DNA of 64,000 nucleotides from Escherichia phage UoN_LG358_1. The DNA is taken from the sequence record OK570374; one strand, written 5' to 3'. Of this stretch, positions 1-64,000 are shown piece by piece. A program made the position numbers and the translations under genes. The notes beneath the pieces were generated by a model, which worked only from the letters and a program-made list of their open reading frames with translations, was not told the DNA's origin and made no database searches. Numbering within the stretch: the stretch's first letter is position 1; every line of letters starts with the position of its first letter.

Positions 1-2123
1 TCTTCAAGCATATACCAAATCACTGGGTATTTTTTAGCAAATTCGTCAGAAGCTTTATTAAAATCAGACTTTGACGATAAGATGAGTTTATTATAAATCT
101 TATAACATAAAGCAATTTTTTTAGCAGCTTTTGACTGTTTCACTACTGTGTTAATAGAGCGGCAATTTAATGCTTCAGCCATCTGGTTGAGAACTAAAGA
201 CTTTTCCCAGTTATCACCGGAGATAAAATTCTTCAGCAACGGATTAAGTGCCTTTATATTAATCATAGCATTGAAGCGTCTGATATTAAACAAATGCGGA
301 TGAATTAAATCATCAAGTACGTCGTCAATCAAATCTGCATAACTATCAGCTAAAATATTAAAAACTGAAGTTAGAGAATTATTGTCTTTGACATATTTCA
401 TTGCGCTAGGACGAATAGTATAAAATTCTTTTATATCTGCCGCTTTACATGCTTGTCTAATATTTTCAATGCTGTAACTCGTAGAGCATTCTGTTCTTAA
501 TTCAACAATGTCTTCTCGATTAATTCCAACTGCTAAACCTTCCAATTCACGAACTTCATTTGCAGTTAAAAACAAATTAGTCGATTCCCAATGAAGTTCT
601 GAATCCAATTTCCATAGATGAACATTCGGAGATTTTGGACGTTTAACCGCATCTGAATTATCTGGCTTATTGATTTCAGCATCTTTGGCACGGGCTTGTT
701 CCATATCAGAAGCTTTAAAAATAACTACTTCATCGCCTTCAAACAACTTCTTGGCAAGTTCTACAACTTCTAAATGGTCTTCATTATTCGGGTCAATTAA
801 AATAACTTGACAGCCTTTATGAATATTAAGGTAACTCATCCCACGAATAGTGCTTGCTCTGCGGTTTGGCTTATCGTCAATCATAAAAACAATCTTTTTC
901 TGATTAACATGAATTAAGCCAGATGCCGAATATCGATTACGCGTGCTCCATGAATTACTAATTTTGCGGCGTTCAGCCATATCGCCGACAAAGTAAGTAT
1001 ACATATTAGATGAATACATTTTATTTTCGAGAGCACGTTGGTCGAAATAATCAAGCCATTCGCGGCAAGTTTTGCCTTGAATTTTTGATTGGCTATTACC
1101 AATAATAGCAAGAGACCTGCTGGAAAATTTCTTTAACTCACGGACCAGTTCTCGCTTATTGGTTATACTTTCAAGATGTTTGATATCGTCTCTTAGATTT
1201 GTTTCTTCGATTTTATTAATTTTATTGCGAATAGCTTCGATAGTTTCTTCATTGTAAGAAAGCTCTTCACGGCTAGGAGTAATATCAAGTTCACCTAATT
1301 CAAAATTAACATAAACTGTGTTATACTTATTATTCAACCATTCGCATTTGATACCAGGAACTTCTTGAACCTTAATCGGATAAACAATTCGTCCATAAAT
1401 CGCATATAAATTCGAATCAGTATCAAAATAAGAGCGTTGTTTATCAAACCACTGCTTTTCTGGAGTAAACTCTTCGAAATAATCAATATTGATATTAGCA
1501 CCTTGAATTTCTGGTTCAACACCAGCAAATGTGCGCAAAGTACGACGGACTTCATGATGCCACTTATCAATATCGTCAGTTTTTACCGGGACAGTAATTT
1601 CAATACCGGTGTATTCATCTTCTTCCATTGCTGTGTCAAACAGCGGAATAATTTCTGGGCCAGTATTTTTCATTATAGCGGTGTAACCGCGCTTACGGCC
1701 CTTATGACAAGAAACGACTGTAAAAGTTTTTGTATAGCTAAATGGAGATTTTGAGCCAAGACCCATTGCCCCGATGAAATCATTTGAGTCGGCTTTAGTT
1801 GAAGCAAAATAAGTATTATACAAGCCTGGAGCATCATCAGTTCCACGAATTTGTTCATCGCTCATACCTGGGCCAAAATCGCGAATTACGAAGCGCGGGT
1901 CTATACGAGTAGGAACTTTAATAGTGAACGGACGAGTTTGACCATTCAGTTTATGAGCATCGAGACAGTTAGTAGATAATTCACGAACGATAGCGTAAAT
2001 TTTATTGGTGTACAACTTGTCTGAAAGAACCATGAACGCTTTCATGTTGTTCTCAATGCCAAACTTACTTGCCTTTTGATTGGCTGAACCAAAAATCTGC
2101 TCTTCTTCTTGTTTAATAATCAT
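1..2123 (-). CDS. rIIA: rIIA protein, partial (3' end beyond window edge); GHKL ATPase-like N-terminus
   Basis: Open minus-strand frame from ATG at 2123 to the window edge; N-terminus MIIKQEEEQIFGS...YTNKIYAIVRELSTNCLDAH resembles T4 rIIA and a GyrB/GHKL ATP-binding fold; sits upstream of genes 60/39 as in T4. Confidence 0.7.
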   Translation of the reverse strand, partial: MIIKQEEEQIFGSANQKASKFGIENNMKAFMVLSDKLYTNKIYAIVRELSTNCLDAHKLNGQTRPFTIKVPTRIDPRFVIRDFGPGMSDEQIRGTDDAPGLYNTYFASTKADSNDFIGAMGLGSKSPFSYTKTFTVVSCHKGRKRGYTAIMKNTGPEIIPLFDTAMEEDEYTGIEITVPVKTDDIDKWHHEVRRTLRTFAGVEPEIQGANINIDYFEEFTPEKQWFDKQRSYFDTDSNLYAIYGRIVYPIKVQEVPGIKCEWLNNKYNTVYVNFELGELDITPSREELSYNEETIEAIRNKINKIEETNLRDDIKHLESITNKRELVRELKKFSSRSLAIIGNSQSKIQGKTCREWLDYFDQRALENKMYSSNMYTYFVGDMAERRKISNSWSTRNRYSASGLIHVNQKKIVFMIDDKPNRRASTIRGMSYLNIHKGCQVILIDPNNEDHLEVVELAKKLFEGDEVVIFKASDMEQARAKDAEINKPDNSDAVKRPKSPNVHLWKLDSELHWESTNLFLTANEVRELEGLAVGINREDIVELRTECSTSYSIENIRQACKAADIKEFYTIRPSAMKYVKDNNSLTSVFNILADSYADLIDDVLDDLIHPHLFNIRRFNAMINIKALNPLLKNFISGDNWEKSLVLNQMAEALNCRSINTVVKQSKAAKKIALCYKIYNKLILSSKSDFNKASDEFAKKYPVIWYMLE

Positions 2124-2145
2124 CTTTTTCTCTCATTCACTTAAA

Positions 2146-2349
2146 TTAATCTTGGTTACGCTTAATCAATTCTGCAACTTCTAGAAGTTCTTCTGCCGTT
2201 GCGGTGTTGTTTTGTATTTTAAACCGTATTTCCTTAAAGCGTTCTTTAAAATCTTCAGCTTCACTCATGTCAAAAAATCTTTGAATGATGCGGTACTCTT
2301 TATATACAGCGTCATCAAATAATACCATACAAACGTTAAAGCTTTTCAT
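2146..2349 (-). CDS. hypothetical protein (rIIA.1 position)
   Basis: 67-aa ORF in track, co-directional, tightly packed after rIIA. Confidence 0.4.
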   Translation of the reverse strand: MKSFNVCMVLFDDAVYKEYRIIQRFFDMSEAEDFKERFKEIRFKIQNNTATAEELLEVAELIKRNQD

Positions 2350-2635
2350 TTCCTACCTCTCTGAGGATGGCTGCAAACTGGCTCATAGTGTGTTTTTCAC
2401 GTACAGAGTAAACCAGCCTCAAAGCGGTTTGTTGTAGGTTCACCGGAATGATCTGGTTGTTTTCAACTAATACAGCAATATGTTCTATCATATTAGAGAA
2501 TTTATTTAACCAGATTTCATCTGGTGTATTCTCTGTTTTATTCAGAAACATATCTTTACTATCTCTAATTGTTGCTGCTACGTTGTATAAATTAACATAA
2601 CTTCCGTTAAGCATTTTCATAGCTGTAATCACCAT
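2336..2635 (-). CDS. hypothetical protein
   Basis: 99-aa ORF in track; overlaps upstream ORF start by a few nt. Confidence 0.4.
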   Translation of the reverse strand: MVITAMKMLNGSYVNLYNVAATIRDSKDMFLNKTENTPDEIWLNKFSNMIEHIAVLVENNQIIPVNLQQTALRLVYSVREKHTMSQFAAILREVGNEKL

Positions 2636-2640
2636 ACTAA

Positions 2641-2668
2641 AAAGGGACTCCCGAAGGAGTCCCTGTTA
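2641..2668 (-). terminator. putative intrinsic terminator (hairpin GGGACUCC-UUCG-GGAGUCCC followed by U-run on minus-strand RNA)
   Basis: Plus strand AAAAGGGACTCCCGAAGGAGTCCCTG; perfect stem with UUCG tetraloop and T-run in the minus orientation. Confidence 0.5.
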
Positions 2669-2824
2669 TTACCATGTGGCTTTTGACACCATACCTGTAA
2701 CTTTCTTCAAAGAGTTGTCCGGCTGACGAACACGAATAGTAGCTATATCGCCAGGGAGAGGAAGAGCATCTCCCCACATATAACCGAAACTTCCATCTAC
2801 AAGCGTTACCCAGATTTGTGACAT
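2669..2824 (-). CDS. small hypothetical protein (51 aa)
   Basis: Hand-translated ORF MSQIWVTLVDGSFGYMWGDALPLPGDIATIRVRQPDNSLKKVTGMVSKATW between gene 60 and the terminator; below the track's length cutoff. Confidence 0.25.
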   Translation of the reverse strand: MSQIWVTLVDGSFGYMWGDALPLPGDIATIRVRQPDNSLKKVTGMVSKATW

Positions 2825-2858
2825 ATACTCTCCTATACGGGCGGAATGCCCGTATTAT

Positions 2859-3386
2859 TTATTCACTCATCCAGACCTTGCGAGGAGCCGCATCATTACC
2901 CATAACCATTTCAAAAAGTTCTTTCCAATTTGGCGGCAATGACACTACGTCATAAACCGGTTGCTGAATAACTCGTTCATATTCATCTTCTTCCAAAGAA
3001 CCAAGTCCTTTGATGTAACGAAGTTTCCATCCAGCAAGTTTATCTTTTTCAGCTTCATATTCGGCGGCATTGTAATACCATTTTTGTTCAGAGCCCTTTG
3101 ACATAATAATCACTGGGGTTTTAACAAACCGAATACGTCCTTCTTCGAACAATTTCGGCCAATTAGCAAAGAACGCTAGCAGGCTTGGATAAATTGACCC
3201 TGTGCCAAATATCTCTATTGTGAGGTATATCAATGATTAGCCCGAAGGCTAACCATCAACATCAGCATCAGTCATGATGGCAATGTTTTTATAATTCAAA
3301 GAAGAAGTTGATGTACGACGTACAATTGTCTGGGCTTTATATGATTTCATATCAATTTCAGTTTCTTTAACTTTAGCAAATTTCAT
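2859..3386 (-). CDS. 60: DNA topoisomerase II small subunit gp60, interrupted by a translational-bypass coding gap (about 3204..3251)
   Basis: N-terminal 45 codons MKFAKVKETEIDMKSYKAQTIVRRTSTSSLNYKNIAIMTDADVDG end at GGT then TAG (3251..3249), followed by UAGCC-UUCG-GGCUA hairpin; same-frame C-terminal segment ...TGSIYPSLLAFFANWPKLFEEGRIRFVKTPVII...YIKGLGSL...NWKELFEM matches T4 gp60 on both sides of its 50-nt hop. Confidence 0.7.
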
Positions 3387-4086
3387 TTAAAACCTCATAA
3401 AATTTTTCATCAGGAGTCCAACCGTTTTTAAACTGATTGAACGCGATTTTGAACAGTTTCGTTTTGATAGTTATATTATTAACCGTTTTCCATTTAGCAA
3501 TTCCGGTTTTCTTATAACTAACTGGGTCATAAACGTTAGCATACCAATCATAAAGGGACGGAATCAACTTAACTGCGTCTGGATTGGTTTTAGATTTGTT
3601 ATACCAAGGTTTAGATTTTTCAAGGGCGGCTGCTACTTTTGTAGCGTTTAACGTGTTACCAACTCCGCATAAACCAAGGTCCTTTATTAAAGGGTCGTCC
3701 GTTCTTAGTCTATAGGTTGTGTTATCTTTATCCTTGTAAACTCCGTATCCTTTCACACCTTCAAATTTTCTTCCGTAATTTACGCCAACCCAATCTTCTT
3801 CAGTGTATTCGCCTTTCGTCAGTAATCGACATTCTCCAGTTTCTTTATTTCTAAGTAAAATTTTGTCACGCATGAACTCAGCAGACCAATCTGAAATCAT
3901 ATTAACATAATTTTTCCTGGCTATTTCATAAAGTTTAGAACGAAATATTGTTCCAGAATTCATTATCCGGTTCAAAGCATAAGACATTTCTTTGTTTTTA
4001 TGAATTTTAAACAATAACCAGTGCGCAATAAAATGTTCGCGATATGTCAATTTTACCAAATTATCTGAAGTATCTAATCCACCCAT
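3373..4086 (-). CDS. mobA: HNH homing endonuclease (MobA-like), inserted between topoisomerase genes 39 and 60
   Basis: 237-aa ORF; HNH signature HHILPRSMGGLDTSDNLVKL...EHFIAHWLL begins in the in-frame stretch upstream of the first ATG (up to 4167), so the true start is uncertain. Confidence 0.6.
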   Translation of the reverse strand: MGGLDTSDNLVKLTYREHFIAHWLLFKIHKNKEMSYALNRIMNSGTIFRSKLYEIARKNYVNMISDWSAEFMRDKILLRNKETGECRLLTKGEYTEEDWVGVNYGRKFEGVKGYGVYKDKDNTTYRLRTDDPLIKDLGLCGVGNTLNATKVAAALEKSKPWYNKSKTNPDAVKLIPSLYDWYANVYDPVSYKKTGIAKWKTVNNITIKTKLFKIAFNQFKNGWTPDEKFYEVLNEIC

Positions 4087-4167
4087 GCTTCTTGGAAGTA
4101 TATGATGAATTTCTCCTTTAACCGGCGGAACCCTGGTTTTACCCCGGGAAATTAGTTTTTCTATAAT

Positions 4168-5721
4168 TCATACTAAGTCTTTTACTTTTTTCCAGACGCC
4201 ATCAATAAAAATTTCGTCATTGATATTAACTACAATATCTTCACCGGCAACATTTACAGTATACCATTGTTCGCCGGCTTCAACTTCCGTGAATGGGTCT
4301 TCACCAATGACTAACCCAGTAATTGCACAAATATCAAAGATTTCTTTGTTTTTCAAAGCATCACCTGCAGACATTCCCCAGGTGTTCATCACTTTACCAC
4401 GTAATGGATAACCGCCATGAAGGGCACGGTCACGAGTATTAATTAGATAACCAATAGCAGAATCACCTTCTGTTAAAAACAAAGTTGTTTCTACTTTATC
4501 ATTACCATATTCGCCAGCTTTGATGTGTTTATGAACTTTAGCTTTGGCCGCCTTTTTCGCTGCTTTGGTTTCTGCTGCTTTCTCTGCCGCTAGTTTACGT
4601 GCTAATGCAGCTTCAATAATCGGCATTAAAATAGCATCAGATTTCATAATCTGATTAGAAATTTTCTTTGCATCGAGATTTAAGTGAGATTTAATTTCGC
4701 CCCATGGACTTGTAAGACGCTCTTTGGTTTGCGAGTCAAAGCGCAAGTTACTCATATCTCGAATAAACATCAACACAGTAAAACACTCTTTAATACGAGC
4801 TTTGTTTACTTCAATTTTGTGTTTACGTTTAATAGCCGGAATTAATTCATTAGCAATTTCGTCAATAACATAATCAATATGCGAACCGCCATTCTTTGTA
4901 TGAATGTTGTTAACATAAGTCATTTGACGAAAACCATCTGGAGAATTACCTATAGCCAAAGAATAATTTTCTTCATCAATAATGATAGCATTTTTATCAT
5001 ACTGCTTAGAATATTTTTTGAAATTACTATCAACTTTTTTATTGTTAAATTTAAATTCAATTTTTGGATAAACGACTGCCAATGTCTGTAAACGGTCCAA
5101 CATAATATCAAAATAAACATCATCAAAATTGTTCATTTCGAAATGGCTAAAATCTGGAATAAATTCTACCTTAGTTCCTTTATAAGAGGATTTTTTGGAT
5201 TTCCAAGAAACATTGTCAGAATTATTGCTACAAGAAACTGTTAATTCATTTTCTCCATCAGATGTTGTACCTTTAAACATAACAGAGAAAATATTAGTCA
5301 ATGAAGAACCAACACCGTTTTGCCCGCCAGTTTTACGCTCTTCATCAGCTCCAAAGTTTCCGCCTGCCTTAGTTTTCGTCCATGCTGCTACTGGACCAGG
5401 AATTTCTTCACCTTCAGGAGTAGTAACCATAGCCTGTGGAATTCCACGGCCATTATCTTCTACGGTCACTTTGCTTGTGGAAGAATCGATATTGACTGAA
5501 ATTTTATTAGCAAATTTAAAACTTGTACGGATAGCTTCATCAACAGAGTTATCGATAATTTCATCAATAAGTTTGAGAACGCCAGCTACGTATTGTACCC
5601 GCTTAAATTCGCCAAAAACAAAACGCTCATGAAATTCGTTAGATACACTTCCGATGTACATTCCAGGACGCTTAAGAACGTGTTCCTTGTCAGAGAGCAT
5701 TTGAATTTTATTTTCAATCAT
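4168..5721 (-). CDS. 39: DNA topoisomerase II large subunit gp39 (GyrB-like ATPase)
   Basis: 517 aa; MIENKIQMLSDKEHVLKRPGMYIGS... GHKL/TOPRIM motifs; length matches T4 gp39. Confidence 0.9.
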   Translation of the reverse strand: MIENKIQMLSDKEHVLKRPGMYIGSVSNEFHERFVFGEFKRVQYVAGVLKLIDEIIDNSVDEAIRTSFKFANKISVNIDSSTSKVTVEDNGRGIPQAMVTTPEGEEIPGPVAAWTKTKAGGNFGADEERKTGGQNGVGSSLTNIFSVMFKGTTSDGENELTVSCSNNSDNVSWKSKKSSYKGTKVEFIPDFSHFEMNNFDDVYFDIMLDRLQTLAVVYPKIEFKFNNKKVDSNFKKYSKQYDKNAIIIDEENYSLAIGNSPDGFRQMTYVNNIHTKNGGSHIDYVIDEIANELIPAIKRKHKIEVNKARIKECFTVLMFIRDMSNLRFDSQTKERLTSPWGEIKSHLNLDAKKISNQIMKSDAILMPIIEAALARKLAAEKAAETKAAKKAAKAKVHKHIKAGEYGNDKVETTLFLTEGDSAIGYLINTRDRALHGGYPLRGKVMNTWGMSAGDALKNKEIFDICAITGLVIGEDPFTEVEAGEQWYTVNVAGEDIVVNINDEIFIDGVWKKVKDLV

Positions 5722-5760
5722 GTTATTATCCCAGTTTGAATTTGTCTGATAATTATATCA

Positions 5761-6126
5761 TCAATTTAATTTAGCAATTAATTCATCACGATATTTCATG
5801 AGATGATGAAGCGCCGGAGCCCCATATATAGGAGAACACAAACTTGAATTAGGTTTTTTACAAAATATGGTGTGAATAGCTTGCTCTTCACTTTCGTATG
5901 AAAACGTCAAAGTTTGGCTATACCGGTCATCATAATAGGCAGCATAATTATTTTCTTCAATTACGATAAATTCTTGAACAACTTTATAATATTTTTGTAA
6001 CCAGATGCACCGTCCGTTATCCAATTTAGTCGGGAACAATGCGAATTTATATTTTCCAATCGCTCGTTCAACTAATCTAAGCTTGCTGGCGGCATTCTTT
6101 TGAATTGAAGATTTTCCAAATATCAT
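5761..6126 (-). CDS. hypothetical protein (39.1 position)
   Basis: 121-aa ORF in track. Confidence 0.45.
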   Translation of the reverse strand: MIFGKSSIQKNAASKLRLVERAIGKYKFALFPTKLDNGRCIWLQKYYKVVQEFIVIEENNYAAYYDDRYSQTLTFSYESEEQAIHTIFCKKPNSSLCSPIYGAPALHHLMKYRDELIAKLN

Positions 6127-6147
6127 AATATTTTTCTCACTTAGCTG

Positions 6148-6327
6148 TTAAGAATAATCGCGATTTTTGTATCCGTTGTAATGAACAGCGGGCGCAGCGG
6201 TTTCTCGGAACATTTTTCCTTCACAATTCAGAAATGAACATTCAATTGGTTCATCACGTTCTGAGACCTTGCGCATCTTTTCTACCTTTTCACCGCAGGC
6301 TTCGCACGTGTAATCATAAATTGGCAT
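6148..6327 (-). CDS. small zinc-ribbon protein (FmdB-like CxxC...CxxC), 59 aa
   Basis: Hand-translated MPIYDYTCEACGEKVEKMRKVSERDEPIECSFLNCEGKMF...; ATG overlaps upstream stop (TAATG); below track cutoff. Confidence 0.3.
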   Translation of the reverse strand: MPIYDYTCEACGEKVEKMRKVSERDEPIECSFLNCEGKMFRETAAPAVHYNGYKNRDYS

Positions 6328-6782
6328 TATAGTAATCCTTTTAACATTTCAATAGCCGCTTTGACTTGATTTTTATTAGTAATTGCTAAAGTGATATGAG
6401 GAATTTCATTTTCTTCTGAAGCTTCATATTCGTCATCGTTTGCTGCTAAATTAGGTGTTTCAAACTTAAAATATTTAGCTTCTTCACGCAGGATAAGGAA
6501 ATATTCATCGCTGACTTTAGCATTCAAGTATCCAGGCAATCCATTGACTGTATCTTGGTCACCAACCAGTACGCCATTACACATTATAGCTGCTTCGGCA
6601 TTACCGGTCTCGGGATTGACATAAATTACTCTAAAAAATCCGCCGTTTTTCTCAATAAAGTCAATAATTTCCTCATTGTACTTATGAGCTTTAGCAAATC
6701 CAACGTAATCGCGGATTGAATACCATTTATCTTCTACAAATTCTTCTAAATTCTGTGTAGTCATTAGATAGTTTCCTTCCAA
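6327..6782 (-). CDS. hypothetical protein
   Basis: 151-aa ORF in track. Confidence 0.5.
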   Translation of the reverse strand: MEGNYLMTTQNLEEFVEDKWYSIRDYVGFAKAHKYNEEIIDFIEKNGGFFRVIYVNPETGNAEAAIMCNGVLVGDQDTVNGLPGYLNAKVSDEYFLILREEAKYFKFETPNLAANDDEYEASEENEIPHITLAITNKNQVKAAIEMLKGLL

Positions 6783-6973
6783 TAAGAAGTTCCGTTTTCA
6801 TTGATGTAACGAACTACCGCATAGATTGCACGGCTGTTTTCGTAAACGTAGGCGTATGTGTGATGTTCTAGATGTCCTTGAACTTCTTTTTGCACAATAG
6901 TCAACTCTGGATTGAACAAGATATCTTCAAACTGCTCTTGTGTTAAAATGCGGTTCATTTTATTTTTCCTCAT
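6764..6973 (-). CDS. hypothetical protein
   Basis: 69-aa ORF in track, immediately downstream of an early-promoter-like element. Confidence 0.45.
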   Translation of the reverse strand: MRKNKMNRILTQEQFEDILFNPELTIVQKEVQGHLEHHTYAYVYENSRAIYAVVRYINENGTSYWKETI

Positions 6974-6989
6974 TTATTTTGATAGGGTT

Positions 6990-7019
6990 ATAGTATCATA
7001 ACCCTCAAGGAAAGTAAAC
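6990..7019 (-). promoter_or_regulatory. T4-type early promoter (-35 GTTTAC, 18-bp spacer, -10 TACTAT)
   Basis: Plus strand shows ATAGTA...GTAAACGGTT, the reverse complement of the recurring early promoter cassette; -10 sits inside inverted repeat GGGTTAT/ATAACCC. Confidence 0.4.
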
Positions 7020-7021
7020 GG

Positions 7022-7474
7022 TTAAACTTTTACGCTCAGAAAACGGGTTGAACGGATTACTGCTGGGATAACTAAATCCAAATCTTTAGTAGCCATTAAA
7101 GCGTATTCACCCTGATAAACCACGTTCGCAACTTCTTCGCCGTCAATATCATAAACCAAGGTAACTAATCCACACTTACGGTCACAAATGTGACAGTCTC
7201 CCTGACCGCCGGAATGCTCGATTGCTGCATCTGCGTTTCGAATTCGTACAATATCGCCAATTTCAATAACACAACGCTGAGAAGCTTCTTTCGTATAAGT
7301 GTTGTTTTCAGACACATAGTAGTCTTTTACATAAATTGTGTTATTAGTTTTAACATCGCGCAGACGATATCCATCACGCTTTGAATGACCTAGAACAATA
7401 CCAACACGACCAGCATTTTTACCACTAATTACACGAAGTTCAGTACCTTTAACAAACATATTATCACCTTTCAA
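7022..7474 (-). CDS. hypothetical protein with KOW-like N-terminus (MotB region); first ATG at 7459
   Basis: Track ORF begins with TTG; ATG at 7459 has SD AAGGTGA; MFVKGTELRVISGKNAGRVGIV is KOW-like; position before dexA. Confidence 0.4.
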   Translation of the reverse strand: MKGDNMFVKGTELRVISGKNAGRVGIVLGHSKRDGYRLRDVKTNNTIYVKDYYVSENNTYTKEASQRCVIEIGDIVRIRNADAAIEHSGGQGDCHICDRKCGLVTLVYDIDGEEVANVVYQGEYALMATKDLDLVIPAVIRSTRFLSVKV

Positions 7475-7525
7475 TTTTCAGTATCAGATTTGAGAAATTA
7501 TTTTATATCAAAATATTTAAAGTTG

Positions 7526-8221
7526 TTATCCACGACCTTTTGGAAGTGAAAGAGGGTCAACTTCATCACCGACCGGAGCTTCTTCTAATCCAAGCGCATA
7601 TCGTTGAGCATATTTCAGCATCAGAATATCTTTAGCACAATCATGAATACTATCATGAGCGATGAACCCGTCGAGTACACCATTACGCAATGGAGTTGTT
7701 GTTAAATTTCTAGTCATCAAAAGAGCTTCTATTGCTGTACGAATGTCTCGTTGATTCCAGAATTTACACGGTTCCAAATTAAATGTGTCAATATCTTTAT
7801 CTTCAATTCCTTTCCGGAGTTCACCTTCACGTAGGATATCAACAAGAATAGGAAAGTCAAATGACTGTCCGCGGCACCATCCGAATGAGTTCCATGCATC
7901 TACTCCGTTATCTTTCAGGAATTTAAGAAGTTTATAAAGTCCTTCGACGTGGTCAATGTCATCATCAGACGGTGCAAGGTTAGCTCTAGCTTCAGCTGAC
8001 TGCTTTTTCCACCAAGCTAAAGTACTTGCACCGAATAACCGAAATGGACGCTGAGACCGGAGGTCAAACTTTAGTTTCATTCCCCTGGAAACTAGTTCGT
8101 CGAACGTTTCGATAACTTCCGGATTAGGGTCAAAAACTACCACCGCACAGTCAATAACTGCTGATCGAGAAACGTTACCGAATGTCTCCCAATCAATAAT
8201 AAAATCTTTTACGCCCGGCAT
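7526..8221 (-). CDS. dexA: exonuclease A (DnaQ-like 3'-5' exonuclease)
   Basis: 231 aa; FIIDWETFG acidic exonuclease motif; position and size match T4 dexA. Confidence 0.7.
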   Translation of the reverse strand: MPGVKDFIIDWETFGNVSRSAVIDCAVVVFDPNPEVIETFDELVSRGMKLKFDLRSQRPFRLFGASTLAWWKKQSAEARANLAPSDDDIDHVEGLYKLLKFLKDNGVDAWNSFGWCRGQSFDFPILVDILREGELRKGIEDKDIDTFNLEPCKFWNQRDIRTAIEALLMTRNLTTTPLRNGVLDGFIAHDSIHDCAKDILMLKYAQRYALGLEEAPVGDEVDPLSLPKGRG

Positions 8222-8442
8222 AGATATTCCTTAAATTCATTAATCTGTTTAGATATTTTATCATTAATTGATATAAGCGGTACTTGTCCTTGGAACCAAG
8301 CGATACTCATAGCTTCGTCGCGAATCTCGTTTAGTTGAAGCAATAACGTAGATTGATGACCGCGCCACCAAGCATCTTCGGGTTTGTTAATTTCAATAGC
8401 ATTAATCAACTTATCAAAATCATCAATATCAAGAGTAAACAT
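8209..8442 (-). CDS. hypothetical protein
   Basis: 77-aa ORF in track. Confidence 0.4.
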   Translation of the reverse strand: MFTLDIDDFDKLINAIEINKPEDAWWRGHQSTLLLQLNEIRDEAMSIAWFQGQVPLISINDKISKQINEFKEYLCRA

Positions 8443-8451
8443 ATTTGTTCC

Positions 8452-9777
8452 TTATACAAAGAAAACATCATGGCGGCCACGAGTTGCACCCACATAAAGA
8501 AGTTCTAGCTTAAACTTATTATCGCTGCTTACGTGAATACACGGAGTATAAATGAAACTACTATCTACAGAAATACCCTGAGCTTTATGGAACGTTGAAC
8601 AAGGTAAAGCTTTAACCTTATGAAATTTTCGTTTAGCATCCCAGAATTCTGACCAAGGAGCTTTACCGCCTTTATTCCAGTTTTTATAAGTATCTGCCGT
8701 CTTTGCCAAGAAAAACTGAAATTTGTTCATTTCTTGTTCGTCAGATATTACATTAATTTTCTCACGAGCATATTCTTCATCGTCATAAGTTTCTACATCT
8801 AAAACCCAGTGACGAATTAGATGTTCACCAGATACTCCCTTTGCTCCCAAGAATGAAGATGTGTAATCTGCACTTAGAATACGAACATATTGACCATTAG
8901 TAAATAATGTTTCATGGAATTTTTTTCCCTCAAATACAAGTTCCCTCATTAAAGGTTCTTGCATAACAATAACTTCTCCTACTACGAACGCTTCTTCCGT
9001 TTGATATAAACGTCTACGAATGATAGAGTTTAATTTATCAACCGACTTATTTGTGAATGCGAGCATTCGGTTTTCAAACAAATCTTCCGGTGATTTGACG
9101 ATACTAAAATATTGCATCATAAAATCTTTAAGTGCCGTTGTACTTGTAAATCCATGCACACCATGACCATCAACAGTTTTTTCGTAAATCCATGAACCGT
9201 TTCTTATATCAGTAGCAACATCAATAATCGGAGCGTTACTGCGCATTACTTCAGTAAGATTTAATTGTTTAAAATCTTTATGAATAAAGAAAGGAGATAT
9301 ATGAGCTTCTGTTTCTCCAGGGTCAACCGGACGAATTTGAGCGACATCTCCAATAGCGACTATAGTACACCATTTAGGAATTGAAGCCATTAGTATTTTA
9401 AATAATTTGCGGTCCCACATTGAAGCTTCGTCACATATTAGCACTCGGCATGATGCTAAATCTGGCACTTCTTTTTGTTCAAACAACATACTTTCTTCAT
9501 ATGTTGTGGGGTTAATTTTTAAAATTTTATGAATAGTATTAGCTTCCATGCCGGACAATTTGGTTAATACTTTTTTGGCTGCATGTGTAGGAGCCGTCAA
9601 AATAATACCAGTTTCGCCAGTAGAAACTAAATGCTCCATGATAAATTTTGTTAACGTAGTTTTACCAGTACCCGCTGGACCGTTGATAGTAACATGGTTT
9701 TTCTTTTCTTTTATAGCTCTAATAGTTTCATCAAATGCTAGTTTCTGGCCAGAAGTCAGCTGCTCAAATGTAATCAT
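8452..9777 (-). CDS. dda: Dda DNA helicase (SF1B)
   Basis: 441 aa; VTINGPAGTGKTTLTKFI...GIILTAPTHAAKKVL closely matches T4 Dda Walker A region. Confidence 0.9.
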   Translation of the reverse strand: MITFEQLTSGQKLAFDETIRAIKEKKNHVTINGPAGTGKTTLTKFIMEHLVSTGETGIILTAPTHAAKKVLTKLSGMEANTIHKILKINPTTYEESMLFEQKEVPDLASCRVLICDEASMWDRKLFKILMASIPKWCTIVAIGDVAQIRPVDPGETEAHISPFFIHKDFKQLNLTEVMRSNAPIIDVATDIRNGSWIYEKTVDGHGVHGFTSTTALKDFMMQYFSIVKSPEDLFENRMLAFTNKSVDKLNSIIRRRLYQTEEAFVVGEVIVMQEPLMRELVFEGKKFHETLFTNGQYVRILSADYTSSFLGAKGVSGEHLIRHWVLDVETYDDEEYAREKINVISDEQEMNKFQFFLAKTADTYKNWNKGGKAPWSEFWDAKRKFHKVKALPCSTFHKAQGISVDSSFIYTPCIHVSSDNKFKLELLYVGATRGRHDVFFV

Positions 9778-10073
9778 ACCACTGATACCCTTTTAACACT
9801 TAATGTGTTCATAATTTGTCTGTTCATTCTACTTTCAATTTCAGAAAGCTTTTTAAACTTCATTTCAACTTTATCGAACCAGAAACGACGTTTCTTAATT
9901 GTAGTTTCTACTTTACCGACATTCAATATATGAGTAAGATAAGTTTTTAGCTGCTCATAATGCTTCACAGCATCATCAAATTTTTCATAGATTGTAGCCT
10001 TTCCAGATTCGAAGTACGGGAGTTCAAACCCGTCTTTATCTTTGTAGACTAACATGTATCCATAGTGCATCAC
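9774..10073 (-). CDS. hypothetical protein (dda.1 position)
   Basis: 99-aa ORF in track. Confidence 0.45.
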   Translation of the reverse strand: MMHYGYMLVYKDKDGFELPYFESGKATIYEKFDDAVKHYEQLKTYLTHILNVGKVETTIKKRRFWFDKVEMKFKKLSEIESRMNRQIMNTLSVKRVSVV

Positions 10074-10852
10074 ATTTTGCCTCGGATAAGTTGTAACAAT
10101 GTTGCAGAAAGTGGAAGACCTTTTTTCAGCTTCGCTTTATCCAAACGAGATAAATTTTGGAAACGAGTAAGACCTTGAATAATAATATCATAATCTTTCA
10201 CGGTGATTTCTGCTTTGCTATTCTTTTTGGATGCAGCGCCTGAAGTTACAGCTTCAGAAGACGGGTATTTTTCAAATATTCTCTTTAATGTTTTAATTCC
10301 GCCTTTGATGCGAGTTTCTAGAGAATCGCGAGTGTCTTTCTGTATTCCGGCTTGCTTAAGATGACTGCGGCGGGCCTGCACGTTTGCCCAAATGCGTTTA
10401 GCTTCTTCACGGCGGACACCGGAAATTTTAGACCAATCAGGCTCTTTGTTCCAATCATGAGTTTCTAATACAAAGTCAGAATGATTGAGGTCAACAGCAG
10501 GTTCTACAACTTTGTTTTTAGAGTCAACGGCGGAAACGATGCGCGCAGCTAGTTCTTCTTGCTTTTTAATGAGGTCATCAATTTCGAAGTTGGCGCGCAG
10601 TTTATTGTACTTCATTTTAACAGGAATAACGTTGCCTTCTACATATCCTTTGTTGTTATCAAACCGCTCGAGAGTCATTTGGTCAGGTCCAAGTTCCTTC
10701 TTGAACTTTTCTCCTGAATATGCACAAGTATCTTGCTCCATGATGTTCATCAAGTACTTCAAAGAAAGATTAAATTCTTTACTTCTAGAAGAAGCACTTT
10801 TGTATGTATGAACCAAACGTTGAGCGATAACAATTTCACGAGGCATGGCCAT
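10070..10852 (-). CDS. hypothetical protein at the T4 srd position; degenerate HNH-like motif
   Basis: 260 aa; CAYSGEKF...MTLERFDNNKGYVEGNVIPV resembles a His-Me finger with Arg in place of the catalytic His; basic C-terminus. Confidence 0.4.
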   Translation of the reverse strand: MAMPREIVIAQRLVHTYKSASSRSKEFNLSLKYLMNIMEQDTCAYSGEKFKKELGPDQMTLERFDNNKGYVEGNVIPVKMKYNKLRANFEIDDLIKKQEELAARIVSAVDSKNKVVEPAVDLNHSDFVLETHDWNKEPDWSKISGVRREEAKRIWANVQARRSHLKQAGIQKDTRDSLETRIKGGIKTLKRIFEKYPSSEAVTSGAASKKNSKAEITVKDYDIIIQGLTRFQNLSRLDKAKLKKGLPLSATLLQLIRGKM

Positions 10853-10907
10853 AACGATATTCCTTATTTGCTTTTTATGCGAAGATGGTATAATGGTTTC
10901 AAGGATT

Positions 10908-10937
10908 ATTCTAATACACTCTATCCGGAAAGTAAAC
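10908..10937 (-). promoter_or_regulatory. T4-type early promoter
   Basis: GTAAACGG element with -10-like TAGAAT 18 bp away on the minus strand, upstream of the ORF starting at 10852. Confidence 0.35.
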
Positions 10938-10939
10938 GG

Positions 10940-11572
10940 TTAGAATGAATAAAAATCCAAATGATATACAGTATATGACGGAGATAAAGGGTCATACTGT
11001 AACTCTTCAATCTCCACTATCTCAAATTGTGTTCCAATAGGGAACATCCATTCATCTTCTCCATTGACCATTTCAAGTTTATCCAGTCTTTCATCAAAAA
11101 TAAAATCTGGGTCTATGCTGTGCATAAATTCTGTGTCTGGCGCAGCCAGAAGCATATTCAGTGCGTGCTCTTGATAGTTAAAAGCAAATGGGCAATTACG
11201 TAATGACAAAATAGTATGAGTACCATACACACTCCCTCCAGCGAATTGTCTTGCTGTGGAAAAATCTGATGTAAATGACGTAACTCGGTCATCAGCAATA
11301 ATTCTTCCTACAGCCATATTTTTCAACCAAGCTTCGGTACGTTTTGACACTCCTCTGTAGAGTTCAACTGGAACGTCAGAACTAATATGCTTACGTATAA
11401 TTTTGTCCAGTTCTACATGCAAAGTTTTGTCAATTTTATCATTCATACACTGCCAAAGTATGCTCTGTTCAAAATCACTGAACATCTTAATTTTTTCTTC
11501 ATACAATCCATAGAGATTGTTATCAACTATGTTACAAACGATTTCATTAAGCTGAGAATTTGTGTATAACAT
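10940..11572 (-). CDS. ADP-ribosyltransferase, ModA/ModB-like (R-S-E class)
   Basis: 210 aa; ELYRGVS (Arg), VTSFTSDFSTA (STS) and GEDEWMF (acidic) motifs in the order typical of mono-ADP-ribosyltransferases; T4 modA/modB position. Confidence 0.6.
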   Translation of the reverse strand: MLYTNSQLNEIVCNIVDNNLYGLYEEKIKMFSDFEQSILWQCMNDKIDKTLHVELDKIIRKHISSDVPVELYRGVSKRTEAWLKNMAVGRIIADDRVTSFTSDFSTARQFAGGSVYGTHTILSLRNCPFAFNYQEHALNMLLAAPDTEFMHSIDPDFIFDERLDKLEMVNGEDEWMFPIGTQFEIVEIEELQYDPLSPSYTVYHLDFYSF

Positions 11573-11598
11573 AATAGCCTCCGTAGTTTACAGAAGCT

Positions 11599-11628
11599 AT
11601 CATAACACATTTTGACTGGGATGTAAAC
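11599..11628 (-). promoter_or_regulatory. T4-type early promoter
   Basis: GTTTAC / 18 bp / TATGAT on the minus strand, just upstream of the ADP-ribosyltransferase start. Confidence 0.4.
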
Positions 11629-11630
11629 GG

Positions 11631-11825
11631 TTATTCTGTCCACGGAGCCCAAGGAGGAGGGTCTAACCAGATAGAAGAGAGTTCTTCTACGAAAGTGTCG
11701 TTGAGTTTTACACCGTGCCGTAAGGCAAGAACAAAAAGCTCTTGTTTGATTTCAGCACGTCGGTTGCCAAATGCTTCTGAATTTTTTGACTGGTCTTCTT
11801 CAAATAAATCAAATAAATCCGACAT
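11631..11825 (-). CDS. hypothetical protein
   Basis: 64-aa ORF in track. Confidence 0.4.
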   Translation of the reverse strand: MSDLFDLFEEDQSKNSEAFGNRRAEIKQELFVLALRHGVKLNDTFVEELSSIWLDPPPWAPWTE

Positions 11826-12310
11826 TACATACCTCTGATGTATTTGACAGCAGTTACGGACATAGTTTTTTCTTCAAATCCATTACGACGAATTCCAGTA
11901 TCATTAAAATGATGCCAAATGAATTTTTCCAATTCAACGATGTGTTCAGGAGTATTTACAATAAATTTTTTGAAGATTTTTGTGCCATATCCATCTGTAT
12001 GACACAAAGCTTCGCTAAAATTGAATTCTGGAAAAATGTATTTCTGACTGAGCAAAGTTTCTACCATACCAAACGGTGAATTTTCGCATTTGTCGATATT
12101 ACAATCATGAATGATTTCTAACAATGCATTTTCGGGAATTCGCATTTTCATAAACTGCTTTTCTAGATTATTATAATGCTCGTTTGAAAAAGGTGCAGGT
12201 TCACCATACTGAGTTAGAACAACTTCAAACTTTTCTCGAGTTTCTTCTACTCGTCGATTAGTTCTTTTATAGAATTTCACTACAAATGACTTTGTTTTCA
12301 TATTTTTCAT
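11825..12310 (-). CDS. hypothetical protein
   Basis: 161-aa ORF in track. Confidence 0.45.
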   Translation of the reverse strand: MKNMKTKSFVVKFYKRTNRRVEETREKFEVVLTQYGEPAPFSNEHYNNLEKQFMKMRIPENALLEIIHDCNIDKCENSPFGMVETLLSQKYIFPEFNFSEALCHTDGYGTKIFKKFIVNTPEHIVELEKFIWHHFNDTGIRRNGFEEKTMSVTAVKYIRGM

Positions 12311-12324
12311 GATATTCTCTTATT

Positions 12325-12528
12325 TTATGACTTATCGCCGTAAATGTTAGTTAAAAGCTTTTTAGCTTCTATTGAAATACGTTTAGCTTCTTGTTCATTG
12401 CGCCAATTTCTAGCGTATTCTTCCGCTTCATGTTGAAGTTCTTGCTCAACTTTAGCAACCCATTCATCATCTAAATGAGTAGGTGTTTCAAACCAATTTT
12501 TGAATTCTTCGTACCATCGTTTAATCAT
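12325..12528 (-). CDS. hypothetical protein
   Basis: 67-aa ORF in track. Confidence 0.4.
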   Translation of the reverse strand: MIKRWYEEFKNWFETPTHLDDEWVAKVEQELQHEAEEYARNWRNEQEAKRISIEAKKLLTNIYGDKS

Positions 12529-12764
12529 AACCAGGATGTCCCAAAGCGAATAACAGATTTTTCACCTACAAAGTGAAAGTGAGCCTCATATACGACACGT
12601 AAAGCAGTACCTTCCTCACGGTAGCAATGAATAAAGATGTCTACTAAATCATACAGATTTGGGCTATTTGTGATAAACAAATGTTCATGAATTAAGCGAT
12701 TTGCAATAAGACTATTGATACCACCAACTTCTTCAACTGGCTTCATCCAGTTAGATGTTTTCAT
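12525..12764 (-). CDS. hypothetical protein (start moved to ATG at 12764 with SD GAGGA)
   Basis: The track ORF extends upstream through the soc terminator hairpin; internal ATG with good SD is more plausible. Confidence 0.4.
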   Translation of the reverse strand: MKTSNWMKPVEEVGGINSLIANRLIHEHLFITNSPNLYDLVDIFIHCYREEGTALRVVYEAHFHFVGEKSVIRFGTSWL

Positions 12765-12811
12765 AATATTATCCTCATTTGATAAAAGAATTATATCATA
12801 TCGTTTAAAAG

Positions 12812-12840
12812 CAAAAAAGGGACTCCCGAAGGAGCCCCTG
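12812..12840 (-). terminator. putative intrinsic terminator downstream of soc
   Basis: AAAAAAGGGACTCCCGAAGGAGCCCCTG: stem with UUCG loop then U-run in the minus orientation. Confidence 0.5.
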
Positions 12841-12843
12841 CAA

Positions 12844-13089
12844 TCAACCACCTGGTACTACTGGCGGTACGCCTTTAAACATATCAGCGTTTTTGGCAAT
12901 CCAAGCGTCTCTTTGAGCTTCTTCAAAAACGGTAGAATACGCCGCTTTTTCGGAAGGGAAGAGTTGATAATGAGAACCAGCAATTTGATGCACGTCGGAG
13001 TAAAGCTTAAAAGCTACAGAAACTTCCATACCTTTTACTTCACCGTCGGCATTTGTATGGTCAAACGTTTTTACGTTAACATAACTCAT
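12844..13089 (-). CDS. soc: small outer capsid protein Soc
   Basis: 81 aa; ...VSVAFKLYSDVHQIAGSHYQLFPSEKAAYSTVFEE... closely matches T4 Soc. Confidence 0.8.
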   Translation of the reverse strand: MSYVNVKTFDHTNADGEVKGMEVSVAFKLYSDVHQIAGSHYQLFPSEKAAYSTVFEEAQRDAWIAKNADMFKGVPPVVPGG

Positions 13090-13121
13090 GTAATTCTCCT
13101 TTGTTGATTACATGAGTATTT

Positions 13122-13274
13122 ATTAATAGTTATTTAAAGCCTCTACTATATCTGCTATGATATCTTCAGAATCGCCAATAAGTTCTCGAAGAGATTTGTA
13201 CTTATCTTCTGGACTTAGAGGATTTAAGCCCCAATATTTTATTAAAGCATTTTCAATATCAGAATATGAAATCA
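13122..13274 (-). CDS. small hypothetical protein (50 aa)
   Basis: Hand-translated MISYSDIENALIKYWGLNPLSPEDKYKSLRELIGDSEDIIADIVEALNNY; ATG directly follows the gene 56 stop. Confidence 0.25.
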
Positions 13275-13793
13275 TTAGTATCCTCGGTTTTGCCGCTCAA
13301 AGTTTTCAGCATTTTTCAGATAGTAAAGTTTAAAGATTTCTTCAGCCGACATGCCTAATCCTTGGAACATATTCAACACAAAGTGAAGAATATCAATCAT
13401 TTCAAATTTAATTTCTAATTGGTCTTTTGAAGACATTTCAGAAATAAGACGATTGCGTAATTCTGCATGTTGTGCTTTCCATGGTTTCCAGACAGAAGAA
13501 GCAGCCTTCTCGCCATTAGACATACCGCCCAGAGAAGTCAACAGCTCACGGAATTCGTCATCGATATAATCTTTCTGATTACGTAGCCAATCAACAACTT
13601 CACCAGCTTTAGCTAAGTCATCTGGATTGCGGTTATAGTCAGGTTTATCATTTGCTAGACGCACTTGCAATGATTTTTGCATGTCAAGCATCACTTGAAG
13701 CGGGTCAATACCAGCATTCACAGCATCATAATACGCATTTTCTGCTTTTTCATTGCCAGAGATGAGTTGAGAACATTCATTAAAATGGGCCAT
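13275..13793 (-). CDS. 56: dCTP pyrophosphatase gp56 (MazG-like)
   Basis: MAHFNECSQLISG...DPLQVMLDMQK... matches T4 gp56; start placed at ATG 13793. Confidence 0.8.
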   Translation of the reverse strand: MAHFNECSQLISGNEKAENAYYDAVNAGIDPLQVMLDMQKSLQVRLANDKPDYNRNPDDLAKAGEVVDWLRNQKDYIDDEFRELLTSLGGMSNGEKAASSVWKPWKAQHAELRNRLISEMSSKDQLEIKFEMIDILHFVLNMFQGLGMSAEEIFKLYYLKNAENFERQNRGY

Positions 13794-13833
13794 TATATTT
13801 CCTGTCAAAGTATTAAATAGTTTAGGAGGATTT

Positions 13834-14043
13834 ATGTCTGAAAAAATTAAAACCCCAGAAAATAAAAATCTGAAGTCTCAATTCGTTGAGAACAAAGGTA
13901 AATTAATCTTAGTTGGAGTTATTACAGCTGTAATAACAGCATGGAACTATATTATCATCCCTTTCGCATTAGCATATGGGTTTACTTTACCTCCAATTCC
14001 ATTGGATAAAGTTATTCATTTCATTATGCTCGGAGGATTTTAA
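13834..14043 (+). CDS. small membrane protein (69 aa), plus strand
   Basis: Strong SD AGGAGGA 7 nt upstream of ATG; hydrophobic segment LILVGVITAVITAWNYIIIPFALAYGF; sits where T4 carries dam. Confidence 0.4.
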   Translation: MSEKIKTPENKNLKSQFVENKGKLILVGVITAVITAWNYIIIPFALAYGFTLPPIPLDKVIHFIMLGGF

Positions 14044-15068
14044 ACTCCAATCTTTGAGTAATTCTTAAGGCGAAGTTGAGCCATCAAACCCGAAGATATA
14101 TTTTCGGAAATATATTTTTCGATGTCTTCAACTTTCGCCCCTTCATTTTTTATCATATCATTAATGTCTTTTTCTTTCCATTGAGATTTATCCCAAAACA
14201 CAACTCTTTCGCCAGCGTCTATCAAACGCTTCATTCGCTTGATTGTGTCTTCTTTTCTTGGTTCATGGTCCATAATCCATACTCTATCTTCTTTAAATGG
14301 AACCAAATCCAAATCAATAGCGCCACCGGTGATGGCAATAGCATTGCCCAAGAACAATGAGTCTATCGGGCCTTCTAATACAAAAATATTTTGACCGGTC
14401 TTTGCTGTGTCTAATCCGTATATTTTTGTTGCATGTTCGTTTCGTTTAATTGTTATGTATTTTTGAGGGGCGTCTTTACGCAATGCTCTTCCTTGAAAAC
14501 TTTCAATAATACCTTTCTCATTAAAGATTGGAATTACTAAACGAGGCTCATTACGTTCTGTTTTATAAGTTCCGGGATTAACGGAATTCACCAAAGCTGG
14601 CCATTCCATCGTAAAATACAAACGGTTCCAACGAGATTTTGGAATACAACGATGTTTAACGTATTTTATAATAGGATGCTCTTCTGACAAACTATCTAAG
14701 CGGCTGCAATGAACTAATTTAATTCCTTCTGGTTCTTTAATTTCAACTTTTTTCACCTCTGGTTTTGTATCAGGCTTAAAAGTCATTTTGTCCTTTCTGA
14801 GTTCTAAAATAAACTCACGGTATAAATCAGGTTCATATTCCTTTAAATACACCCCAATTGGTTTTCCATAATCACAGTTATAACACTTCAAAAATACATC
14901 ATCGCCCGTGCCATAAGCCCAAAAACGAGCTTTTAATGCGTCTTTCTGTGAGTCGCCACAGACTGGGCAGCGGCAGTTTAACTTGAATTGGGATACGTTG
15001 TTTACTTGACGAAAGCGAGGTAAGTGAGATAATGCACGAAATGCATACTCGTTATGGACCCATGACAT
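14040..15068 (-). CDS. 61: DNA primase gp61
   Basis: 342 aa; zinc-ribbon CPVCGDS...CYNC; size matches T4 gp61. Confidence 0.9.
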   Translation of the reverse strand: MSWVHNEYAFRALSHLPRFRQVNNVSQFKLNCRCPVCGDSQKDALKARFWAYGTGDDVFLKCYNCDYGKPIGVYLKEYEPDLYREFILELRKDKMTFKPDTKPEVKKVEIKEPEGIKLVHCSRLDSLSEEHPIIKYVKHRCIPKSRWNRLYFTMEWPALVNSVNPGTYKTERNEPRLVIPIFNEKGIIESFQGRALRKDAPQKYITIKRNEHATKIYGLDTAKTGQNIFVLEGPIDSLFLGNAIAITGGAIDLDLVPFKEDRVWIMDHEPRKEDTIKRMKRLIDAGERVVFWDKSQWKEKDINDMIKNEGAKVEDIEKYISENISSGLMAQLRLKNYSKIGV

Positions 15069-15700
15069 TATACTCTCCTAAAATCGTCTATAATTTTTTG
15101 ATAACTAATATCCGGATATCCCAATTTAATTGCTAATTTTCTAAATTTAACATATCCTATATTACCATTAGAGTTCCAAAGCTCTTTTAATTCATCGTAG
15201 TATTTCCATTGAGGGCCTCTTTTCATTTCTGAAATTATTTTAGAAACATGTGGTCTACGTTTGCCATATGTTGCGCTTCCACTACCCTTTCTTTTTTCTG
15301 ACCACATCTTTTTGGTTTCAATGGAATGTGTTTTTCCATAAAATGGGTTTCCTTTACCGGAGTAAAGACTAGATTGAGTTTTTGATAATTGAGTTCTAAT
15401 CCAACTATATTCCTTATTGTTTCTGCTAGTATATTTTCCATTTATAGTTAATTGCTTAGCAGCGCATAATAACGAATAATATTGCTTTGTGTTCAATTTT
15501 TTATATATTTTTGATAACAATTGATGAACTACGAAATGTTCTGATGCTGTAAGCAAAACCAAATTATCATCACTATCTAGTCCTCCAATAGATTTTGGAA
15601 TTATATGATGTTTTTCTGAATAAAAATTTAATTTAGATTTATCCAGTCCTCGTAATTTAGCTTTGTTGATAATAGAATCATGTATCTTTTGATAATTCAA
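15068..15700 (-). CDS. HNH homing endonuclease
   Basis: 210 aa; HHIIPKSIGGLDSDDNLVLLTASEHFVVH canonical HNH; sits between primase 61 and helicase 41. Confidence 0.7.
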   Translation of the reverse strand: MNYQKIHDSIINKAKLRGLDKSKLNFYSEKHHIIPKSIGGLDSDDNLVLLTASEHFVVHQLLSKIYKKLNTKQYYSLLCAAKQLTINGKYTSRNNKEYSWIRTQLSKTQSSLYSGKGNPFYGKTHSIETKKMWSEKRKGSGSATYGKRRPHVSKIISEMKRGPQWKYYDELKELWNSNGNIGYVKFRKLAIKLGYPDISYQKIIDDFRRV

Positions 15701-15739
15701 TGCATTCTCCTAAGTGGCCTTATTTCTAAGGCCACTATA

Positions 15740-16210
15740 TTACAATTTCTTAAGATTAACTTTAATGCGCTTACGTTTTGAGGGGATTTGTTCTGGACCC
15801 TTGTTGGTTATTGCTCCGGTTGTGGTACCAGAGGCGATATTCTGGACACTTCCACCGGAATCACCGGCTACCATGTCCTCGAACATAGGGAGAGCATCAA
15901 ATATCTCTTTCTGTTCGGATTCGGTTATATTGTATCTAGAAGCGATTGAAGACCAAGCCGACATCATAGAAGCTATTCCATTTAAACCGGGAACAGTTGA
16001 CATCATTCGCTTCATTGAACGAACCGCAGCATGAAACGGAGTATACGCTGCCTTTTCTTCAGGGGTTGATGGTCGTTTAAGCACGCTGCCTTTTTCGTCA
16101 ATGATTTTTGCTTCATATGCGTTCCATTCGGTGAATGGTTTTTGCATTAGACGAATAAACTTATATGCATAAACGGCATCTATACCGTTTTTAATAGTGC
16201 TCATAAACAC
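15740..16210 (-). CDS. hypothetical protein (61.x region)
   Basis: 156-aa ORF in track. Confidence 0.45.
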   Translation of the reverse strand: MFMSTIKNGIDAVYAYKFIRLMQKPFTEWNAYEAKIIDEKGSVLKRPSTPEEKAAYTPFHAAVRSMKRMMSTVPGLNGIASMMSAWSSIASRYNITESEQKEIFDALPMFEDMVAGDSGGSVQNIASGTTTGAITNKGPEQIPSKRKRIKVNLKKL

Positions 16211-16222
16211 CTCCTACGATAT

Positions 16223-16420
16223 TTAATCAATAACAAAAACGGCTTTATTTCCGTTTGCGTCTGTTACTTCATAAGTATCTTCGTCATAGAGAGGTATAAA
16301 CCATTCTACATCAGTATCTGACATAACAGAAATAATATTTTCTGAAATTTTTGTCATTTCGTATTCTTCAAATAAACGAAACACTTCGATATTTGTACTT
16401 GTGCAAGTTGCAGTAGACAT
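16223..16420 (-). CDS. hypothetical protein
   Basis: 65-aa acidic ORF in track. Confidence 0.4.
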   Translation of the reverse strand: MSTATCTSTNIEVFRLFEEYEMTKISENIISVMSDTDVEWFIPLYDEDTYEVTDANGNKAVFVID

Positions 16421-16432
16421 TTAGCCTCTCAT

Positions 16433-16723
16433 TTAAAGTCCAATCCATTCCAGCACTTCAGGAACTGATTTATTTTCACAATAAAGATTAGTGCCAGCAA
16501 CTACCAAATCATTCTGGTCGACATCTTCAATGAGCATCTTTTGATTCGCATTAGCTCCAGCAAGAAGGTCTTTAATTAGCTTAGGTTTTACCGTATCCCA
16601 ATCACCTTCGACAAATTTAAGGCATTGAATAGAATTATAATCAGCTACTCCCGGAGTTGCATGGGCTGGAACTGCTGAACATGATGCTACTACCAATACG
16701 AGACTTGCAATTAACTTTTTCAT
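16433..16723 (-). CDS. sp: periplasmic protein with signal peptide, probable Spackle (Sp)
   Basis: MKKLIASLVLVVASCSAVPAHA signal peptide from ATG 16723; about 97 aa; T4 sp position between 61 and 41. Confidence 0.5.
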   Translation of the reverse strand: MKKLIASLVLVVASCSAVPAHATPGVADYNSIQCLKFVEGDWDTVKPKLIKDLLAGANANQKMLIEDVDQNDLVVAGTNLYCENKSVPEVLEWIGL

Positions 16724-16751
16724 TATTACTCTCCAGTTTGTTGATAAAGTA

Positions 16752-16781
16752 ATAGTATCACATCCTTCCATGGATGTAAAC
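16752..16781 (-). promoter_or_regulatory. T4-type early promoter (conserved cassette with CCATGG in spacer)
   Basis: Plus AATAGTATCACATCCTTCCATGGATGTAAACGG; reverse complement gives GTTTAC-18-TACTAT. Confidence 0.4.
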
Positions 16782-16783
16782 GG

Positions 16784-17008
16784 TCAACTCAAACTTTTCA
16801 TTGCTTCTTCAAACGTTAATTTTTTAACTGAAAGATACCGCGCCGAGCTAATTTTCTTACCATTGCTAAGGACGACCAGTGTCCCGTAGTCCCATCCTGA
16901 TAAATCTATTGAGTTCCATATATCAACACATACTTGTAGTGACTCATCCGCTACTATGAACTTCTCGTGACCATCTCGGTCACGATTGGCAATTAAAACA
17001 TAAATCAA
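16784..17008 (-). CDS. hypothetical protein (dmd position)
   Basis: 74-aa ORF immediately downstream of gene 41. Confidence 0.4.
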   Translation of the reverse strand: MIYVLIANRDRDGHEKFIVADESLQVCVDIWNSIDLSGWDYGTLVVLSNGKKISSARYLSVKKLTFEEAMKSLS

Positions 17009-18444
17009 AATTTAAGTTCCTCTGCAAGTGCGTCCAGCTTAGCTCGGGCTGATGTCTGGTCCGCGCGTTGTTGTCTATTAGCCTCGGCTTTTCGTTGCTG
17101 AGCTCCGGATGTTTCAGTAACTGGAGTTGGCTGAGTTCCACCTTCCTGTGCAATTTCAACCCAGCGTTGATTTCCTTTCTTAACGCCTACCGCAAACTTA
17201 TTCCAAATATTTTTATCGCCATAACGAGATTTAATCTGCTTGATGAGTTGTTGTCCCATCTGAGCAAGTTCTTCTGTCTCAATCACAGCAAGCATGAAGT
17301 CCGCCGTTGCCGGTAAGCCAGCTGATTCTGCAATGTCGGACATATTCATATCAGAAGCATCCCATGCACCACGACCAACCTGAGCCGCAGACCAGACGAC
17401 AGTTTCTGATTCTACCGCCAGCGCACGGAGTTCTTCGGCAATTGCTTTCACTAAAGTGTAACTGTTTTCAGTATAAACACGAATACGGCAAGAACCACAT
17501 ATTCCTAGATAGTCAATCATAATGATATCAGGAACAAAATTCTTTTTAAGTTTTAACTCATTTAGTAAAGCTCTAAATGTGTTCGCATTAGCTCCGCCGG
17601 TAGGATATTGTTTAATGATTAAACGGCCAAGAGTATTTTTATCTCGCCATTTTTCCATCTTACCTTTGTATTCTGCATATGACACATTGCCGTCATCAAT
17701 ATCATCCAAAGATACATCAAGTAAGTTAGCATCAATACGTTTAGCGCAGACCTCCTCGGCCATCTCCATGGAGATATAAAGAACATTCTTACCAGTTTGA
17801 AGATAATCAGCTGCTAAAGAACACAATCCAAGAGACTTACCAACGTTAACACCAGCCATGAGAATGTTGAGAGTGCCAGTTTCTGCCCCGCCCTTAGTGA
17901 TACGGTTCAAAATATTCATCAAGAATGGAACTTTACGAGCCTTGTTCTGATACGCTAACCAACGAGCTTCATAATCTTCCATCCAATCATGACCGACATA
18001 AGAGTCAAAACTAATAGAAAGAGCTTGACGCATAATGTCTGGAATTGCTCCAACATCCGGTAATTTTTTGTTTCTTTTTTCTGGCGGTAGTTCAGCGTTC
18101 GTTTGAATTTCAATGATTTTTGATGTTGCATTATACATCGCATGAGACTGTACATATTTCTCAGTCTCTTTTACCAACCATGCTTGGTCTTCTGGCGTAT
18201 CTGCTAATTTATCAATTAATTTTTTGGCTTGTTCAGCTTCAGATTCACCTAGAGTTGAATTGTCTAACGCAATATTCAAAGCATTGATTGAAGGGACAGA
18301 TTGATATTCGTTGATATGTTTTTGTAATAAGTTAAACACATTTTTAGCCGGGCCATGTTCAAAATATTCTGAATCCATATATGGCCAAACTTTTGCGAAA
18401 TATCCTTGATTAAAAATAAGATGCGATAATATTGTTTCTACCAC
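17005..18444 (-). CDS. 41: replicative DNA helicase gp41 (DnaB-like)
   Basis: 479 aa; Walker A GVNVGKS and DnaB-family architecture; size matches T4 gp41. Confidence 0.9.
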   Translation of the reverse strand: MVETILSHLIFNQGYFAKVWPYMDSEYFEHGPAKNVFNLLQKHINEYQSVPSINALNIALDNSTLGESEAEQAKKLIDKLADTPEDQAWLVKETEKYVQSHAMYNATSKIIEIQTNAELPPEKRNKKLPDVGAIPDIMRQALSISFDSYVGHDWMEDYEARWLAYQNKARKVPFLMNILNRITKGGAETGTLNILMAGVNVGKSLGLCSLAADYLQTGKNVLYISMEMAEEVCAKRIDANLLDVSLDDIDDGNVSYAEYKGKMEKWRDKNTLGRLIIKQYPTGGANANTFRALLNELKLKKNFVPDIIMIDYLGICGSCRIRVYTENSYTLVKAIAEELRALAVESETVVWSAAQVGRGAWDASDMNMSDIAESAGLPATADFMLAVIETEELAQMGQQLIKQIKSRYGDKNIWNKFAVGVKKGNQRWVEIAQEGGTQPTPVTETSGAQQRKAEANRQQRADQTSARAKLDALAEELKF

Positions 18445-18454
18445 GGTAACCTCA

Positions 18455-18814
18455 TTAAAATAATTTGAAACGTTTTTTATTACGCTCAGCTAACGCTTGC
18501 TCAATTTGAATTTTAACACATTTTTCAACATGCGGAGCTAGTTCTGCTTTTCTATCTTCGGATAATGTAGAAAAATCTACAGAAATTTCGTTTCCATTGT
18601 GATTTATTGATGTGACATAAACTATATGCGAAGACCCATCTTCTAATGTTAGCAAAATTTCTTGTACTATATTAGCCATTGCCTTTTTGACAATATCTAA
18701 TGATTTTTGGTAAACTCTTTCTGTCCTCTCAAATTCCCCCTCCTGAGAGGGGGCTTCTTCGACGACTTCAAGATTTAAATCTAATTCGCTTAAATCATAA
18801 TCGTCTTGTTTCAT
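18455..18814 (-). CDS. hypothetical acidic protein at the gene 40 position
   Basis: 119-aa ORF between 41 and uvsX, as T4 gp40. Confidence 0.4.
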   Translation of the reverse strand: MKQDDYDLSELDLNLEVVEEAPSQEGEFERTERVYQKSLDIVKKAMANIVQEILLTLEDGSSHIVYVTSINHNGNEISVDFSTLSEDRKAELAPHVEKCVKIQIEQALAERNKKRFKLF

Positions 18815-19977
18815 TATTCGTCCATCATAGAGTCAAGGTCATCTTCAATTGCTGCCGGAGACGGAGCATGAGAACCTTCGGGAGCTTTGAAAACCTCAGT
18901 TTTTGAATTAATCAATGCATCAACTTCAGCATCAACAACCGCATTACTATCAATTGCGCCCAGTTGATATTTACGTTTAATTGCATCACGGAATGGTTGA
19001 TGCTTGAACATCGGTCCCCAGAAATCTACGCATGATGTAGCTGCGGCGCGCCATGATTTTTCTTCACGAACCATTTCACCGGTTTCAATGTCCAAATATT
19101 CGCGAGCATACCAACCATTTTTTGGTTTAACTACAAACCCAAGCTCCAATGCCATTTCAAGCAAACCGGAATACGGGTCAATACCACCATCAAATTTAAC
19201 ATCAATAAAGAACTTAGATTTCTCTTTAACTGTACGAGATTTTTCTGCGTTTAAAACAAACTGATAACCTTGCAAATCAGTACCGTCTTTAATCTGACGT
19301 TTGCCGATAATGAACACGGTATCTGCAGAATACATCGGGCCAGTACCACCGGTCATTACCGTTTTACTGAACATTTCAATAGTTTCAATTGTATGGTTAA
19401 CTGCAACACATGGAATGTTCTTAATACTGAAATATGGAGTAACGATACGGAACAGAGATTTCAATGCTTTCGCACGTGTCATATCTGCAACCGATTTTTC
19501 ATTCAACGCGTCTTCAGTTTCTTTCTTGGAAGCGAGGTTACCAATTGAGTCGATGAATACAATAACCTTTTCACCACGCTCAATTTCTTCCAGCTGATTT
19601 ACCATATCAATCTTAAGTTGTTCAACAGACTGAACAGGAGTATGAACAACACGGTCAGGGTCAACGCCCATAGATTTCAGATAAGCCGGAGTAATACCGA
19701 ATTCACTATCATAGAACAGACAAATTGCATCTGGATGTTTTGTCATATAAGCACTGACCATTGTCAGAGACATATTCGATTTAAAGTGCTTTGACGGACC
19801 AGCAAAGATTGTTAAACCAGACTGCATACCACCATCTAATGCCCCACTGATTGCAATGTTCAGCATCGGAATTTTAGTACGGATAACGTCTTTTTCGTTG
19901 AAGAATTTTGACTTAGTTAGTTCCGCGGTCATTTTAGAAGTGGATGCTTTAATCAGACGAGATTTTAAATCAGACAT
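18814..19977 (-). CDS. uvsX: UvsX recombinase (RecA-like)
   Basis: 387 aa; MSDLKSRLIKASTSKMTAELTKSKFFNEKDV... near-identical to T4 UvsX N-terminus. Confidence 0.9.
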   Translation of the reverse strand: MSDLKSRLIKASTSKMTAELTKSKFFNEKDVIRTKIPMLNIAISGALDGGMQSGLTIFAGPSKHFKSNMSLTMVSAYMTKHPDAICLFYDSEFGITPAYLKSMGVDPDRVVHTPVQSVEQLKIDMVNQLEEIERGEKVIVFIDSIGNLASKKETEDALNEKSVADMTRAKALKSLFRIVTPYFSIKNIPCVAVNHTIETIEMFSKTVMTGGTGPMYSADTVFIIGKRQIKDGTDLQGYQFVLNAEKSRTVKEKSKFFIDVKFDGGIDPYSGLLEMALELGFVVKPKNGWYAREYLDIETGEMVREEKSWRAAATSCVDFWGPMFKHQPFRDAIKRKYQLGAIDSNAVVDAEVDALINSKTEVFKAPEGSHAPSPAAIEDDLDSMMDE

Positions 19978-20210
19978 TCATTTTTTCCATAAGTCTCCAT
20001 TATATTTTTCTCATAGGTTTAAAGGATAGAGTAATTATATCAAAACAAATTTAAAGCGATTTAACTTTTATTACGCACTTAATTGGTGAGTTGACCATAG
20101 ATTTTCGGGGTTTAGCCATTTTAACCTCAGGTACATCCTCAGTTCTTTTAATCCAACTTTTGTATGGACAGTATTTTTCTTTCTTGGTCATGATATTTCC
20201 GGTTTAAATT

Positions 20211-20235
20211 TTTGAAAGAAGGTACACTAGAAGTA
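20211..20235 (-). terminator. possible terminator or structured element downstream of beta-gt
   Basis: Imperfect inverted repeat GGTACACTAGAAGTATACC followed by a U-rich tract in the minus orientation. Confidence 0.3.
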
Positions 20236-20258
20236 TACCTTCGCGAAAATTTTTAAAC

Positions 20259-21335
20259 TTACAGGTCAATAGCCTTGCGGAACTCTTCTTGCCAAATTGG
20301 TTTTTCATCAAGATATTTTTGAAGAATTTTGTGCTGATATTTCAAAGTTTCAACACGGAACTCTTCATCTTCTTTAATCTTGTTGATTTTATCTACTAAT
20401 TCTTGACGATTACTCACATAAAAGAAATCATTACCTTCCATGATATTCATGTCAGGGTCAAACGTGCTATCGAAGAATGCCACTGCAGTAGATGCTAGAG
20501 CTTCCCATACACGAGGAGTGATTTGGTTGTTATCGTAGGTTTTATCACCTAATACAATAGTAGCATACGCGGTTGAGTTGCGTTGAACCATTTCACGAGA
20601 GTCTACTTTACCGGGGAATACCGGCGGAGTCGTCCAAGGAAATTCTGGGTTCTTGAACTGTTCTGCTTTCACTGAACCAAAGAATTCAACATCCAATCCA
20701 GTATCAAATAGGTATTCAACCATTTTAGCTTCACGGTTACCAGAACGGAAAGTGCCGCCATAAATCAGGTCTCGCATTTTGATGCCATCTGCGGCAATCT
20801 TAAAGACACTATGATACATTTTATGACGGTCCAAAGCAAAATGAACGAATTCTAGTTTATCGGATAAACATCCAACTAAACGATCAGAATGAATTTTCTT
20901 GCATTGCTCTAGATTTCTTCCTTGAGATACAATACGCATTGGAGATGTTACAATGAATTGTTCTTCTTTATATTTACTGGACCATTTCTTTTTAGACATC
21001 CTTCGCCAAGCTTGCTCAAACGGAAGACGAATATCGGTGAACAAATAATAAATTTTTGATTTATACTTATTCATGAACATATAAGCTTCTTTGTTCATCT
21101 TATTTTCTTCGCCGCCATAGAAGTTCAGAGCAGCATTAACGACCAATAAGCGGTCATACACATTCGGGTCTTTTACTGAATCGAAAGAAATTCCATACTG
21201 TGTATTTTTCATTGAAATAAGGTCAACATCAAGACCCATATCTTTTAAACATTCGGACAAATAAATTGTTTCTGAAGCAGGGGTTGTTTTAAACCCCTGG
21301 ATGTTATTGCCCATATTAATAATAGCAATTTTCAT
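20259..21335 (-). CDS. bgt: DNA beta-glucosyltransferase
   Basis: 358 aa; MKIAIINMGNNI...YKSKIYYLFTDIRLPF...SIIWN... strong match to T4 beta-gt. Confidence 0.8.
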   Translation of the reverse strand: MKIAIINMGNNIQGFKTTPASETIYLSECLKDMGLDVDLISMKNTQYGISFDSVKDPNVYDRLLVVNAALNFYGGEENKMNKEAYMFMNKYKSKIYYLFTDIRLPFEQAWRRMSKKKWSSKYKEEQFIVTSPMRIVSQGRNLEQCKKIHSDRLVGCLSDKLEFVHFALDRHKMYHSVFKIAADGIKMRDLIYGGTFRSGNREAKMVEYLFDTGLDVEFFGSVKAEQFKNPEFPWTTPPVFPGKVDSREMVQRNSTAYATIVLGDKTYDNNQITPRVWEALASTAVAFFDSTFDPDMNIMEGNDFFYVSNRQELVDKINKIKEDEEFRVETLKYQHKILQKYLDEKPIWQEEFRKAIDL

Positions 21336-22168
21336 AGTGTCGGTTCAATCTCGCTAAATTTATGAAAAGCATCTGACTTCTGCTTTTTAGCAACACACAT
21401 ACGAAGTACTTTCAAAGGTTCATCAGTACCAAACATAGTTTTGGTTGGGTCACCTTCTGATTTCCACCGAGCTTGAGTTGGGAAGTCAGCATGAATTTTT
21501 TCCAGCGCTCTGTTCTGTTTAGCAGCATTACGCATAGATGATACACCGCCTGGAGCTTGTCCTTTACCTGATTTAACGAGATATTTAAAAATCGCCAAAT
21601 GAGGATAACCCATATTAATGAGTTTAAGAAACGCGTATGTATCTTCGGATAGGTCTACTATACCATATCCAATGTCATCGGCAGAAAGTTTGCTTAAATC
21701 ATAAAAAGTATTTGTAAACCCGTAAGAGTTCTCACGGAAATGACCCCATTTAGAGTCAATCTTGAATATTGGCAAGCGAGCGTGACCATGATAAAAGCCG
21801 CAGTCCATCGCTGTTTCAACATAAAGACAAAGATTATTAAATTCATCCCAGGTCATTCCAACATCATGGAGAATGCGCCGGTCATCTTTTTCGCGAATTT
21901 CCGTTGTATGAATAGTAGTATCATCATCCAACATCCAAATTCGTTGTCCTTGATACATTTCGGTGATTAAACGACGAGTACCAGCAATCCCATTTACATC
22001 ATCCGGGATAGTTACTATTTTAGCAATTGTGCTATATCGAGTTTCGTATTCTTCTTTTTGAGACTCGCGAACTACAAGATGAGCGACATAACCTTCAGGG
22101 AACATGTCTAGGGCAGTAACTGCCCCGGCACGATTATAACTTGGAATTACAAATTGAATCATTTCCAA
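21332..22168 (-). CDS. putative GT-A-fold glycosyltransferase (second DNA sugar-transferase candidate)
   Basis: 278 aa; N-terminal FVIPSYNRAG and DxD-like WMLDDDTT motifs; between beta-gt and gene 42. Confidence 0.5.
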   Translation of the reverse strand: MEMIQFVIPSYNRAGAVTALDMFPEGYVAHLVVRESQKEEYETRYSTIAKIVTIPDDVNGIAGTRRLITEMYQGQRIWMLDDDTTIHTTEIREKDDRRILHDVGMTWDEFNNLCLYVETAMDCGFYHGHARLPIFKIDSKWGHFRENSYGFTNTFYDLSKLSADDIGYGIVDLSEDTYAFLKLINMGYPHLAIFKYLVKSGKGQAPGGVSSMRNAAKQNRALEKIHADFPTQARWKSEGDPTKTMFGTDEPLKVLRMCVAKKQKSDAFHKFSEIEPTL

Positions 22169-22896
22169 TAACCTTTGTAATCTTTCTTTGGTATATGAGT
22201 TTCACCAGTGTGATAAAAATGGTCAACTAGATAAAATTGATTTTCATATACATGGAGGCTTCCGGCGTTCCAAATAATGTCACCAACTACATATTTTTTA
22301 TCGCGACCGCAGTTAAGTGTCTGTACTAATAATTCTAATACATGTTTTTGCCAAGCATAGTCATTACGATAACCTGCCCAGCAATCGTTGCTTCTCATAC
22401 TCACAACAGCATGAACTTGCTCATCGCGAATTAAGTATTGAACCGTGTTTGTACACATGAAATCACTCATACCGTCACGGTTATAATCAGTCTGCATACT
22501 TGGACGAGTATAAATCATAATTCCACGGCGAGAATCTGGATTGACACTCAGTTCAGCCGCACAACTTGCAAATTGGCTATAATTATCTTTATTCCAAATC
22601 GCCCATCCGTAGTTTGAGTTAATCTCGCCGTTTTTGGATGAAATCTGGTCCCAAATTGCTGGAGTTTTTCCTGGAATGTCTTTAACGAATAAACTTTGAG
22701 ACTTATACCATTCTAATTCGCGGGCTACATACTCATCATTAACTGAACCAAAAATAAGTTCTTCATCTGCAACAAAAGACGCGCCGATAATTTCAATAGT
22801 TTTTACGCCAGTTTTGTCAATAACAAACTCTTCATTTTCGAGAGCTACAGCAAATTCCTGACGAATGTCTTGTACTGTCAAAGGTGTGATAATCAT
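22159..22896 (-). CDS. 42: dCMP hydroxymethylase gp42
   Basis: 245 aa; DKTGVKTIEIIGASFVADE...PDSRRGIMIYTRPSMQ...MCTNTVQYLIRD matches T4 gp42. Confidence 0.9.
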   Translation of the reverse strand: MIITPLTVQDIRQEFAVALENEEFVIDKTGVKTIEIIGASFVADEELIFGSVNDEYVARELEWYKSQSLFVKDIPGKTPAIWDQISSKNGEINSNYGWAIWNKDNYSQFASCAAELSVNPDSRRGIMIYTRPSMQTDYNRDGMSDFMCTNTVQYLIRDEQVHAVVSMRSNDCWAGYRNDYAWQKHVLELLVQTLNCGRDKKYVVGDIIWNAGSLHVYENQFYLVDHFYHTGETHIPKKDYKGYWK

Positions 22897-23141
22897 TTTG
22901 CCTCTTTAATTACGATAATTTGTTGAGGTTGGTTATTTTTTCGCTCGGCGACGAATGCCCAAATTAAAGCAACCAACCATCCAATGAAAGTCCAACCAAA
23001 AATAAGATTTAAAAAGAAAATTCCAACATTAGATTTTGTCCCACGAAGAAGAGCAATAATCCACGGAAGAAAATACGCTAAAAACGCTAAGAACAATGAA
23101 CCAAAACCAAGTGCCGCTGTACCCAATACGATAGTTTCCAT
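22893..23141 (-). CDS. imm: superinfection immunity membrane protein Imm
   Basis: Two hydrophobic segments (LGTAALGFGSLFLAFLAYFLPWIIALLRG ... IFFLNLIFGWTFIGWLVALIWAF); T4 imm position; start placed at ATG 23141. Confidence 0.55.
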   Translation of the reverse strand: METIVLGTAALGFGSLFLAFLAYFLPWIIALLRGTKSNVGIFFLNLIFGWTFIGWLVALIWAFVAERKNNQPQQIIVIKEAK

Positions 23142-23169
23142 TATAATTTCCTCTATTTTATCAAATGAT

Positions 23170-23616
23170 TTATTTAGCATTTTTAGCCATACATTTATTA
23201 AAAGCTTTCACTTTTCCGCCTGAACGATAATGAATAACTGCCAGACGAGTTTTATTATTTGGATTTTTGAAGTATTGTTCACGAAGAACTTCTTCATGAG
23301 CTTCTACCACAAATTCACACATTCTGATAGCTTTTTCCTTTTTATCGAGTGCAGCTTGACGTTCATCACCTTCAGCTACTGATTTTTTAATTGCAGCTTC
23401 AAGCGGACTATTCGCGCGCCGTTCTTCAATTTCTTTAATAGCGTTAAGAGTTTCCTGCGAGACTTGAGAAGTTGCACGAGTATAAACCATCCCAGAAGCT
23501 GGTTTGTAAACCAAATTACCTTCACTTCCATAATGTGGTTGCGAATAAGGTTGAATAGAACAACCTGCTAAAGTAGTTGCTGCTAGAACAATCAGTGATT
23601 TCAAATTAAATTTCAT
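23170..23616 (-). CDS. putative lipoprotein
   Basis: MKFNLKSLIVLAATTLAGCS signal peptide with LAGC lipobox from ATG 23616 (SD GAGGA). Confidence 0.5.
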   Translation of the reverse strand: MKFNLKSLIVLAATTLAGCSIQPYSQPHYGSEGNLVYKPASGMVYTRATSQVSQETLNAIKEIEERRANSPLEAAIKKSVAEGDERQAALDKKEKAIRMCEFVVEAHEEVLREQYFKNPNNKTRLAVIHYRSGGKVKAFNKCMAKNAK

Positions 23617-23646
23617 TTTATTTTCCTCATTTGTTTTGATGAGATA

Positions 23647-23676
23647 ATAGTAACACATCCTTCCATGGATGTAAAC
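23647..23676 (-). promoter_or_regulatory. T4-type early promoter (conserved cassette)
   Basis: Plus AATAGTAACACATCCTTCCATGGATGTAAACGGTT; overlaps the gene 43 stop codon. Confidence 0.4.
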
Positions 23677-23678
23677 GG

Positions 23679-26372
23679 TTAGAAGTCAAACATATCTTCT
23701 AACGATGCTTTCTCTTCGTAGTCCATACCAGCAGCCTCACACATGCCAGTCAAAGGTTTGACAAAAGACTTCTGAAAGAGTGTGGTGTAATCCATCCAAG
23801 CCAATACTTCTGAACGAATTTCCTGTGGCAACTCAGTACCGGATGGCCAAGCAATGCACTTATCACCAAACGGGTTTCCTTCGCGCAAAGGAACAATCAT
23901 TACTTTGTTCCCCTCAAGAATTGGAGTAGCGCTGAACCCAGCAGTCGCTCGGTTGTAAGTCAAAGCACCTCGAATGTGGAACGGACACTTAAATCCAGGC
24001 CATCCGTTATCATCATACTTGGCGATGTCATTACATGTCTTAACTTCTGCAATGATTTTGTAATCAAGACCACGGTATTCTTTTTCAAACTGTTTGTAAT
24101 ATTCTTGTACTGATTTTTCACCTTCTTGAAGCATACGACGAATACTTTCTTCCAATGCTGCCTGCACCGCCTTTGGAGTAGAAGATTGCTGAGTTTCCAT
24201 ACCCATGATTTTTAGATGCGGCTCAGTGTAACGAGTATCTTCCATGTCATATACGTTCAATGCATAACGTTTCTTAGCTTTCCAGAAACCGCCAATACCC
24301 TTTGAACCAAGAGGAGGACAAGAAATAGCCTCACGGTCCATATGCATTAGGTGTTCTTTATTATTCATGTACTCACAAAGCTCACGGTAAGCTTTGTCAA
24401 TCATAGGTTCCATTTTTTTCTTACCAAATTGGTTCATGAATTCAACCAAATCATTGGTATTTTTAAAACGCTCTAAACCTACTTTTTCAATTACTTTATC
24501 GACAGAAACGTAAACTGAGTCAGTGTCTCCTGCCGCTATAAAATCTTCATTGGTTGTACCGCATACTCGGTTCAGATACTCGTTAATCTTACGAGCAATC
24601 CACTGGATACCAACCTGACCGAACAGAGTGATAGCAGTCGCATTACGGAGGTCAAAATATCGGAAATAAATGTTACCGAGAGCACCATAAAGACTGTTGA
24701 TGAGAATTTTACGGTTCAACTGGTTTGTATTAGCCAAAATACTCGCAAGTTCACAATCATGTTTCATCGCTTTCAGAGCTGATACACTTAACCCGTAGAG
24801 TTCATTCTTCACTTCATCACTAAAATCTTTATAACGCTCAACCTGAATTTTACCGCCAGTACCGCCGGACTTTGAAGCCATAACAGCATTAATAACTTCG
24901 ATGTTACGTTTTTCGGCTTGCTGCTTTTTCTTCCAATCTTTACGTTGGAAAAATACCTTCGCAATCTCAACCGGGATAATACCCTCACGGTCTTTGTGAT
25001 ACATCCAACCATTTGGTGAACATGAATATGTATCACTAGGACGCGGTGCTGTTCCATTGATGTATTCATGAATTGGATGAAGCTTAAACTGACCAGCGAT
25101 AGTTTCTGGACTGATATTCACTTGACGAATGATACTTGGATAAAGAGACGTCAAGTCAAAACTCATAATATAATTACGAGCACATGCTTTTGGTTCAAAT
25201 ACATAAGCACCTGGGAAGCTCTGCTTAACATGCGAACGTCCTTGCGGAACCACTCGCTTATCTTCTTTGAGACTATTGAAAATAATAGCATCCCAGGTTT
25301 TAATCGGACTCATTACACCGCCAAAAGGCATTTTAGCGTAATAAGACATACTAATTGCTAGGTCGATGAACCCACGAACTTGGTCGATACCTTGCACCGA
25401 TTCAACGTCCATGATGTTATAACTGATATAACGTTGGTGGTTCGTTTCACGCAATTTGTTAATCGGACCGTCATAAGGCAGTTTACCTTTTTTGGTCTCA
25501 TATTTTGCAACATAATCCAAAGTATAAGACGGTTGGTTAGTGAAACTGTACTTTTTGTACAAATCCATGTAATCAAGAATAGTTACGCCGTCAATGCTAA
25601 ATACTTCTTTATCACCGTACATGTTAGTGATAATTTTAGATTTCACGCGATTGATTGGTGAAAAACGCTTCATCGAACGTTCACCTAGAACTTGCTTAAC
25701 GCGGTTCATGATATACGGAATATCAAAACCTTCAATGTTCCAACCGGTGAAAATTACTGGACGCTTTTGTTCCCAAAGACGAATATATTCCATCAACAGT
25801 TCGGCTTCAGTTTCAAACGGTAGATAAACAACCCGGTCAAGAATATCTTGTGGAACTTCGTCGCCGCGCTCTGCTTCACACCGAGCTGCTAACTTTTTAT
25901 CCCATTTGGATACTGACCCATACAACGAATGGAGTAAATCAAAGACATAAAATTTGTCATCAATGGAATCGTAATGAGTGATAGCATCAATTTCATATTC
26001 TGCTTTCATCGGGTCTGGGAATTTATCGCCAGTAACTTCGATGTCACAGTTCGCTACACGAATGAATTTTCGGTCATAAACAATTTCGGAACCATATGTG
26101 TCACTGATATATGCGAGTTTAAAATCATCCATTCCCATTGCTTCAAGACCGACATCTTCCATGCGCTTGAACCAATCACGGGCATCCTTCATTGTAGGAA
26201 AATTAATTGGTTCGCAGTCCTTTCCATAGATGTCTTTGAATTTTGATGGTTTATCAACATGACGGAACAGAGTCGGAGAATATTCGACGCGACGAGTTTT
26301 TTCTACGCCATCTTCAATATATCGTTCAACAATATCATTACCAACAGTTTCTACAGATACATAAAATTTCAT
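23679..26372 (-). CDS. 43: DNA polymerase gp43 (family B)
   Basis: 897 aa; exonuclease and polymerase motifs (DxE, YGGA..., DTDS) and long collinear match to T4 gp43. Confidence 0.95.
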   Translation of the reverse strand: MKFYVSVETVGNDIVERYIEDGVEKTRRVEYSPTLFRHVDKPSKFKDIYGKDCEPINFPTMKDARDWFKRMEDVGLEAMGMDDFKLAYISDTYGSEIVYDRKFIRVANCDIEVTGDKFPDPMKAEYEIDAITHYDSIDDKFYVFDLLHSLYGSVSKWDKKLAARCEAERGDEVPQDILDRVVYLPFETEAELLMEYIRLWEQKRPVIFTGWNIEGFDIPYIMNRVKQVLGERSMKRFSPINRVKSKIITNMYGDKEVFSIDGVTILDYMDLYKKYSFTNQPSYTLDYVAKYETKKGKLPYDGPINKLRETNHQRYISYNIMDVESVQGIDQVRGFIDLAISMSYYAKMPFGGVMSPIKTWDAIIFNSLKEDKRVVPQGRSHVKQSFPGAYVFEPKACARNYIMSFDLTSLYPSIIRQVNISPETIAGQFKLHPIHEYINGTAPRPSDTYSCSPNGWMYHKDREGIIPVEIAKVFFQRKDWKKKQQAEKRNIEVINAVMASKSGGTGGKIQVERYKDFSDEVKNELYGLSVSALKAMKHDCELASILANTNQLNRKILINSLYGALGNIYFRYFDLRNATAITLFGQVGIQWIARKINEYLNRVCGTTNEDFIAAGDTDSVYVSVDKVIEKVGLERFKNTNDLVEFMNQFGKKKMEPMIDKAYRELCEYMNNKEHLMHMDREAISCPPLGSKGIGGFWKAKKRYALNVYDMEDTRYTEPHLKIMGMETQQSSTPKAVQAALEESIRRMLQEGEKSVQEYYKQFEKEYRGLDYKIIAEVKTCNDIAKYDDNGWPGFKCPFHIRGALTYNRATAGFSATPILEGNKVMIVPLREGNPFGDKCIAWPSGTELPQEIRSEVLAWMDYTTLFQKSFVKPLTGMCEAAGMDYEEKASLEDMFDF

Positions 26373-26446
26373 AAGGTTCCTTAGTTTTTCCAGTGGTCCG
26401 AGTGATTAGACCTTGGGTGTATTATATTCTATTCTTTGAATAGCAG

Positions 26447-26466
26447 AAAAGGCCCGGAGGCCTTTT
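26447..26466 (-). terminator. hairpin/terminator between regA and gene 43
   Basis: AAAAGGCC-CGGA-GGCCTTTT symmetric hairpin flanked by A/T runs. Confidence 0.5.
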
Positions 26467-26473
26467 CATTGAG

Positions 26474-26836
26474 TTACGCGCCTATAGTATATTTCGCGAT
26501 AAGTTTCCAATCGTCTTTTTGCTTAAATGTGATGACGCGGAAATTATTTTGCATAGCTTGCAGAGAACCTCTGTCTACGAGTTCGATTAAACCCCAATCT
26601 TCCAGGAGTTGAGCAATTGAGTCGCGGCGGATAATATCTTCATCATCAATAGTGACTGGCCGTCCGTCCAGTTTAAGCATCTCTTTAAAATGAACTACAT
26701 AATAAAGACCCTGCTTCTGTAAGATATGACAACTTTGATATAATACACGGTCTCTGTTATTAGCAATACCCATACGAGTAAGAGTTTCTTTTACTTTCAG
26801 GAAGTCTTCAGGTTGTTTCAGTTTAATTTCGATCAT
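26474..26836 (-). CDS. regA: translational repressor RegA
   Basis: MIEIKLKQPEDFLKVKETLTRMGIANN...LYQSCHILQK... matches T4 RegA; start at ATG 26836. Confidence 0.85.
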   Translation of the reverse strand: MIEIKLKQPEDFLKVKETLTRMGIANNRDRVLYQSCHILQKQGLYYVVHFKEMLKLDGRPVTIDDEDIIRRDSIAQLLEDWGLIELVDRGSLQAMQNNFRVITFKQKDDWKLIAKYTIGA

Positions 26837-26838
26837 TT

Positions 26839-27402
26839 TTACCATTCCAATGCTTGTTTTTTAAATTGTTTTTGTTCTTTAACATTTTTGGTCACGTCTT
26901 TCAAAAATTCATCTGTGACCAACCCTTTGGCTTCTTTTAACACTATGCCCAATTTACCTTTGCGTTCTAGAGTTTCTCTATAAACCTGAGCGTCATTTAA
27001 ATTAATAGTATAATATTTCATTAATACCCTGAGAATAAGTATCTCCTGGGTATCCTCTATTAACTTAGCCCACTTACCAAAACGGCGGCCTTGAGGAACA
27101 GCAGCTACCATATAGTTGAAATGTGCTTCATCTGACAGTTCAGAACCGATAAGATTCATTGTATAAACTGCTGTCATGCATTCCGGATGTTGCGATAACG
27201 CATTTTCAACCATGAATTTGTTATATTCTTTTTGAGCGATGGAACATTGTTTCTTTTCGTTAATTGCGCCGATTATTTCAAAAAATTCATTTTCTGCTTT
27301 CTGTTTGAAAGTATCAGCCATTTCTTGAACTTTGTTCCAATCTTTAGAATACCAAGCTACCTGATGCTCATTAAATTGGACGTCATCATCAAATAAACTC
27401 AT
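26839..27402 (-). CDS. 62: clamp-loader subunit gp62
   Basis: [22 protein letters not shown]... matches T4 gp62; TAATG overlap with gene 44 stop. Confidence 0.85.
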
Positions 27403-28367
27403 TATTTCCACTCATTATTAAGTTCAGCTGTTAAACGCAAGAACATATACATCACATGAAGTTCAGTATTTGAGGCAACTCCTTTGTACTGGTTGTTTTC
27501 ACCAATAATTTCGTACATTGCCATTATACCAGGTCCTTTAAGCATAGAGTATAATTCTTCGGCGAGTTTACCTACAAACCAAGAGTAATCAGTAGAATAT
27601 TTTGGAGCCAAAGCCCTAAGCTGTTTAACATCTCGATTTTTTAGAGCATCAATCACATCTGAAATTGAACTAGAGTCTTTAGTTACAATACTCAGAATTC
27701 CAGCATCCAGAACGCCTTTGGACGAATACATATCAAGTTCGCCAATAGTCTTACGAAAATCTGGAAAGTTCTTTTTAACTAAAGCAGCAACAACTTTTAA
27801 ATCGGCGATTTCAATGTTTTCATTTTTACATATTTCAACCATACGACGAATCATCTGTTTCATCATTGTTGTACGGTCTTCTTCTGTTGCTTGGCCAAAT
27901 TTAATTACTCGGCAACGCGAACGAAGTGGTTCAATAATGCCGTCAATATTGTTGGCAGTAATAATAACAGAACAGTTACTTGAATATGCTTCTAAAAATG
28001 AACGCAAATGACGCTGAGATTCAGCAAGTCCAGAACGGTCAAATTCGTCAATAACAATAACTTTTTGACGACCTTCAATAGAAGCAGAACTTGCAAAATT
28101 AGTTAATGGCCCACGGACAAAATCAATTTTACAATCTGAACCATTCACAAACATCATATCAGCATTTGTGTCATTACACAAAGCTTTTGCTGTAGTTGTT
28201 TTACCTGTACCTGGTGAAGCAGATACCAGAATCATATGAGGGATTTTACCGCTTTTAACAATTTTATTCATTGTTTCGCGGTCGGCGGCGGGAAGGATAC
28301 ATTCTTCAATTGTAGAAGGACGATACCGTTGTTCAAGGATGTGTTCTTTTTCGTTAATTGTAATCAT
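27402..28367 (-). CDS. 44: clamp-loader ATPase gp44 (AAA+)
   Basis: 321 aa; SPGTGKTT Walker A, VIVIDEFD Walker B, SRC motif; matches T4 gp44. Confidence 0.9.
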
Positions 28368-28435
28368 AATTTCCTCATATTAATATTCAAAGCAATGGGG
28401 CCGTAACCCCATTTTAAATCATTTTATTTACAGCA

Positions 28436-29122
28436 TTAAAAATCATGAGTAGAATCAGCTTCCATAGCTACTACATAACTTGCATGTTCACCTTCAAACT
28501 TAGCTGCTGTTTTCTTACCATCAGCCCACAGCATCAGTTTGTATGAAGCGGGTTGCATTTTCATATTAGCCATGTTAATAACAAAGTTAAAGTTATTGGT
28601 GCCGTCATAATCGCCCAAAGTCAAAGAATATTTCACACGAACCAAAGCAGAATCTTCAACTTTATTATAACCGTTCAGAATAATTTTACCATCTTTATTG
28701 GTGAATGTGATGGTATCAATCTGCAAACCACGAGAAACTCGCATCAGCTGCTGAAGGTCTTCACCTTTAAAATCTACAATAACTGAAGCGACCGGGAACG
28801 GAATTGGCTTGCTTGGAAAAACAATGGTGCTTGGGTCAGCTGCTGGCCAGAAAATAGTTGAACGAGCATCTGCGATTTTCACATTACCATAATCTGCCAT
28901 GGAAATCTCTGCGTCTTCATTAACCAAACCAAGAATACCCAGAAAACCATTCAAATCATAAATTGCTACTTCAAAATCAATTGTGTCAGCGATAGTTGCT
29001 TCAGCATAAGTTGTGCCGTTTACAGCACGTGTCATGATAAAGTTACCCTGCTTAAGCATGATACCAGAGTTAATAGTAGAGAAATTTTTCAGAATATTCA
29101 GAGTATCTTTAGACAGTTTCAT
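28436..29122 (-). CDS. 45: sliding clamp gp45
   Basis: MKLSKDTLNILKNFSTINSGIMLKQGNFIMTRAVNGTTYAEA... matches T4 gp45; start at ATG 29122. Confidence 0.9.
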   Translation of the reverse strand: MKLSKDTLNILKNFSTINSGIMLKQGNFIMTRAVNGTTYAEATIADTIDFEVAIYDLNGFLGILGLVNEDAEISMADYGNVKIADARSTIFWPAADPSTIVFPSKPIPFPVASVIVDFKGEDLQQLMRVSRGLQIDTITFTNKDGKIILNGYNKVEDSALVRVKYSLTLGDYDGTNNFNFVINMANMKMQPASYKLMLWADGKKTAAKFEGEHASYVVAMEADSTHDF

Positions 29123-29163
29123 TATTTTTCCTTTCAATTACACGTTTAATAAGATTTATTATA

Positions 29164-29556
29164 TTACTTAAAAGTTTTTGCAAGTTCTTCGATAACTTCT
29201 TCAGATACCAGCAAAGCAGCAGAAATCAATTGTTCATCAGCGTTAACGCAGAAATCATCTTCAAGACGCTCGCCACCAATACGGTCCAGAACAAATTTAG
29301 CGCCGGCAGAAACAGACTCATTGTAATGTTTCCGCATCAGTTCAATCCATTTATCATTTACGGCACGGTCAATTGACTGATAATATGCATGACGCGCTTC
29401 AGCAATAGGGATACGTTTGCGGATAAGTTCAGCACCTTGTTCACCCATAGCAAGTACCCATGCTCGACGAATTTTGTTTTGGTTATTAGGGTTAGAGTCA
29501 GTACGTACATTTTTAGGCTGGATATCTTTAGTATCAATTGCAAAATTCAAGTTCAT
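29164..29556 (-). CDS. rpbA: RNA polymerase-binding protein RpbA
   Basis: 130 aa; position after gene 45 and similarity to T4 RpbA. Confidence 0.75.
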
Positions 29557-29572
29557 AATATTTCCTATTCAA

Positions 29573-29764
29573 TTAATCAAAATATTCTATTACTGTCCAA
29601 GCGGTGTTGCGGTTAGACATTATTTTAACATATTCGTCTTTAAAAGCATCTCTGAGCTGTATTTCAGTAACTAAGTGGTCTTCACCTGAAAAATTATTAG
29701 TCAGAATATATCTTTTAATTTCCGGTACGGCCAACAGCTGTTGGCCATTTTTAAAGTCTGTCAT
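29573..29764 (-). CDS. hypothetical protein (45.2 position)
   Basis: 63-aa ORF in track. Confidence 0.4.
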   Translation of the reverse strand: MTDFKNGQQLLAVPEIKRYILTNNFSGEDHLVTEIQLRDAFKDEYVKIMSNRNTAWTVIEYFD

Positions 29765-31446
29765 TTTTCCATTACCGTGAATCTGCCAACTTTCTTCATC
29801 TGAAGATGTTGCCCATAATCCTGCGGGTCATGGTCTTTATGGCTTATGATAAAGATATTACTATCAGTCATTCCATTGAGAATTGTTCCTACTCGCTTAA
29901 TACCTTCATTATCAAACGCGCCATCATAAACTTCATCAAGAAAGAGACAGTTAATTTTAACATTAGAAACTTTTTCAGCAATGTCTCGCCACGTGAACAG
30001 CAACGCAATATCAATACGAGCTTTTTCGCCTTGGCTGAATGACGCATAACTGAATTCTTCGCGCCCGCGAGATTTAATAGTTTCGGTGAATTCTTCGTTC
30101 AAAGTAAAGACATAATCAGCTTCCATAATTTTAAGATACTGATTAATCTGTTTGTTGAACATCGGAATATATTTGCTAATAATAGCTCCCTTGATACCCG
30201 AATCTTTCAGCATTTCAGTTAAAATGCCTCGATGATATTTTTCCATAACCATATTGGATTTGGTATCAACTATTTTATTCAATTCTTCGTTAAGCGTTTT
30301 AATCTCATCGGCATGATTGATGAATTCTTTTGATGCTTTTTCAATCGCCGCTTTTACTTTTTTAGCCTTTTCTACTGTTGAAATTAAAGTTTGCTTTTTA
30401 GATTTTATGTCTTGAGCAAGTTCACGTTGCGTTCTAACGTTGCTCTCATATTCATGCACTAGTGTCTCTAGATTGGCTCTATGACTTTCTAACGACTCTG
30501 ATTTATGTTTACATTCATTAATCTTATCGTTAATCTGAGTGACTAGAGATGACCCAGAGTCTAATTGTTGCATGCATGTTGGGCATGAACCTCCAGAATG
30601 ATACAAAGAAACAACCTTGTTATATGAGTCAATTTTAGACTTAATCAACAGAGTTTGATTACCAATTTCAGTAAACGCGGACCGAGGGTCTTCATCAAGC
30701 ACGATAGATGTTAAACGCTCAGTTGCTTTTTCAATTTCGGATTTGATAGAACGTGCTTCAGTCGCAAGTTCATCATACATGGTCTGAAAACGAGCTATAT
30801 TTTCTCCTGATAGCTTTTTCTGGCGTTCAACGTTCTCTTCATAAATTTTAATCTGTTGGATAATTCCGTCTTTCTTTGCGTCCAACACAGAGACTTGTGA
30901 ATTAATTTCTCTTATATGAGATTTATTCAATTTATCCATTTCAGCTAATGTAGAAACTTCGAGCAAGTCTTCTACTAACTTCCGCCGAGCTGGAGTACTC
31001 AAACCCATGAACGGTGTATAACCAGCTGTACCAAGCACAACTACTTGCTTAAAGCTGGAATAAGACATTTTGATAAGTTCTTCAAAATAGCTTTGAAAAT
31101 CTTTAACAGAAGCTGCCTCGTCCAGGCGAACTCCGTCTCGAGTTATTTCAAAGATATTCGGCTTTTGACCGCGCTTTATATAAAAATGCTTACCGTCATA
31201 CTCCATCCAAAGCTCTACTAACATATCTTTTTTATTAATAGAGTTTACTAGTTGTCCTTTCTTAATATCACGGAACGGTTTGCCAAATAAAGCAAATGTA
31301 ATAGCTTCCAGCATGGTACTCTTACCACCACCATTTTTGCCGGTGATGAGAGTTTTTTGTACCTTATCAAGTTGAATATCAATTGGAACTTGTCCAACAG
31401 ACATTATATTAGAATATTTTACTCTATTAAGTTTAAAGGTTTTCAT
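29761..31446 (-). CDS. 46: recombination endonuclease subunit gp46 (Rad50/SbcC-like)
   Basis: 561 aa; Walker A GKNGGGKST, coiled-coil middle with CPTC zinc hook, signature/Walker B at C-terminus. Confidence 0.9.
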   Translation of the reverse strand: MKTFKLNRVKYSNIMSVGQVPIDIQLDKVQKTLITGKNGGGKSTMLEAITFALFGKPFRDIKKGQLVNSINKKDMLVELWMEYDGKHFYIKRGQKPNIFEITRDGVRLDEAASVKDFQSYFEELIKMSYSSFKQVVVLGTAGYTPFMGLSTPARRKLVEDLLEVSTLAEMDKLNKSHIREINSQVSVLDAKKDGIIQQIKIYEENVERQKKLSGENIARFQTMYDELATEARSIKSEIEKATERLTSIVLDEDPRSAFTEIGNQTLLIKSKIDSYNKVVSLYHSGGSCPTCMQQLDSGSSLVTQINDKINECKHKSESLESHRANLETLVHEYESNVRTQRELAQDIKSKKQTLISTVEKAKKVKAAIEKASKEFINHADEIKTLNEELNKIVDTKSNMVMEKYHRGILTEMLKDSGIKGAIISKYIPMFNKQINQYLKIMEADYVFTLNEEFTETIKSRGREEFSYASFSQGEKARIDIALLFTWRDIAEKVSNVKINCLFLDEVYDGAFDNEGIKRVGTILNGMTDSNIFIISHKDHDPQDYGQHLQMKKVGRFTVMEK

Positions 31447-32275
31447 TTAATATCCGTCTGTCAAATTCGGCTACTATAGCTTGTAAAGAACTTGTTATGG
31501 GATGCCCGAGTTTAATAAGTTCTTTTGAAAATGTAGAATATCTAGGTTTATTCATTTTAATCCACTCTGTATAAAGCAAATCAAAATTTTGCCATTGATA
31601 CGATTTTCTTCTGGATTTTAAATGAGCCTCTCTAATTTCGTCATTCTTCCAACTTTGAGAAACTCCCAATGATAAAGATTTACGATAATCTAAATTTTTA
31701 GATGAGAGTCTAGTTGCATTTAAATGCTTAATTTTATTTTCTGGATTTTCAAACCACTCTTTAGTTTTCTTAGATACTAAAGACTTAAATTCATTTGAAT
31801 TTACTCGTTCCAGGTGAATTTTTAAATTATCGGAATTTTCAAACCATCGTTTGACTGCTTGGCTAATTTTTATTCTGTTTTCTGCTATTGAATAATAACT
31901 GGACATTTTGATTGAAATAGCCTTTGAAATTTCAGTAGAAACTTTTGAATATATTTTAGCCATTTCTTCAAATTCTTCAAAACTACATTTATAAGCAGTT
32001 TTGCTATTATTCATTCTATTAATAGCTTGCAACATTCTATAATCTTTAGTTTCAGACAATATAGCATGTGCAATAAAATGGTTATAATGTGTTAAATGCA
32101 CAATATTTGACGGGTCTTTAGCATATTCTGGAAAAATGGACTTTGGTAAAATATGATGAGCTTGAGTATGTCCTTTGTTTAACTTGGTTGAATTAGTTTT
32201 AATAAATTCTACATACTTATTAACGCCTTCCCATTGAGGGAAGGCTGCTTTTAATATAGTCTCAGCGTCAATCAT
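31433..32275 (-). CDS. HNH homing endonuclease inserted between genes 46 and 47
   Basis: 280 aa; HHILPKS...NIVHLTHYNHFIAH HNH motif plus repeated WFEN-type motifs in the C-terminal half; overlaps both neighbours. Confidence 0.65.
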   Translation of the reverse strand: MIDAETILKAAFPQWEGVNKYVEFIKTNSTKLNKGHTQAHHILPKSIFPEYAKDPSNIVHLTHYNHFIAHAILSETKDYRMLQAINRMNNSKTAYKCSFEEFEEMAKIYSKVSTEISKAISIKMSSYYSIAENRIKISQAVKRWFENSDNLKIHLERVNSNEFKSLVSKKTKEWFENPENKIKHLNATRLSSKNLDYRKSLSLGVSQSWKNDEIREAHLKSRRKSYQWQNFDLLYTEWIKMNKPRYSTFSKELIKLGHPITSSLQAIVAEFDRRILNENL

Positions 32276-33294
32276 TGATTTTGGACCTCGATATAAAGTT
32301 GATTAGCATATTTTATAACTGCTTTCCTGTCATCGTTGGATAAATCAGGTAAAGAGTTAATATATTCTTCCATAAGTTCAAGTAAGCTTTTAACTTCTAC
32401 TTCAGCTTCTTCATCAACTTCAAGAGAATTATCAATCTTTGAAACGGTACGAAGCTCATGAACAACTTTTTCGAGTTCGCTTTCAAATTTTGGAAGGTCT
32501 TTATCAACTTCTGTAATAATGACACGAACTGAAATATTTTTGTAACGATTAATATCAAATTTACCCTTAAATGGATAAATTATTTTTTGATGCCAACATG
32601 TTTCGTTTTCGATAAAATCAAAACTGTCATCTTGAGTGTCCTGTATCCAAAAACCTCGCGGGTCATTTTCGTCTCCCGCAGTAAGTGTCCATGGTGTGCC
32701 AATATATTTGACATTAGCGGCACTAGAGATAGTATGGAAGTGTCCAGAACGAACATGTTTATATTTTTTAAGGAAATCAGGTTCCAACCCGTGGGATTTT
32801 AATCCTTTGTAGTAATAAAAACCACTTAATTCCCAATGACCAATGCAAATATCAGCATCAGATGTTTTGATGTGATTCATTATATCGGACGCGTTCTCTT
32901 CGCACATCCACGGAATCATATCAATCAAACAACCATCAAAATCTACAGTTTCAGGAATATCATGAATTATGATATGGTCATATTTACCGAGAATCTCAGT
33001 AATCGCGTTAGGGCGAAGTGTGTTCTTATAATGCATGTCATGATTACCAATTATGGTATGCATCGTAATACCAGCTTCATCCAATAGCGTTGCTATCTCA
33101 CGGGCAAATTCCATAGTCTTATGAGTGATAGCTTTACGAACGTCAAAGATGTCGCCGTACTGAACCCATGTAGTTATGCCATGCTTTTTAGAATATTCAA
33201 TCTTTTGACGTATTCCATCTCGCTGGATATTCTGAAGCCAAGGGTCATCGCCCTTAACTCCTAAATGCCAATCACCTGTGTGAAGAATTTTCAT
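32272..33294 (-). CDS. 47: recombination endonuclease subunit gp47 (Mre11/SbcD-like)
   Basis: 340 aa; MKILHTGDWHLG phosphoesterase motif I and GNHD motifs. Confidence 0.9.
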   Translation of the reverse strand: MKILHTGDWHLGVKGDDPWLQNIQRDGIRQKIEYSKKHGITTWVQYGDIFDVRKAITHKTMEFAREIATLLDEAGITMHTIIGNHDMHYKNTLRPNAITEILGKYDHIIIHDIPETVDFDGCLIDMIPWMCEENASDIMNHIKTSDADICIGHWELSGFYYYKGLKSHGLEPDFLKKYKHVRSGHFHTISSAANVKYIGTPWTLTAGDENDPRGFWIQDTQDDSFDFIENETCWHQKIIYPFKGKFDINRYKNISVRVIITEVDKDLPKFESELEKVVHELRTVSKIDNSLEVDEEAEVEVKSLLELMEEYINSLPDLSNDDRKAVIKYANQLYIEVQNQ

Positions 33295-33434
33295 ATATCA
33301 AGCGCCGTCATAGCTGAGAGAATTAATATCATAGAAATGAACCCATCTGGTGTAGAAAAGAATCCAACCCAACAAGCTCGGCCAAATAAGTATAATCCTG
33401 CCAATAGGCTAAGTATGCCTAAGTAAGTAATCAT
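33291..33434 (-). CDS. small hydrophobic peptide (47 aa)
   Basis: Hand-translated MITYLGILSLLAGLYLFGRACWVGFFSTPDGFISMILILSAMTALDI; stop overlaps gene 47 ATG (ATGA). Confidence 0.25.
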   Translation of the reverse strand: MITYLGILSLLAGLYLFGRACWVGFFSTPDGFISMILILSAMTALDI

Positions 33435-33480
33435 CTTTTCACCCCAAATATATTTTTAACATGTACAAAAATGATAATTA

Positions 33481-33510
33481 ATTATATCAAATGTATAAAA
33501 AGCAAATTAA
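33481..33510 (-). promoter_or_regulatory. possible MotA-dependent middle promoter
   Basis: Minus strand aTTTGCTTTtta (MotA-box-like) 13 bp upstream of TATAAT. Confidence 0.35.
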
Positions 33511-33836
33511 TACGCGCACAATATTTTTGAAACGTTTGACTGGTTAATTTTGTGAATAAACTCACATTTTTCTTCTGGCGATAATTCGTGATTTCTGATG
33601 AGTGTCGCACAAGGATATTTTGGTGGATAATCTTTCTTTAAAACTAAAAGCAACTCATCCAAATATCCGCAACTATCATAAGCATGCCGAAGTTTAACAA
33701 TATCAACATGCTTAATGCGTTCAAAATCTTTAGAGCTTTGTACTGTACTTCGCCAATGCACTTCATTATCTTTAGTCGTTGGAGAAATATAAACTGCAAC
33801 TCTTAGTTCAGTGTCATTTAATTTAATTTTTTCCAT
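33507..33836 (-). CDS. hypothetical protein (occupies T4 alpha-gt region)
   Basis: ATG 33836 with SD GAGG; track ORF starts with TTG further upstream. Confidence 0.45.
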   Translation of the reverse strand: MEKIKLNDTELRVAVYISPTTKDNEVHWRSTVQSSKDFERIKHVDIVKLRHAYDSCGYLDELLLVLKKDYPPKYPCATLIRNHELSPEEKCEFIHKINQSNVSKILCAY

Positions 33837-33845
33837 TATTACCTC

Positions 33846-33871
33846 AAAGAACAAAGGGAGCCTCGGCTCCC
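33846..33871 (-). terminator. hairpin GGGAGCC-GAG-GCTCCC, possible terminator
   Basis: Perfect 6-bp GC-rich stem followed by a U-rich stretch in the minus orientation, immediately before the next SD. Confidence 0.35.
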
Positions 33872-34008
33872 TTAAATTTTACGATATGTTATAGTATTTT
33901 CGGCTTTTGCTTTATCGTGTAATAGTTTGAATTGTGACATCATTTCAGACATGCTGTTATGTATTTTTGTATAATCAACAGTCTTCTTTGGAGTTTCTGC
34001 CACGATTT

Positions 34009-34221
34009 TTACCATTTCCACCACCGTTTAACTTGAAAAGTATCAGCCCAAACTAATGTTTTTTCATCTATAGCAATCTCTGAACTTTTAGTTACACCAT
34101 ACGGACCAAGAATTTTGTATGTGTTTTTAGAAGTTTTTAGAGCCATTGTTCCATTAACCATAGATAGAGTGAAACAGGCATTAACTTTAAGACGTTTGAA
34201 TTTAACCTTTACTATTGCCAT
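34009..34221 (-). CDS. hypothetical protein
   Basis: 70-aa ORF in track. Confidence 0.3.
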   Translation of the reverse strand: MAIVKVKFKRLKVNACFTLSMVNGTMALKTSKNTYKILGPYGVTKSSEIAIDEKTLVWADTFQVKRWWKW

Positions 34222-34534
34222 TTACAATTTCCCAAATCTGTCGACGAGTGGTTTCCCACTGTACTTTGACAAGTTCATCTGTATAAGGTTGGCGTAAAAT
34301 GTCCCGAGATTTCTCGATAGCATATTTGTACGCCGCGAAGTTATTTTCTACTACTACTGCTCTTTGTGCATGCTCATTTAAACGTTTAAGTTCTTTTGCA
34401 TGCTTTTTATAAATTTTCGCTGCTTTAGCGTTAGCTTCTTGACGTGTTGCTTCTTCCATTCGAGCGATAATTTGTTCTACTTCTTCTGGGTTTTCATCAA
34501 TTTTATTGATATTATCAATAATCTCTGGAGACAT
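34202..34534 (-). CDS. hypothetical protein
   Basis: 110-aa ORF in track. Confidence 0.45.
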   Translation of the reverse strand: MSPEIIDNINKIDENPEEVEQIIARMEEATRQEANAKAAKIYKKHAKELKRLNEHAQRAVVVENNFAAYKYAIEKSRDILRQPYTDELVKVQWETTRRQIWEIVNGNSKG

Positions 34535-34543
34535 TTAATTACC

Positions 34544-34744
34544 TTATTTTGGAAAATAATCCAATGAAAAATAAAATCCGTCAGGAGATACAACATACTG
34601 ATGAGGAACTTCTTTTCCATCAACAATAAATGTAATATCATGCGGATTAGTTGGGTCAATATGAATATCCATTTCGAGAACTTCCCTTAAATACATTTTT
34701 AGTATATAAGGAATAGCTTCTAATTCTGGAATATCTTCAAGCAT
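34544..34744 (-). CDS. hypothetical protein
   Basis: ATG 34744 follows the gp55 stop; track ORF extends upstream into gene 55. Confidence 0.4.
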   Translation of the reverse strand: MLEDIPELEAIPYILKMYLREVLEMDIHIDPTNPHDITFIVDGKEVPHQYVVSPDGFYFSLDYFPK

Positions 34745-34754
34745 TCCTGCGAGG

Positions 34755-35294
34755 TCAATCTTCAGCCTCATATAAAAAATCCAAATTCGGAGAATCATCT
34801 ATTTCAACACTCTTTTTGTCAGACCCTGGTGCTTTGTAGGTAGATTCTTCATAATGCGTCATTTTATCGTAGATGTCCTGAATGAACGTTTCATCTGCTA
34901 ACGCGACCATATCATCGTCACGACTGTCATAGACATTGTGAACAAAATAGCTATATTTCTTTGCCATCTCTTTGCGTTCTTTTTTGATACGCTGAACGAA
35001 AGCATTAAAACAAGCCTGAGTTATGTATGCATGTGGGTTTTTGTATTTCTCTTCGTCAAAGTTTTTGAGACCTTTAATAGCAGCCTCAACTCCATCAGAA
35101 ATCATTTCATCTTTCCATGATTGGGTGTATCCTGAAAAGTTAAAACGCTTTGACAATCCCTCGGAAATAAGCATAATAGCTTTTCCAATAGTGTCATTCT
35201 GACGAACAAGCGTTCCTTCTGGCGCTTCTCTACATTTTTGTTTCCATTCACATATTGCGTTGTAAAGCTCTTTGTTGTTTACATAGTCAGCCAT
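34755..35294 (-). CDS. 55: late-transcription sigma factor gp55
   Basis: 179 aa; ...[32 protein letters not shown]...[23 protein letters not shown]... near-identical to T4 gp55. Confidence 0.9.
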
Positions 35295-35363
35295 TAATAC
35301 CTCATCGCCTCAAGTTTATATATACTTTTATTATATCATATTTGTGGGACAAGAGGTTATTTG

Positions 35364-35651
35364 CTAATTAGAAGAACGAAGAATGCAATACATCTGAAAA
35401 AGTTGTTCACCAATTTCTTTAAATTGGTCAAATAAAAGAAAATAAGCTGTGTATGAATACAAGTCATTATCTTCCCAAAAATCGTTGAAACTATTAAACA
35501 TTTCGGTGTAATCTTTTTGGTTGAGCTTTGAAGCATGAGAATGCCAATATACTCCAGGCATCGCATCGGTTTCAAATTTAATTCCCATCATATAATCAAC
35601 ACTAAAAATACCAAAATTCTCAATAATTAATTTAAGTTCTGTTCTTTTCAT
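35364..35651 (-). CDS. hypothetical protein
   Basis: 95-aa ORF in track. Confidence 0.4.
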   Translation of the reverse strand: MKRTELKLIIENFGIFSVDYMMGIKFETDAMPGVYWHSHASKLNQKDYTEMFNSFNDFWEDNDLYSYTAYFLLFDQFKEIGEQLFQMYCILRSSN

Positions 35652-35689
35652 TGCTCCTCACATGTTTCGGCAAGTTTGTTCACAATTAA

Positions 35690-35941
35690 TCATAATTCAA
35701 ACGCAGTAAAACTATCAGCAACTAAACTGGCAAATAGATGAAACGGAATAATGTTTTCCTCGTCTTCAACTTCTTCAATGAATTGCTCATATAAAATCTC
35801 GTTGGTATAATCACGGAAAATAGCTATATCGCTTTCCCAACATGCTCCAGTTAATTCGTTTAAAAAATAAACTGAGCCATCATTATGGATTATCCATTCT
35901 CTATAATTTTCTAAAACAATAGAAATTTGTTTATATTTCAT
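35690..35941 (-). CDS. hypothetical protein
   Basis: 83-aa ORF in track. Confidence 0.4.
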   Translation of the reverse strand: MKYKQISIVLENYREWIIHNDGSVYFLNELTGACWESDIAIFRDYTNEILYEQFIEEVEDEENIIPFHLFASLVADSFTAFEL

Positions 35942-36168
35942 AGAACAAGTTCCTTAGCAGCTTCTAAAGCTTTATCCATTGAACTGAATGCATCTACTGA
36001 GTGATAATCTTTACCTGTGTATTCATATAACCACCAGGCGTCAAAGTCTTCTTCAATAACGTAACCAACACCGTTCTTCGAAGTACCTTCAATCATCAGT
36101 CTCCCATCTTCAACAGAAGCATCAAATCCTGCGAGTTCTAAATCTGCGACAATTTGTTCTTTATTCAT
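35938..36168 (-). CDS. hypothetical protein
   Basis: 76-aa ORF in track; ATGA overlap. Confidence 0.4.
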   Translation of the reverse strand: MNKEQIVADLELAGFDASVEDGRLMIEGTSKNGVGYVIEEDFDAWWLYEYTGKDYHSVDAFSSMDKALEAAKELVL

Positions 36169-36424
36169 TCAGATATTCCTCAAGCTCTTTTCTTGTTAAT
36201 CCTTCATTCCACATAGTAGCAGGATTAGGACAATCAGTGTTGCTAGTACTAATAGGATAATATCTCATTTCTTTACCAAGAGCATACAGACATCCAAATG
36301 CTTCGTAATAATTGACAGCTTGGTAAGTTTCAATCTGTTCTGGCAATGAAATAGCCTTTGCGCCTGTAATAGTGGGTTTCAAGTAAACTACAATAAGTGC
36401 TATGCCTTCGCCGAATTCGCTCAT
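36161..36424 (-). CDS. hypothetical protein
   Basis: 87-aa ORF in track. Confidence 0.4.
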   Translation of the reverse strand: MSEFGEGIALIVVYLKPTITGAKAISLPEQIETYQAVNYYEAFGCLYALGKEMRYYPISTSNTDCPNPATMWNEGLTRKELEEYLNE

Positions 36425-36759
36425 TTTGCCGCCTTAACAATTTTGAGGTCAACAAATCCTTTCTTGCGCTGATTTTTCATTTTACGAATAGTGCGTTCGG
36501 AAATTTCAGGTTTTTTATTTGTTGGAATACCAAAAGCATCTAGATTAAATTCATCAATAATATAACAAACAATCAATTCACGAATTCGAGCTTTTCCGAT
36601 CTTCTGGTCGTTCTCTTTCATAGTTCCATGAAGAGCAGTTTCCCATTCATCTAAAATTTCAGGCGTGACAATAACAGATTTGAATTCACCATCAACTTTC
36701 ATTTCTTCAACTTTAGGGAAAACAAAAGAGTTCAGAACGTTTTTGATAGCTTGTGACAT
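36421..36759 (-). CDS. hypothetical protein
   Basis: 112-aa ORF in track. Confidence 0.45.
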   Translation of the reverse strand: MSQAIKNVLNSFVFPKVEEMKVDGEFKSVIVTPEILDEWETALHGTMKENDQKIGKARIRELIVCYIIDEFNLDAFGIPTNKKPEISERTIRKMKNQRKKGFVDLKIVKAAK

Positions 36760-36869
36760 GTTATTTTCCTCATTGGTCGTTAGATGTTTGACATAGAGAT
36801 TTTAATTTAAAATCCCTATAGCAAACTCAACTCATCTGTATGTTTTTAGCATTATGAACAATTTTGAAA

Positions 36870-37055
36870 TTATCCTTCGACATACCAACCTTTATCTTGC
36901 CACGCTTCGCCTTTATACCAACGAGTCATATCATAACCGCCATTGTCGCGAACCGTTCCATTATCATAAATGAAATACTCATCTGATGTGAAATATTCAT
37001 GACGAATACACTTGCCGGTAATTTTTGAAGTCATCACAGCTTCTTGGTAAGTCAT
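36870..37055 (-). CDS. hypothetical protein
   Basis: 61-aa ORF in track. Confidence 0.35.
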   Translation of the reverse strand: MTYQEAVMTSKITGKCIRHEYFTSDEYFIYDNGTVRDNGGYDMTRWYKGEAWQDKGWYVEG

Positions 37056-37333
37056 TATGCACCTCTTACAGCATCAATCAATTCTCGTACCACAGTATCC
37101 AATTCACTTGTGTATACATCCGGAACCAGAGCTTTAATACAATTACTCATTCGTCCCGGGTAGTGTTGAGCATGATTGAGCGAAACATCTGTCCGACAAC
37201 CCTTCGCCCGGAAAACAACTTCTTCGTCAGAGATTTCAACTGTGAGTGGCACTTTATCGGTGGATGAAGTACGAATAATCATTTCATACTTAATCATACT
37301 CGTTTTAGATACGATAATCATCTTTAACTCCAT
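37055..37333 (-). CDS. hypothetical protein (start at ATG 37333)
   Basis: Track ORF starts at GTG inside the promoter; first ATG lies downstream of the predicted transcription start. Confidence 0.4.
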   Translation of the reverse strand: MELKMIIVSKTSMIKYEMIIRTSSTDKVPLTVEISDEEVVFRAKGCRTDVSLNHAQHYPGRMSNCIKALVPDVYTSELDTVVRELIDAVRGA

Positions 37334-37351
37334 TTGTGTGGTATGAGGTAA

Positions 37352-37380
37352 TAGTAACACAGTTTTTGGAGGATGTAAAC
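37352..37380 (-). promoter_or_regulatory. T4-type early promoter
   Basis: Plus ATAGTAACACAGTTTTTGGAGGATGTAAAC; reverse complement GTTTAC-18-TACTAT. Confidence 0.4.
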
Positions 37381-37398
37381 GGTTGATATGAAAGAAAA

Positions 37399-37421
37399 GA
37401 GGGACCGCTAGGGTCCCTCGG
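37399..37421 (-). terminator. putative intrinsic terminator downstream of nrdH
   Basis: GAGGGACC-GCTA-GGGTCCCTC hairpin followed by a U-rich run in the minus orientation. Confidence 0.5.
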
Positions 37422-37471
37422 ATTTAAAGTCAATATATTATATTAGAATGATGCAAGAATGGGATAGAGTA

Positions 37472-37783
37472 TCACTCTTCGTCCAGGTTATAACCTAAGA
37501 CGCTAAGTTGTTCTAATAGGTGGGATTTGTTGCGTATTCTTTGGTTGTTCAAAAAGACGATAGGATATCGTAGAGCTAAACTCGGATAACTACCTACACG
37601 TTTAGCCGCTTCAGTAATTCGGTCTCTGTCGTAGACAAATCCAACTTCGTTTTCGTTTGGAATTATTACATCGTAAAAAGCATAAGGGATATTTTCATCA
37701 TCCAAAGTTTTACGAATTGAATAGCAGGCCGGACACCGGCCTACTGTCTCAGGAATTCCGTATATTTCTATTTTTGCAGACAT
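37472..37783 (-). CDS. nrdH: glutaredoxin-like protein NrdH
   Basis: 103 aa; IEIYGIPETVGRCPAC redox motif; located upstream of nrdG/nrdD. Confidence 0.55.
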   Translation of the reverse strand: MSAKIEIYGIPETVGRCPACYSIRKTLDDENIPYAFYDVIIPNENEVGFVYDRDRITEAAKRVGSYPSLALRYPIVFLNNQRIRNKSHLLEQLSVLGYNLDEE

Positions 37784-38262
37784 CTTATTTCTTCAATAAG
37801 CGCTTCAATTTGTTTAAGTTTATCTTCAATTGAAGCTTTGGAGGTTGATTCAATTATGTATTTCTCGTCAACTTCATATAGAACATCTTTGTCGTAGAAG
37901 TTGAATAAACAGCTTTGGTCAAAATCGTCCGCGTCAAAAATACGCTTATCATGACTAAGAATTCTCATGACTTCAGCATGTTCACCATACCCATTTAATT
38001 CTAGTACTTTGAATGCGCCGCCCTTGAGCTCGTCATAAAGTTTTTCATCACCTTTAGCCCGGCCCGCAGATAACCATTTGCTTACTTCCGCCGGGTTATA
38101 AGCGTACCATTGACCTGCTTTGAATTCAGTAATCATATTAATATTGTCCAAAGAAAATGAAAGCATAAAGAGCAGGGAACTCTTCACCAAAACGCTCAAT
38201 GTAACTGTACATGTACACTTGAAGTTCATGAATCCAAGGATAGTGAATCTGCATTTAACCAT
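37768..38262 (-). CDS. hypothetical protein (true start probably an internal ATG at 38166 or 38136)
   Basis: Track ORF overlaps the nrdG 3' end; internal Met codons give a shorter non-overlapping product. Confidence 0.4.
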   Translation of the reverse strand: MVKCRFTILGFMNFKCTCTVTLSVLVKSSLLFMLSFSLDNINMITEFKAGQWYAYNPAEVSKWLSAGRAKGDEKLYDELKGGAFKVLELNGYGEHAEVMRILSHDKRIFDADDFDQSCLFNFYDKDVLYEVDEKYIIESTSKASIEDKLKQIEALIEEIRCLQK

Positions 38263-38717
38263 TCCTCATTGTGTTGTTTCCATAGCCGCTGGTTATCTGA
38301 ACCACGCCATGGCTTATCAGTTGGGTTATCTTGTTCATATTTACCATCAATAATAACATCAATGTATTTTAGCAATTCAAGGTGCTTGATGTCTTCAAAC
38401 TTGTAACCAGTCCACATCCAGATATCTTTTTTGGGAAAACGCGCTTTAACCCATTTAACTAGAGCTTCAATATCTTCTCTGTTGCCTCGATAAAGAGGGT
38501 CTCCTCCAGTAAGAGTAAGTCCTTGGATGTATGGTTTTGAAAGATGCTCTGCGATTTCTTTTACTGTATTAGAGTTAAATGTCTCACCGTTGCAAGGGTT
38601 CCAAGTGCTTTTATTATAGCATCCTTGGCATTTATGAATACAACCCGTAACGAAAAGAACGACCCTGCAACCAGGGCCATTCACAAAATCGCATGGATAA
38701 ATTCTATCATATTTCAA
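38226..38717 (-). CDS. nrdG: anaerobic ribonucleotide reductase activating protein NrdG (radical SAM)
   Basis: 163 aa; Cys-rich N-terminus CDFVNGPGCRVVLFVTGCIHKCQGC typical of NrdG. Confidence 0.85.
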   Translation of the reverse strand: MKYDRIYPCDFVNGPGCRVVLFVTGCIHKCQGCYNKSTWNPCNGETFNSNTVKEIAEHLSKPYIQGLTLTGGDPLYRGNREDIEALVKWVKARFPKKDIWMWTGYKFEDIKHLELLKYIDVIIDGKYEQDNPTDKPWRGSDNQRLWKQHNEEWLNADSLSLDS

Positions 38718-40530
38718 TGTGTTTTGTCCTATGCATGATTTCTTTATTCTTACCTAGGTTAAATCCTCGATCAGAAGGATTACCGAGATATCCGCAAGTC
38801 CTTCTAATAGTATTCATCTTCTTAGGATTAGTCTCGCCACAAACAGTACATTCAAATCCGTTTTCAGTTGGTTTCATTTCATGAGTTGACCCGCAACTCA
38901 AACATTTATCAACTGGCATATTAACACCAAAATAATCCAGTTTTTCTACAGCATAATCCCAGACTGCTTCAAGAGCTTGAATATTTCTCTTCATATCAGG
39001 CAATTCAACATAAGATATGTGTCCACCCTTTGCAATGAAGTGGTATTTTGCTTCTCGGTCAATTTTTTCAAATGGAGAAATTTTTTCTTCAACTGAAACA
39101 TGGAAGCTATTAGTATACCATCCTTTGTCGGTTACGCCTTTGACTATTCCGTGTTCGGCTGCGTCAATTTTACAGAAACGATAACATAACGATTCTGCCG
39201 GGGTACTATAAAGGCTAAAAGCATATCCTGTTTCTTCGGTCCATTCGCGGAGATAATCATTCATGTGTTTAAGCACTAATTCACCGATGCCTTTGTAGGT
39301 CATTAGTTCAAGCTCGTGAATTCCGATATATCCAAGCGAAATAGAACTTCTACCATTTTTAAACAACTCAATGATTTCATCATCCGGTTTCATTCGAACG
39401 CCAAAAGCTCCTTCTTGATACAGAATCGGAGCCACAGAAGCTTTTACACCTTTTAACGATTCAATACGAAGCAGCAGCGCGTCTTTACAAATCTTCATTC
39501 GGCAGTCTAGTAGATGCATGAGCATGTTTAAATCTGTTTTGCCGTTGACCTGAGAATCCAAAGCTATACGAGGAAGATTTAATGTAACAACACCTAAATT
39601 ATTGCGTCCGTCAAGAATAAATTTACCATCGGAATTTTTCCATGCGCTCAAAAAGCTTCTGCACCCCATTGGAGATACAGGAATAGGAGAACCAGTAATC
39701 TTACGATTATTTTTGGCGCTAATAATATCGGGATACATTCGCTTAGAAGCGCATTCTAAAGCTAGTTGTTTGATATCATAATTTGGGTCTTCACTGTGGA
39801 GATTTAAACCTTCTTCAACGAACATAACCAATTTAGGAAAAATTGGAGTAATTCCATGACGACCTAATCCTCGAATACGATTTTTAAGAATAGCTTGTTG
39901 AATTAGTTTTTCTTCCCAAGATGTCCCCATACCAAATGTAATGGTAACGAAAGGCGTTTGGCCGTTAGAGCTGAAAAGTGTATTAACTTCATATTCATAT
40001 CCTTGAAAAGCATCGAATACATCTTTTTCTGTTTTCTCTTGAGCATATAATTCAGCGTCCGTAATATGATATCGGCGAGCGTCTTCGATATGTTTGTTGA
40101 AAGTTGCTTCTACATAAGGAGCTAGTACTTGGTCAACATTAGCAAATGTAGTTCCACCATATTGATGAGAAGCTACTTGAGCTGTAATTTGAGCCATTAC
40201 GGCAGTTGCTACACCGATTGAATTTGATGTTTCAATTTCAGCATTACCGAGTTTAAACCCATTTTGAAGCATTCCGGCTAAATCTACTAAGCAACAGTTA
40301 GTAAACGGAAGCGATGGTGAATAATCCATGTCATGAAAATGGATAATTCCTTTATCATGAGCATCTAGTATAGAGACTGGAATGACCTTACGGGCGACAT
40401 GTTTAGAAACAATGCCGGCCATAAGGTCACGTTGGGTGGGAAATACCCGCGAATCTTTATTCGCGTTTTCATTTAAAAGGTCTGTATTAGTTCTGTCAAA
40501 CAGACCTTTGATTTCGGTTTCAATTGTCAT
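38707..40530 (-). CDS. nrdD: anaerobic ribonucleoside-triphosphate reductase NrdD
   Basis: 607 aa continuous ORF (no intron); C-terminal glycyl-radical motif RRTCGYLG and CxxC zinc site. Confidence 0.9.
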   Translation of the reverse strand: MTIETEIKGLFDRTNTDLLNENANKDSRVFPTQRDLMAGIVSKHVARKVIPVSILDAHDKGIIHFHDMDYSPSLPFTNCCLVDLAGMLQNGFKLGNAEIETSNSIGVATAVMAQITAQVASHQYGGTTFANVDQVLAPYVEATFNKHIEDARRYHITDAELYAQEKTEKDVFDAFQGYEYEVNTLFSSNGQTPFVTITFGMGTSWEEKLIQQAILKNRIRGLGRHGITPIFPKLVMFVEEGLNLHSEDPNYDIKQLALECASKRMYPDIISAKNNRKITGSPIPVSPMGCRSFLSAWKNSDGKFILDGRNNLGVVTLNLPRIALDSQVNGKTDLNMLMHLLDCRMKICKDALLLRIESLKGVKASVAPILYQEGAFGVRMKPDDEIIELFKNGRSSISLGYIGIHELELMTYKGIGELVLKHMNDYLREWTEETGYAFSLYSTPAESLCYRFCKIDAAEHGIVKGVTDKGWYTNSFHVSVEEKISPFEKIDREAKYHFIAKGGHISYVELPDMKRNIQALEAVWDYAVEKLDYFGVNMPVDKCLSCGSTHEMKPTENGFECTVCGETNPKKMNTIRRTCGYLGNPSDRGFNLGKNKEIMHRTKHIEI

Positions 40531-41612
40531 TTTAAGCCTTTCTTTAAATAATAGACATAATCTTCAAGCCATTCTATTGTCAATAGAATTTCTTCGGGGC
40601 TTTTTAAATTAGCCTTTATTTCTTTAAAAGAATTTGTCATTATTTTAGAAGTATGTTCAATTTTAATAGTTTCTACTAAATTTAAAGTCGAAAGTCTCTC
40701 AATGTAAGACTTTTTATCTTCAATTTGTAATTTAATAATCTCGCCAGATTTAACAAATTTAGAACAGCTTCCACGATTAGAACCAAAGAATTCTTCGACT
40801 TCGGAATTTGACGCAAACTTTTTACCAGTTTCCACATGTTGAAACTTCCATCGCTGACGTCGAATTGAAGGATGTAGTGTCCATCGATCTTTTATAATAT
40901 CAAGTTTTCCATTTAATAAATTTGTAATATGAGACGATGAAATATCATTTTTTCTTGCAAATTCAGCTTGATTTATTACTTCGATTTCGCACGAATTTAG
41001 TTCATCCCAAATTTTAAATTTAGAAACAGAATGATACACTGATAATTTTTCTTCCTTTGAGCGACCAAATTGCCAGCCAGAATCTAAATACTTTTGAACA
41101 TCATCGGGTTTAACATATTTGGTTTTTTGACCAATTTTATACATCATCGGCCATGAAACATGCTCATTTCCTTTGTCAAAATTCATCCATCGAGCAATAT
41201 CTTCTTCTGTTAAATCATCGAAGCAGTTAGGGTTAAAATGCCCGCCAATTTGTTTGTTTAACCACATAGGGTCTCGTAATACGTCATTAGCAAGTTGCAT
41301 TTCCATTTCAGCCATTAAAGTTTTACCCCAAGTTGGATACCATCCAACAATTAGATATTCTTTAGGCTTTATACCATTTTCCAACATCGAATTCAATTCA
41401 TTTGATGAAGATGTATAAGTCTTCCAATCTGATTCTTCAAATCCTTTTTTAGGACCGCGTTTAAACGTTGAAGGGGCAGCTTTAATTCTTTTCCAAATCT
41501 TTTTAGCGCCTACATACTTTTTACCGTCTTCAAACGTGATTACATAAACAAATCCAATATTATTTTTAATATCTGTTTCTTCAAAAACAGACCAATGACC
41601 ATAATCTGACAT
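40527..41612 (-). CDS. GIY-YIG homing endonuclease (Seg-like), free-standing next to nrdD
   Basis: 361 aa; N-terminal GFVYVITFEDGKKYVGAKK matches the GIY-(10-11)-YIG motif; long C-terminal putative DNA-binding region. Confidence 0.6.
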   Translation of the reverse strand: MSDYGHWSVFEETDIKNNIGFVYVITFEDGKKYVGAKKIWKRIKAAPSTFKRGPKKGFEESDWKTYTSSSNELNSMLENGIKPKEYLIVGWYPTWGKTLMAEMEMQLANDVLRDPMWLNKQIGGHFNPNCFDDLTEEDIARWMNFDKGNEHVSWPMMYKIGQKTKYVKPDDVQKYLDSGWQFGRSKEEKLSVYHSVSKFKIWDELNSCEIEVINQAEFARKNDISSSHITNLLNGKLDIIKDRWTLHPSIRRQRWKFQHVETGKKFASNSEVEEFFGSNRGSCSKFVKSGEIIKLQIEDKKSYIERLSTLNLVETIKIEHTSKIMTNSFKEIKANLKSPEEILLTIEWLEDYVYYLKKGLK

Positions 41613-41677
41613 TATAAATACATCCTTTTTACTAATATTATGATGTATTTATACAATAAGCTAAACCATTAATTTAT

Positions 41678-41842
41678 CTCAATTATATAGCCAATATGTC
41701 CTTGCCCATTTCTTACGGTTTCGGATTTGAGTTTTAGTCGGCTTAGTAGAGAACCACCAGGAAATTTTATATCCATCGTCAAAATCAAAAATTAGATGCC
41801 ATTTAGACATCTGATTTGATACATACTTTAATTCAGTTTTCA
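41678..41842 (-). CDS. small hypothetical protein (54 aa)
   Basis: Hand-translated MKTELKYVSNQMSKWHLIFDFDDGYKISWWFSTKPTKTQIRNRKKWARTYWLYN. Confidence 0.2.
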
Positions 41843-41850
41843 TTTAAATA

Positions 41851-42270
41851 CTAGCTGGAAAAAGATAGCTGTTTTTCTAGAGCTCGAATATAATCCGCTG
41901 CTGCTTGCATTATATTAGCTTCATACCCATTAACACGGATTTTCGCGGCTTCAAGATGGTCTGTTATTGGTTGTCCGTCGTCAAAAAATCCTAAAGTAAC
42001 CGCTGGAAATAAATCAGAATCATATTCTTCGATTTCTTTAAGTTGATACATACCGTCTTCACAGTAAAAACACCAGAACCAACTATCGCGAGCGTTAATA
42101 TGAAGATAAGGGCCGTTTTTAATTTTGACAGAAGTGATACCGTCTTCATGGCCGTTTTCTTTGTCAACAGTAATAACTTTAAAAACAGTTCCGACTTTCA
42201 TTTCAGGAAATTGTTCCAGAAGTTCTTCATCGTCTTCAATAATTTCAAAAACTTTATTCACTAAACTCAT
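41851..42270 (-). CDS. hypothetical protein
   Basis: Track ORF (151 aa) with probable start at ATG 42270 directly after the upstream stop. Confidence 0.4.
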   Translation of the reverse strand: MSLVNKVFEIIEDDEELLEQFPEMKVGTVFKVITVDKENGHEDGITSVKIKNGPYLHINARDSWFWCFYCEDGMYQLKEIEEYDSDLFPAVTLGFFDDGQPITDHLEAAKIRVNGYEANIMQAAADYIRALEKQLSFSS

Positions 42271-42271
42271 A

Positions 42272-42631
42272 TTAAATTCCATCACTTTTAGTATTAGGAG
42301 TATCAAATAATGATATTACACAATCCGGATTTCCAGTTATATGACAGCTTGTAAACAGTGCCCAACGGCTTAAAGCCCATTTACCTAAAATAATTTTAGA
42401 CCTTTTGTTGGATTCTTCAACGCTGAGAGTCATATTAAGTCTTGGAAAATAAACAGAAGTGATACCAGTGATTTCTCCAGTGTCAGTAAAACTTGTGTAG
42501 CATTTGGAAATAACAAGTTCATCACCAGGGATAACACCCATATCTCTGAAATAGTCTATCACATCTCCAAGCTCATGCTTGACTTTAAAAACTTCCGGTT
42601 TTACTGTAAGTTTAAGTCCAGTTAAATTCAT
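42272..42631 (-). CDS. hypothetical protein
   Basis: 119-aa ORF in track. Confidence 0.4.
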   Translation of the reverse strand: MNLTGLKLTVKPEVFKVKHELGDVIDYFRDMGVIPGDELVISKCYTSFTDTGEITGITSVYFPRLNMTLSVEESNKRSKIILGKWALSRWALFTSCHITGNPDCVISLFDTPNTKSDGI

Positions 42632-42754
42632 TATTACCCTCGAAATCTAATATCTCATTCATCATGGGTTCATTATAACATGGTTCTTCATCCGTGTAAA
42701 CTGGTTCTTCCGGTTCTGGCTCGACGGTTTCCCATCTGGCGGCCCACCAAGGTT

Positions 42755-43063
42755 TTATAGTTCCACCCATTCTGTAATTGTCCTCGTTACAACACGTTCG
42801 TGTTTCTCAACAAGCGAAACATTTGGAGTAATATAGTACCAGTCAGAATGGTACGAGCCTGAACGAGTTTCATTTACGGCGATATAAACGTCATGTTTTG
42901 TAGAATAATAAACTGATTGACGATATTGATATTTGTGCTCTTGAACCCAGTCTTTGGTTTCCACTTCTTCAAGATATTCAGAATCGTCAAAATCATAATG
43001 CTCGTAATAACCATCATGGTCTTTCATGATTTCTTTAAGAATAGCAGTTTGTTCAGGAGTCAT
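42755..43063 (-). CDS. hypothetical protein
   Basis: 102-aa ORF in track. Confidence 0.4.
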   Translation of the reverse strand: MTPEQTAILKEIMKDHDGYYEHYDFDDSEYLEEVETKDWVQEHKYQYRQSVYYSTKHDVYIAVNETRSGSYHSDWYYITPNVSLVEKHERVVTRTITEWVEL

Positions 43064-43223
43064 TATTTACCTCGTAGACGGTTAAGCTGTTCGTCATCAG
43101 CCCAGCTCTCAAGTCCAGATGGCAAATCGCATTCAATTTGCCAAAGTAACTCTTCAACTTCATAAAGTCTAAATAGTTCTTCTTGTTTAATAACTGCTTC
43201 GTCATCGTTCAATTCGATTGTTT

Positions 43224-43415
43224 TCATTGCAATGTCCACATAAATTTGAAAAGATTTTCTTGGACTACAGCATCATCCCAGCCCCAAACATTAATGTCTT
43301 CTGCTAATTTGCTTGGAAGTACATCAAGAACTTGCTGAATACTAGGAGCTGATATACCAATTCTTTTAGCACATCGACTATAAGCAACTAAAAATTCGTC
43401 ATAGTTATTAATCAT
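43224..43415 (-). CDS. hypothetical protein
   Basis: 63-aa ORF in track. Confidence 0.35.
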   Translation of the reverse strand: MINNYDEFLVAYSRCAKRIGISAPSIQQVLDVLPSKLAEDINVWGWDDAVVQENLFKFMWTLQ

Positions 43416-43635
43416 AAAGTTTCACCATACAATCACCGTATTTCCACTTTGACATAACCTTTTCGCCGGTAGAGTAAGTTACTTCAACCTTAGCTCGGTG
43501 ATTTTTTATTTGAACAATTCGGCCAGTTTCAAGACTGCCGTAGCCGTAATAAAGCGCAATTATATCATTAACGAAAAGCTCCTTTCCGCGATAATCACGC
43601 ATATAATCTTGACCTTCAACCATGCATTCTATCAC
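43408..43635 (-). CDS. hypothetical protein
   Basis: 75-aa ORF in track. Confidence 0.35.
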   Translation of the reverse strand: MIECMVEGQDYMRDYRGKELFVNDIIALYYGYGSLETGRIVQIKNHRAKVEVTYSTGEKVMSKWKYGDCMVKLYD

Positions 43636-43895
43636 CGAAAATACTCGCGCAATTTATCAAAACCACCAATATAACTTCCATCTGGAGCAAATATTTGCGG
43701 TACGGTAAGACCGATTTGTGTATCTCTTCCAAGACGAGTCAAAAGTTCAGCAATAATTTCATCGTCAAATACACCTTTTTCTGGCATGATATTGATGAAT
43801 TCATATGGTTGTTTTTTAACATCCAGAAGACGTTTAGCGTTATCACAGAATACGCATTTATGAATGTTGCTGTCGTAACCGAATACTTTGAACAT
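43632..43895 (-). CDS. nrdC: thioredoxin/glutaredoxin NrdC
   Basis: 87 aa; MFKVFGYDSNIHKCVFCDNAKRLL...GGFDKLREYF near-identical to T4 NrdC (CxxC). Confidence 0.85.
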   Translation of the reverse strand: MFKVFGYDSNIHKCVFCDNAKRLLDVKKQPYEFINIMPEKGVFDDEIIAELLTRLGRDTQIGLTVPQIFAPDGSYIGGFDKLREYFR

Positions 43896-44401
43896 TATTT
43901 TACCTCTACGGGGAATACTTGGGCCAATTTTGCAGCAATAGCTTTATCAATAATTTCGCTAAAACTTTCGTTCAATCGAGAAACAATCATTTCTTCATAT
44001 TGTCGTTCATTAATCTTGATTGCATCAGCGATATAATTTTCCATTCGTTTAGCTGCTGCGTCTACCGAGCTCACAAGTGAGTCCAAAAGTTGTTCATGCG
44101 CTATACGTTCAGCTTCTTCTTTCATCACTCGTTTGAGTTCAACTGTACCCTTAACATTCCAGCCATTACGCTCAAAAAACTTCTCGAGCTCTTTGCGAAC
44201 CGCATCTTCTACGTTAGGAATGTTAGAACCTTGAAAAGCAATTTCAGATTTAACTGCTTCCGTAATTTTATTTTTGGAGTCTTTAACAACAAGTTCTTTA
44301 ACAATATTGTTAATCACAGATTGTTGTAAAGCAACTCGCATTGCAGAGCCTTCAGGGAACAACTGACGAACTGCGTGAGTATCTAATTTTAAATCAATCA
44401 T
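43895..44401 (-). CDS. hypothetical protein
   Basis: 168-aa ORF in track. Confidence 0.45.
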   Translation of the reverse strand: MIDLKLDTHAVRQLFPEGSAMRVALQQSVINNIVKELVVKDSKNKITEAVKSEIAFQGSNIPNVEDAVRKELEKFFERNGWNVKGTVELKRVMKEEAERIAHEQLLDSLVSSVDAAAKRMENYIADAIKINERQYEEMIVSRLNESFSEIIDKAIAAKLAQVFPVEVK

Positions 44402-44721
44402 TCTGTAATAACCTCATAATATGCGTCGATTGCTGCTACATGAATTTGGTCGGATATATTTTTATACGGATTTTTAGTAAATTTTTGATTTGCTTTATGT
44501 TTAAAATAAATTACATCAAAAGCTGTAGCCGCGTTAATACAGTTATGAATAAAATTAATATCAGTTTTTTCGCCGGCGTCAATAGTGTGTTGTACAATAA
44601 TTTCAGCGTGTAATTTACGAAGTTCTTTAAAAAGAGACTTCATTTCTTCTGATTCGCACATTGCGTCAGATGAACTAAAGGGATTCATAACTAACCTCAA
44701 TGTCAAATTTACCAATTTCAC
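44398..44721 (-). CDS. hypothetical protein
   Basis: 107-aa ORF in track. Confidence 0.4.
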   Translation of the reverse strand: MKLVNLTLRLVMNPFSSSDAMCESEEMKSLFKELRKLHAEIIVQHTIDAGEKTDINFIHNCINAATAFDVIYFKHKANQKFTKNPYKNISDQIHVAAIDAYYEVITE

Positions 44722-44902
44722 GAAAAATTAAATTCAACAAATCCTCTTCAGTAAAATTGGACGATGAGCAGCAACTAGCGAATAGATGAAGTTCATTATA
44801 TTGTACACCGTCAATAACTACATCGTATCCCTCGGCTGAATTCCAGCAACCCAGATCGCAATCTCCACTATCAGCATACAGCTTAGTTACTTCAATTTTC
44901 AT
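44675..44902 (-). CDS. hypothetical protein
   Basis: 75-aa ORF in track. Confidence 0.35.
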   Translation of the reverse strand: MKIEVTKLYADSGDCDLGCWNSAEGYDVVIDGVQYNELHLFASCCSSSNFTEEDLLNLIFREIGKFDIEVSYESL

Positions 44903-45087
44903 TTAGCACCTTTGTGTTTGCATTGACCACATGGCTCGTAATCATCAGAGCTTGTCTGAGTTGGTTTAGATGAAATGATAAGCTCACCATCGCCAATAGT
45001 TTCAATTAAATCTTTAATAATATTATCATCAATTGGTTGAACAGAAACAAGTTGCTTAGCTAATTCGTTTGGATTAATTAGTTTCAT
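44899..45087 (-). CDS. hypothetical protein
   Basis: 62-aa ORF in track. Confidence 0.35.
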   Translation of the reverse strand: MKLINPNELAKQLVSVQPIDDNIIKDLIETIGDGELIISSKPTQTSSDDYEPCGQCKHKGAK

Positions 45088-45307
45088 TTAACACCTTTGT
45101 AAATTTATGTTTGCATTTACGACATTTCATTTTAAGAACTTCAGTATGCCAATCCACTAATTGGACTTGATTGGTTTCACATTTTGGACAAGGAGTAACT
45201 TGTTTCATGGACCGTTCACGACGGTCCGCCATTTCTAATACAGTAGTCCAATCAATTTCAAAATCTTCTTCGTCTTGAACTAAATCTTCTTTTAATTGGT
45301 TCCGCAT
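45074..45307 (-). CDS. hypothetical Cys-rich protein
   Basis: 77-aa ORF with CPKC...CRKC zinc-ribbon-like pairs. Confidence 0.35.
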   Translation of the reverse strand: MRNQLKEDLVQDEEDFEIDWTTVLEMADRRERSMKQVTPCPKCETNQVQLVDWHTEVLKMKCRKCKHKFTKVLNETN

Positions 45308-46281
45308 AATACTGCATTAGCCTCTTTCAGTTTCTGTGATTGTTCTTTAAGACGTTTAAGTTTTAAATTAGACTTCTTAATTTTATCACTTAAATCTTTT
45401 TGCACTGATACTTCTTTTTCAATTTCCACTTTAATTAGGTCAATAAAGTGCTGAATCTGATTAGAGACATGTGTTTCTACCAATACATCAGTTGTCTCAA
45501 ACTGCATTGTCGGAGAAAATTTATTATAAACCACCGGATTATTAGCGTCAATGCGCCGTGAATAAGTTCCGCTAATAGTATCTTTCATGTCTTCAGTCTC
45601 TTTCAATTTGATATTAATTTTAATTCTTGTTTTACGTTTTGCATCACCGTAGCTAATATCGGCATTAACATTTTCAACAACGTTCATATGCTTTAAACCG
45701 GCGGCAAGTTGTTCAGCTATAATTCTAGAAACAGTATCAGACTGCCCAATCATCATTTTAATTGAAAATTGAATATCATAATCTCTTAGAGGAGACATAG
45801 TTACTTCAGTTTGAACATATCTCAACCGGTTGATAAAACACTGAGAATATTCATGAATTAACGTTTTACGGCCAAGTGTAATAATTTGTTTGTATTCACT
45901 CTTTAAAGCATTAATAAATTTGTATTTAAAAATTTCAGACTTTTCACAAATAATTTTTCGTTCACTCGTTGAATTTCTTTCTTCGGTGAACATGTTTGAT
46001 GCGCTTAATTCCATGAATGAGCGCAAGCGCATCACTGATGTGATATACGAAGTTATTTTACAACGAGTCACTTCTTGAAAAAATTCATCATATGTTTTAG
46101 TAGAATACAGATTGTAATTAAATTTGTTGAACAGAAAATTCAATATTTTAGCGTCAAAACCTTTTGAAACTAAAACGTCAATATACTGTTGTATCTTAGT
46201 TTTATTTTCATAGCCAAAATCAAACGTTGGTTTCATGTATTCTTTCAAATCTGCTGCTGTTTTAATTTCTTCAAATTTCAT
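45292..46281 (-). CDS. hypothetical protein (nrdC.x region)
   Basis: Start placed at ATG 46281 (SD GGAG); track ORF has an unlikely hydrophobic extension. Confidence 0.45.
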   Translation of the reverse strand: MKFEEIKTAADLKEYMKPTFDFGYENKTKIQQYIDVLVSKGFDAKILNFLFNKFNYNLYSTKTYDEFFQEVTRCKITSYITSVMRLRSFMELSASNMFTEERNSTSERKIICEKSEIFKYKFINALKSEYKQIITLGRKTLIHEYSQCFINRLRYVQTEVTMSPLRDYDIQFSIKMMIGQSDTVSRIIAEQLAAGLKHMNVVENVNADISYGDAKRKTRIKINIKLKETEDMKDTISGTYSRRIDANNPVVYNKFSPTMQFETTDVLVETHVSNQIQHFIDLIKVEIEKEVSVQKDLSDKIKKSNLKLKRLKEQSQKLKEANAVLCGTN

Positions 46282-46321
46282 TTCAATTATCTCCAGAACC
46301 CGTAAACCCATTATAACACTA

Positions 46322-47104
46322 TTAATTGGTAAGCATTTTAACAGCAGATGGGCGTTTATAAAAAGCGTGAGTATTGTCATCAACTGCTTTAGTAAAAGTA
46401 GCTTTGAACTCAATTTCGCCGCGATAATTTACATCAACTGCTCCAGGTAATGAACCATAAACAGTAGCTCCATTTTCAAGACGCACCATCATTTTAGCAG
46501 ATACTCCCCAATAGTCTTGGTAAATTTTTGTTGAAACTACTCTGCCTTTTACTACTTGTTTTCCTTCAGGTGCTTCGCCTTTAGTTGCTTTAAGTTTATC
46601 GTAGTAAGCATTGAACCATTCTTCGGAGTATTTCTGAATTGCTTCAAGAATACTTTTATGGGCTCTAATTTCTGCCATCAAAACTGCAGTATTATCTTCA
46701 AGTTCCCAATGCTTATATGGTTCGCGGACTTCAATAGGGCATCCGTAAAGCTTGAGCTCATTAAGCATATCAGATGTTAAACGAAGTTTCCACCAGCCAA
46801 AATCTCCAGTGAATTCCGGCTTATCTAAAACATCGAGCTCAGTAACATACGGAAGGTAACTCCCTCCATGATAAGCTTCAACTTCGCCAAGTTCATTTTC
46901 CCAAAGATAACCGTCAAACGGAGCATGTGGACGGTCGTCAATTCCCCATGTTGGTGCAACCACCCTTTCAAATCCTTCGCGACTGTAGAGAGTCTTCGCC
47001 CATCCTGCATTCAATTCCTGAGCGTATTTTTCAACTTTCGCTCGGCGAGCAGCACGTGCTTTGCGATTTTCATCTAAGATTGAATTGATGATATCAGTTA
47101 ACAT
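46322..47104 (-). CDS. hypothetical protein
   Basis: 260-aa ORF in track. Confidence 0.45.
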   Translation of the reverse strand: MLTDIINSILDENRKARAARRAKVEKYAQELNAGWAKTLYSREGFERVVAPTWGIDDRPHAPFDGYLWENELGEVEAYHGGSYLPYVTELDVLDKPEFTGDFGWWKLRLTSDMLNELKLYGCPIEVREPYKHWELEDNTAVLMAEIRAHKSILEAIQKYSEEWFNAYYDKLKATKGEAPEGKQVVKGRVVSTKIYQDYWGVSAKMMVRLENGATVYGSLPGAVDVNYRGEIEFKATFTKAVDDNTHAFYKRPSAVKMLTN

Positions 47105-47157
47105 TTTAGTCTCCGTTAGTAGATTACGAGACTATCATATACTAAACTTAATTCGTT

Positions 47158-47205
47158 GTAAACGGTTGAAGTAAAAATTTTTGAATTCGCCAGAACGGTT
47201 GAGAG
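47158..47205 (-). repeat. third (diverged) copy of the 48-bp element found in the 122-bp tandem repeat near 62.3 kb
   Basis: GTAAACGGTTGAAGTAAAAATTTTTGAATTCGCCAGAACGGTTGAGAG differs at one position from 62242..62289. Confidence 0.6.
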
Positions 47206-47245
47206 GAACTTTCTTAGGAAGGATGATTAATCATATTACGAGGAT

Positions 47246-47272
47246 ATAAAAATGCCCCAGCGAAGCCGGGGC
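47246..47272 (-). terminator. putative intrinsic terminator
   Basis: Minus-strand RNA CCCCGGC-UUCG-CUGGGG followed by AUUUUUAU. Confidence 0.5.
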
Positions 47273-47277
47273 GTACA

Positions 47278-47607
47278 CTAGTGGTAAGATGGCGCAACAT
47301 TGTCACCTTGGAACCAGGCCGAATTGGAAGATACTTTATTAGCATATTCCCATTTTTCTGTTAAGTCATTTAGCCCGGCTTGCATTTTCGCGTATGACGC
47401 TTGCTGATATCGGTCCATTGTTATTAAAGATTTTGCCATTGCGGACAAAAGTTTTCGCCTACCTTCATTGCCATAATTATGAATAAGCGTTCTATTATAT
47501 TCCGGCACTAAAAATGAAAGCGAATGTCTGATGTCAGACAAATGCTCAGCCTTTAATTTTAATCTTTTAACGGCAATAGTTTTTCTTAACTTTTCAATCA
47601 TTGTCAA
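47278..47607 (-). CDS. hypothetical protein
   Basis: 109-aa ORF in track. Confidence 0.4.
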   Translation of the reverse strand: MTMIEKLRKTIAVKRLKLKAEHLSDIRHSLSFLVPEYNRTLIHNYGNEGRRKLLSAMAKSLITMDRYQQASYAKMQAGLNDLTEKWEYANKVSSNSAWFQGDNVAPSYH

Positions 47608-47796
47608 TTATCCTCGGTTTGCTAATGCGCATTCAATATCATTAGCATTAATATAATCCTCAGCAAAAACGATATCACCGATTTTTAGTTGAATTACAAA
47701 TAGAGAGTCTAAAAACTCAGGTGGTTTAATCTCGATAGACATTTCTTCTTTAATAATTTCTATTACCGCGCGGTGTAATTCATCTTTAGTCATCAT
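47608..47796 (-). CDS. hypothetical protein
   Basis: 62-aa ORF in track. Confidence 0.35.
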   Translation of the reverse strand: MMTKDELHRAVIEIIKEEMSIEIKPPEFLDSLFVIQLKIGDIVFAEDYINANDIECALANRG

Positions 47797-48032
47797 TTAC
47801 CCGCAATTAAAACACCGACCATAAAAATAATCCAGAACGGGTAAAAGAAAACCATTGACCATTCTGCAACTATTTTTGTCAGTTTATGTTTAGTAGTGCG
47901 ACAGCTCGACGCTGGCATTCCAATACACCAAGCAAATTTTCTAACAAATAAAAAACCGATAATTAAATAAGCAACTACACCTAATACAATTAAAATTTCC
48001 ATAATTACACCGCCATTATAAACCCAATGCAT
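47793..48032 (-). CDS. hypothetical membrane protein
   Basis: 79-aa ORF with two hydrophobic segments. Confidence 0.4.
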   Translation of the reverse strand: MHWVYNGGVIMEILIVLGVVAYLIIGFLFVRKFAWCIGMPASSCRTTKHKLTKIVAEWSMVFFYPFWIIFMVGVLIAGK

Positions 48033-48366
48033 CCCGTTCTGATTCGGTTAATTTTGCTAAAGCTTGTTCACGTACTCGTTTAATGCGCTCTTCTTTGTCT
48101 TTGGCAGTTTCTCGTTGAATATCAAAACCGTTTTTAACGATAAATGAAAGCGTCTTTCCATCTGCAAATATAACTGTTAAAGCTTCTTTTGACATGTCTG
48201 AAACATGTCCATCACTGCCGTACCAGGATTTACCAGCGACGCTCTCGCGCGCTTTTTCATATGAGTCATAGTATCCATAATGTTGAGTTCTGCGGTCATC
48301 TGGGGATATCGTAGCTTCCCAGACCTTTTCAATTTTACTGCTAATAATAGTTGTATTATTAATCAT
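48016..48366 (-). CDS. hypothetical protein
   Basis: 116-aa ORF in track. Confidence 0.4.
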   Translation of the reverse strand: MINNTTIISSKIEKVWEATISPDDRRTQHYGYYDSYEKARESVAGKSWYGSDGHVSDMSKEALTVIFADGKTLSFIVKNGFDIQRETAKDKEERIKRVREQALAKLTESERDALGL

Positions 48367-48419
48367 TTTTTAATTCCTCAATATGGCTTTCGCAATTAAT
48401 CACAAAAACTCTTTAATTT

Positions 48420-48698
48420 CTACCTGCATAATTTACCCTTAAATAATTCTGCCCGGGCAGCTCGTTTAGGTTCGCAGTTCCAATATTTATCTTTACATGG
48501 AGTGCTGCAAAACTTATGTTGCCAACTACGCTTTGTAATAACCTTTCGGCAATAAGGACAATACATTTTTGTCCCTACTTTCACTGAAGTATTATTATCA
48601 TAAATTGGTTTCATTACATTATAACGAGTATCTAATTCTTCCTCTTCAACGTAATCCCAATCTTCATCTAATCCGTATCCCATTATCCTTTGCTCCAA
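48420..48698 (-). CDS. hypothetical zinc-ribbon protein
   Basis: 92 aa; CPYC...CSTPC...C Cys cluster. Confidence 0.4.
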   Translation of the reverse strand: MEQRIMGYGLDEDWDYVEEEELDTRYNVMKPIYDNNTSVKVGTKMYCPYCRKVITKRSWQHKFCSTPCKDKYWNCEPKRAARAELFKGKLCR

Positions 48699-49676
48699 TT
48701 ATTTCAGCATTGTTACTTCTGAGATTTCACGCCAATTTTTCTCGTCTGTTGCTACGAAATCCGCCAAATACAAGGCAGTACGTAATGATACATTACGAAG
48801 ACGGTTTACGTTGTTTTTCATAAATTCGAGAACATCAACAACCTGTGAATTACGTAATCCGCGATTTTGTAACATCCGGGTATTCATAATAACTTCTTCA
48901 ACGCGGACCATTATTTCTTCATTTGAATGAACACCTAAATCTAAATAAACTGAACGTGATACCAAAGCAGCAAGATGCGGTGCTAATTTGCTTCCACGTT
49001 CTAATTCTTTATCAATATCAACGTTTGTGATAAAAACTACTGTTCCCTCATATTCAAATTCATTTGGGATGTTTTTTTCTTCCAAGTAAGAAGAAGCAGT
49101 ACTCCAACATACCTTACGTTTATCACCCGAATCCAAAGCAGCTTTAAGAAGATTTAGAATATCCATATCAGAAAATACGTCCACATCATCAATAAGCAGA
49201 ACTGAATTAGCTTCACGAGATTCCCAAAGACGGCAGTAAAGACCAATCCCGGAAATTTTACCATTGACTGATTTATATTCAATTCTACCATCATTGTGAG
49301 CATTTTCCAATGCTTTATCTAAGGTGTAAGTTTTACCAATACCCGCAGCGCCCGAGATGATAAGTGAACGAATGTTACCATTTATAATACCATTCGTCAT
49401 AAATCCCATAACGTTAAAGCGCTTATTAATGCGAGCTTTCATATCATCTACGCTTTCGATAAGTTCAATCTTTTTAGTAGTTCCGCTGTAGCTGATATCT
49501 GATTTGTAAACCCAAACACCTTTTTTCTTACCATTAATCATTACGAATACTTTACCATCACCTTGGGCAGCATCTTCGGGTTTCAAAGTTTCCGGGAACC
49601 ATTCCCCTACTAATTCGAACGTCCCGGAAATTTCTTTTCCGAAGTTAATACCTTTATTGATAGTGATGGTTGTCAT
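48699..49676 (-). CDS. P-loop NTPase (AAA-like ATPase) of unknown function
   Basis: Walker A GAAGIGKT, Walker B VLLIDDVD, sensor-like FITN; start at ATG 49676 downstream of an early promoter. Confidence 0.5.
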   Translation of the reverse strand: MTTITINKGINFGKEISGTFELVGEWFPETLKPEDAAQGDGKVFVMINGKKKGVWVYKSDISYSGTTKKIELIESVDDMKARINKRFNVMGFMTNGIINGNIRSLIISGAAGIGKTYTLDKALENAHNDGRIEYKSVNGKISGIGLYCRLWESREANSVLLIDDVDVFSDMDILNLLKAALDSGDKRKVCWSTASSYLEEKNIPNEFEYEGTVVFITNVDIDKELERGSKLAPHLAALVSRSVYLDLGVHSNEEIMVRVEEVIMNTRMLQNRGLRNSQVVDVLEFMKNNVNRLRNVSLRTALYLADFVATDEKNWREISEVTMLK

Positions 49677-49725
49677 TTTATTCTCCAAGTTAGTTTTTGT
49701 TTTACCATTTATTTGGTATGAAGTA

Positions 49726-49755
49726 ATAGTATCATCATTTCATACCGTTGTAAAC
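49726..49755 (-). promoter_or_regulatory. T4-type early promoter with -10 inside hairpin loop
   Basis: GTTTAC-18-TACTAT on the minus strand; inverted repeat GGTATGAA/TTCATACC (49715..49746) brackets the -10. Confidence 0.4.
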
Positions 49756-49763
49756 ATTATTTT

Positions 49764-49982
49764 TTAAATTAATGCTAAAATTTCGTTGACGTAGTAAGGA
49801 CGAACTTTGGAGTTCAAGAAAAATTCATCAACGAAGTCAATCAATTCATCAGTAGTACCAGAAATGTTTGCTAACTTAGAGAAAACTTCTCCGACCATCA
49901 AAGCTTCAAATTTAACGTTGTATTGACGAGCTACTTCTTCGGCTTTTGTGACGTTATTTACTACGATTTGCAAAGTTTTCAT
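49764..49982 (-). CDS. hypothetical small protein
   Basis: Start at ATG 49982 (SD GGAG); MKTLQIVVNNVTKAEE... Confidence 0.4.
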   Translation of the reverse strand: MKTLQIVVNNVTKAEEVARQYNVKFEALMVGEVFSKLANISGTTDELIDFVDEFFLNSKVRPYYVNEILALI

Positions 49983-50010
49983 TTTATTCTCCTTTGGTTT
50001 TGATAGTGCT

Positions 50011-50040
50011 ATAATACCATATGTCATAGCACTTGTAAAC
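50011..50040 (-). promoter_or_regulatory. T4-type early promoter with -10 inside hairpin loop
   Basis: GTTTAC-18-TATTAT; inverted repeat AGTGCTAT/ATAGCACT (50005..50033). Confidence 0.4.
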
Positions 50041-50041
50041 A

Positions 50042-50278
50042 TTATTTTTTGAAATTTGCGTTTTTAACAGTAACTTCATCTTCTGGGTTGAAAACGAACT
50101 GCTTAAACAATGTTTCTGCTTTTGGATTGAAAATCATAGTGAAGAAAGTTAAAGTGCCCGGTTCAACTTCACGAACTCCGCAGATATCATATTCAACGTT
50201 ATCAACGATAAGTTTATTTGAGTTTAGTGCATCTTTAGCTTTGATTACAGAAGTTTCGATTTTCAGGGTAACTTTCAT
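50042..50278 (-). CDS. hypothetical small protein
   Basis: Start at ATG 50278; MKVTLKIETSVIKAKDA... Confidence 0.4.
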   Translation of the reverse strand: MKVTLKIETSVIKAKDALNSNKLIVDNVEYDICGVREVEPGTLTFFTMIFNPKAETLFKQFVFNPEDEVTVKNANFKK

Positions 50279-50393
50279 TTTATTCTCCAATGTATCAGTT
50301 TGTTTGGTATGAGGTAATAGTATCAAACTTTAAAGCATCTGTACACACTTTTTGAAAATTTTCTTCAAAAACAACAAAACCTCCCGAAGGAGG

Positions 50394-50648
50394 TTATTTG
50401 GAGTATTTTTCTAGCTGGCGCTCAGCGAACCGTTTAGGTAGCATAAACAACCATTTTAGGATATGCCAGAGACCCGTTAAGATAAAAACAGGTAACCATA
50501 ATAGTAATACAAACAGGTAAGAAGAAGTGTCCTCAATCGTCCCTCGTTTAACGAGGGCATTTGTTATAAACCAGCCGCATGTTAGATAAACTAACGTAAC
50601 AATGATAGGCATAATCCACCAAAGCTGAGCTAAAAGTAAAGTAACCAT
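50394..50648 (-). CDS. small two-helix membrane protein
   Basis: 84 aa; two hydrophobic stretches (WWIMPIIVTLVYLTCGWFI / LFVLLLWLPVFILTGLW); immediately downstream of the nucleotidyltransferase. Confidence 0.45.
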   Translation of the reverse strand: MVTLLLAQLWWIMPIIVTLVYLTCGWFITNALVKRGTIEDTSSYLFVLLLWLPVFILTGLWHILKWLFMLPKRFAERQLEKYSK

Positions 50649-50651
50649 AAT

Positions 50652-51662
50652 TCACCGGTAGTAATGGTTGTGATTTTCAAGATAAACCTCTTCCAAGAAC
50701 TTGTCCCAGAATGTCATATCAATTTTGTTAGGCATTCCATTTTTAGACGCAGTCATTGCCAGTGCTTCAACTTCATCTACGATGTCTTCAAGACTAGCTT
50801 GGACATCTTTGAATGGGATTAATCCTTGCTTAATTTCTAAGATGAATGGTGCAGTACAAAGAGGATATTTTAAGTCGCCTGTTTTGTAAATTTCCTTTAA
50901 CTGATATCCAGCACGGTACGCATGACTCAGAGCTTTCCAATCAATGCCTTCGTTAGCTTCTGCCTTTCGTGCTCGTTCGCCATATTCACTATCAAGTTTG
51001 TTTAAAGACTGTTTGAGCTCAGTAACAGAGAGTGTAGTCTGGTATTTGCGTCCTAATACAGTATAGAACGTCTGTGGACCAGTTTTCTCATGGTTATGGA
51101 ATACCCATTCACAGAATTCATTCTCTGGAAGACGATGTTTGATATCTTCAACCTTAGTACGACGTGGACGTGTCGGAATACATTCCTGATGGTCAACCCA
51201 CTGCTCAGGAACTTGATTAACAATTTCAAGAACCTGGCGAAGAGCAGCCAGGCGCGAACCTTTTACACCATATTTGGCAGCTTGTTTCCGGACATATCCA
51301 AGATAAGATTTCATATTAGTGGTGTAAAACCGCCAACGGTTGTCTTGAATAAATTTCCACACTTCGGGCAAATCAGATTTAACAATCATATTGCTAGGAG
51401 TATGAAGCATATCAAGAGCAACAGTTTCTCCTTGCTTAGCGAGTTCCAACCAATATTTGAGAGAATAGAGTTCATGGTCCACGTCGTCTTTGGTGTTTTT
51501 AGTTTCAGTGTTATTGGTGTTAAAATTCGTGTGGTTCATAGCCCGCCCAAGTAGAATGTCTCGGGCGTTTGGAACAAAAATTTCTTTAAAATCGACATCA
51601 CTTTCAGGCGTAGATGTACCGTATAAATGACTTCCAAAATAGCTTTTTACGACTGTTTTCAT
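50652..51662 (-). CDS. Pol-beta-superfamily nucleotidyltransferase-like protein
   Basis: N-terminal GSHLYGTSTPESDVDF (GS...SDxD) plus downstream acidic DVDH; start at ATG 51662 abutting the upstream stop. Confidence 0.5.
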   Translation of the reverse strand: MKTVVKSYFGSHLYGTSTPESDVDFKEIFVPNARDILLGRAMNHTNFNTNNTETKNTKDDVDHELYSLKYWLELAKQGETVALDMLHTPSNMIVKSDLPEVWKFIQDNRWRFYTTNMKSYLGYVRKQAAKYGVKGSRLAALRQVLEIVNQVPEQWVDHQECIPTRPRRTKVEDIKHRLPENEFCEWVFHNHEKTGPQTFYTVLGRKYQTTLSVTELKQSLNKLDSEYGERARKAEANEGIDWKALSHAYRAGYQLKEIYKTGDLKYPLCTAPFILEIKQGLIPFKDVQASLEDIVDEVEALAMTASKNGMPNKIDMTFWDKFLEEVYLENHNHYYR

Positions 51663-51663
51663 A

Positions 51664-52215
51664 TTAGCCCCAAAATAATCCGTATGCATCCAGCGCATTT
51701 GTATCTTTAAAATTAATCATTTCAATTTTACGAGTATTTTCGTTTTCAACGACCACAGCAGAACAGCTATCGTTGATGTAAACTACTTTCCAATATCCAG
51801 AGCTAGAAGGTTTAGAAAGCATATCGCCAACAGCCACAGGTCTGTTAATGAATTTTTTCTTATTTACAACTTTACATAATGTGTATTTTTTAGGGTCAAA
51901 AACAAGTTCTTCACCTTTATATTCGACAACAGAAAAATGTTCAACTTTGAAAAAATCTGAGCCATTATAATAAAGAATTTCGTCTTTAAAGTCCAATTGA
52001 ATGATGGCGTCCGGGTCTCCAACTACTGTGCCAAATATATAATTCTGGCGGTTAACGTCTGAAAACTCTCCAAAACAAGTTTTACCTACTATACGTATTT
52101 CGTATTTTTTGGTTCCAGAGGGGTCAATCAAAATATTAAGAATATCGCCAGTTTCAATTGGTACTAGTTCCGGTTCAATTACTGTCTTGGGTTTTTTAAA
52201 TGAAATTTTGCTCAT
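51664..52215 (-). CDS. hypothetical protein
   Basis: First ATG at 52215; track ORF starts at TTG. Confidence 0.4.
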   Translation of the reverse strand: MSKISFKKPKTVIEPELVPIETGDILNILIDPSGTKKYEIRIVGKTCFGEFSDVNRQNYIFGTVVGDPDAIIQLDFKDEILYYNGSDFFKVEHFSVVEYKGEELVFDPKKYTLCKVVNKKKFINRPVAVGDMLSKPSSSGYWKVVYINDSCSAVVVENENTRKIEMINFKDTNALDAYGLFWG

Positions 52216-52222
52216 GTTTTTC

Positions 52223-52678
52223 TCACTTTTTAACAAATTCAATTAATGGACAAATTTTTTCTTTTCGTGCTTTAATATATTGGATAACAATGCTTTTACT
52301 TTCCGTCTTTTCACCAGCTTCTATCTTTTTAATACGATTTTTGAGCCGGGTCGCATAAATTTTACTCTGCACTTTATAGCATAAAAGATTTATACCAACA
52401 AGCACTCCAAAAATAGCGCTTATAACAATAATTCCAATAATTGTTCCTAGAATTACACTTCCTACTGAATTTGAAATACCAATGGAAGATAACAGATATA
52501 TTGCTAAATCAACTCCAATTAAACTACATGCAAATAATATAATAAAAATTACTGAAGCAGACATAATTAGTACAAGTACAATTTTCCAAAAATACACACA
52601 TAAACTATTCGGCCGAGTAAAAGAACTAAAAAAGAAGTCATAAATTCGACAATGCCAAGAACTAGTATTAATAATCAT
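52223..52678 (-). CDS. hypothetical multi-pass membrane protein
   Basis: 151-aa ORF with several hydrophobic segments. Confidence 0.4.
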   Translation of the reverse strand: MIINTSSWHCRIYDFFFSSFTRPNSLCVYFWKIVLVLIMSASVIFIILFACSLIGVDLAIYLLSSIGISNSVGSVILGTIIGIIVISAIFGVLVGINLLCYKVQSKIYATRLKNRIKKIEAGEKTESKSIVIQYIKARKEKICPLIEFVKK

Positions 52679-52926
52679 TGTTCATTTCCTTTCATAGAAG
52701 GCAGTACAATATTCAAATAGTCACGAAGTTTTTCAGCTTCGGTTTTTAACAGAAAAATTTCTACGTCTTCGTCTTCATAATCTCTATGAATTATGCTAAC
52801 AATCTCATAGTTTTGTCCTTGATACCCATGTTCAATAACATCTAAGTTGAGAACACTTATTTCGCCAAAAGATGCATCAATTACATTAGCTTCGCGGCCA
52901 ACGCCTTTAAAATTCATTACTGTCAT
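52675..52926 (-). CDS. hypothetical protein
   Basis: 83-aa ORF in track. Confidence 0.4.
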   Translation of the reverse strand: MTVMNFKGVGREANVIDASFGEISVLNLDVIEHGYQGQNYEIVSIIHRDYEDEDVEIFLLKTEAEKLRDYLNIVLPSMKGNEQ

Positions 52927-53023
52927 TACTATTTCCTATTATTAACAATACAATTATAATTAAAAGAACTATAGATATTATAGTCTCAAATCCATAAAGC
53001 GTAATAAATTCTATCATTTATGC

Positions 53024-53305
53024 TTATCCTGTTTGATTGGTTTTGTTAGCAATATAAGACATTTTAGCAGCATAAACATAAGAAGAACTTTTATGAATAA
53101 TTTGAGCTAAATGGGGCAGTGCTTCAGTATCTTTTATAAACCTTTCTAGCTGTGAACGACATATTCCATCTTCTAGCATTTCATCATATATGGTATACAT
53201 CAAAAACCCGGTCTGGCCCTTGTACTGGCAAATTTCAATTCGTTCATTGCCGTCATAACAACGAGTAACAAGCAAATCACCTACTTCAAGTTTTGGAAAA
53301 CTCAT
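53024..53305 (-). CDS. hypothetical protein
   Basis: 93-aa ORF in track. Confidence 0.4.
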   Translation of the reverse strand: MSFPKLEVGDLLVTRCYDGNERIEICQYKGQTGFLMYTIYDEMLEDGICRSQLERFIKDTEALPHLAQIIHKSSSYVYAAKMSYIANKTNQTG

Positions 53306-53687
53306 CTTACACTCCCCAGATATTAAAGTTCATTGTAAACTTACTTTAGCAAATTCAGCGATATTATTCGTTGTCCACTGTTTCCCAAGCAAGAGTTACT
53401 ACAATGTTTTCAATAGATTGCACTAAGTGTTGTTTTGCACCAGTTGATAAATCATACTGACATAACGAATTAGCTAATTCAATTAACTTTCTTTTAGTCT
53501 CTTCATGAGCTGTTTCGTCATATTTCATTGTAAACTTCCCTTAACTAATTCAACGATACCATTCACAAGATTGTAAGTAAACAATGGATGATTGTATTGA
53601 ACGAACAGATAAACAGCAATAATAACGTTTTTCATATATCCTCCATATGATGAGATAATTATACCATATCTCATCATGAATGTACAA

Positions 53688-54107
53688 TCAAAAACTAAAT
53701 GAATTCAAAAATGATTTTTCATCTATCGGGCTATTATTTTTAGCGTATTCAGCATCTTTTGGGTCACTAAATTCATTATCTTTCAATTCTGCGCAGAAAT
53801 GAATTGCTCCACCAAAATTAGTAAAAACTCGGTTCAAATTATAAACCGTGCTTCGCTCTGAAGTCTCAACGCCCATATCAGCCAAAGAAGATTCAGTTAC
53901 GTATTCTTTAATACCATCAAAACTTTTATACTTTCGAATATGTTTAACAAACCAAGATTTAGAATACCCAAAATCTACCAAGAATGGATGACTCAAAACA
54001 ATAAGTTTGTCAATAGACTCTTCTGAGACTTCAGTTTCGGTACGATGAATTCCATAGACATGATACAGAACTCGGCCAGGGACAAAATCTTCGAATTTAG
54101 CTTTCAT
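53688..54107 (-). CDS. hypothetical protein
   Basis: 139-aa ORF downstream of an early promoter. Confidence 0.45.
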   Translation of the reverse strand: MKAKFEDFVPGRVLYHVYGIHRTETEVSEESIDKLIVLSHPFLVDFGYSKSWFVKHIRKYKSFDGIKEYVTESSLADMGVETSERSTVYNLNRVFTNFGGAIHFCAELKDNEFSDPKDAEYAKNNSPIDEKSFLNSFSF

Positions 54108-54137
54108 GATATTTTCCTCATTTGTTTTGATAAGTTA

Positions 54138-54167
54138 ATAGTAACACAGTTTTTGGAGGATGTAAAC
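54138..54167 (-). promoter_or_regulatory. T4-type early promoter
   Basis: Plus ATAGTAACACAGTTTTTGGAGGATGTAAACGGTTGATATGAAA, near-identical to the cassette at 37352..37380. Confidence 0.4.
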
Positions 54168-54182
54168 GGTTGATATGAAAAT

Positions 54183-54206
54183 GCCCTGGACTGATGCCAG
54201 GGCGAT
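54183..54206 (-). terminator. putative intrinsic terminator downstream of rI.-1
   Basis: GCCCTGG-ACTGATG-CCAGGGC hairpin followed by AUUUUCAU in the minus orientation. Confidence 0.5.
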
Positions 54207-54210
54207 AGGA

Positions 54211-54597
54211 TTACTCCAAGGTAAGGAGGTACTTCAGTTGGTAAAATGCTCCAACAATCTCATCCACCGTGTTCTGTATAGCGCGAGGAATTTTATCATA
54301 AATTGTGTCAGATTCAGTTAAGATGAGTTCAATCATTTTTATAGTGTCGCTTGGCAAAGTCTTTTGTTCTGGAATGTCCGGAACGTAAGGCTTGCCAGAA
54401 AAGCCTAGCCATTGTTCACCAAACTTATCAATCAAGTCAGGTAATTCATCAAATATAAAATTGTATGCTTTATGACGAGCATAGCTTTTAGTTTCGAAAT
54501 GAGCTGAATGAAAATATGAACGAGAAACCATTAACAAGCCAAGATATCTATTGGCTTCGTTTGATTTGCCGCCTTTAGCAAAATCTTCAAATTTCAT
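54211..54597 (-). CDS. hypothetical protein (rI.-1 position)
   Basis: Start at ATG 54597; adjacent to rI. Confidence 0.45.
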   Translation of the reverse strand: MKFEDFAKGGKSNEANRYLGLLMVSRSYFHSAHFETKSYARHKAYNFIFDELPDLIDKFGEQWLGFSGKPYVPDIPEQKTLPSDTIKMIELILTESDTIYDKIPRAIQNTVDEIVGAFYQLKYLLTLE

Positions 54598-54871
54598 GTT
54601 CTTCCTTTTCAGTAAATCGATTAGTGTAATATTCTTTAGCAACCTCTACACCAGCAGCTTCGCACGTGCTAGTACATGGTTGTCTATCCCATTTTGACTT
54701 AACAAATGAGAAGAATTGCTCACTTTCCCGTTTATTATAAATTTTATATTGAGTATACACTTTAAGCGCACCCTCAAAATACTCATCAAATTTAGGATTA
54801 AACGTGTCTGCATGTACTGGAACACACATAATTCCAATAAGCGCAGATAGAAATAGAGCTCTTAAGGCCAT
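54587..54871 (-). CDS. rI: lysis inhibition regulator rI (membrane-anchored periplasmic protein)
   Basis: 94 aa; N-terminal signal-anchor MALRALFLSALIGIMCVPVHA and ...NPKFDEYFEGA...EQFFSFV...QPCTS resembling T4 RI. Confidence 0.6.
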   Translation of the reverse strand: MALRALFLSALIGIMCVPVHADTFNPKFDEYFEGALKVYTQYKIYNKRESEQFFSFVKSKWDRQPCTSTCEAAGVEVAKEYYTNRFTEKEEHEI

Positions 54872-54882
54872 AATCGGCCTCC

Positions 54883-55101
54883 TTATTTTTGTCCAGTGTT
54901 TTGTTTGTGCTGTAATACAGCCTTAACTTCACTGAGGTATTTTTCCAGCTTACGTTTACGTGTATAATCTGCTTTCGAACCGTATAGACGTAATTCTTCT
55001 TGAAGGTGCGAAATACCATGCCCAATCTCACGACGAAGTTCGTCCAATTGTTCTACAGTAAGATTACGAAGTTGCTTTTCGTTTAAATGCTGCATATACA
55101 C
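54883..55101 (-). CDS. hypothetical protein (rI.1 position)
   Basis: 72-aa ORF in track. Confidence 0.4.
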
Positions 55102-55142
55102 CTCATTAGTTAGTAATAGTATTTATAAATGTAGTACTATTA

Positions 55143-55721
55143 TTACATACCAGTTAATTCACACCAGTGTTTGCGGCAAAGAGATACATACTTATCTTCG
55201 CCACCTAACTCTATTGTATTACCTTCTTTCACAGCGTTTCCATTTTCATCTATACGAGCCACCATGGTAGCTTTTCTTCCGCAATGACAAACGCCTTTCA
55301 TTTCTATCAATTTGTCAGCAACCGCCAAAAGAGAAGCTGAACCAGTAAATAATTTACCTCTAAAATCTGTGCGCAATCCATATGCCATAACTGGAACATT
55401 ATAGATATCCACGATTTTACATAACTCATGAACATTAGCTTCAGTTAAAAATTGCGCTTCATCAACAAATACGCAATGAATATCTCGTTGAGTTTGAGCC
55501 CATTTGAAAAATTCAAATATATCCATATCAGGCGTGATTACATTAGCTTCTTGGCGAAGACCAATGCGTGACACAACTTCAGTTGCCGAATCTCTATCAT
55601 CAATTCCCGGTTTGAGAATTAATGTACCCATACCACGTTCTTTATAGTTATGAGCAGCTGTAAGAAGAGAAGCTGATTTCCCGGCATTCATGCTTGCATA
55701 GTTAAAATACAATTGAGCCAT
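55143..55721 (-). CDS. tk: thymidine kinase
   Basis: 192 aa; MAQLYFNYASMNAGKSASLLTAAHNYKERGM... P-loop and C-terminal zinc-binding cysteines; near-identical to T4 Tk. Confidence 0.9.
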   Translation of the reverse strand: MAQLYFNYASMNAGKSASLLTAAHNYKERGMGTLILKPGIDDRDSATEVVSRIGLRQEANVITPDMDIFEFFKWAQTQRDIHCVFVDEAQFLTEANVHELCKIVDIYNVPVMAYGLRTDFRGKLFTGSASLLAVADKLIEMKGVCHCGRKATMVARIDENGNAVKEGNTIELGGEDKYVSLCRKHWCELTGM

Positions 55722-55909
55722 TATAAGTCCTTCACTAAATTTTCCAGATATTGTTCTAGAGCATTTTCAGCTTTTGTTAATTTATCTGATAATTGATAAT
55801 ATGTTTCAGCGTCGCCATAATCAGAATTAATCTCAAACGACATATCTTTTTCCAAATCAATTATATCACTAATCATCTGAAGTATATCATGCTTTTGTTC
55901 CTTTGTCAT
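55721..55909 (-). CDS. hypothetical protein (tk.1 position)
   Basis: 62-aa ORF; ATGA-type overlap. Confidence 0.4.
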   Translation of the reverse strand: MTKEQKHDILQMISDIIDLEKDMSFEINSDYGDAETYYQLSDKLTKAENALEQYLENLVKDL

Positions 55910-56079
55910 GTCGTTATCTCATCTAAATATTTTTTAAACGCTGCTTTATCGTCATCTAAAATTTTACGATAAGTTTCCCAATCATGACCAGTAATTAATT
56001 CAGCTTCATAATTAATTTGAGAATTCAAAAGCTCTTCGACTAAATAAAGTATTTCTTTATTTTGCTCAGTAGTAATCAT
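55906..56079 (-). CDS. small hypothetical protein (57 aa)
   Basis: Hand-translated MITTEQNKEILYLVEELLNSQINYEAELITGHDWETYRKILDDDKAAFKKYLDEITT with ATGA overlaps at both ends. Confidence 0.3.
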   Translation of the reverse strand: MITTEQNKEILYLVEELLNSQINYEAELITGHDWETYRKILDDDKAAFKKYLDEITT

Positions 56080-56339
56080 ACTGGCTCTCCTGGTTCAATC
56101 CATTCTGGAGTATATTGAAAGAATCCTTCACCAACGTGATTCTTACACGTTTTGTTGGAGCAATATAACCACCAATCCCATGCATTATAAGGTGGAGTAT
56201 TCATCAGCCCGTCATTACATAAAGAAAATACTACGGGCCATTTACAATCTTTACAACGGTGTTTTTCTTTTATATGAGTTTGCATTTTAGCCATCCCAAT
56301 CCACAACAATAATATCAATGTCAGGAGTAAACATATCAA
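56076..56339 (-). CDS. hypothetical Cys-rich protein
   Basis: 87-aa ORF; probable start at internal MAKMQTHIKEKHRCKDCKW. Confidence 0.4.
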   Translation of the reverse strand: MICLLLTLILLLWIGMAKMQTHIKEKHRCKDCKWPVVFSLCNDGLMNTPPYNAWDWWLYCSNKTCKNHVGEGFFQYTPEWIEPGEPV

Positions 56340-56739
56340 TAATCAACTCAATTTTATTCCAATCACCGCCTGCGATACCGGCACCAATGCGAGGAATATA
56401 AATCACAGGCCTGAATAATTGTCTTTTAGCCCAACAATTTAATCCCTGGAAAGCATAGAGTAATGCACCATAATTGATGTTAGGACCTGGCTCGTATTGG
56501 GTATAAAGATTAAAGCAAATTTGACCACGTTCGCCAGTCGCTTGAGTGTAATTTCCCAATTTATCTGGGTCTGCATGCTCAGTTTCGTAAACATCAATTT
56601 CCAAAATAGGAGGATATGCCTTAGCTAGTTGTCCAGCTACTCCTGCACCCATTGTATGGAAACAATTACAACCGTGAGCTACATTGTGACCTTCTAAGAA
56701 TATTTTTACAATATCGCCTTTGATATATTTTTTAATCAT
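56287..56739 (-). CDS. macro-domain-like protein (putative ADP-ribose binding/hydrolase)
   Basis: 150 aa; GDIVKIF...NVAHGCNCFHTMGAGVAGQL and later RIGAGIAGGDW resemble macro-domain nucleotide-binding loops. Confidence 0.45.
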   Translation of the reverse strand: MIKKYIKGDIVKIFLEGHNVAHGCNCFHTMGAGVAGQLAKAYPPILEIDVYETEHADPDKLGNYTQATGERGQICFNLYTQYEPGPNINYGALLYAFQGLNCWAKRQLFRPVIYIPRIGAGIAGGDWNKIELIIDMFTPDIDIIVVDWDG

Positions 56740-57137
56740 TTTTTCACCATATAAGTTGAATATTCGTCAACATCATTATATACTCTAATAAAAAATGTAT
56801 CGCACGTTTTCATTATAGTTTTCGCTGTGTTATAACTATCAAATGACGCTATCAAAAACGATTGCTCTATTTCTCCTTTAGCGCTTTTCTCGCAGCCCCT
56901 GATATTAAAAGAACCAACGGGTATAACGACTTGGTCACCTTTATCATTATAATTATAAAACGATATACCAAGAAGCTCTTTAATTGGAATATAAATTAAT
57001 TCTACATTTCGTTTAAAAGAACCGGAAGTTTCAATTTGTTTACCGGTTAGTGCTAAAACCTCTTCAGGATAGCCTGGGAGTTTTTCCCAGGCATTCAACG
57101 CAAATGTAACGAATAATAAACATATTAATTTTTTCAA
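56736..57137 (-). CDS. secreted/periplasmic hypothetical protein
   Basis: 133 aa; N-terminal signal peptide MKKLICLLFVTFALNA. Confidence 0.45.
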   Translation of the reverse strand: MKKLICLLFVTFALNAWEKLPGYPEEVLALTGKQIETSGSFKRNVELIYIPIKELLGISFYNYNDKGDQVVIPVGSFNIRGCEKSAKGEIEQSFLIASFDSYNTAKTIMKTCDTFFIRVYNDVDEYSTYMVKK

Positions 57138-57454
57138 TTAGTTAATCCTCTCATGTATTGCTCTAATAATCTATTTCGGTAATCAAAACAGATTTCAGTA
57201 TTTGGAGCTTTATCACACAGATTATTAAGTTGTTTAGTTTTACGATTTATTAAAACGTTCCACTCCGATTTTGATTTAGATGCTCTTACTCCGTCTTCAT
57301 ACGCCCCGTCCAATTGCAAGGACAAGATATCAATACATTCTGCGTTTGTAGAACAAAATGATTTAGCGATTTTAAGCGATTCCTCCATATTATCACCAGA
57401 AGCGTTTGCTCCTGATATAAGCAAAAGACTAAGCACAAGAGCGATTTTTTGCAT
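57134..57454 (-). CDS. secreted/periplasmic hypothetical protein
   Basis: 106 aa; signal peptide MQKIALVLSLLLISGANA; four cysteines. Confidence 0.45.
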   Translation of the reverse strand: MQKIALVLSLLLISGANASGDNMEESLKIAKSFCSTNAECIDILSLQLDGAYEDGVRASKSKSEWNVLINRKTKQLNNLCDKAPNTEICFDYRNRLLEQYMRGLTN

Positions 57455-58002
57455 TATTCTACCTCAATTCTCAATAGTTTATTTGACTTTAGATAATATG
57501 CTTTTTCTAGGACTTGACTAGCATATCCGTTTCCAGATTTCCAGTTGTTCCCGGCGTTGTAACTTGCAATAGCTTTTCGCATATTACCATTATATCTATT
57601 TAACCAATAAGAAAGTTCAATATATGACCATGACGCTGAATTCGAGCGTTTATTCAACATTTTAATTATTTCAGCATCAGTCATTTCCCATCCAATTTGT
57701 TTCAATCTAGCCCGCATTGTTGGAAGATAGTTTTGAAACATTCCATATGCTTGGTGACCAGATTTTCCTTTGGTTTTCAACCCAGCGGAAGATTCTTGCC
57801 AGACCAAAGCTGCCATAATATAACCTAGCCCTTTATTATCATAGCGGTTTGCTTGTGTTTTATATTTGCCATCCTTTGCAAATTGCTCTCCAAACTGATA
57901 AGCATAATTCAGATTTTCGAGTTGGACATTACTGAAGTTGTGCTCGGACCCAAAGGCCATTGAACAAAAGGCCAATAGACCTACGCATAGAGCTTTTTTC
58001 AT
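57454..58002 (-). CDS. soluble lytic transglycosylase-like protein with signal peptide (vs.1-like)
   Basis: 182 aa; signal peptide, ALVWQESS (catalytic Glu region), AYGMFQ and YNAG motifs typical of the SLT domain. Confidence 0.55.
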   Translation of the reverse strand: MKKALCVGLLAFCSMAFGSEHNFSNVQLENLNYAYQFGEQFAKDGKYKTQANRYDNKGLGYIMAALVWQESSAGLKTKGKSGHQAYGMFQNYLPTMRARLKQIGWEMTDAEIIKMLNKRSNSASWSYIELSYWLNRYNGNMRKAIASYNAGNNWKSGNGYASQVLEKAYYLKSNKLLRIEVE

Positions 58003-58020
58003 GTTTACCTCATTTAAAAC

Positions 58021-58488
58021 TTAAAGATAAATTACGTGTTTGCTAGTTTTTCCTTCGTATCTATTTGTATTAACAAAAGCCATCCGACACTGCATAGAAT
58101 AAGGAGTAGAGAAAGTTTTACCAGGAGTAGGTTTTGAAACAGTGAAACCAAGCCAAAGAGTTTTGTCAGTGATTTCAAGGCGAAGAGGTCGATACTCAAT
58201 ATTTGGGTCTAAATTTTCTTCTGCATCTGGTCGTTCCGGGAGCTCAAGAAATTCATTAACTTCGACAACATGATTTGAAAGCTTGTGAAAAAGTTCAAAA
58301 ACATAGTTCTCGTCAATTTCTCGTTGAATGGCGCGGTCCAATAAATGCTGAGAATATTTTACATGAAAACCTGGAACTCCAGCGGATTCGCATGCTGCTT
58401 TTATTTCGGAATTAATTTTAGCAAATTCCGTTTCAAAAAGACGACGAAGTTTGTTGCGGCGGATGAATACTTCTGCGTTAGTTGACAT
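58021..58488 (-). CDS. regB: endoribonuclease RegB
   Basis: 155 aa; EVFIRRNKLRRLFETEF...FHVKYSQHLLDRAIQREIDENYVFELFHK... near-identical to T4 RegB. Confidence 0.85.
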   Translation of the reverse strand: MSTNAEVFIRRNKLRRLFETEFAKINSEIKAACESAGVPGFHVKYSQHLLDRAIQREIDENYVFELFHKLSNHVVEVNEFLELPERPDAEENLDPNIEYRPLRLEITDKTLWLGFTVSKPTPGKTFSTPYSMQCRMAFVNTNRYEGKTSKHVIYL

Positions 58489-58516
58489 TTATTTCTCCTC
58501 TTTATGATATAAGATT

Positions 58517-58546
58517 ATAATAACACATCCAGAGGAGAAAGTAAAC
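58517..58546 (-). promoter_or_regulatory. T4-type early promoter upstream of regB
   Basis: GTTTAC-18-TATTAT on the minus strand. Confidence 0.4.
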
Positions 58547-58565
58547 GGTTTGTAGGCTTAATGTC

Positions 58566-58796
58566 TTAGTTGTATTTCACTTCCTCATTTGTAGCAATAT
58601 CATATTCAACTAAACGAATAGGCTCTTCCATCCCATACCCACTCATAGAGATATAAGTGGATGGATAAATTGTTTCTTTTCCGTCCCAAGTACCGCCGGA
58701 CCATGCTTCCATAAAGTCTTGTTCGCCGGAATTAACTAGCCAATCAACAAATGATTTAAGGGCCATTTCCGACCCTTCAATAACGATTTTAGCCAT
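58566..58796 (-). CDS. hypothetical protein
   Basis: 76-aa ORF in track. Confidence 0.4.
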   Translation of the reverse strand: MAKIVIEGSEMALKSFVDWLVNSGEQDFMEAWSGGTWDGKETIYPSTYISMSGYGMEEPIRLVEYDIATNEEVKYN

Positions 58797-58823
58797 GATG
58801 CTTACACCTTATAATGATAAATC

Positions 58824-59366
58824 TTATTGCATTCCTATCACAAAAAATTGCGGTCGCGCAGTTTGATTGTTTTTATAACAATCAACTCGACAACAATACT
58901 GCATGGTTTCCATATGAACATCGTAAAGCTTATCCATATCAGGAGCTTTTACAGGTTCATCAATTATATACAAGATTCTTGAAAGCGATAGACCTCGGAA
59001 TTTGTATCCTTTATTGCCTATAAAACTACGCACAGAATCAGTGAACAAGCGAAATCGGATATCATCATTAGAATAACGCGAAAATTCCTTTTTAATGTGA
59101 TTTGCGGAAAGTTCAGCGTATGCTGATTTATTGGATAAAACAATAACCGTTCCACCATCATACAGCCAATTGGCGGCGAAGTTAGTTACAGCGATTGATT
59201 TACCAGATTGGCGCCCACCGTCTAGTCGAAGAGTGCAATATTCTTTAAGCAGGGTTTCTAATGGCGGAACCCAGCCATTTTTGCAAATTTCATCTACTCT
59301 AGCATCAGAATGATGTGTAAAAGCATTCATCAGGGATAGATATGGTGCAGTTAAAAATGTTCTCAT
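58824..59366 (-). CDS. hypothetical P-loop protein
   Basis: 180 aa; DGGRQSGKS Walker-A-like and LYIIDEP Walker-B-like. Confidence 0.4.
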   Translation of the reverse strand: MRTFLTAPYLSLMNAFTHHSDARVDEICKNGWVPPLETLLKEYCTLRLDGGRQSGKSIAVTNFAANWLYDGGTVIVLSNKSAYAELSANHIKKEFSRYSNDDIRFRLFTDSVRSFIGNKGYKFRGLSLSRILYIIDEPVKAPDMDKLYDVHMETMQYCCRVDCYKNNQTARPQFFVIGMQ

Positions 59367-59542
59367 TTGTTTCTCTTAAGTTTGTGGGCCGTTCCGTGGC
59401 ACATGATTGGTCCTTCTACCGCTATGTAAACCCATTACCGCACTTGGGCTCGACCTTATTACAGGTTGGAAAAGGTTCATCACTCAGAGGACACGACGTT
59501 CATGAGGAGAGGCTGCGTTACCCTTTATTAGGCAGGAAATGT

Positions 59543-59806
59543 TTAAGCTTTACCGCCTGAAACAATTCCAAAATTATCAAAATCGTCTTCAATGTCAGAA
59601 GGGTCTACTTTTTTACCAGGTACAACATAAGCAATTTCGCGGCGTTTAGCATGAGTAACAATTTCTTTGCCTAAACCATTAAAGAAAGAATAGCCATTTC
59701 GTTTTAGAGACCCAAAGTCTTCTGCGTCACCAGTAAATGCACGCACTTTAAATGCGCCTTTTGGAGCTTTTACTGACTCATTAATAAATTCTTCGTAAGT
59801 TTTCAT
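59543..59806 (-). CDS. internal (capsid-injected) protein with capsid-targeting sequence
   Basis: 87 aa; N-terminal MKTYEEFINES matches the T4 IP capsid-targeting consensus. Confidence 0.55.
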   Translation of the reverse strand: MKTYEEFINESVKAPKGAFKVRAFTGDAEDFGSLKRNGYSFFNGLGKEIVTHAKRREIAYVVPGKKVDPSDIEDDFDNFGIVSGGKA

Positions 59807-59837
59807 TTAATTTCCTTTATGAACCAAATATTAGTAA

Positions 59838-59881
59838 TGTTCTGTAGAATAATTATAACATCATCTACAGAACATGTAAAC
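59838..59881 (-). promoter_or_regulatory. early promoter with -10 (TATAAT) in the loop of an 11-bp perfect hairpin
   Basis: Inverted repeat TGTTCTGTAGA/TCTACAGAACA with 15-nt loop; GTAAAC immediately adjacent. Confidence 0.4.
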
Positions 59882-59883
59882 AT

Positions 59884-60360
59884 TTATTTGATTGATTTAA
59901 CGTATCGAGTAACACCTTTGTCGTTAACAAACGCAATCTTACCGCGGCTGTTATACATCGTTACAGTACGCTGATAGCCATAAGTCTGTTTACCTGCCTG
60001 ATAACCAATCAAAGCGAAGTTATCTTCACCAGGCTTGTTCAGTTTAGCTTTGATACGTTCATGACCATAAGCCATTAAACTTCTCTGGTCGCCTGTGTTC
60101 AATGCTTTACGAACACTTTCATCGTCGACGGATGAAACAAAATCCTCAAATGAGCTGAACTTGGCGTGGCTCTTGTTGTAAAGTTTGCCTTCGACTACAT
60201 AGTTATAGCCCATAACATCCATATCAACTTCAGTACCATCTTCAAGTACTACAGTGATTTTCTGACCTTTCTTGTATTTCAGCAGACCATCAGTAGATTC
60301 GTTGATGATAATCTGAGAAATGACGCGGGCTTCATTGATAAAATCTTCATAAGTTTTCAT
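59884..60360 (-). CDS. internal protein with capsid-targeting sequence
   Basis: Start at ATG 60360: MKTYEDFINEA... Confidence 0.55.
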   Translation of the reverse strand: MKTYEDFINEARVISQIIINESTDGLLKYKKGQKITVVLEDGTEVDMDVMGYNYVVEGKLYNKSHAKFSSFEDFVSSVDDESVRKALNTGDQRSLMAYGHERIKAKLNKPGEDNFALIGYQAGKQTYGYQRTVTMYNSRGKIAFVNDKGVTRYVKSIK

Positions 60361-60404
60361 GTATAATTCCATTGCTGATTGACGTTAATTATTATAACTA
60401 ATTT

Positions 60405-60824
60405 TTAATTAGCATAAACGGCTTTACCGTAATATTTGTACCAGCCTAGTTTTTGAGAAATTTTCTCATCCAGACGTTGTTGACTAATTTGAATAGACCA
60501 AATAGATGGATGGTAATCATTTTTCCATTCGTTTGGAATATCATTTAAATCTTGAATTGACGTATCTTTTATATTAAATCCTCGTTTTAAACATTCGGCA
60601 ATAATTTCTTTATGTCGGTTTTTGAGAAATAAAAGTTTATCATAAAAGAACGTGACATGGCCCGACCCAAGAACAAAAGTAGAACTGATTTTAAAATCCG
60701 AAGGACGTTTGCCGGCCTTAACGTGCTTACGTACTGCTCCAAAAACACGAGGAAGTTCGCGGTACTCGGCAATTAAATGCTGATCAGCAAGTTCAGATAC
60801 TAAAGTCAAATTTATACGAGTCAT
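60405..60824 (-). CDS. denV: endonuclease V (pyrimidine-dimer DNA glycosylase)
   Basis: [35 protein letters not shown]... near-identical to T4 DenV; start at ATG 60824. Confidence 0.85.
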
Positions 60825-60830
60825 ACGTTT

Positions 60831-60869
60831 CTCCTGTAGATGTTGAATATTATAAATCATCTACAGGAG
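60831..60869 (-). promoter_or_regulatory. 12-bp perfect hairpin sequestering the denV Shine-Dalgarno, with -10-like TATAAT in the loop
   Basis: CTCCTGTAGATG / CATCTACAGGAG inverted repeat; AGGAG of the 3' arm lies 6 nt upstream of the denV ATG. Confidence 0.5.
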
Positions 60870-60878
60870 AAGTAAATT

Positions 60879-61211
60879 TTATTTAAAAGCAGCTTTCAAT
60901 TCTTTGAATGCTTTAGAACTCAAAGTAAAAGATTCAGCGCCGATGCGAAAGAATGCGCTGTCATTATCTACAGCTACACCAATTTGTGTAGAACCCTCAG
61001 AGCCCTTCCACTTACCACCGTCGCGAAGGACTTTGACAATAGCTGTGGTTTGTAGTTTAGATGTCTGAAAACGTTCATTTCCAATTTGGAAGTAAACCCC
61101 ATCTTTATCAGTTACTAAAGCGAATTTAGTCGACCCTTCTGTGTCTTTAATAGTAGCTTCAGCGATCTGAGACAATAATGCCTCAGTAATAAATTCATCA
61201 TATGTTTTCAT
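60879..61211 (-). CDS. internal protein with capsid-targeting sequence
   Basis: Start at ATG 61211: [15 protein letters not shown]...; two internally similar halves. Confidence 0.55.
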
Positions 61212-61698
61212 ATGCTTTCCAAGTTCCTGTTTCAAAAGTTTTAATAACGCGGCGTGCGCGATTAGTTGTTTGTCTGTACCATTTAGATTGAGCTAAATTT
61301 ACAGCAGCTCTATCCCAATCTTTAGCTTTTAATAAAGCCATAGAATTTTTAAAACCCGCTACACCAGCTACACCCATTTGAAAAACCATGTTAATCAGAG
61401 CAGCCAGACGAGGTTCATCACCAATAAAAGAATTATATACAGGTTTTAATGTAGCATTTTTAAGAATTCCAGAAACTGCAGTTTCAACATCATTCTTGAA
61501 AATAAGTTCAGCTTCTGATTGAGTAATTTTGCCAGACGTATTACGGCCAACAAGACGGTCCAACTCACTGATAGCTACGGATTTATTAGGGTTTTTAGTC
61601 AAAAGATGACCTATACCGACGGTCCAAAAACCTTCGGTATCTTTATAAATTTCAAGTTTTAAACCTTCGTCGATGCGAAGCATGTCAAAAATGTTCAT
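61198..61698 (-). CDS. e: endolysin (T4 lysozyme)
   Basis: 166 aa; [35 protein letters not shown]... near-identical to T4 lysozyme. Confidence 0.9.
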
Positions 61699-61725
61699 AA
61701 TACCTCCCCTTTAATAGAGGTATTT
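61699..61725 (-). promoter_or_regulatory. hairpin sequestering the lysozyme SD, with late-promoter-like TAATAAATA just upstream
   Basis: AUACCUC...GAGGUAU stem places GGAGGU in the 3' arm immediately before the e ATG, as described for T4 gene e. Confidence 0.5.
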
Positions 61726-61726
61726 A

Positions 61727-62023
61727 TTAATCCCAACTTTTGACAAAAAGGTCTGTCATGAATTCTTCTAGTCGGGTTTCTACAGACGAGGAAACGTCAG
61801 ATGATGTAGAAACTAGATAACCACAGATAGGCTTAAAACTTTCTAAATTACTTTCCATTTCATATTTAATTTGCTCTTCGGACTCATTATCACCAAATGA
61901 ATAGAGATAATTATATCCATTTTTTGAATTTACATAAATTGCTACACTCATTATACCGTCCAAATTATATAGTACGTCCTTCGACGATTTTAGCGAAAGA
62001 CCAATTTTTAGTAATAAACTCAA
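61727..62023 (-). CDS. hypothetical protein
   Basis: 98-aa ORF in track (start may be internal). Confidence 0.35.
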   Translation of the reverse strand: MSLLLKIGLSLKSSKDVLYNLDGIMSVAIYVNSKNGYNYLYSFGDNESEEQIKYEMESNLESFKPICGYLVSTSSDVSSSVETRLEEFMTDLFVKSWD

Positions 62024-62165
62024 TGATTAAATTCAATTCTTTAGCTTCGACAATATCAGTTACGTGGTTTTCGTGATTTCCAGTATTCAGAACAGCACGG
62101 AAACGATCGAATTTACCAAAATCGTTAGTTACTTTATCGATAGTTACAGTGTTAAATTTAGCCAT
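61965..62165 (-). CDS. hypothetical small protein
   Basis: Start at ATG 62165; MAKFNTVTIDKV...; leader and promoter near-identical to those of the gene starting at 49676. Confidence 0.4.
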   Translation of the reverse strand: MAKFNTVTIDKVTNDFGKFDRFRAVLNTGNHENHVTDIVEAKELNLIIEFITKNWSFAKIVEGRTI

Positions 62166-62219
62166 GATTTTATTCTCCAAGTTAGTTTTTGTTTTACCAT
62201 TTATTTGGTATGAAGTAAT

Positions 62220-62341
62220 AATAACACATCCGTCCATGGATGTAAACGGTTGAAGTAAAAATTTTTGAATTCACCAGAACGGTTGAGAGATTGGATACAG
62301 AAAGGATAATAGATTATAAATCTATACAAATAAAAATGCCC
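62220..62341 (-). repeat. 122-bp tandem direct repeat, copy 1 (contains an early promoter)
   Basis: Identical to 62342..62463 by direct comparison. Confidence 0.85.
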
Positions 62342-62463
62342 AATAACACATCCGTCCATGGATGTAAACGGTTGAAGTAAAAATTTTTGAATTCACCAGA
62401 ACGGTTGAGAGATTGGATACAGAAAGGATAATAGATTATAAATCTATACAAATAAAAATGCCC
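62342..62463 (-). repeat. 122-bp tandem direct repeat, copy 2 (contains an early promoter)
   Basis: Identical to 62220..62341. Confidence 0.85.
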
Positions 62464-62480
62464 TAGAGTTAAACTAGGGC
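62452..62480 (-). terminator. putative intrinsic terminator
   Basis: GCCCTAG-AGTTAAA-CTAGGGC hairpin followed by AUUUUUAUUU in the minus orientation. Confidence 0.5.
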
Positions 62481-62488
62481 GTGAGAGA

Positions 62489-63049
62489 TTAAATCTTATA
62501 GAACCTGAACGGATTTATATGGAAAGCAAGCATTGCTCTGGGTATCGGACGGGATAATAAGCTTTTAAGTTTCCACCCACAATAAACTCGTAGGTAAAAT
62601 TGAATTTTTCCAATTCTTAGATAAGGAACAGCAGCAAAAACTCCCCAAGCGTCATCGTTCCACATAAACAGCCATCCATGATGAGCTTTATCTGGAGAAC
62701 CCGATTCTACATTAGGGTTTCCACGATAATGAAACTCAGATGTAGCGGGGCGGCCAAGGACATAATATGCAAAGTTATAAGCTTTATTTCGCCACAGCCA
62801 TGCTACGCGTTGAAAGTATTTACCTAAAACTGGAATTTTACGAATTTTCGACCAGCGTTCAATATGTCCACGGTCTCCATCAATAGGATTGTCGTATGTT
62901 TCCATCCAACGGAATCCTTTAGGTAAGTGACCAGTCTTTTCAGAATAGAATGGAACAATAAATGGAGTCAATACAACAGCTAAAACCATAGAAATGAAAT
63001 CTAGTGGAACAAGAAAAATCCATGAAGCGTATTTTAGAAATTTAGTCAT
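62489..63049 (-). CDS. hypothetical membrane protein
   Basis: 186 aa; N-terminal hydrophobic segment IFLVPLDFISMVLAVVLTPFIV. Confidence 0.45.
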   Translation of the reverse strand: MTKFLKYASWIFLVPLDFISMVLAVVLTPFIVPFYSEKTGHLPKGFRWMETYDNPIDGDRGHIERWSKIRKIPVLGKYFQRVAWLWRNKAYNFAYYVLGRPATSEFHYRGNPNVESGSPDKAHHGWLFMWNDDAWGVFAAVPYLRIGKIQFYLRVYCGWKLKSLLSRPIPRAMLAFHINPFRFYKI

Positions 63050-63176
63050 AATCTACTCTAATTAAAATATTTATTATAGCATAAAGAATTGAAATAAGGA
63101 TTCAAACCTTATAGAGTTGCACAGACTTATCTGCCTTCGAATTCCTCACTAAGTTTAAGCAACTATTCAATTAAAT

Positions 63177-63253
63177 TGGTCGAGACAGAAGGATTCTAAC
63201 CTTCAACCTACGGTTTAGAAGACCGTTGCTCTATACTATTAAGCTATGCCTCG
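63177..63253 (-). tRNA. tRNA-Arg (anticodon UCU), CCA encoded
   Basis: Hand-folded cloverleaf: acceptor CGAGGCA/TGTCTCG, D stem GCTT/GAGC, anticodon stem ACGGT/ACCGT with loop CTTCTAA, T stem GAAGG/CCTTC. Confidence 0.55.
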
Positions 63254-63819
63254 GAAATAGTTTTGCGTCTATATACTTCTCCGTCGTAATATTTATCGAC
63301 AAGACGCTTTACTTGACTGTGTGATATTTTTAATATTTTAGAGGCATCAGAAACCCACCCAAATTTAGTTTTATCCACGTCTTTTATTAAGTTTAATTGA
63401 GACGTAGATAATTCTAGACCTCTAATCTTGGCTTTAGCACTACCAGCTTTTCCTAGTTTAACACCGGCCAAATAAAGTTGTTCCTTGGTTCGAGTATCAA
63501 CTCTTTTTCCATTTGTATGGAGGTCTTTATTATTTTGGCTATTAGTAGCGCAATAAACATTTTCAATAGAATAAGGTCCAGAATCACCGATGCGACACAT
63601 ACAATATTGTTGAGCTTTATTACCGCGTTTTTCTAATTTTCCAGTTGAAATCCACCAATTAAGCCAGGACTCATATGTAAATAACCATTCTATGTTTCTA
63701 GCCTTCGCCTTTCTTCTTTGATTTTCATATTTAACTTTCATGTTTATTGCTTTCACTCGGCTATCCAATTTTAAGAAGAGTGAGAGTCTTAGTCTTGTAC
63801 GGAGTAACCTTTTATGCAT
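63244..63819 (-). CDS. hypothetical protein in tRNA cluster; possible HNH-family (HNH_3-like) homing endonuclease
   Basis: YCMCRIGDSGPYSIENVYCATNSQNN resembles an HNH_3 core with Arg in place of His; start uncertain (ATG 63819 or 63741). Confidence 0.35.
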   Translation of the reverse strand: MHKRLLRTRLRLSLFLKLDSRVKAINMKVKYENQRRKAKARNIEWLFTYESWLNWWISTGKLEKRGNKAQQYCMCRIGDSGPYSIENVYCATNSQNNKDLHTNGKRVDTRTKEQLYLAGVKLGKAGSAKAKIRGLELSTSQLNLIKDVDKTKFGWVSDASKILKISHSQVKRLVDKYYDGEVYRRKTISEA

Positions 63820-63877
63820 TGGCAGCTATCGCGCGATTCGCACTTCCGATAAATGGAGTTACCGTTACACTCTAATT

Positions 63878-63953
63878 TGGCTGGGAATACTGGGCTCGAA
63901 CCAGTGCATCCCGGAATCAAAATCCGGTGCCTTACCAACTTGGCTAATTCCCA
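63878..63953 (-). tRNA. tRNA-Gln (anticodon UUG), CCA encoded
   Basis: Reverse complement TGGGAATTAGCCAAGTTGGTAAGGCACCGGATTTTGATTCCGGGATGCACTGGTTCGAGCCCAGTATTCCCAGCCA folds as a canonical cloverleaf. Confidence 0.8.
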
Positions 63954-63959
63954 ATTATT

Positions 63960-64000
63960 TGGTGGCCCCTGCTGGACTTGAACCAGCGACCAAGCGATTA
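63960..64000 (-). tRNA. tRNA, 3' portion only (5' part beyond window); identity undetermined
   Basis: Reverse complement ends ...GCTGGTTCAAGTCCAGCAGGGGCCACCA (T arm, acceptor 3' strand, CCA). Confidence 0.5.

Follow-up and report, generated by a model that had tools for sequence, protein, structure and literature searches.

A TAGT-family glycosyltransferase gene between gene 42 and beta-gt in a Gelderlandvirus, and its possible role in building a beta-linked disaccharide on hydroxymethylcytosine

The 64,000-nt stretch of DNA from Escherichia phage UoN_LG358_1 analysed here (OK570374; hereafter, the window) belongs to a Gelderlandvirus that is approximately 99.7% identical to Salmonella phage STP4-a, and encodes on its minus strand (21332..22162) a 276-aa GT-A glycosyltransferase of the TET-associated glycosyltransferase (TAGT) family. 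By sequence and position, this protein is a clear orthologue of the beta-alpha-glucosyltransferase (ba-gt) of phages T2 and T6. Its most likely function, which we favour with moderate confidence, would be to place a second glucose, in beta linkage, on beta-glucosyl-hydroxymethylcytosine (beta-glucosyl-hmC). Both the gene and its unusual partnership with beta-gt already appear in annotations and in print; what the present analysis offers is their confirmation and a small comparative result that sets TAGT similarity against the partner enzyme.

The minus-strand reading frame at 21332..22168 is open throughout. The TTG at 22168 is a mechanical ORF start only, and translation likely begins at the ATG at 22162, because this codon forms an ATGA overlap with the TGA that ends gene 42, is the start annotated in STP4-a (where the gene is likewise 831 nt) and yields the N terminus common to all homologues. 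The 278-aa ORF described in the first-pass annotation is real and intact, but it is 276 aa long when counted from the ATG rather than the TTG. With a dN/dS of 0.039 against phage CC31, and of 0.10–0.25 against more distant homologues, the gene is under strong purifying selection, and these values, together with conservation across 688 phage records that carry a homologue, rule out a chance ORF or a pseudogene. A promoter and terminator scan returned 14 sites, with 12.6 expected.

The window protein, which matches STP4a_036 (GenBank: "beta-glucosyl-HMC-alpha-glucosyl-transferase") at 100% identity, is 92–100% conserved among Gelderland-, Moon- and Karamvirus and shares 64% identity over 99% of its length with proteins of T6, RB14 and other Tequatrovirus phages. 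This identity, the match of PHROG 842 at 3.7e-82 (positions 3–268 of 270) and the same slot beside gene 42 underlie the assignment to the T2/T6 enzyme. The match to PF20691, the TAGT family, scored 29.4 bits, barely above the gathering cut-off of 27.5 (E = 9.6e-07), and was limited to residues 5–90 (model positions 2–98 of 205); a precomputed match to the same family exists for 11 of the 14 homologues found, and the family profile reaches 1395 cluster representatives, mostly far from T-even phages. The R...DDD...ED(x)Y/F active-site motif of the PF20691 family, as defined in a preprint on TAGT-family enzymes, is present in full: R11, D79, D80, D81, E173 and D174 are invariant among 13 aligned homologues and Y176 is nearly so. 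The FVIPSYNRAG segment and the WMLDDD motif from which a GT-A enzyme had initially been proposed correspond to residues 4–13 and 76–81 (276-aa numbering), the DxD being invariant among homologues. That proposal is borne out, whereas the orthology to the T2/T6 enzyme had been missed, the latter having been offered as a comparison.

An AlphaFold2 model of the protein (pLDDT 82.9, pTM 0.84) adopted a GT-A (nucleotide-diphospho-sugar transferase) fold, in agreement with the first-pass annotation. The best solved-structure matches found by Foldseek were the GT2-type GT-A enzymes WrtF, RmlT, K4CP, TarS and TarP, with PDB matches at E values of 5e-7 to 1e-4 and TM scores of about 0.5; a sequence search of solved structures gave one match, at E = 0.63. 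Among the phage models of BFVD, the TAGT model aligned with the ba-gt of Klebsiella phage PKO111 at a TM score of 0.94 and with many TAGT-domain phage proteins at 0.64–0.74. We propose that TAGT is a DxD metal-dependent GT-A enzyme resembling inverting GT2 enzymes. The acceptor pocket lies beyond the reach of the model, because loop 132–146, which adjoins the invariant ENSYGFTN segment, has a pLDDT below 50.

As the initial annotation had placed it, TAGT sits between beta-gt (20259..21335) and gene 42 (22159..22896), both also on the minus strand. The beta-gt product is a GT-B enzyme (PF09198, 2.6e-62; PHROG 7922, 5e-226) that is 50% identical to T4 beta-gt and keeps all of the T4 residues E22, D100, R191, R195, R269 and E272, so that the HMM match, the catalytic Asp100 and the UDP-binding residues of the PF09198 family are found together. 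Gene 42 encodes the dCMP hydroxymethylase that supplies the hmC base (Thymidylat_synt, 1.6e-15; STP4-a annotation), and a gene 56-like dCTPase/dUTPase of the hmC-DNA pathway lies at 13275..13808 on the same strand (dUTPase_2, 2.7e-06), corresponding by position to the 'dCTP pyrophosphatase' of STP4-a. Around the cluster, neither the window nor the STP4-a annotation showed a sugar-nucleotide epimerase or synthase. Like the junction with gene 42, the TGA stop of TAGT and the beta-gt ATG overlap as ATGA, and we propose that 42-TAGT-beta-gt forms a translationally coupled unit with TAGT in the middle. This order is kept in Karamvirus, Muldoonvirus, an Acinetobacter phage, a Tequatrovirus and two metagenome contigs, and TAGT lies directly downstream of gene 42 in the window, T6, a Klebsiella phage, CC31 and PM123.

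The T4 slot for alpha-gt, between gene 47 (32272..33294) and gene 55 (34755..35294), is occupied in the window (33295..34754, minus strand) by small ORFs of 47–115 aa, each of which matches a small PHROG without known function and none of which encodes a glycosyltransferase, just as the first reading of this region had it. A tblastn search with T4 alpha-gt against the window and STP4-a 359-159914 gave a best E value of 0.57, which is at chance level, and Pfam scans of eight larger STP4-a ORFs lacking a functional name and of a 280-aa window ORF returned no glycosyltransferase domain. STP4a_005, considered as a hidden alpha-gt, was a GyrB/Toprim topoisomerase subunit by Pfam, with no glycosyltransferase domain. 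The beta-gt is the only primary hmC glucosyltransferase detected. Because the alpha-linkage enzyme is missing, neither the T4 pattern (alpha- and beta-monoglucosyl) nor the T2/T6 pattern (alpha-glucosyl and alpha-linked gentiobiosyl) is possible, and the earlier suggestion of a sugar pattern unlike that of T4 is upheld, alpha-gt being absent by tblastn. The co-occurrence with alpha-gt that marks the ba-gt group is likewise not seen in the window, and a biochemical definition of the enzyme as one that acts on alpha-glucosyl-hmC cannot apply as written because alpha-gt is absent; the sequence family fits.

The combination of beta-gt with a ba-gt homologue and no alpha-gt was tabulated for STP4-a, S16, STML-198, CC31, PG7, Moon, Merlin and PS2, with alpha-gt given as 'n/a' for STP4-a (Thomas et al. 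2018, Table 1, PMC6024577). It was discussed in a 2026 NAR paper, which asks whether TAGTs are blind to the linkage of the first sugar or fall into two kinds (PMC13216743). The T2/T6 enzyme, also called glucosyl-DNA beta-glucosyltransferase, g-gt or TAGT, puts a beta-linked glucose on glucosyl-hmC to give gentiobiosyl-hmC (PMC13216743; PMC6024577); this form makes up approximately 5% in T2 and 72% in T6, and deletion of the T6 gene abolishes the diglucosyl form (bioRxiv 10.64898/2026.02.25.707755). The window protein resembles the T2/T6 enzyme in length class (276 versus 280 aa), in its slot directly downstream of gene 42 and in PHROG 842, PF20691 and the R...DDD...ED-x-Y motifs. However, T2 and T6 carry alpha-gt and no beta-gt, and their acceptor is alpha-glucosyl-hmC, whereas the window carries beta-gt and no alpha-gt, so that the sole glucosylated acceptor available is beta-glucosyl-hmC. 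An identity of 64% to a characterised orthologue whose acceptor is alpha-glucosyl-hmC leaves room for another acceptor or donor.

Karamvirus (CC31, PG7), Moonvirus (Moon, Merlin) and other Gelderlandviruses (S16, STML-198, Melville) show no substantive difference from the window: their proteins are 92–100% identical, the order is 42-TAGT-beta-gt-uvsX and alpha-gt is lacking. With the wider TAGT/JGT superfamily (PF20691) the window protein shares the GT-A fold, both the DDD and the ED-x-Y motif and, by analogy, hydroxymethyl-pyrimidine DNA as the target; most members of the superfamily, however, occur alongside TET/JBP-type dioxygenases and act directly on the base, whereas the partners of the window enzyme are a thymidylate-synthase-type hydroxymethylase and a GT-B primary transferase. 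T4, with its alpha-gt/beta-gt pair, likewise has two DNA glucosyltransferases in a T-even-type genome, of which beta-gt is a true homologue of the window beta-gt. In T4 the second enzyme is also a primary GT-B transferase and forms the opposite anomer, whereas that of the window is an unrelated GT-A protein that, by homology, would extend the sugar.

Comparison of TAGT proteins with different partners did not separate them by partner. The window protein, whose partner is beta-gt, is 73% identical to the Klebsiella TAGT and 64% identical to that of T6 (so that 36% of residues differ), both of which have an alpha partner, and 49% identical to those of PS2 and the Acinetobacter phage, both of which have a beta partner; the identity matrix tracks phage lineage, not the partner enzyme. 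Two alignment columns correlated with the partner, both conservative (F142Y and V169I), and this is no more than arbitrary partitions yield. The homologues P0007 and P0012, which both adjoin a beta-gt, break both columns. F142Y and V169I were thus rejected as specificity markers for alpha-partner and beta-partner kinds of TAGT, and in the alignment no TAGT residue is diagnostic of partner type. This lack of grouping by partner is most simply explained if TAGT recognises glucose and not the anomeric bond that joins glucose to the base.

Together, these comparisons allow us to propose a pathway. Gp42 and the dCTPase would replace dC with hmC in the phage DNA, as is established for the family. 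The beta-gt, in which the T4 catalytic and UDP-binding residues are all kept, would then very probably use UDP-glucose to form beta-glucosyl-hmC, and TAGT, by orthology, would extend that sugar by one more glucose, again drawn from UDP-glucose and joined by a beta bond that is probably 1->6, like the one made by the T6 enzyme. On part of the residues, the expected product is a gentiobiosyl-type disaccharide attached to hmC through a beta, not an alpha, bond. Literature searches on the DNA chemistry of Gelderlandvirus, Karamvirus, Moonvirus, S16 and STP4-a found none in the searchable literature. More broadly, we give an even chance to the proposal that Gelderland-, Moon- and Karamvirus, S16 included, carry a chemically undescribed beta-linked diglucosyl-hmC (beta-gentiobiosyl-hmC or a positional isomer) made by beta-gt and then by an anomer-indifferent TAGT, and that 42-TAGT-beta-gt was the original arrangement in T-even phages, with TAGT later lost in T4 and beta-gt in T2/T6.

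It is unlikely that TAGT acts instead as a second primary transferase, in which case the hmC of the DNA would bear single sugars and no disaccharide, either of two kinds or of one kind that both enzymes make. GT-A enzymes of the TAGT/JGT family that act directly on the hydroxymethyl base, metagenomic phage enzymes among them, have been described in a preprint; a solitary TAGT, with neither alpha-gt nor beta-gt, occurs in 288 of 753 phage genomes (PMC13216743), where it evidently works directly on the hydroxymethyl base, and the distance of most of the 1395 cluster representatives from T-even phages fits such a role. The closest characterised relative, however, at 64% identity and the same locus, is a secondary transferase, and in several genera TAGT recurs in close linkage with a primary GT-B transferase. 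Moreover, an inverting enzyme that used UDP-glucose on hmC would make nothing that beta-gt does not already make, and the strong purifying selection on the gene speaks against such redundancy.

Granted that TAGT extends the sugar, the second residue might be something other than glucose or be joined otherwise than 1->6, for example through UDP-galactose, UDP-GlcNAc or another hydroxyl, giving a disaccharide unrelated to gentiobiose. We regard this as quite improbable: although related phage GT-A and GT-B enzymes install varied hexoses and HexNAc (preprint), the protein departs from the T6 enzyme at 36% of residues and the acceptor-side loop is modelled with low confidence, the motif residues common with the T6 type are all invariant, and the lack of an epimerase or synthase close to the cluster speaks for UDP-glucose, the universal host donor, as used by T6. 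That TAGT is a conserved remnant, inactive or nearly so, leaving essentially only beta-monoglucosyl-hmC in the DNA, seems very improbable. The T2 orthologue, with its approximately 5% of gentiobiosyl-hmC against 72% in T6, indicates that carriage of the gene does not tell how far the DNA is modified, but the intact frame, the retained catalytic motifs, the dN/dS of 0.039, the coupling overlaps and the 92–100% conservation in Gelderland-, Moon- and Karamvirus all argue against a remnant. Addition of a second, beta-linked glucose to beta-glucosyl-hmC thus remains the reading that we prefer.

The host defences that a T-even-type phage evades are determined by the sugars on its hmC: alpha-glucosyl-hmC is the only form removed by Brig1, several glucosylated forms are cut by GmrSD-type enzymes, and the gentiobiose on T6 DNA resists the BapA hydrolase (PMC13216743; bioRxiv 10.64898/2026.02.25.707755). 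If the proposed pathway is correct, it would answer the question raised in PMC13216743 of whether TAGTs distinguish the linkage of their substrate, and a disaccharide joined through a beta bond would add another variant to the arms race between phage and host. This variant would sit in Salmonella biocontrol phages, S16 included, where it would affect the ease with which they are restricted, engineered and sequenced.

The first-pass annotation had read an open reading frame between beta-gt and gene 42 as a 278-aa glycosyltransferase. The frame is intact and lies between beta-gt (20259..21335, minus strand, 358 aa; T4-type beta-glucosyltransferase, Pfam PF09198, 2.6e-62) and the dCMP hydroxymethylase gene 42 (22159..22896, minus strand, 245 aa; a thymidylate-synthase-family protein in Pfam), but its length and TTG start, which come from the mechanical call in the ORF listing (21332..22168, minus strand), probably do not hold. 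The true product is almost certainly the 276-aa protein encoded by 21332..22162, because gene 42 ends in TGG AAA TGA and the ATG at 22162 overlaps this TGA as ATGA, the record of Salmonella phage STP4-a annotates an 831-nt version of the gene, and the N-terminus MIQ(F/V)VIPSY is common to all aligned homologues. This 276-aa protein matches the STP4-a product at 100% identity, and its TGA stop shares a further ATGA-type overlap with the beta-gt ATG. Both motifs quoted earlier were found, FVIPSYNRAG at residues 4–13 and WMLDDD at residues 76–81.

The protein was assigned over its full length to phrog_842, 'beta-glucosyl-HMC-alpha-glucosyltransferase' (3.7e-82), and to the Pfam family TAGT (PF20691) barely over the gathering score and through its N-terminal third only. 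A tblastn search of 50,697 phage records found homologues in 688, with 60–80% identity in 616 of them (Tequatrovirus, where T6 and RB14 show ~64%, and Klebsiella phages, with ~72%) and at least 80% in 59 (58 at 90% or more), from Gelderlandvirus and from Enterobacter, Cronobacter and Citrobacter phages. Since 1395 relatives emerged at E <= 1e-3 when a profile was searched against 1.84 billion cluster representatives, the window's TAGT is a single branch of a large family. Structure prediction, which had been proposed as a check of the GT-A assignment, agreed with it: the AlphaFold2 model (13-sequence alignment; pLDDT 82.9, pTM 0.84), with a single disordered loop at residues 132–146, matched the GT2-type GT-A enzymes WrtF, RmlT, K4 chondroitin polymerase, TarS and TarP in the PDB (Foldseek, E 5e-7 to 1e-4) and, in BFVD, the beta-alpha-glucosyltransferase (ba-gt) of Klebsiella phage PKO111 (TM 0.94), followed by TAGT-domain phage proteins (TM 0.64–0.74). 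R11, D79-D80-D81 and E173-D174 do not vary among the aligned homologues, Y176 hardly does, and a dN/dS of 0.039 against CC31 (dS 0.87) indicated strong purifying selection. Together, sequence and model identify the protein as a predicted functional GT-A glycosyltransferase and an orthologue of the T2/T6 enzyme.

This arrangement has been described before. Thomas et al. 2018 (PMC6024577) reported a T4 b-gt homologue together with a T2 ba-gt homologue in each of CC31, STML-198, Moon and PS2, and in their Table 1, STP4-a lacks a-gt and has homologues of b-gt (50%) and ba-gt (64%), values recovered exactly here; PMC13216743 (NAR 2026) surveyed 753 phage genomes. The observation made earlier on this DNA and its main inference were therefore already in print for an STP4-a-type phage. 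The 20 kb around the TAGT gene is 99.9% identical to STP4-a (KJ000058.2, Gelderlandvirus) and 98.4% to S16. Over the whole window, long blocks shared with STP4-a are 99.1–99.97% identical, with one exception (97.4%, 2.9 kb) and a few insertions and deletions, and GC content is even at ~36%. Between genes 46 and 47, a 280-aa ORF (31433..32275, minus strand) matching homing-endonuclease PHROGs (phrog_655, 2.9e-36; HNH phrog_12434) accounts for an insertion of ~0.9 kb relative to STP4-a, which carries only a 68-aa ORF at this position. Further segments, at about 3206–4298, 6508–6628 and 41780–42228, did not align to STP4-a.

T4 carries alpha-gt, mobB and a-gt.2 to a-gt.5 between its genes 47 and 55. 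As had been noticed from the sequence, the corresponding 1.46-kb gap in the window, between gene 47 (32272..33294; Metallophos in Pfam) and gene 55 (34755..35294; sigma factor per the STP4-a annotation), contains only ORFs of 47–115 aa, whose PHROG matches are all small families of unknown function. With T4 alpha-gt as the tblastn query, the best E was 0.57 across the window and positions 359–159914 of STP4-a, and a domain scan detected no glycosyltransferase domain in eight larger ORFs of STP4-a that bear no functional name, or in the 280-aa ORF of the window. These results confirm that alpha-gt is missing at the sensitivity of the tblastn, domain and PHROG searches.

TAGT and beta-gt genes were taken from representative genomes in which the partner, that is, the primary hmC glucosyltransferase, is known. 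TAGT identity did not track the partner in pairwise comparison: the beta-partnered window protein is 73% identical to that of an alpha-partnered Klebsiella phage and 64% to that of alpha-partnered T6 (65% between the latter two), and 49% to those of PS2 and an Acinetobacter phage, both beta-partnered. Only two conservative columns (F142Y and V169I) separated four beta-partnered from two alpha-partnered proteins, arbitrary partitions yielded as many, and two homologues encoded directly upstream of beta-gt break them as partner markers (P0007, Y142; P0012, I169). Thus, the compared sequences did not point to two kinds of TAGT, which tips the balance slightly towards an enzyme that would recognize the first glucose irrespective of its anomeric bond. 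This reading is suggestive only, because few or non-homologous substitutions can change specificity.

The order 42–TAGT–beta-gt–(uvsX or 40) occurs in Gelderlandvirus, Karamvirus, Muldoonvirus, an Acinetobacter phage, PM123 and two metagenomic contigs; T6 and Klebsiella phages have 42–TAGT–uvsX, and T4 has 42–beta-gt. By inference, the two-gene TAGT–beta-gt cassette would be older, T4 and T6 each keeping one half. Tequatrovirus vB_EcoM-PM123 (MZ234043.1; locus L011, 1653–3577, and record positions 16457–17656) combines all three kinds of transferase: alpha-gt (91.5% to T4), an intact beta-gt-like gene (358 aa, 45% to the window's beta-gt; PF09198, 2e-61) and a T6-type TAGT (95% to that of T6). 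PMC13216743 reports all three in one phage only; sister records G3F8, G3G6, CHD2BS1 and UPWr_E2 show the same beta-gt-like match adjoining a 'glucosyl transferase'. In a Muldoonvirus-like lineage, an extra ORF of 308–313 aa without a Pfam match lies between gene 42 and TAGT (locus L007, 629–1555, Serratia phage PS2_042; locus L012, 3014–3955), and its position inside the modification cassette makes it a candidate for another modification function. In the T6 record AP018814.1 (locus L009, 2507–3346; 279 aa), TAGT reads WMIDDTTI, one GAT codon being gone from the GATGATGAT run encoding the invariant DDD motif; because T6 has ~72% gentiobiosyl-hmC, this represents either an assembly error or a laboratory-stock mutation.

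No chemical determination of the DNA modification in any phage with beta-gt and TAGT was found in the literature accessible to search. The earlier observation is confirmed, and its interpretation, an hmC sugar pattern unlike that of T4, possibly with a second sugar on beta-glucosyl-hmC, is partly supported. Incorporation of hmC through gp42 and dCTPase, established for the family, is strongly supported here; both genes are present in the window (Pfam). Strong support also exists for the formation of beta-glucosyl-hmC by beta-gt, which conserves E22, D100, R191, R195, R269 and E272 and is the sole primary transferase found; that TAGT itself acts directly on hmC as a primary transferase is unlikely. 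By analogy with its T6 orthologue, loss of which abolishes gentiobiosyl-hmC (bioRxiv 10.64898/2026.02.25.707755), TAGT probably adds a beta-linked glucose from UDP-glucose onto the first glucose. Transfer of a different sugar, or through a different linkage, is distinctly improbable, and negligible TAGT activity, as in T2, would be more improbable still. TAGT is an ordinary, correctly annotated family member in a known arrangement, and with a second beta-glucose added by it, the end product in this phage would be a disaccharide with a beta bond linking it to the base.

Follow-up and report, generated by a model that had tools for sequence, protein, structure and literature searches.

An RlaP-family nucleotidyltransferase of a T4-like phage, assigned as the NrdC.11 ortholog, probably contributes to tRNA repair

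A 336-amino acid protein encoded on the minus strand at 50652..51662 of a 64,000-nucleotide window (the whole stretch of DNA analyzed, from Escherichia phage UoN_LG358_1, OK570374) is a genuine Pol-beta nucleotidyltransferase and, judged by full-length identity and synteny, the ortholog of T4 NrdC.11 in phage STP4-a (STP4a_093). It falls in a long, "NrdC.11-type" subfamily of the RlaP family (PF10127), and by analogy with characterized members it probably helps to repair cut tRNAs. We favor the explanation that it performs the nucleotide-restoring step of tRNA repair, to which we assign a probability of roughly 0.6; this is the best reading of the Pnkp, Rnl1, and Rnl2 genes of STP4-a taken together with the RNA-repair neighbors of cellular relatives. 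Our analysis established orthology, fold, and an intact set of catalytic residues; it also placed the protein in the family by Pfam score and showed that Pnkp, Rnl1, and Rnl2 are encoded in the same genome and that cellular relatives have RNA-repair neighbors. Because the gene is already annotated in RefSeq for STP4-a itself, under the label "nucleotidyltransferase," the finding is real but ordinary.

Orthology to T4 nrdC.11 and spread among phages

Salmonella phage STP4-a, a T4 relative of the S16-like kind, matches the window with 100% identity. The nucleotidyltransferase, which begins with MKTVVKSYFGSHLYGTSTPESDVDF, shares 79% identity with T4 NrdC.11 (NP_049709.1, "nucleotidyltransferase") in a gapless alignment over 336/336 residues, and the NrdC.10 proteins are 76% identical. 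The order nrdC.10, nrdC.11, rI.-1, rI, tk is common to STP4-a and T4, the T4 gene having the same length and orientation and occupying the same slot between nrdC.10 and the rI/tk block. A first-pass annotation of this DNA had noted no known counterpart at this T4 position, a view that the syntenic T4 gene shows to be false. The T4 locus does differ in its details: the homing endonuclease gene mobD lies directly upstream of nrdC.11, no 84-amino acid membrane ORF follows it, and only 114 nt separate nrdC.10 from nrdC.11, whereas STP4-a has three small ORFs in this gap.

An nrdC.11-type gene is carried by 1,516 phage records, and the long NrdC.11 type predominates in Straboviridae. With so many carriers, the gene, which the first-pass annotation had placed in an accessory island, is not accessory if that word means rare. 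Its GC content (0.39–0.41) is slightly above that of its flanks (0.29–0.35), and base composition at the locus gave no sign of a foreign island. In T4-like phages the gene has been recognized as a nucleotidyltransferase since 2006 (PMC1524935), and papers quoting Burroughs & Aravind (2016) credit that work with placing it in the RlaP RNA-repair family. Clear homology to a housekeeping T4 gene had been named in advance as the finding that would count against the island proposal. Homology to a T4 gene is indeed clear, but nrdC.11 is dispensable for T4 on laboratory hosts (PMC9825161) and is not a housekeeping gene.

We also considered whether nrdC.10 and nrdC.11 form a conserved functional pair. 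This idea is unsupported because NrdC.10 homologs are absent near the cellular relatives of NrdC.11: across 80 such loci, we found no homolog of NrdC.10 or of any other window neighbor. Phage VR25 likewise has no nrdC.10 at its nrdC.11 locus.

Active site and family assignment

NrdC.11 consists of a nucleotidyltransferase core (residues ~1–135) and a beta-rich insert (~154–208), followed by a C-terminal helical bundle. Within the core, the hG[GS] motif of the Pol-beta fold can be read at G10-S11 (codons at 51630..51635, minus strand), which align with the GS of canonical RlaPs. The metal-binding DxD carboxylates are D22-V23-D24 (51591..51599, minus strand), aligned with D43xD45 of the canonical enzymes. 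D62 (51477..51479, minus strand), located in a predicted strand spanning residues 61–67, is the probable third catalytic carboxylate, as hhalign pairs it with the invariant D82 of canonical RlaPs. D84 (51411..51413, minus strand), part of a conserved ALDMLH motif, matches their invariant E104.

Among 59 homologs sharing 35–79% identity, no variation was seen at G10, S21, D22, or D24, and S11, D60, D62, and D84 are nearly invariant. A second alignment of 71 sequences gave a consistent picture, with D22, D24, and G10 invariant and S11 and D62 nearly invariant. Conservation of the catalytic residues across homologs places the nucleotidyltransferase motif far beyond chance. The protein combines hG[GS], [DE]x[DE], and a third carboxylate with the alpha/beta nucleotidyltransferase core fold, the two features by which we judged membership of the Pol-beta superfamily. 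The first-pass annotation had recognized such an enzyme from its GS...SDxD signature, and this assignment is confirmed by the conserved catalytic residues as well as by profile matches to PF10127 and phrog_388. The canonical HEPN motif Rx4-6H was not found in the C-terminal bundle, where the conserved residues R230, H247, and R250 were inspected.

NrdC.11 scores 42.1 bits against Pfam PF10127 (gathering cut-off 23, E 1.1e-10), a match covering profile positions 24–143 of 249 and hence the N-terminal half only, and it matches phrog_388 ("nucleotidyltransferase") with an E value of 1.5e-128. Comparison of NrdC.11-type sequences with canonical RlaPs by hhalign gave a probability of 93% (E 3.3e-7), with residues 2–91 only being aligned. 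Taken together, these spans indicate that the ~240 C-terminal, substrate-binding residues, including the beta-rich insert, are not detectably homologous by sequence. At the level of sequence, then, the NrdC.11-type proteins and the characterized RlaPs have just the N-terminal core in common. Predicted structures of short phage RlaP-like nucleotidyltransferases align with NrdC.11 over more than 300 columns (TM 0.5–0.7). A PDB copy lacking the PfRlaP crystal structure gave no significant sequence match, whether queried with the single protein or the 59-sequence profile, and an NCBIfam scan yielded sub-threshold noise only.

Profile searches had been proposed to place the protein among CCA-adding, MNT, CD-NTase, or OAS-like enzymes; they assigned it to the Pol-beta RlaP family. 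The profile for MntA, the adenylyltransferase antitoxin of type VII toxin–antitoxin systems (NF047752), scored 13 bits (E 0.073), far below its cut-off of 60. No Pfam match to the PolyA_pol/head domain of CCA-adding tRNA nucleotidyltransferases (PF01743) was found at E ≤ 0.1. For CD-NTase/CBASS and other catalogued defense nucleotidyltransferases, PADLOC returned nothing at E ≤ 0.1, and no CD-NTase or OAS model of Pfam or NCBIfam was matched. PADLOC also gave no match for either flanking ORF, the 151-amino acid membrane protein encoded nearby, or NrdC.10. We regard it as highly improbable that NrdC.11 is a CD-NTase/OAS-type signaling enzyme, or a mimic whose production or capping of oligonucleotide messengers would counter CBASS-, Thoeris-, or Hailong-type immunity. 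An intact active site in a Pol-beta fold, its encoding by a phage, and a structural resemblance to HalB of the Hailong system would each accord with such a role.

RNA-repair context and proposed function

The RlaP family owes its name to an association in gene neighborhoods with RNA ligases or RNA-repair genes, and the cellular NrdC.11-type relatives display this association. RtcB, Pnkp-ligase, Ro60/TROVE, or T4-type Pnkp/Rnl1 is encoded within 5 kb at 14 of the 80 cellular loci, the remaining 66 having no RNA-repair neighbor within that distance. One locus (L008) carries, on a single strand, genes for an NrdC.11-type protein, an NT5C-like protein, and Pnkp, then a small ORF and the gene for an Rnl1-family ligase. 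In a Rheinheimera phage, a CCA-adding enzyme is encoded two genes upstream of the NrdC.11-type gene, which likewise accords with RNA repair. At 21/80 loci a canonical short RlaP forms a tandem pair with the long type, which suggests that the two types are not redundant and may act differently. The STP4-a genome also encodes Pnkp, Rnl1, and Rnl2, none of which adjoins or is linked to nrdC.11. Of the three functions offered in the first-pass annotation, tRNA/RNA repair is favored by RlaP membership, the cellular neighbors, and this set of phage repair genes; an exclusion module finds no such support.

The biochemical activity of the family is known from the literature for two bacterial members. 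According to a December 2025 preprint, PfRlaP and PaRlaP add 1–2 NMPs to the 3'-OH of RNA, the tested RlaPs prefer the 5' half of cleaved tRNA, and proteins and DNA are not modified (PMC12776372). The same study proposes RlaPs as an antidote to RloC-type nucleases, points out that untemplated addition would yield mostly wrong nucleotides, and names T4 NrdC.11 an "RlaP of unknown function from T4" in cluster 5 of its SSN (PMC12776372). [quoted passage not shown] The jumbo-phage proteins (for example phiKZ PHIKZ237, "YcgL-like") are, like NrdC.11, phage-encoded PF10127 nucleotidyltransferases, but they are canonical short RlaPs, a subfamily whose 78 phage records include 0 from T4-like phages.

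NrdC.11 resembles PfRlaP and PaRlaP in several respects. All three score as members of one Pfam family; the GS, the DxD, and the third Asp can be aligned; the two-domain plan is shared, a helical domain with its terminal helix coming after the nucleotidyltransferase domain; and an association with RNA ligase and repair genes is seen for both types. The NrdC.11-type proteins differ in being ~70 residues longer, with the beta-rich insert, and in SSN placement, PfRlaP and PaRlaP lying in cluster 1a. Cells often have them next to a canonical RlaP and not as its replacement.

From these likenesses we infer that the NrdC.11 subfamily has the same activity, and extend this to its substrate and to a role against RloC-type nucleases. 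D22, D24, and D62 would form a two-metal site, with the G10-S11 loop gripping the NTP, and the enzyme would extend a broken RNA at its 3'-OH by one or a few untemplated NMPs. It would probably act on tRNA 5' halves left by a host anticodon nuclease that cuts and then trims, comparable to the product of wobble-nucleotide excision by RloC. With the ends healed by phage Pnkp and sealed by Rnl1 or Rnl2, a tRNA of full length and partial function could result, which would allow translation to go on during infection.

Two other accounts of the enzyme's target seem unlikely to us. NrdC.11 might act on something other than RNA, either a HEPN-type RNase toxin, AMPylated as by MntA, or a metabolite, as by aminoglycoside nucleotidyltransferases, and so be an anti-defense enzyme. 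The MntA score lies far under its cut-off, whereas the PF10127 threshold is passed; the neighbors that recur in cells are RNA ligases and RNA-end-healing enzymes rather than HEPN toxins or resistance contexts; and proteins and DNA were left unmodified by the two RlaPs assayed (PMC12776372). To a similarly low degree of belief, NrdC.11 might have an RNA-end activity unlike that of the characterized RlaPs, such as adding longer tails that mark host or phage RNAs for decay or repairing the tRNA acceptor-stem 3' end. The distinct C-terminal domain and insert and the tandem pairs in cells would be consistent with this, as would the nearby CCA-adding enzyme of the Rheinheimera phage and the presence of TUTases among the weak Foldseek matches of NrdC.11. 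Against it, the overall architecture is common to the short RlaPs, and the same classes of RNA-repair neighbor recur.

Nucleotide restoration during tRNA repair remains our preferred function, and the question at stake is whether NrdC.11, together with Pnkp and Rnl1, serves ~1,500 T4-like phages in undoing the action of nucleotide-excising anticodon nucleases such as RloC. Across its entire C-terminal part the phage subfamily is unlike the enzymes that have been assayed, and cells hold both types in tandem, suggesting that T4 NrdC.11 should not be presumed to be PfRlaP-like. One tentative extension, which we consider possible though more doubtful than not, is that the long NrdC.11-types constitute a functionally separate RlaP branch with its own substrate-binding domain, acting beside canonical RlaPs in cells and alone in T4-like phages, and specifically restoring the nucleotide excised by RloC-type "wobble-excising" anticodon nucleases. 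If true, this would account for how T4-like phages cope with a defense long believed to beat Pnkp/Rnl1 repair. That RlaPs counter RloC has already been published; a distinct specificity or mechanism of the subfamily, together with a demonstrated phage phenotype, would be new.

Flanking genes

Upstream of nrdC.11 lies an ORF of 183 amino acids (STP4a_094, phrog_12852; 51664..52215, minus strand) that is predicted to be all-beta. The first-pass annotation had given it 184 residues and ended the feature at 52242, a position derived from a mechanically chosen TTG start; the annotated ATG start is at 52215. This ORF is a lineage-restricted insertion between the gene for the 151-amino acid membrane protein and nrdC.11, and in VR25 the membrane-protein homolog directly adjoins nrdC.11 with no such ORF between them. 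Searches of Pfam, NCBIfam, and PADLOC revealed no known domain in it, a homolog search gave 2 protein clusters only, and its AF2 model is unreliable (pLDDT 47). A relationship to MobD.1 was rejected on comparison. The 183-amino acid ORF is not considered part of the nucleotidyltransferase function.

Downstream, STP4a_092 (phrog_6166; 50394..50648, minus strand) encodes 84 amino acids with two hydrophobic segments by hydropathy, in agreement with its initial description as a two-helix membrane protein. Only some genera have it next to nrdC.11. The three ORFs are tightly packed: the TAA of the 183-amino acid ORF is separated by one base from the nucleotidyltransferase ATG, and the nucleotidyltransferase TGA is followed by ATT and the ATG of the 84-amino acid ORF. 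The upstream junction had been taken as translational coupling, and the close spacing stands; because tight junctions are the rule across the whole co-directional gene block, however, coupling is not special to these three ORFs.

A further reading is a module in which the nucleotidyltransferase, with or without the 183-amino acid ORF, works with the 84-amino acid protein, either as a Hailong-like enzyme whose product gates a membrane effector or as a superinfection-exclusion/abortive cassette. We consider this very unlikely. The 183-amino acid ORF is present in 26 phage records and the membrane ORF in 257, compared with 1,516 for the nucleotidyltransferase, and this lineage variability argues against a three-gene module and against the exclusion module first suggested. 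T4 lacks both flanks, other genes occupy both sides of nrdC.11 in T4, VR25, Roth20, and Aeh1, homologs of either flanking ORF were found at none of the 80 cellular loci, and PADLOC was silent. Hailong HalB (PDB 9dbh) is 13% identical to NrdC.11 over 149 aligned residues, the two having the common nucleotidyltransferase core only. HalB is a 217-amino acid bacterial defense protein that uses its own tyrosine as the primer for oligo-dA synthesis, and its partner, encoded adjacently, is a large transmembrane channel protein (HalA), whereas the sole membrane neighbor of NrdC.11 has 84 residues and its association is not conserved. In our preferred explanation, the 183- and 84-amino acid ORFs are simply co-transcribed neighbors in a tightly packed early-gene block.

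A scan for sigma-70-type promoters was uninformative, with 19 sites against 19.2 expected. The 84-amino acid ORF is the last gene ahead of an intrinsic-terminator-like hairpin, AACCTCCTTCGGGAGGTT followed by TTGTTGTTTT (50378..50395, minus strand), which lies directly 3' of its stop codon. The hairpin was assigned by consensus only, and the region has 4 sites of this kind where 2.4 are expected.

Identity and locus of the nucleotidyltransferase

Across the 2.4-kb stretch around the nucleotidyltransferase (NTase), the sequence matches Salmonella phage STP4-a (Gelderlandvirus, Tevenvirinae) at 100% identity, and every gene of the region lies on the minus strand. The NTase ORF (50652..51662, minus strand; 336 aa, N-terminus MKTVVKSYFGSHLYGTSTPESDVDF) is preceded by an ORF (51664..52215, minus strand; phrog_12852) that encodes 183 aa rather than the 184 aa first claimed. 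It is followed by an 84-aa membrane ORF with two hydrophobic segments (50394..50648, minus strand; phrog_6166), directly 3' of which is a hairpin with a T-run (50395..50378, minus strand). The TAA of the upstream ORF ends one base ahead of the NTase ATG, and only ATT separates the NTase TGA from the ATG of the 84-aa ORF. The first-pass annotation therefore described the ORF, its tight junctions and its two-segment neighbor correctly. Such junctions are usual across the whole co-directional gene block, so they do not single out the trio. RefSeq starts the NTase gene, STP4a_093, at 51698, 36 nt upstream of 51662, which makes it overlap the preceding gene. The invariance of M1 in a 59-sequence alignment and the T4 orthologue argue that 51662 is the conserved start and that the RefSeq position is too far upstream.

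The suggestion that this protein has no T4 counterpart was wrong. T4 nrdC.11, at 1,011 nt the same length as the STP4-a gene, encodes a protein 79% identical over 336/336 residues without gaps. It is flanked by nrdC.10 and mobD and precedes rI.-1, rI and tk; homologues of these last three occur in STP4-a in the T4 order. A 329-aa P-loop protein (48699..49688, minus strand) is 76% identical to T4 NrdC.10; its Pfam matches to AAA and STAND-NTPase families are weak and sub-threshold. The nrdC.10 and nrdC.11 genes adjoin in T4, three small ORFs lie between them in STP4-a, and the locus of phage VR25 lacks nrdC.10. By tblastn, 1,516 phage records match the NTase protein; they comprise T4-like phages of Escherichia, Klebsiella, Shigella, Aeromonas, Acinetobacter and Vibrio, plus a few further phages. 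Two of these records give the name nrdC.11 outright. RefSeq lists STP4a_093 as 'nucleotidyltransferase', and a COG3541 nucleotidyltransferase match of nrdC.11 orthologues was published in 2006 (PMC1524935). It is near certain that the NTase gene is orthologous to T4 nrdC.11, which is well catalogued; the annotation of the STP4-a genome already includes it.

Wrong labels are common among these orthologues. 'Thioredoxin', a label that apparently spread from the gene symbol nrdC.x, is very frequent in GenBank and UniRef, and one orthologue is labeled 'HNH homing endonuclease'. A viable genome-reduced T4 can lose nrdC.11 to mobD.3 (PMC9825161). Consistent with this dispensability, the gene is largely deleted in OL964745.1 (Escherichia phage T4, 159,752 bp), where only its last 39 codons remain (49712-49828).

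Flanking genes

The first-pass annotation also suggested that the arrangement of the NTase and its two neighbors could represent an anti-defense enzyme, a tRNA/RNA-repair enzyme or an exclusion module. A domain search with the 183-aa ORF returned no match, and its identification as MobD.1 was rejected on comparison. No more than 26 phage records contain this ORF (Gelderlandvirus, Moonvirus-like and a few others), and a 5.8-billion-protein database yielded just 2 clusters with it. The ORF separates nrdC.11 from a 151-aa membrane protein (52223..52678, minus strand; two transmembrane segments, phrog_944, 'moron/host takeover' category), whose homologue in Gaprivervirus VR25 (32% identity, E 7e-26) is the immediate neighbor of nrdC.11. 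Together, this rarity and the VR25 arrangement argue that the 183-aa ORF is a lineage-restricted insertion, occupying the slot of the T4 mobD homing endonuclease. Beyond the membrane protein, an 83-aa protein (52675..52926, minus strand) matches Pfam T4_y05I_C, a putative transcription-factor C-terminal domain (E 1.8e-19).

The 84-aa membrane ORF is found in 257 records, often adjoining nrdC.11; T4 lacks it, and its nrdC.10-nrdC.11 gap is 114 nt. The neighbors of nrdC.11 differ again in Aeh1, Roth20 and VR25. We also assembled 80 bacterial and archaeal loci with full-length NrdC.11-type relatives (30-50% identity); homologues of the two flanking ORFs and of NrdC.10 were absent from all of them. 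Since the flanks vary among phages (26 and 257 records versus 1,516 for the NTase) and are absent from the cellular loci, the three genes do not constitute a conserved module.

Fold, family and relation to assayed RlaP enzymes

Recognition of a Pol-beta NTase fold was sound, and this assignment is near certain. The protein passes PF10127 (RlaP, 'RNA repair pathway DNA polymerase beta family'; 42.1 bits against a cut-off of 23, residues 7-135) and matches phrog_388 'nucleotidyltransferase' end to end. Its family comprises 3,122 clusters at 50% identity, 879 with E <= 1e-30, and nearly all members are 300-350 aa long. Two homologue alignments (59 and 71 sequences) show the motif residues G10, S11, D22 and D24 to be invariant or nearly so, together with S21, N56, D60, D62 and D84 and a C-terminal set (Y131, R230, D241-W-K243, H247, R250). 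A confident AlphaFold model (pLDDT 87.6, pTM 0.72) displays an alpha/beta core at the N-terminus, a beta-rich insert (about 154-208) and, at the C-terminus, a helical bundle that closes with a long helix. Profile searches placed the protein with RlaP and left CCA-adding, CD-NTase and MntA identities unsupported; defense-system profiles gave no match to it.

A December 2025 preprint assayed two RlaPs from Pseudomonas whose genes lie between rtcB and rtcA (PMC12776372). These enzymes join one or two NMPs, from any NTP and also dNTPs, to an RNA 3'-OH, have no activity on DNA or proteins, prefer Mn2+ and favor the 5' half of cleaved tRNA; when a tRNA lacks one anticodon-loop nucleotide, they restore part of its aminoacylation (PMC12776372). 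RlaP was proposed as the antidote to RloC and other 'smart' ribotoxins, which cut and then excise a nucleotide (PMC12776372), a role also predicted for the RlaPs of jumbo phages, which parallel RNA ligases in their distribution (PMC7824862). Wobble-nucleotide excision by RloC was originally proposed to defeat T4 Pnkp/Rnl1 repair (PMC2610378). Assignment of NrdC.11 to this RNA-repair family is already in the literature: the preprint lists the T4 protein among RlaPs, labels it 'of unknown function' and puts it in a similarity cluster apart from that of the assayed enzymes (5 versus 1a; PMC12776372).

The long, NrdC.11-type proteins nevertheless diverge from the canonical short RlaPs. Their match to the PF10127 model is confined to the N-terminal half, and a profile-profile comparison with 16 short RlaPs aligned residues 2-91 only (probability 93%, E 3.3e-7), pairing D62 with the third catalytic Asp and D84 with a conserved Glu. 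The remaining ~240 residues have no detectable sequence homology to the short type, although structure predictions for short RlaP-like NTases of phages superpose on NrdC.11 over >300 columns (TM 0.5-0.7). Directly downstream of the long type, 21 of the 80 cellular loci encode a short RlaP of the canonical kind (255-270 aa, PF10127 full length, E 1e-51 to 1e-73; tandem loci L010, L013, L016, L024, L025, L029, L035, L048, L054, L060, L071-L073, L079, L083 and L084; at about 8000-9800 in most). These tandems suggest non-redundant roles, and that cells run a two-enzyme system of which T4-like phages retain the long member only. Phages partition between the types: the long one occurs in about 1,500 records, mostly T4-like, whereas the short one occurs in 78, all jumbo phages and none T4-like. 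Given the partial profile match, the divergent C-terminal part and the tandem pairs, it is reasonable at most to suppose that the published activity carries over to NrdC.11.

RNA-repair context and proposed mechanism

STP4-a encodes a T4-type Pnkp (kinase and HAD phosphatase), Rnl1 and Rnl2, all Pfam-confirmed and unlinked to nrdC.11. Neighbor clustering across the 80 cellular loci yielded no dominant partner; recurrent same-strand neighbors were RtcB (8), Ro60/TROVE (4), a Pnkp ligase domain (3) and T4-type Pnkp (2), and an RNA-repair gene lay within 5 kb in 14 loci. On one 4-kb contig (L008:62-3803), a tightly spaced set of genes read from the same strand encodes an NrdC.11-type protein, an NT5C-like nucleotidase, a T4-type Pnkp, a 143-aa product and an Rnl1-family ligase. 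The contig was binned to a Bathyarchaeota MAG, and the cluster may be viral DNA. In the unrelated, non-T4-like Rheinheimera phage Barba31A (85 kb; L088:2250-4900), a CCA-adding tRNA nucleotidyltransferase lies two genes upstream of the NrdC.11-type NTase on the same strand, with one small ORF between them. Together, the STP4-a repair genes, the cellular neighbors and these two loci support an RNA-end repair role for the NrdC.11 subfamily itself, beyond the RlaP family at large.

By analogy with the assayed enzymes, the likeliest mechanism, to which we assign a probability of roughly 0.6, is that the NTase would add one or two untemplated nucleotides to trimmed tRNA 3' ends, which Pnkp/Rnl would then seal. 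With the gene already known, the remaining value lies in how the phage subfamily works biochemically and in how clearly it differs from the enzymes assayed.

Elsewhere in the STP4-a record, STP4a_130 (64117..64575; 152 aa), which adjoins the tail-fiber chaperone gene, is annotated 'RNA ligase'. We take it to be too short for an RNA ligase, the label probably being a propagated misannotation.

Follow-up and report, generated by a model that had tools for sequence, protein, structure and literature searches.

The ORF at positions 56287..56739 of the analyzed DNA (64,000 nucleotides, here referred to as the window) encodes a genuine macrodomain of the ALC1/TARG1-like class. Judged by its sequence and its gene neighborhood, the gene is the Gelderlandvirus ortholog of tk.4 of phage T4. 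An invariant glutamine was found at the position where DarG and TARG1 carry their catalytic lysine. The protein is probably a stand-alone macrodomain which hydrolyzes ADP-ribose from thymidines of phage single-stranded DNA modified by the host toxin DarT2, and it would do so with a Gln-type active site.

Genomic location and orthology with T4 tk.4

The macrodomain gene is an ATG-initiated ORF that fills 56287..56739 exactly, stop codon included, and lies on the minus strand. The plus-strand frame across the same positions contains stops throughout. An earlier note, made from the sequence alone, had placed a macro-domain-like protein here without stating the strand and had quoted two loop strings for it. 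Both are present in the 150-aa translation, NVAHGCNCFHTMGAGVAGQL as residues 19-38 and RIGAGIAGGDW as residues 117-127. The gene and its neighbors are as follows:

55143..55721, minus strand: thymidine kinase gene (tk), synteny anchor
56076..56294, minus strand: tk.3-like gene (Phage_zn_bind), downstream; its ATG overlaps the end of the macrodomain gene by 8 nt
56287..56739, minus strand: gene of the single-domain macrodomain protein (150 aa plus stop); orthologous to T4 tk.4 (adfM), corresponding to STP4a_108 and to the S16 'phosphatase'
56736..57137, minus strand: upstream 133-aa ORF, PHROG 4957, function unknown; signal-peptide-like N-terminus (MKKLICLLFVTFALNAWEK)
57134..57454, minus strand: vs (valyl-tRNA synthetase modifier), synteny anchor

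T4 Tk.4 is 54% identical to the window protein over the full length (E 9e-62), and when the window was searched with Tk.4 by tblastn, in this one direction, the macrodomain ORF was the single match. T4 and STP4-a have a common gene order, namely rI.-1, rI, tk, three small ORFs (tk.1-3 in T4), macrodomain gene, vs, vs.1 and regB, with one extra ORF, the one of 133 aa, between the macrodomain gene and vs in the window phage. Both proteins have the same size, occupy the same slot between tk.3 and vs and share the same invariant residues, including Y-T-Q and H-G-C-N-C. They differ in loop 2, which reads GKGNW in T4 and AGGDW in the window phage, and the anti-DarTG2 phenotype was demonstrated in T4 only.

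The stop codon of the 133-aa ORF overlaps the start codon of the macrodomain gene (ATGA), which suggests translational coupling. A Pfam search with the 133-aa ORF gave no match, and no counterpart is annotated at that position in T4. Within 54.8-59.2 kb a promoter and terminator scan found no excess of promoter-like sites (22 against 17.7 +/- 4.3 in shuffled sequence). In the vs.1 homolog (57454..58002, minus strand) the N-terminus is signal-peptide-like, and the protein contains an SLT lytic-transglycosylase domain (PF01464, E 4.6e-5).

From 55000 to 58500 the sequence matches Salmonella phage STP4-a with 100% identity and S16 with 99.7% (Gelderlandvirus, Tevenvirinae), and the macrodomain protein itself is 100% identical across STP4-a, S16, UTK0003 and AKM_NP4. 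RefSeq labels this protein 'phosphatase', GenBank 'hypothetical protein'. Compared with STP4-a (NC_026607.2) over its whole length, the window consists of blocks of 97-99.9% identity which are parted by indels of approximately 0.4-1.1 kb, near window positions 3203-4298, 31383-32272 and 41777-42228. Because the identity is incomplete and the indels are of kilobase scale, the window represents either a close Gelderlandvirus relative of STP4-a or a mosaic.

Published role of tk.4 in T4

When a T4 transposon library was grown on a host expressing DarTG2, tk.4 was the single significant hit, and a clean deletion of the gene sensitized T4 to DarTG2; it was renamed adfM, 'anti-DarT factor macrodomain' (bioRxiv 10.1101/2025.11.20.689424, preprint, November 2025). 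The preprint presents genetics without biochemistry and argues from the structural similarity to DarG of M. tuberculosis. T4 lacking both adfA and adfN remains resistant to DarTG2, and a further factor had been predicted from this (PMC11825919). The earlier note had suggested that the macrodomain could reverse DarT-type ADP-ribosylation of DNA, and this idea gains support from the orthology with tk.4 together with the published deletion phenotype. Two points weigh against transferring it: the evidence for T4 consists of genetics reported in a preprint, and the identity to the T4 protein is only 54%.

A tblastn search of the window (E <= 1e-3) gave no match for AdfA (61.2), AdfN (30.3), Alt or a second DarG-type macrodomain. 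No homolog of 61.2 was detected at this threshold although the primase/spackle region lies inside the window. The counterparts of 30.3 and alt lie far away in T4, so they are possibly located outside the window.

Family membership, fold and class

Among 50,697 phage records, tblastn detected homologs of the macrodomain protein in 2,712, with E values as low as 5e-97, and the protein matched PHROG 335 with an E value of 3.6e-61. As a single sequence it scored 22.9 bits against the Pfam Macro model (PF01661; cutoff 22, E 8.4e-5), which is above the threshold but marginal. The profile of the Tk.4 family recognized solved macrodomains, namely BT1257 (E 4e-19), TARG1 (1e-15), SCO6735 (4e-15) and Poa1p (3e-14), and the two DarG macrodomains only with E values of 2e-11 and 1.5e-10. 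The macro-domain call of the earlier note is borne out by these values.

The AlphaFold model, calculated from an alignment of 76 homologs with the T4 row left out, reached a mean pLDDT of 96.1 and a pTM of 0.90. It displays the three-layer alpha/beta/alpha fold with a central mixed beta-sheet. In the PDB the best Foldseek match was TARG1 (E 6.6e-11, TM 0.80), followed by Poa1p, BT1257 and the DarG macrodomains. The comparison with MacroD/DarG-type domains that had been proposed as a check has thus returned a macro fold and not an unrelated one. By sequence as well as by structure the nearest neighbors are TARG1, DarG, SCO6735/BT1257 and Poa1p and not the MacroD, PARG or macroH2A types. The residues of the macro-superfamily loops (N25, M30-G31-A32-G33 and I118-G119-A120-G121...G124-G125) show no or hardly any variation.

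Active-site residues

Three segments of the protein make up the putative active site:

56635..56676, minus strand: loop 1, H22-A35 (HGCNCFHTMGAGVA), with family-invariant H22, G23, N25, C26, M30, G33 and A35
56497..56511, minus strand: N77-L78-Y79-T80-Q81, with Q81 in the catalytic-Lys position according to HMM and hhalign alignments
56359..56394, minus strand: loop 2, P116-W127 (PRIGAGIAGGDW), diphosphate-binding Gly-rich loop; A123 replaces D125 of TARG1

The invariant columns of loop 1 were scored among 76-77 homologs, and N25 aligned with N23 of the PhiKZ AdfM, N22 of T. aquaticus DarG and N27 of SCO6735. The string PRIGxGxAGGxW of loop 2 is common to BT1257 and SCO6735. In every alignment made, Q81 fell into the column of the catalytic lysine of TARG1 (K84), T. 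aquaticus DarG (K80) and the PhiKZ AdfM (K78). SCO6735 (Q85) and BT1257 likewise carry a glutamine there.

Q81 was invariant in 76 phage and metagenome homologs and in all 80 bacterial homologs examined. The same 76 sequences showed N77, Y79, T80, D49 and G62 to be invariant as well; among the bacterial homologs (n=80, 35-45% identity) this also applied to N77, Y79, D49 and G62, while T80 was found in 78 of 80. None of these six positions was part of the patterns used to find the bacterial loci. We predict from these alignments that Q81 is essential and that active-site reasoning based on DarG is not transferable to this family. The gene family has already been described and the idea of the earlier note is largely right; the residual novelty lies in the two lineages behind the name AdfM (see below) and in the glutamine at the catalytic position of the Tk.4 clade, of which we found no mention in the cited literature.

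Comparison with DarG and SCO6735

DarG, represented here by the T. aquaticus (5M31/5M3E) and M. tuberculosis (5M3I) structures, consists of approximately 330-340 aa in two domains, the C-terminal one binding DarT, whereas the phage protein has 150 aa in one domain. Against the NCBIfam DarG model NF048014 (338 positions) the latter scored 16.3 with a cutoff of 250, and PADLOC returned weak DarG-model matches only. No DarT2 homolog was detected in the 64-kb window (best E 0.33), and the gene is not located beside a DarT (DUF4433) gene. Membership in DarG was rejected on the grounds of the Gln in place of Lys, the missing C-terminal domain, the lack of a DarT neighbor and the low NCBIfam score.

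SCO6735 of Streptomyces coelicolor (PDB 5E3B) and BT1257 of Bacteroides (PDB 2FG1/2AFC) share with the phage protein the Gln at the catalytic-Lys position, the H-x-C-N string and the PRIGxGxAGGxW loop. The identity amounts to only 24-27% (approximately 24% for SCO6735), the relatives are basic (pI 8.7-9.6) where the phage protein has a predicted pI of 5.2, and they read I-G-Q where the phage protein reads Y-T-Q. Furthermore, the DNA-contacting K34 of SCO6735 corresponds to Ala32, and the loop that follows Q81 lacks Lys and is shorter by 5-6 residues, so that the combination of Lys34/Lys89 and an extended mobile loop is absent. On these sequence differences the phage protein is not regarded as an SCO6735 ortholog. 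The replaced K34 and the missing longer, Lys-bearing mobile loop also count against a DarT2-directed hydrolase, as does the absence of the catalytic Lys of DarG and TARG1.

As to the catalytic Lys, SCO6735 is informative. It strips thymidine-linked ADP-ribose from DarT-modified ssDNA better than DarG or TARG1 and rescues DarT toxicity, and its variants Q85A and Q85E lose all activity (PMC9411070). A Lys-independent mechanism was proposed in which the Gln serves to position the distal ribose and the acting water is held by the backbone (PMC9411070). With this Gln-type precedent the missing Lys is therefore no argument against an anti-DarT2 hydrolase activity. The catalytic mechanism of the Tk.4 type is predicted, by analogy, to differ from that of DarG.

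SCO6735 shows two further properties, and because of these both a broader eraser activity (discussed below) and a non-catalytic inhibition of DarT are possible for the phage protein. In the latter case it would bind DarT2, or bind and shield ADP-ribosylated DNA, without hydrolysis. Each of the catalytically dead variants SCO6735 Q85A, DarG K80A and TARG1 K84A inhibits DarT in vitro, SCO6735 most strongly (PMC9411070), and the missing canonical Lys would fit such a role. However, phage and bacterial homologs with identities of 35-45% keep Q81, N25, H22 and the two Gly loops without variation. Such a pattern is more readily explained by the active site of an enzyme, since a surface that binds the toxin would co-vary with the diverse DarTs. 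DarG's DarT-binding domain is, moreover, absent from the single-domain phage protein. We consider a purely non-catalytic antagonist rather improbable.

Comparison with TARG1 and Poa1p

Human TARG1/OARD1 (PDB 4J5R/4J5S) resembles the phage protein in its length, in the PRIGxG loop and in the Thr before the catalytic position. Its catalytic dyad K84/D125 is replaced by Q81/A123, and the identity is 21%.

Yeast Poa1p (PDB 6LFQ), from which the label 'phosphatase' originates, was the best single-sequence match in the PDB (E 3e-8) and has the H-x-C-N-C string in common with the phage protein. Of the Poa1p residues mutated in PDB entries, H23 corresponds to H22, S30 to T29 and F152 to A123. The substrate of Poa1p is a free metabolite, ADP-ribose-1''-phosphate. 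The phage protein could accordingly be imagined as a Poa1p-like ADP-ribose-1''-phosphate phosphatase or as an O-acetyl-ADP-ribose deacetylase that clears NAD-derived by-products; the T4 record mentions an 'A1pp phosphatase motif' and homologs are labeled OAADPr deacetylase by JGI. These labels, on which the reading is based, are transferred from the domain. Poa1p carries a Ser in place of the invariant Gln81, an insertion of approximately 25 residues before loop 2 and the divergent loop 2 INSGIFGVPW. Additionally, the family profile ranks BT1257, TARG1 and SCO6735 above Poa1p, and the knockout phenotype in T4 is defense-specific. We know of no Tpt1/KptA-type source of ADP-ribose-1''-phosphate in a T4-type infection, which counts against this role as well. 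Such a metabolite hydrolase is very unlikely in our view.

Two lineages named AdfM

The name AdfM was independently given to gp104 of phage PhiKZ (Cell Reports 2026, PMC13309987). In vitro gp104 strips the ADP-ribose attached by DarT2 from the TNTC motif, the exchange N23A lowers this activity, and its residues N23 and K78 correspond to N22 and K80 of T. aquaticus DarG (PMC13309987). The profile of the gp104 family matched the DarG macrodomains with E values of 2.7e-52 and 1.3e-51. Between the Tk.4 and gp104 families hhalign gave a probability of 99.1% with an identity of 17%, and a BLASTP comparison of the STP4-a protein with gp104 produced a match of 23 residues only. PhiKZ gp104 and DarG contain FPTK(x)W with the catalytic Lys where YTQ is found here, and PPLG instead of PRIG. 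Going by these alignments, the name AdfM covers two macrodomain lineages: the PhiKZ gp104 of the DarG clade, which is Lys-type, and the T4 Tk.4, which is Gln-type.

The acidic pI of the window protein might be held against a DNA substrate, yet this argument was rejected, since the biochemically active PhiKZ AdfM is equally acidic (pI 5.05).

As a tentative proposal, to which we give somewhat less than an even chance, the Tk.4 clade may form a Gln-type lineage of its own, with BT1257, SCO6735 and Poa1p as its nearest neighbors. The T-evens would then have recruited a non-DarG, Lys-independent 'genome-guardian' macrodomain, maybe with a wider substrate range. If this were true, the range might include Glu/Asp-linked ADP-ribose on proteins, U-ADPr on RNA and a direct inhibition of DarT, as with SCO6735.

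Bacterial and metagenomic relatives

A scan with one genome per species revealed 361 stretches encoding Tk.4-like relatives, which span Desulfobacterales, Rhodobacterales, Verrucomicrobiota, Planctomycetota and other groups. Among the best 80 of these 361 relatives no DarT2 homolog was present within 4 kb, and the same DarT2 query detects DarT on plasmids at 28-43% identity. An origin as a captured DarTG antitoxin was rejected on this basis; the Tk.4 clade gives the impression of orphan ADP-ribose erasers and not of DarG antitoxins that were captured. At the same time, the genomic context gives no independent tie to DarT, which is a point against the DarT2-directed reading.

Individual loci contain other genes of ADP-ribose processing. 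In two Ruegeria genomes (L020, 3478..4017 and 3998..4453; L082) a NADAR gene (PF08719, E 1.5e-37) overlaps the start of the Tk.4-like macrodomain gene, a pair that mirrors AdfN and AdfM of T4. An ADP-ribosylglycohydrolase gene (PF03747) is located immediately upstream of the macrodomain gene in three Undibacterium genomes (L046, 3073..5427; L057; L061), and in L046 and L057 a second one follows immediately downstream, resulting in an ADP-ribose-eraser cluster. A general NADAR or ADP-ribosylglycohydrolase neighborhood was rejected, since these arrangements occur in only 2/80 and 3/80 loci, respectively, and are anecdotal. In Vibrio aestuarianus (L084, 2900..4955) the macrodomain homolog lies just downstream of a phage-type integrase; the opposite strand carries small ORFs and a weak SecB-like ORF (25.8 bits, Pfam cutoff 26). 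This locus may be a mobile island with a toxin-antitoxin-chaperone-like module.

Four metagenomic homologs (P0082, P0079, P0107 and P0108) have a size of about 245 aa (P0082 247 aa). The precomputed Pfam list of P0082 contains Nudix (PF00293) and PF22327, which suggests fusions that might couple the release of ADP-ribose to its degradation.

Both the varied ADP-ribose-processing contexts in Ruegeria and Undibacterium and the apparent fusion to other domains in some metagenomic homologs would fit an eraser with broader or different specificity. Such an enzyme would act on substrates of other defense systems or of competitor ADP-ribosyltransferases, for example Glu/Asp-linked protein ADP-ribose, uracil- or phosphate-linked RNA ADP-ribose or an ADP-ribose-derived signal, and the reversal of DarT2 would be one of its activities or a side activity. 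SCO6735 and TARG1 also act on Glu/Asp-ADP-ribosylated PARP1 (PMC9411070), U-ADPr on RNA is reversed by TARG1-like macrodomains (PMC13036486), and Iyer and Aravind argue that phage macrodomains chiefly target small ADP-ribose derivatives (PMC9503650). On the other hand, the T4 gene is conditionally essential specifically with DarTG2 (10.1101/2025.11.20.689424), and the mRNA ADP-ribosyltransferase CmdTAC restricts T4 in spite of its tk.4 (PMC11618068). SCO6735 was reported to be inactive on 2'-OH RNA ADP-ribosylation, in a paper that is inconsistent on phosphate-end substrates (PMC11833690). Taken as the main function, a broader eraser activity is unlikely.

Relation to the ADP-ribosyltransferase of the phage

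The earlier note had also pointed to an ADP-ribosyltransferase-like ORF, which is present in the window:

10940..11572, minus strand: ModA/ModB-like ADP-ribosyltransferase, PHROG 832 'RNA polymerase ADP-ribosylase', E 1.4e-43

Its product shares 38-45% identity with genes annotated as ModB in T4-like phages, the counterpart in STP4-a is annotated 'RNA polymerase ADP-ribosylase', and Pfam gave a sub-threshold DRAT match only. The presence of this enzyme had led to the suggestion that the macrodomain tunes it. As a regulator of the phage's own ADP-ribosylation the macrodomain would erase or adjust Arg-linked ADP-ribose or RNAylation set by ModA/ModB-like (and Alt) enzymes. An Arg-specific macrodomain, MavL, exists in Legionella, as indicated in PMC10951314.

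We found no support for a functional link between the two genes. The macrodomain gene occurs in 2,712 phage records compared with 1,080 for the Mod-like ADP-ribosyltransferase, and Pseudomonas, Vibrio, Acinetobacter and Aeromonas belong to the ten leading organism names of the former but not of the latter. The genes are approximately 45 kb apart and not co-transcribed. Based on the distribution and the distance, a coupling of the two was rejected. In addition, the nearest characterized relatives, TARG1, SCO6735 and DarG, cleave Glu/Asp esters or thymidine linkages. None of the three is known to cleave Arg-ADP-ribose. A regulator of the phage's own ADP-ribosylation is extremely unlikely.

Proposed function and implications

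In the reading that we prefer, that of a DarT2-directed hydrolase, the macrodomain would be expressed from the densely packed tk-vs gene block, which in T4 has an early region as its counterpart. Infection would free the host toxin DarT2 of the DarTG2 system, and DarT2 would then ADP-ribosylate thymidine in single-stranded phage DNA, leading to a block of replication. The macrodomain is predicted to bind the ADP-ribose by the Gly-rich loops MGAGVAG and IGAGIAGG together with the conserved Asn25 and to hydrolyze the bond between thymine and ribose, by which ADP-ribose would be released and a usable template restored. Catalysis would be Gln-type as in SCO6735, with the Gln placing the distal ribose and a backbone-held water attacking, and not Lys-type as in DarG, TARG1 and the PhiKZ AdfM. 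For the window protein we infer the same activity and the same role in a Salmonella host.

The annotation of STP4-a includes a dCMP hydroxymethylase and glucosyltransferases. The DNA modification of this phage would presumably shield cytosines and not the thymidines which are targeted by DarT2.

The label 'phosphatase' given in RefSeq is misleading and might be revised. By analogy with T4, the gene is most likely the anti-DarTG2 factor of the S16 group. DarTG systems halt phages via ADP-ribosylation of DNA, and genes that neutralize them help to predict the host range of phages, including the therapeutic Salmonella phages of the S16 group.
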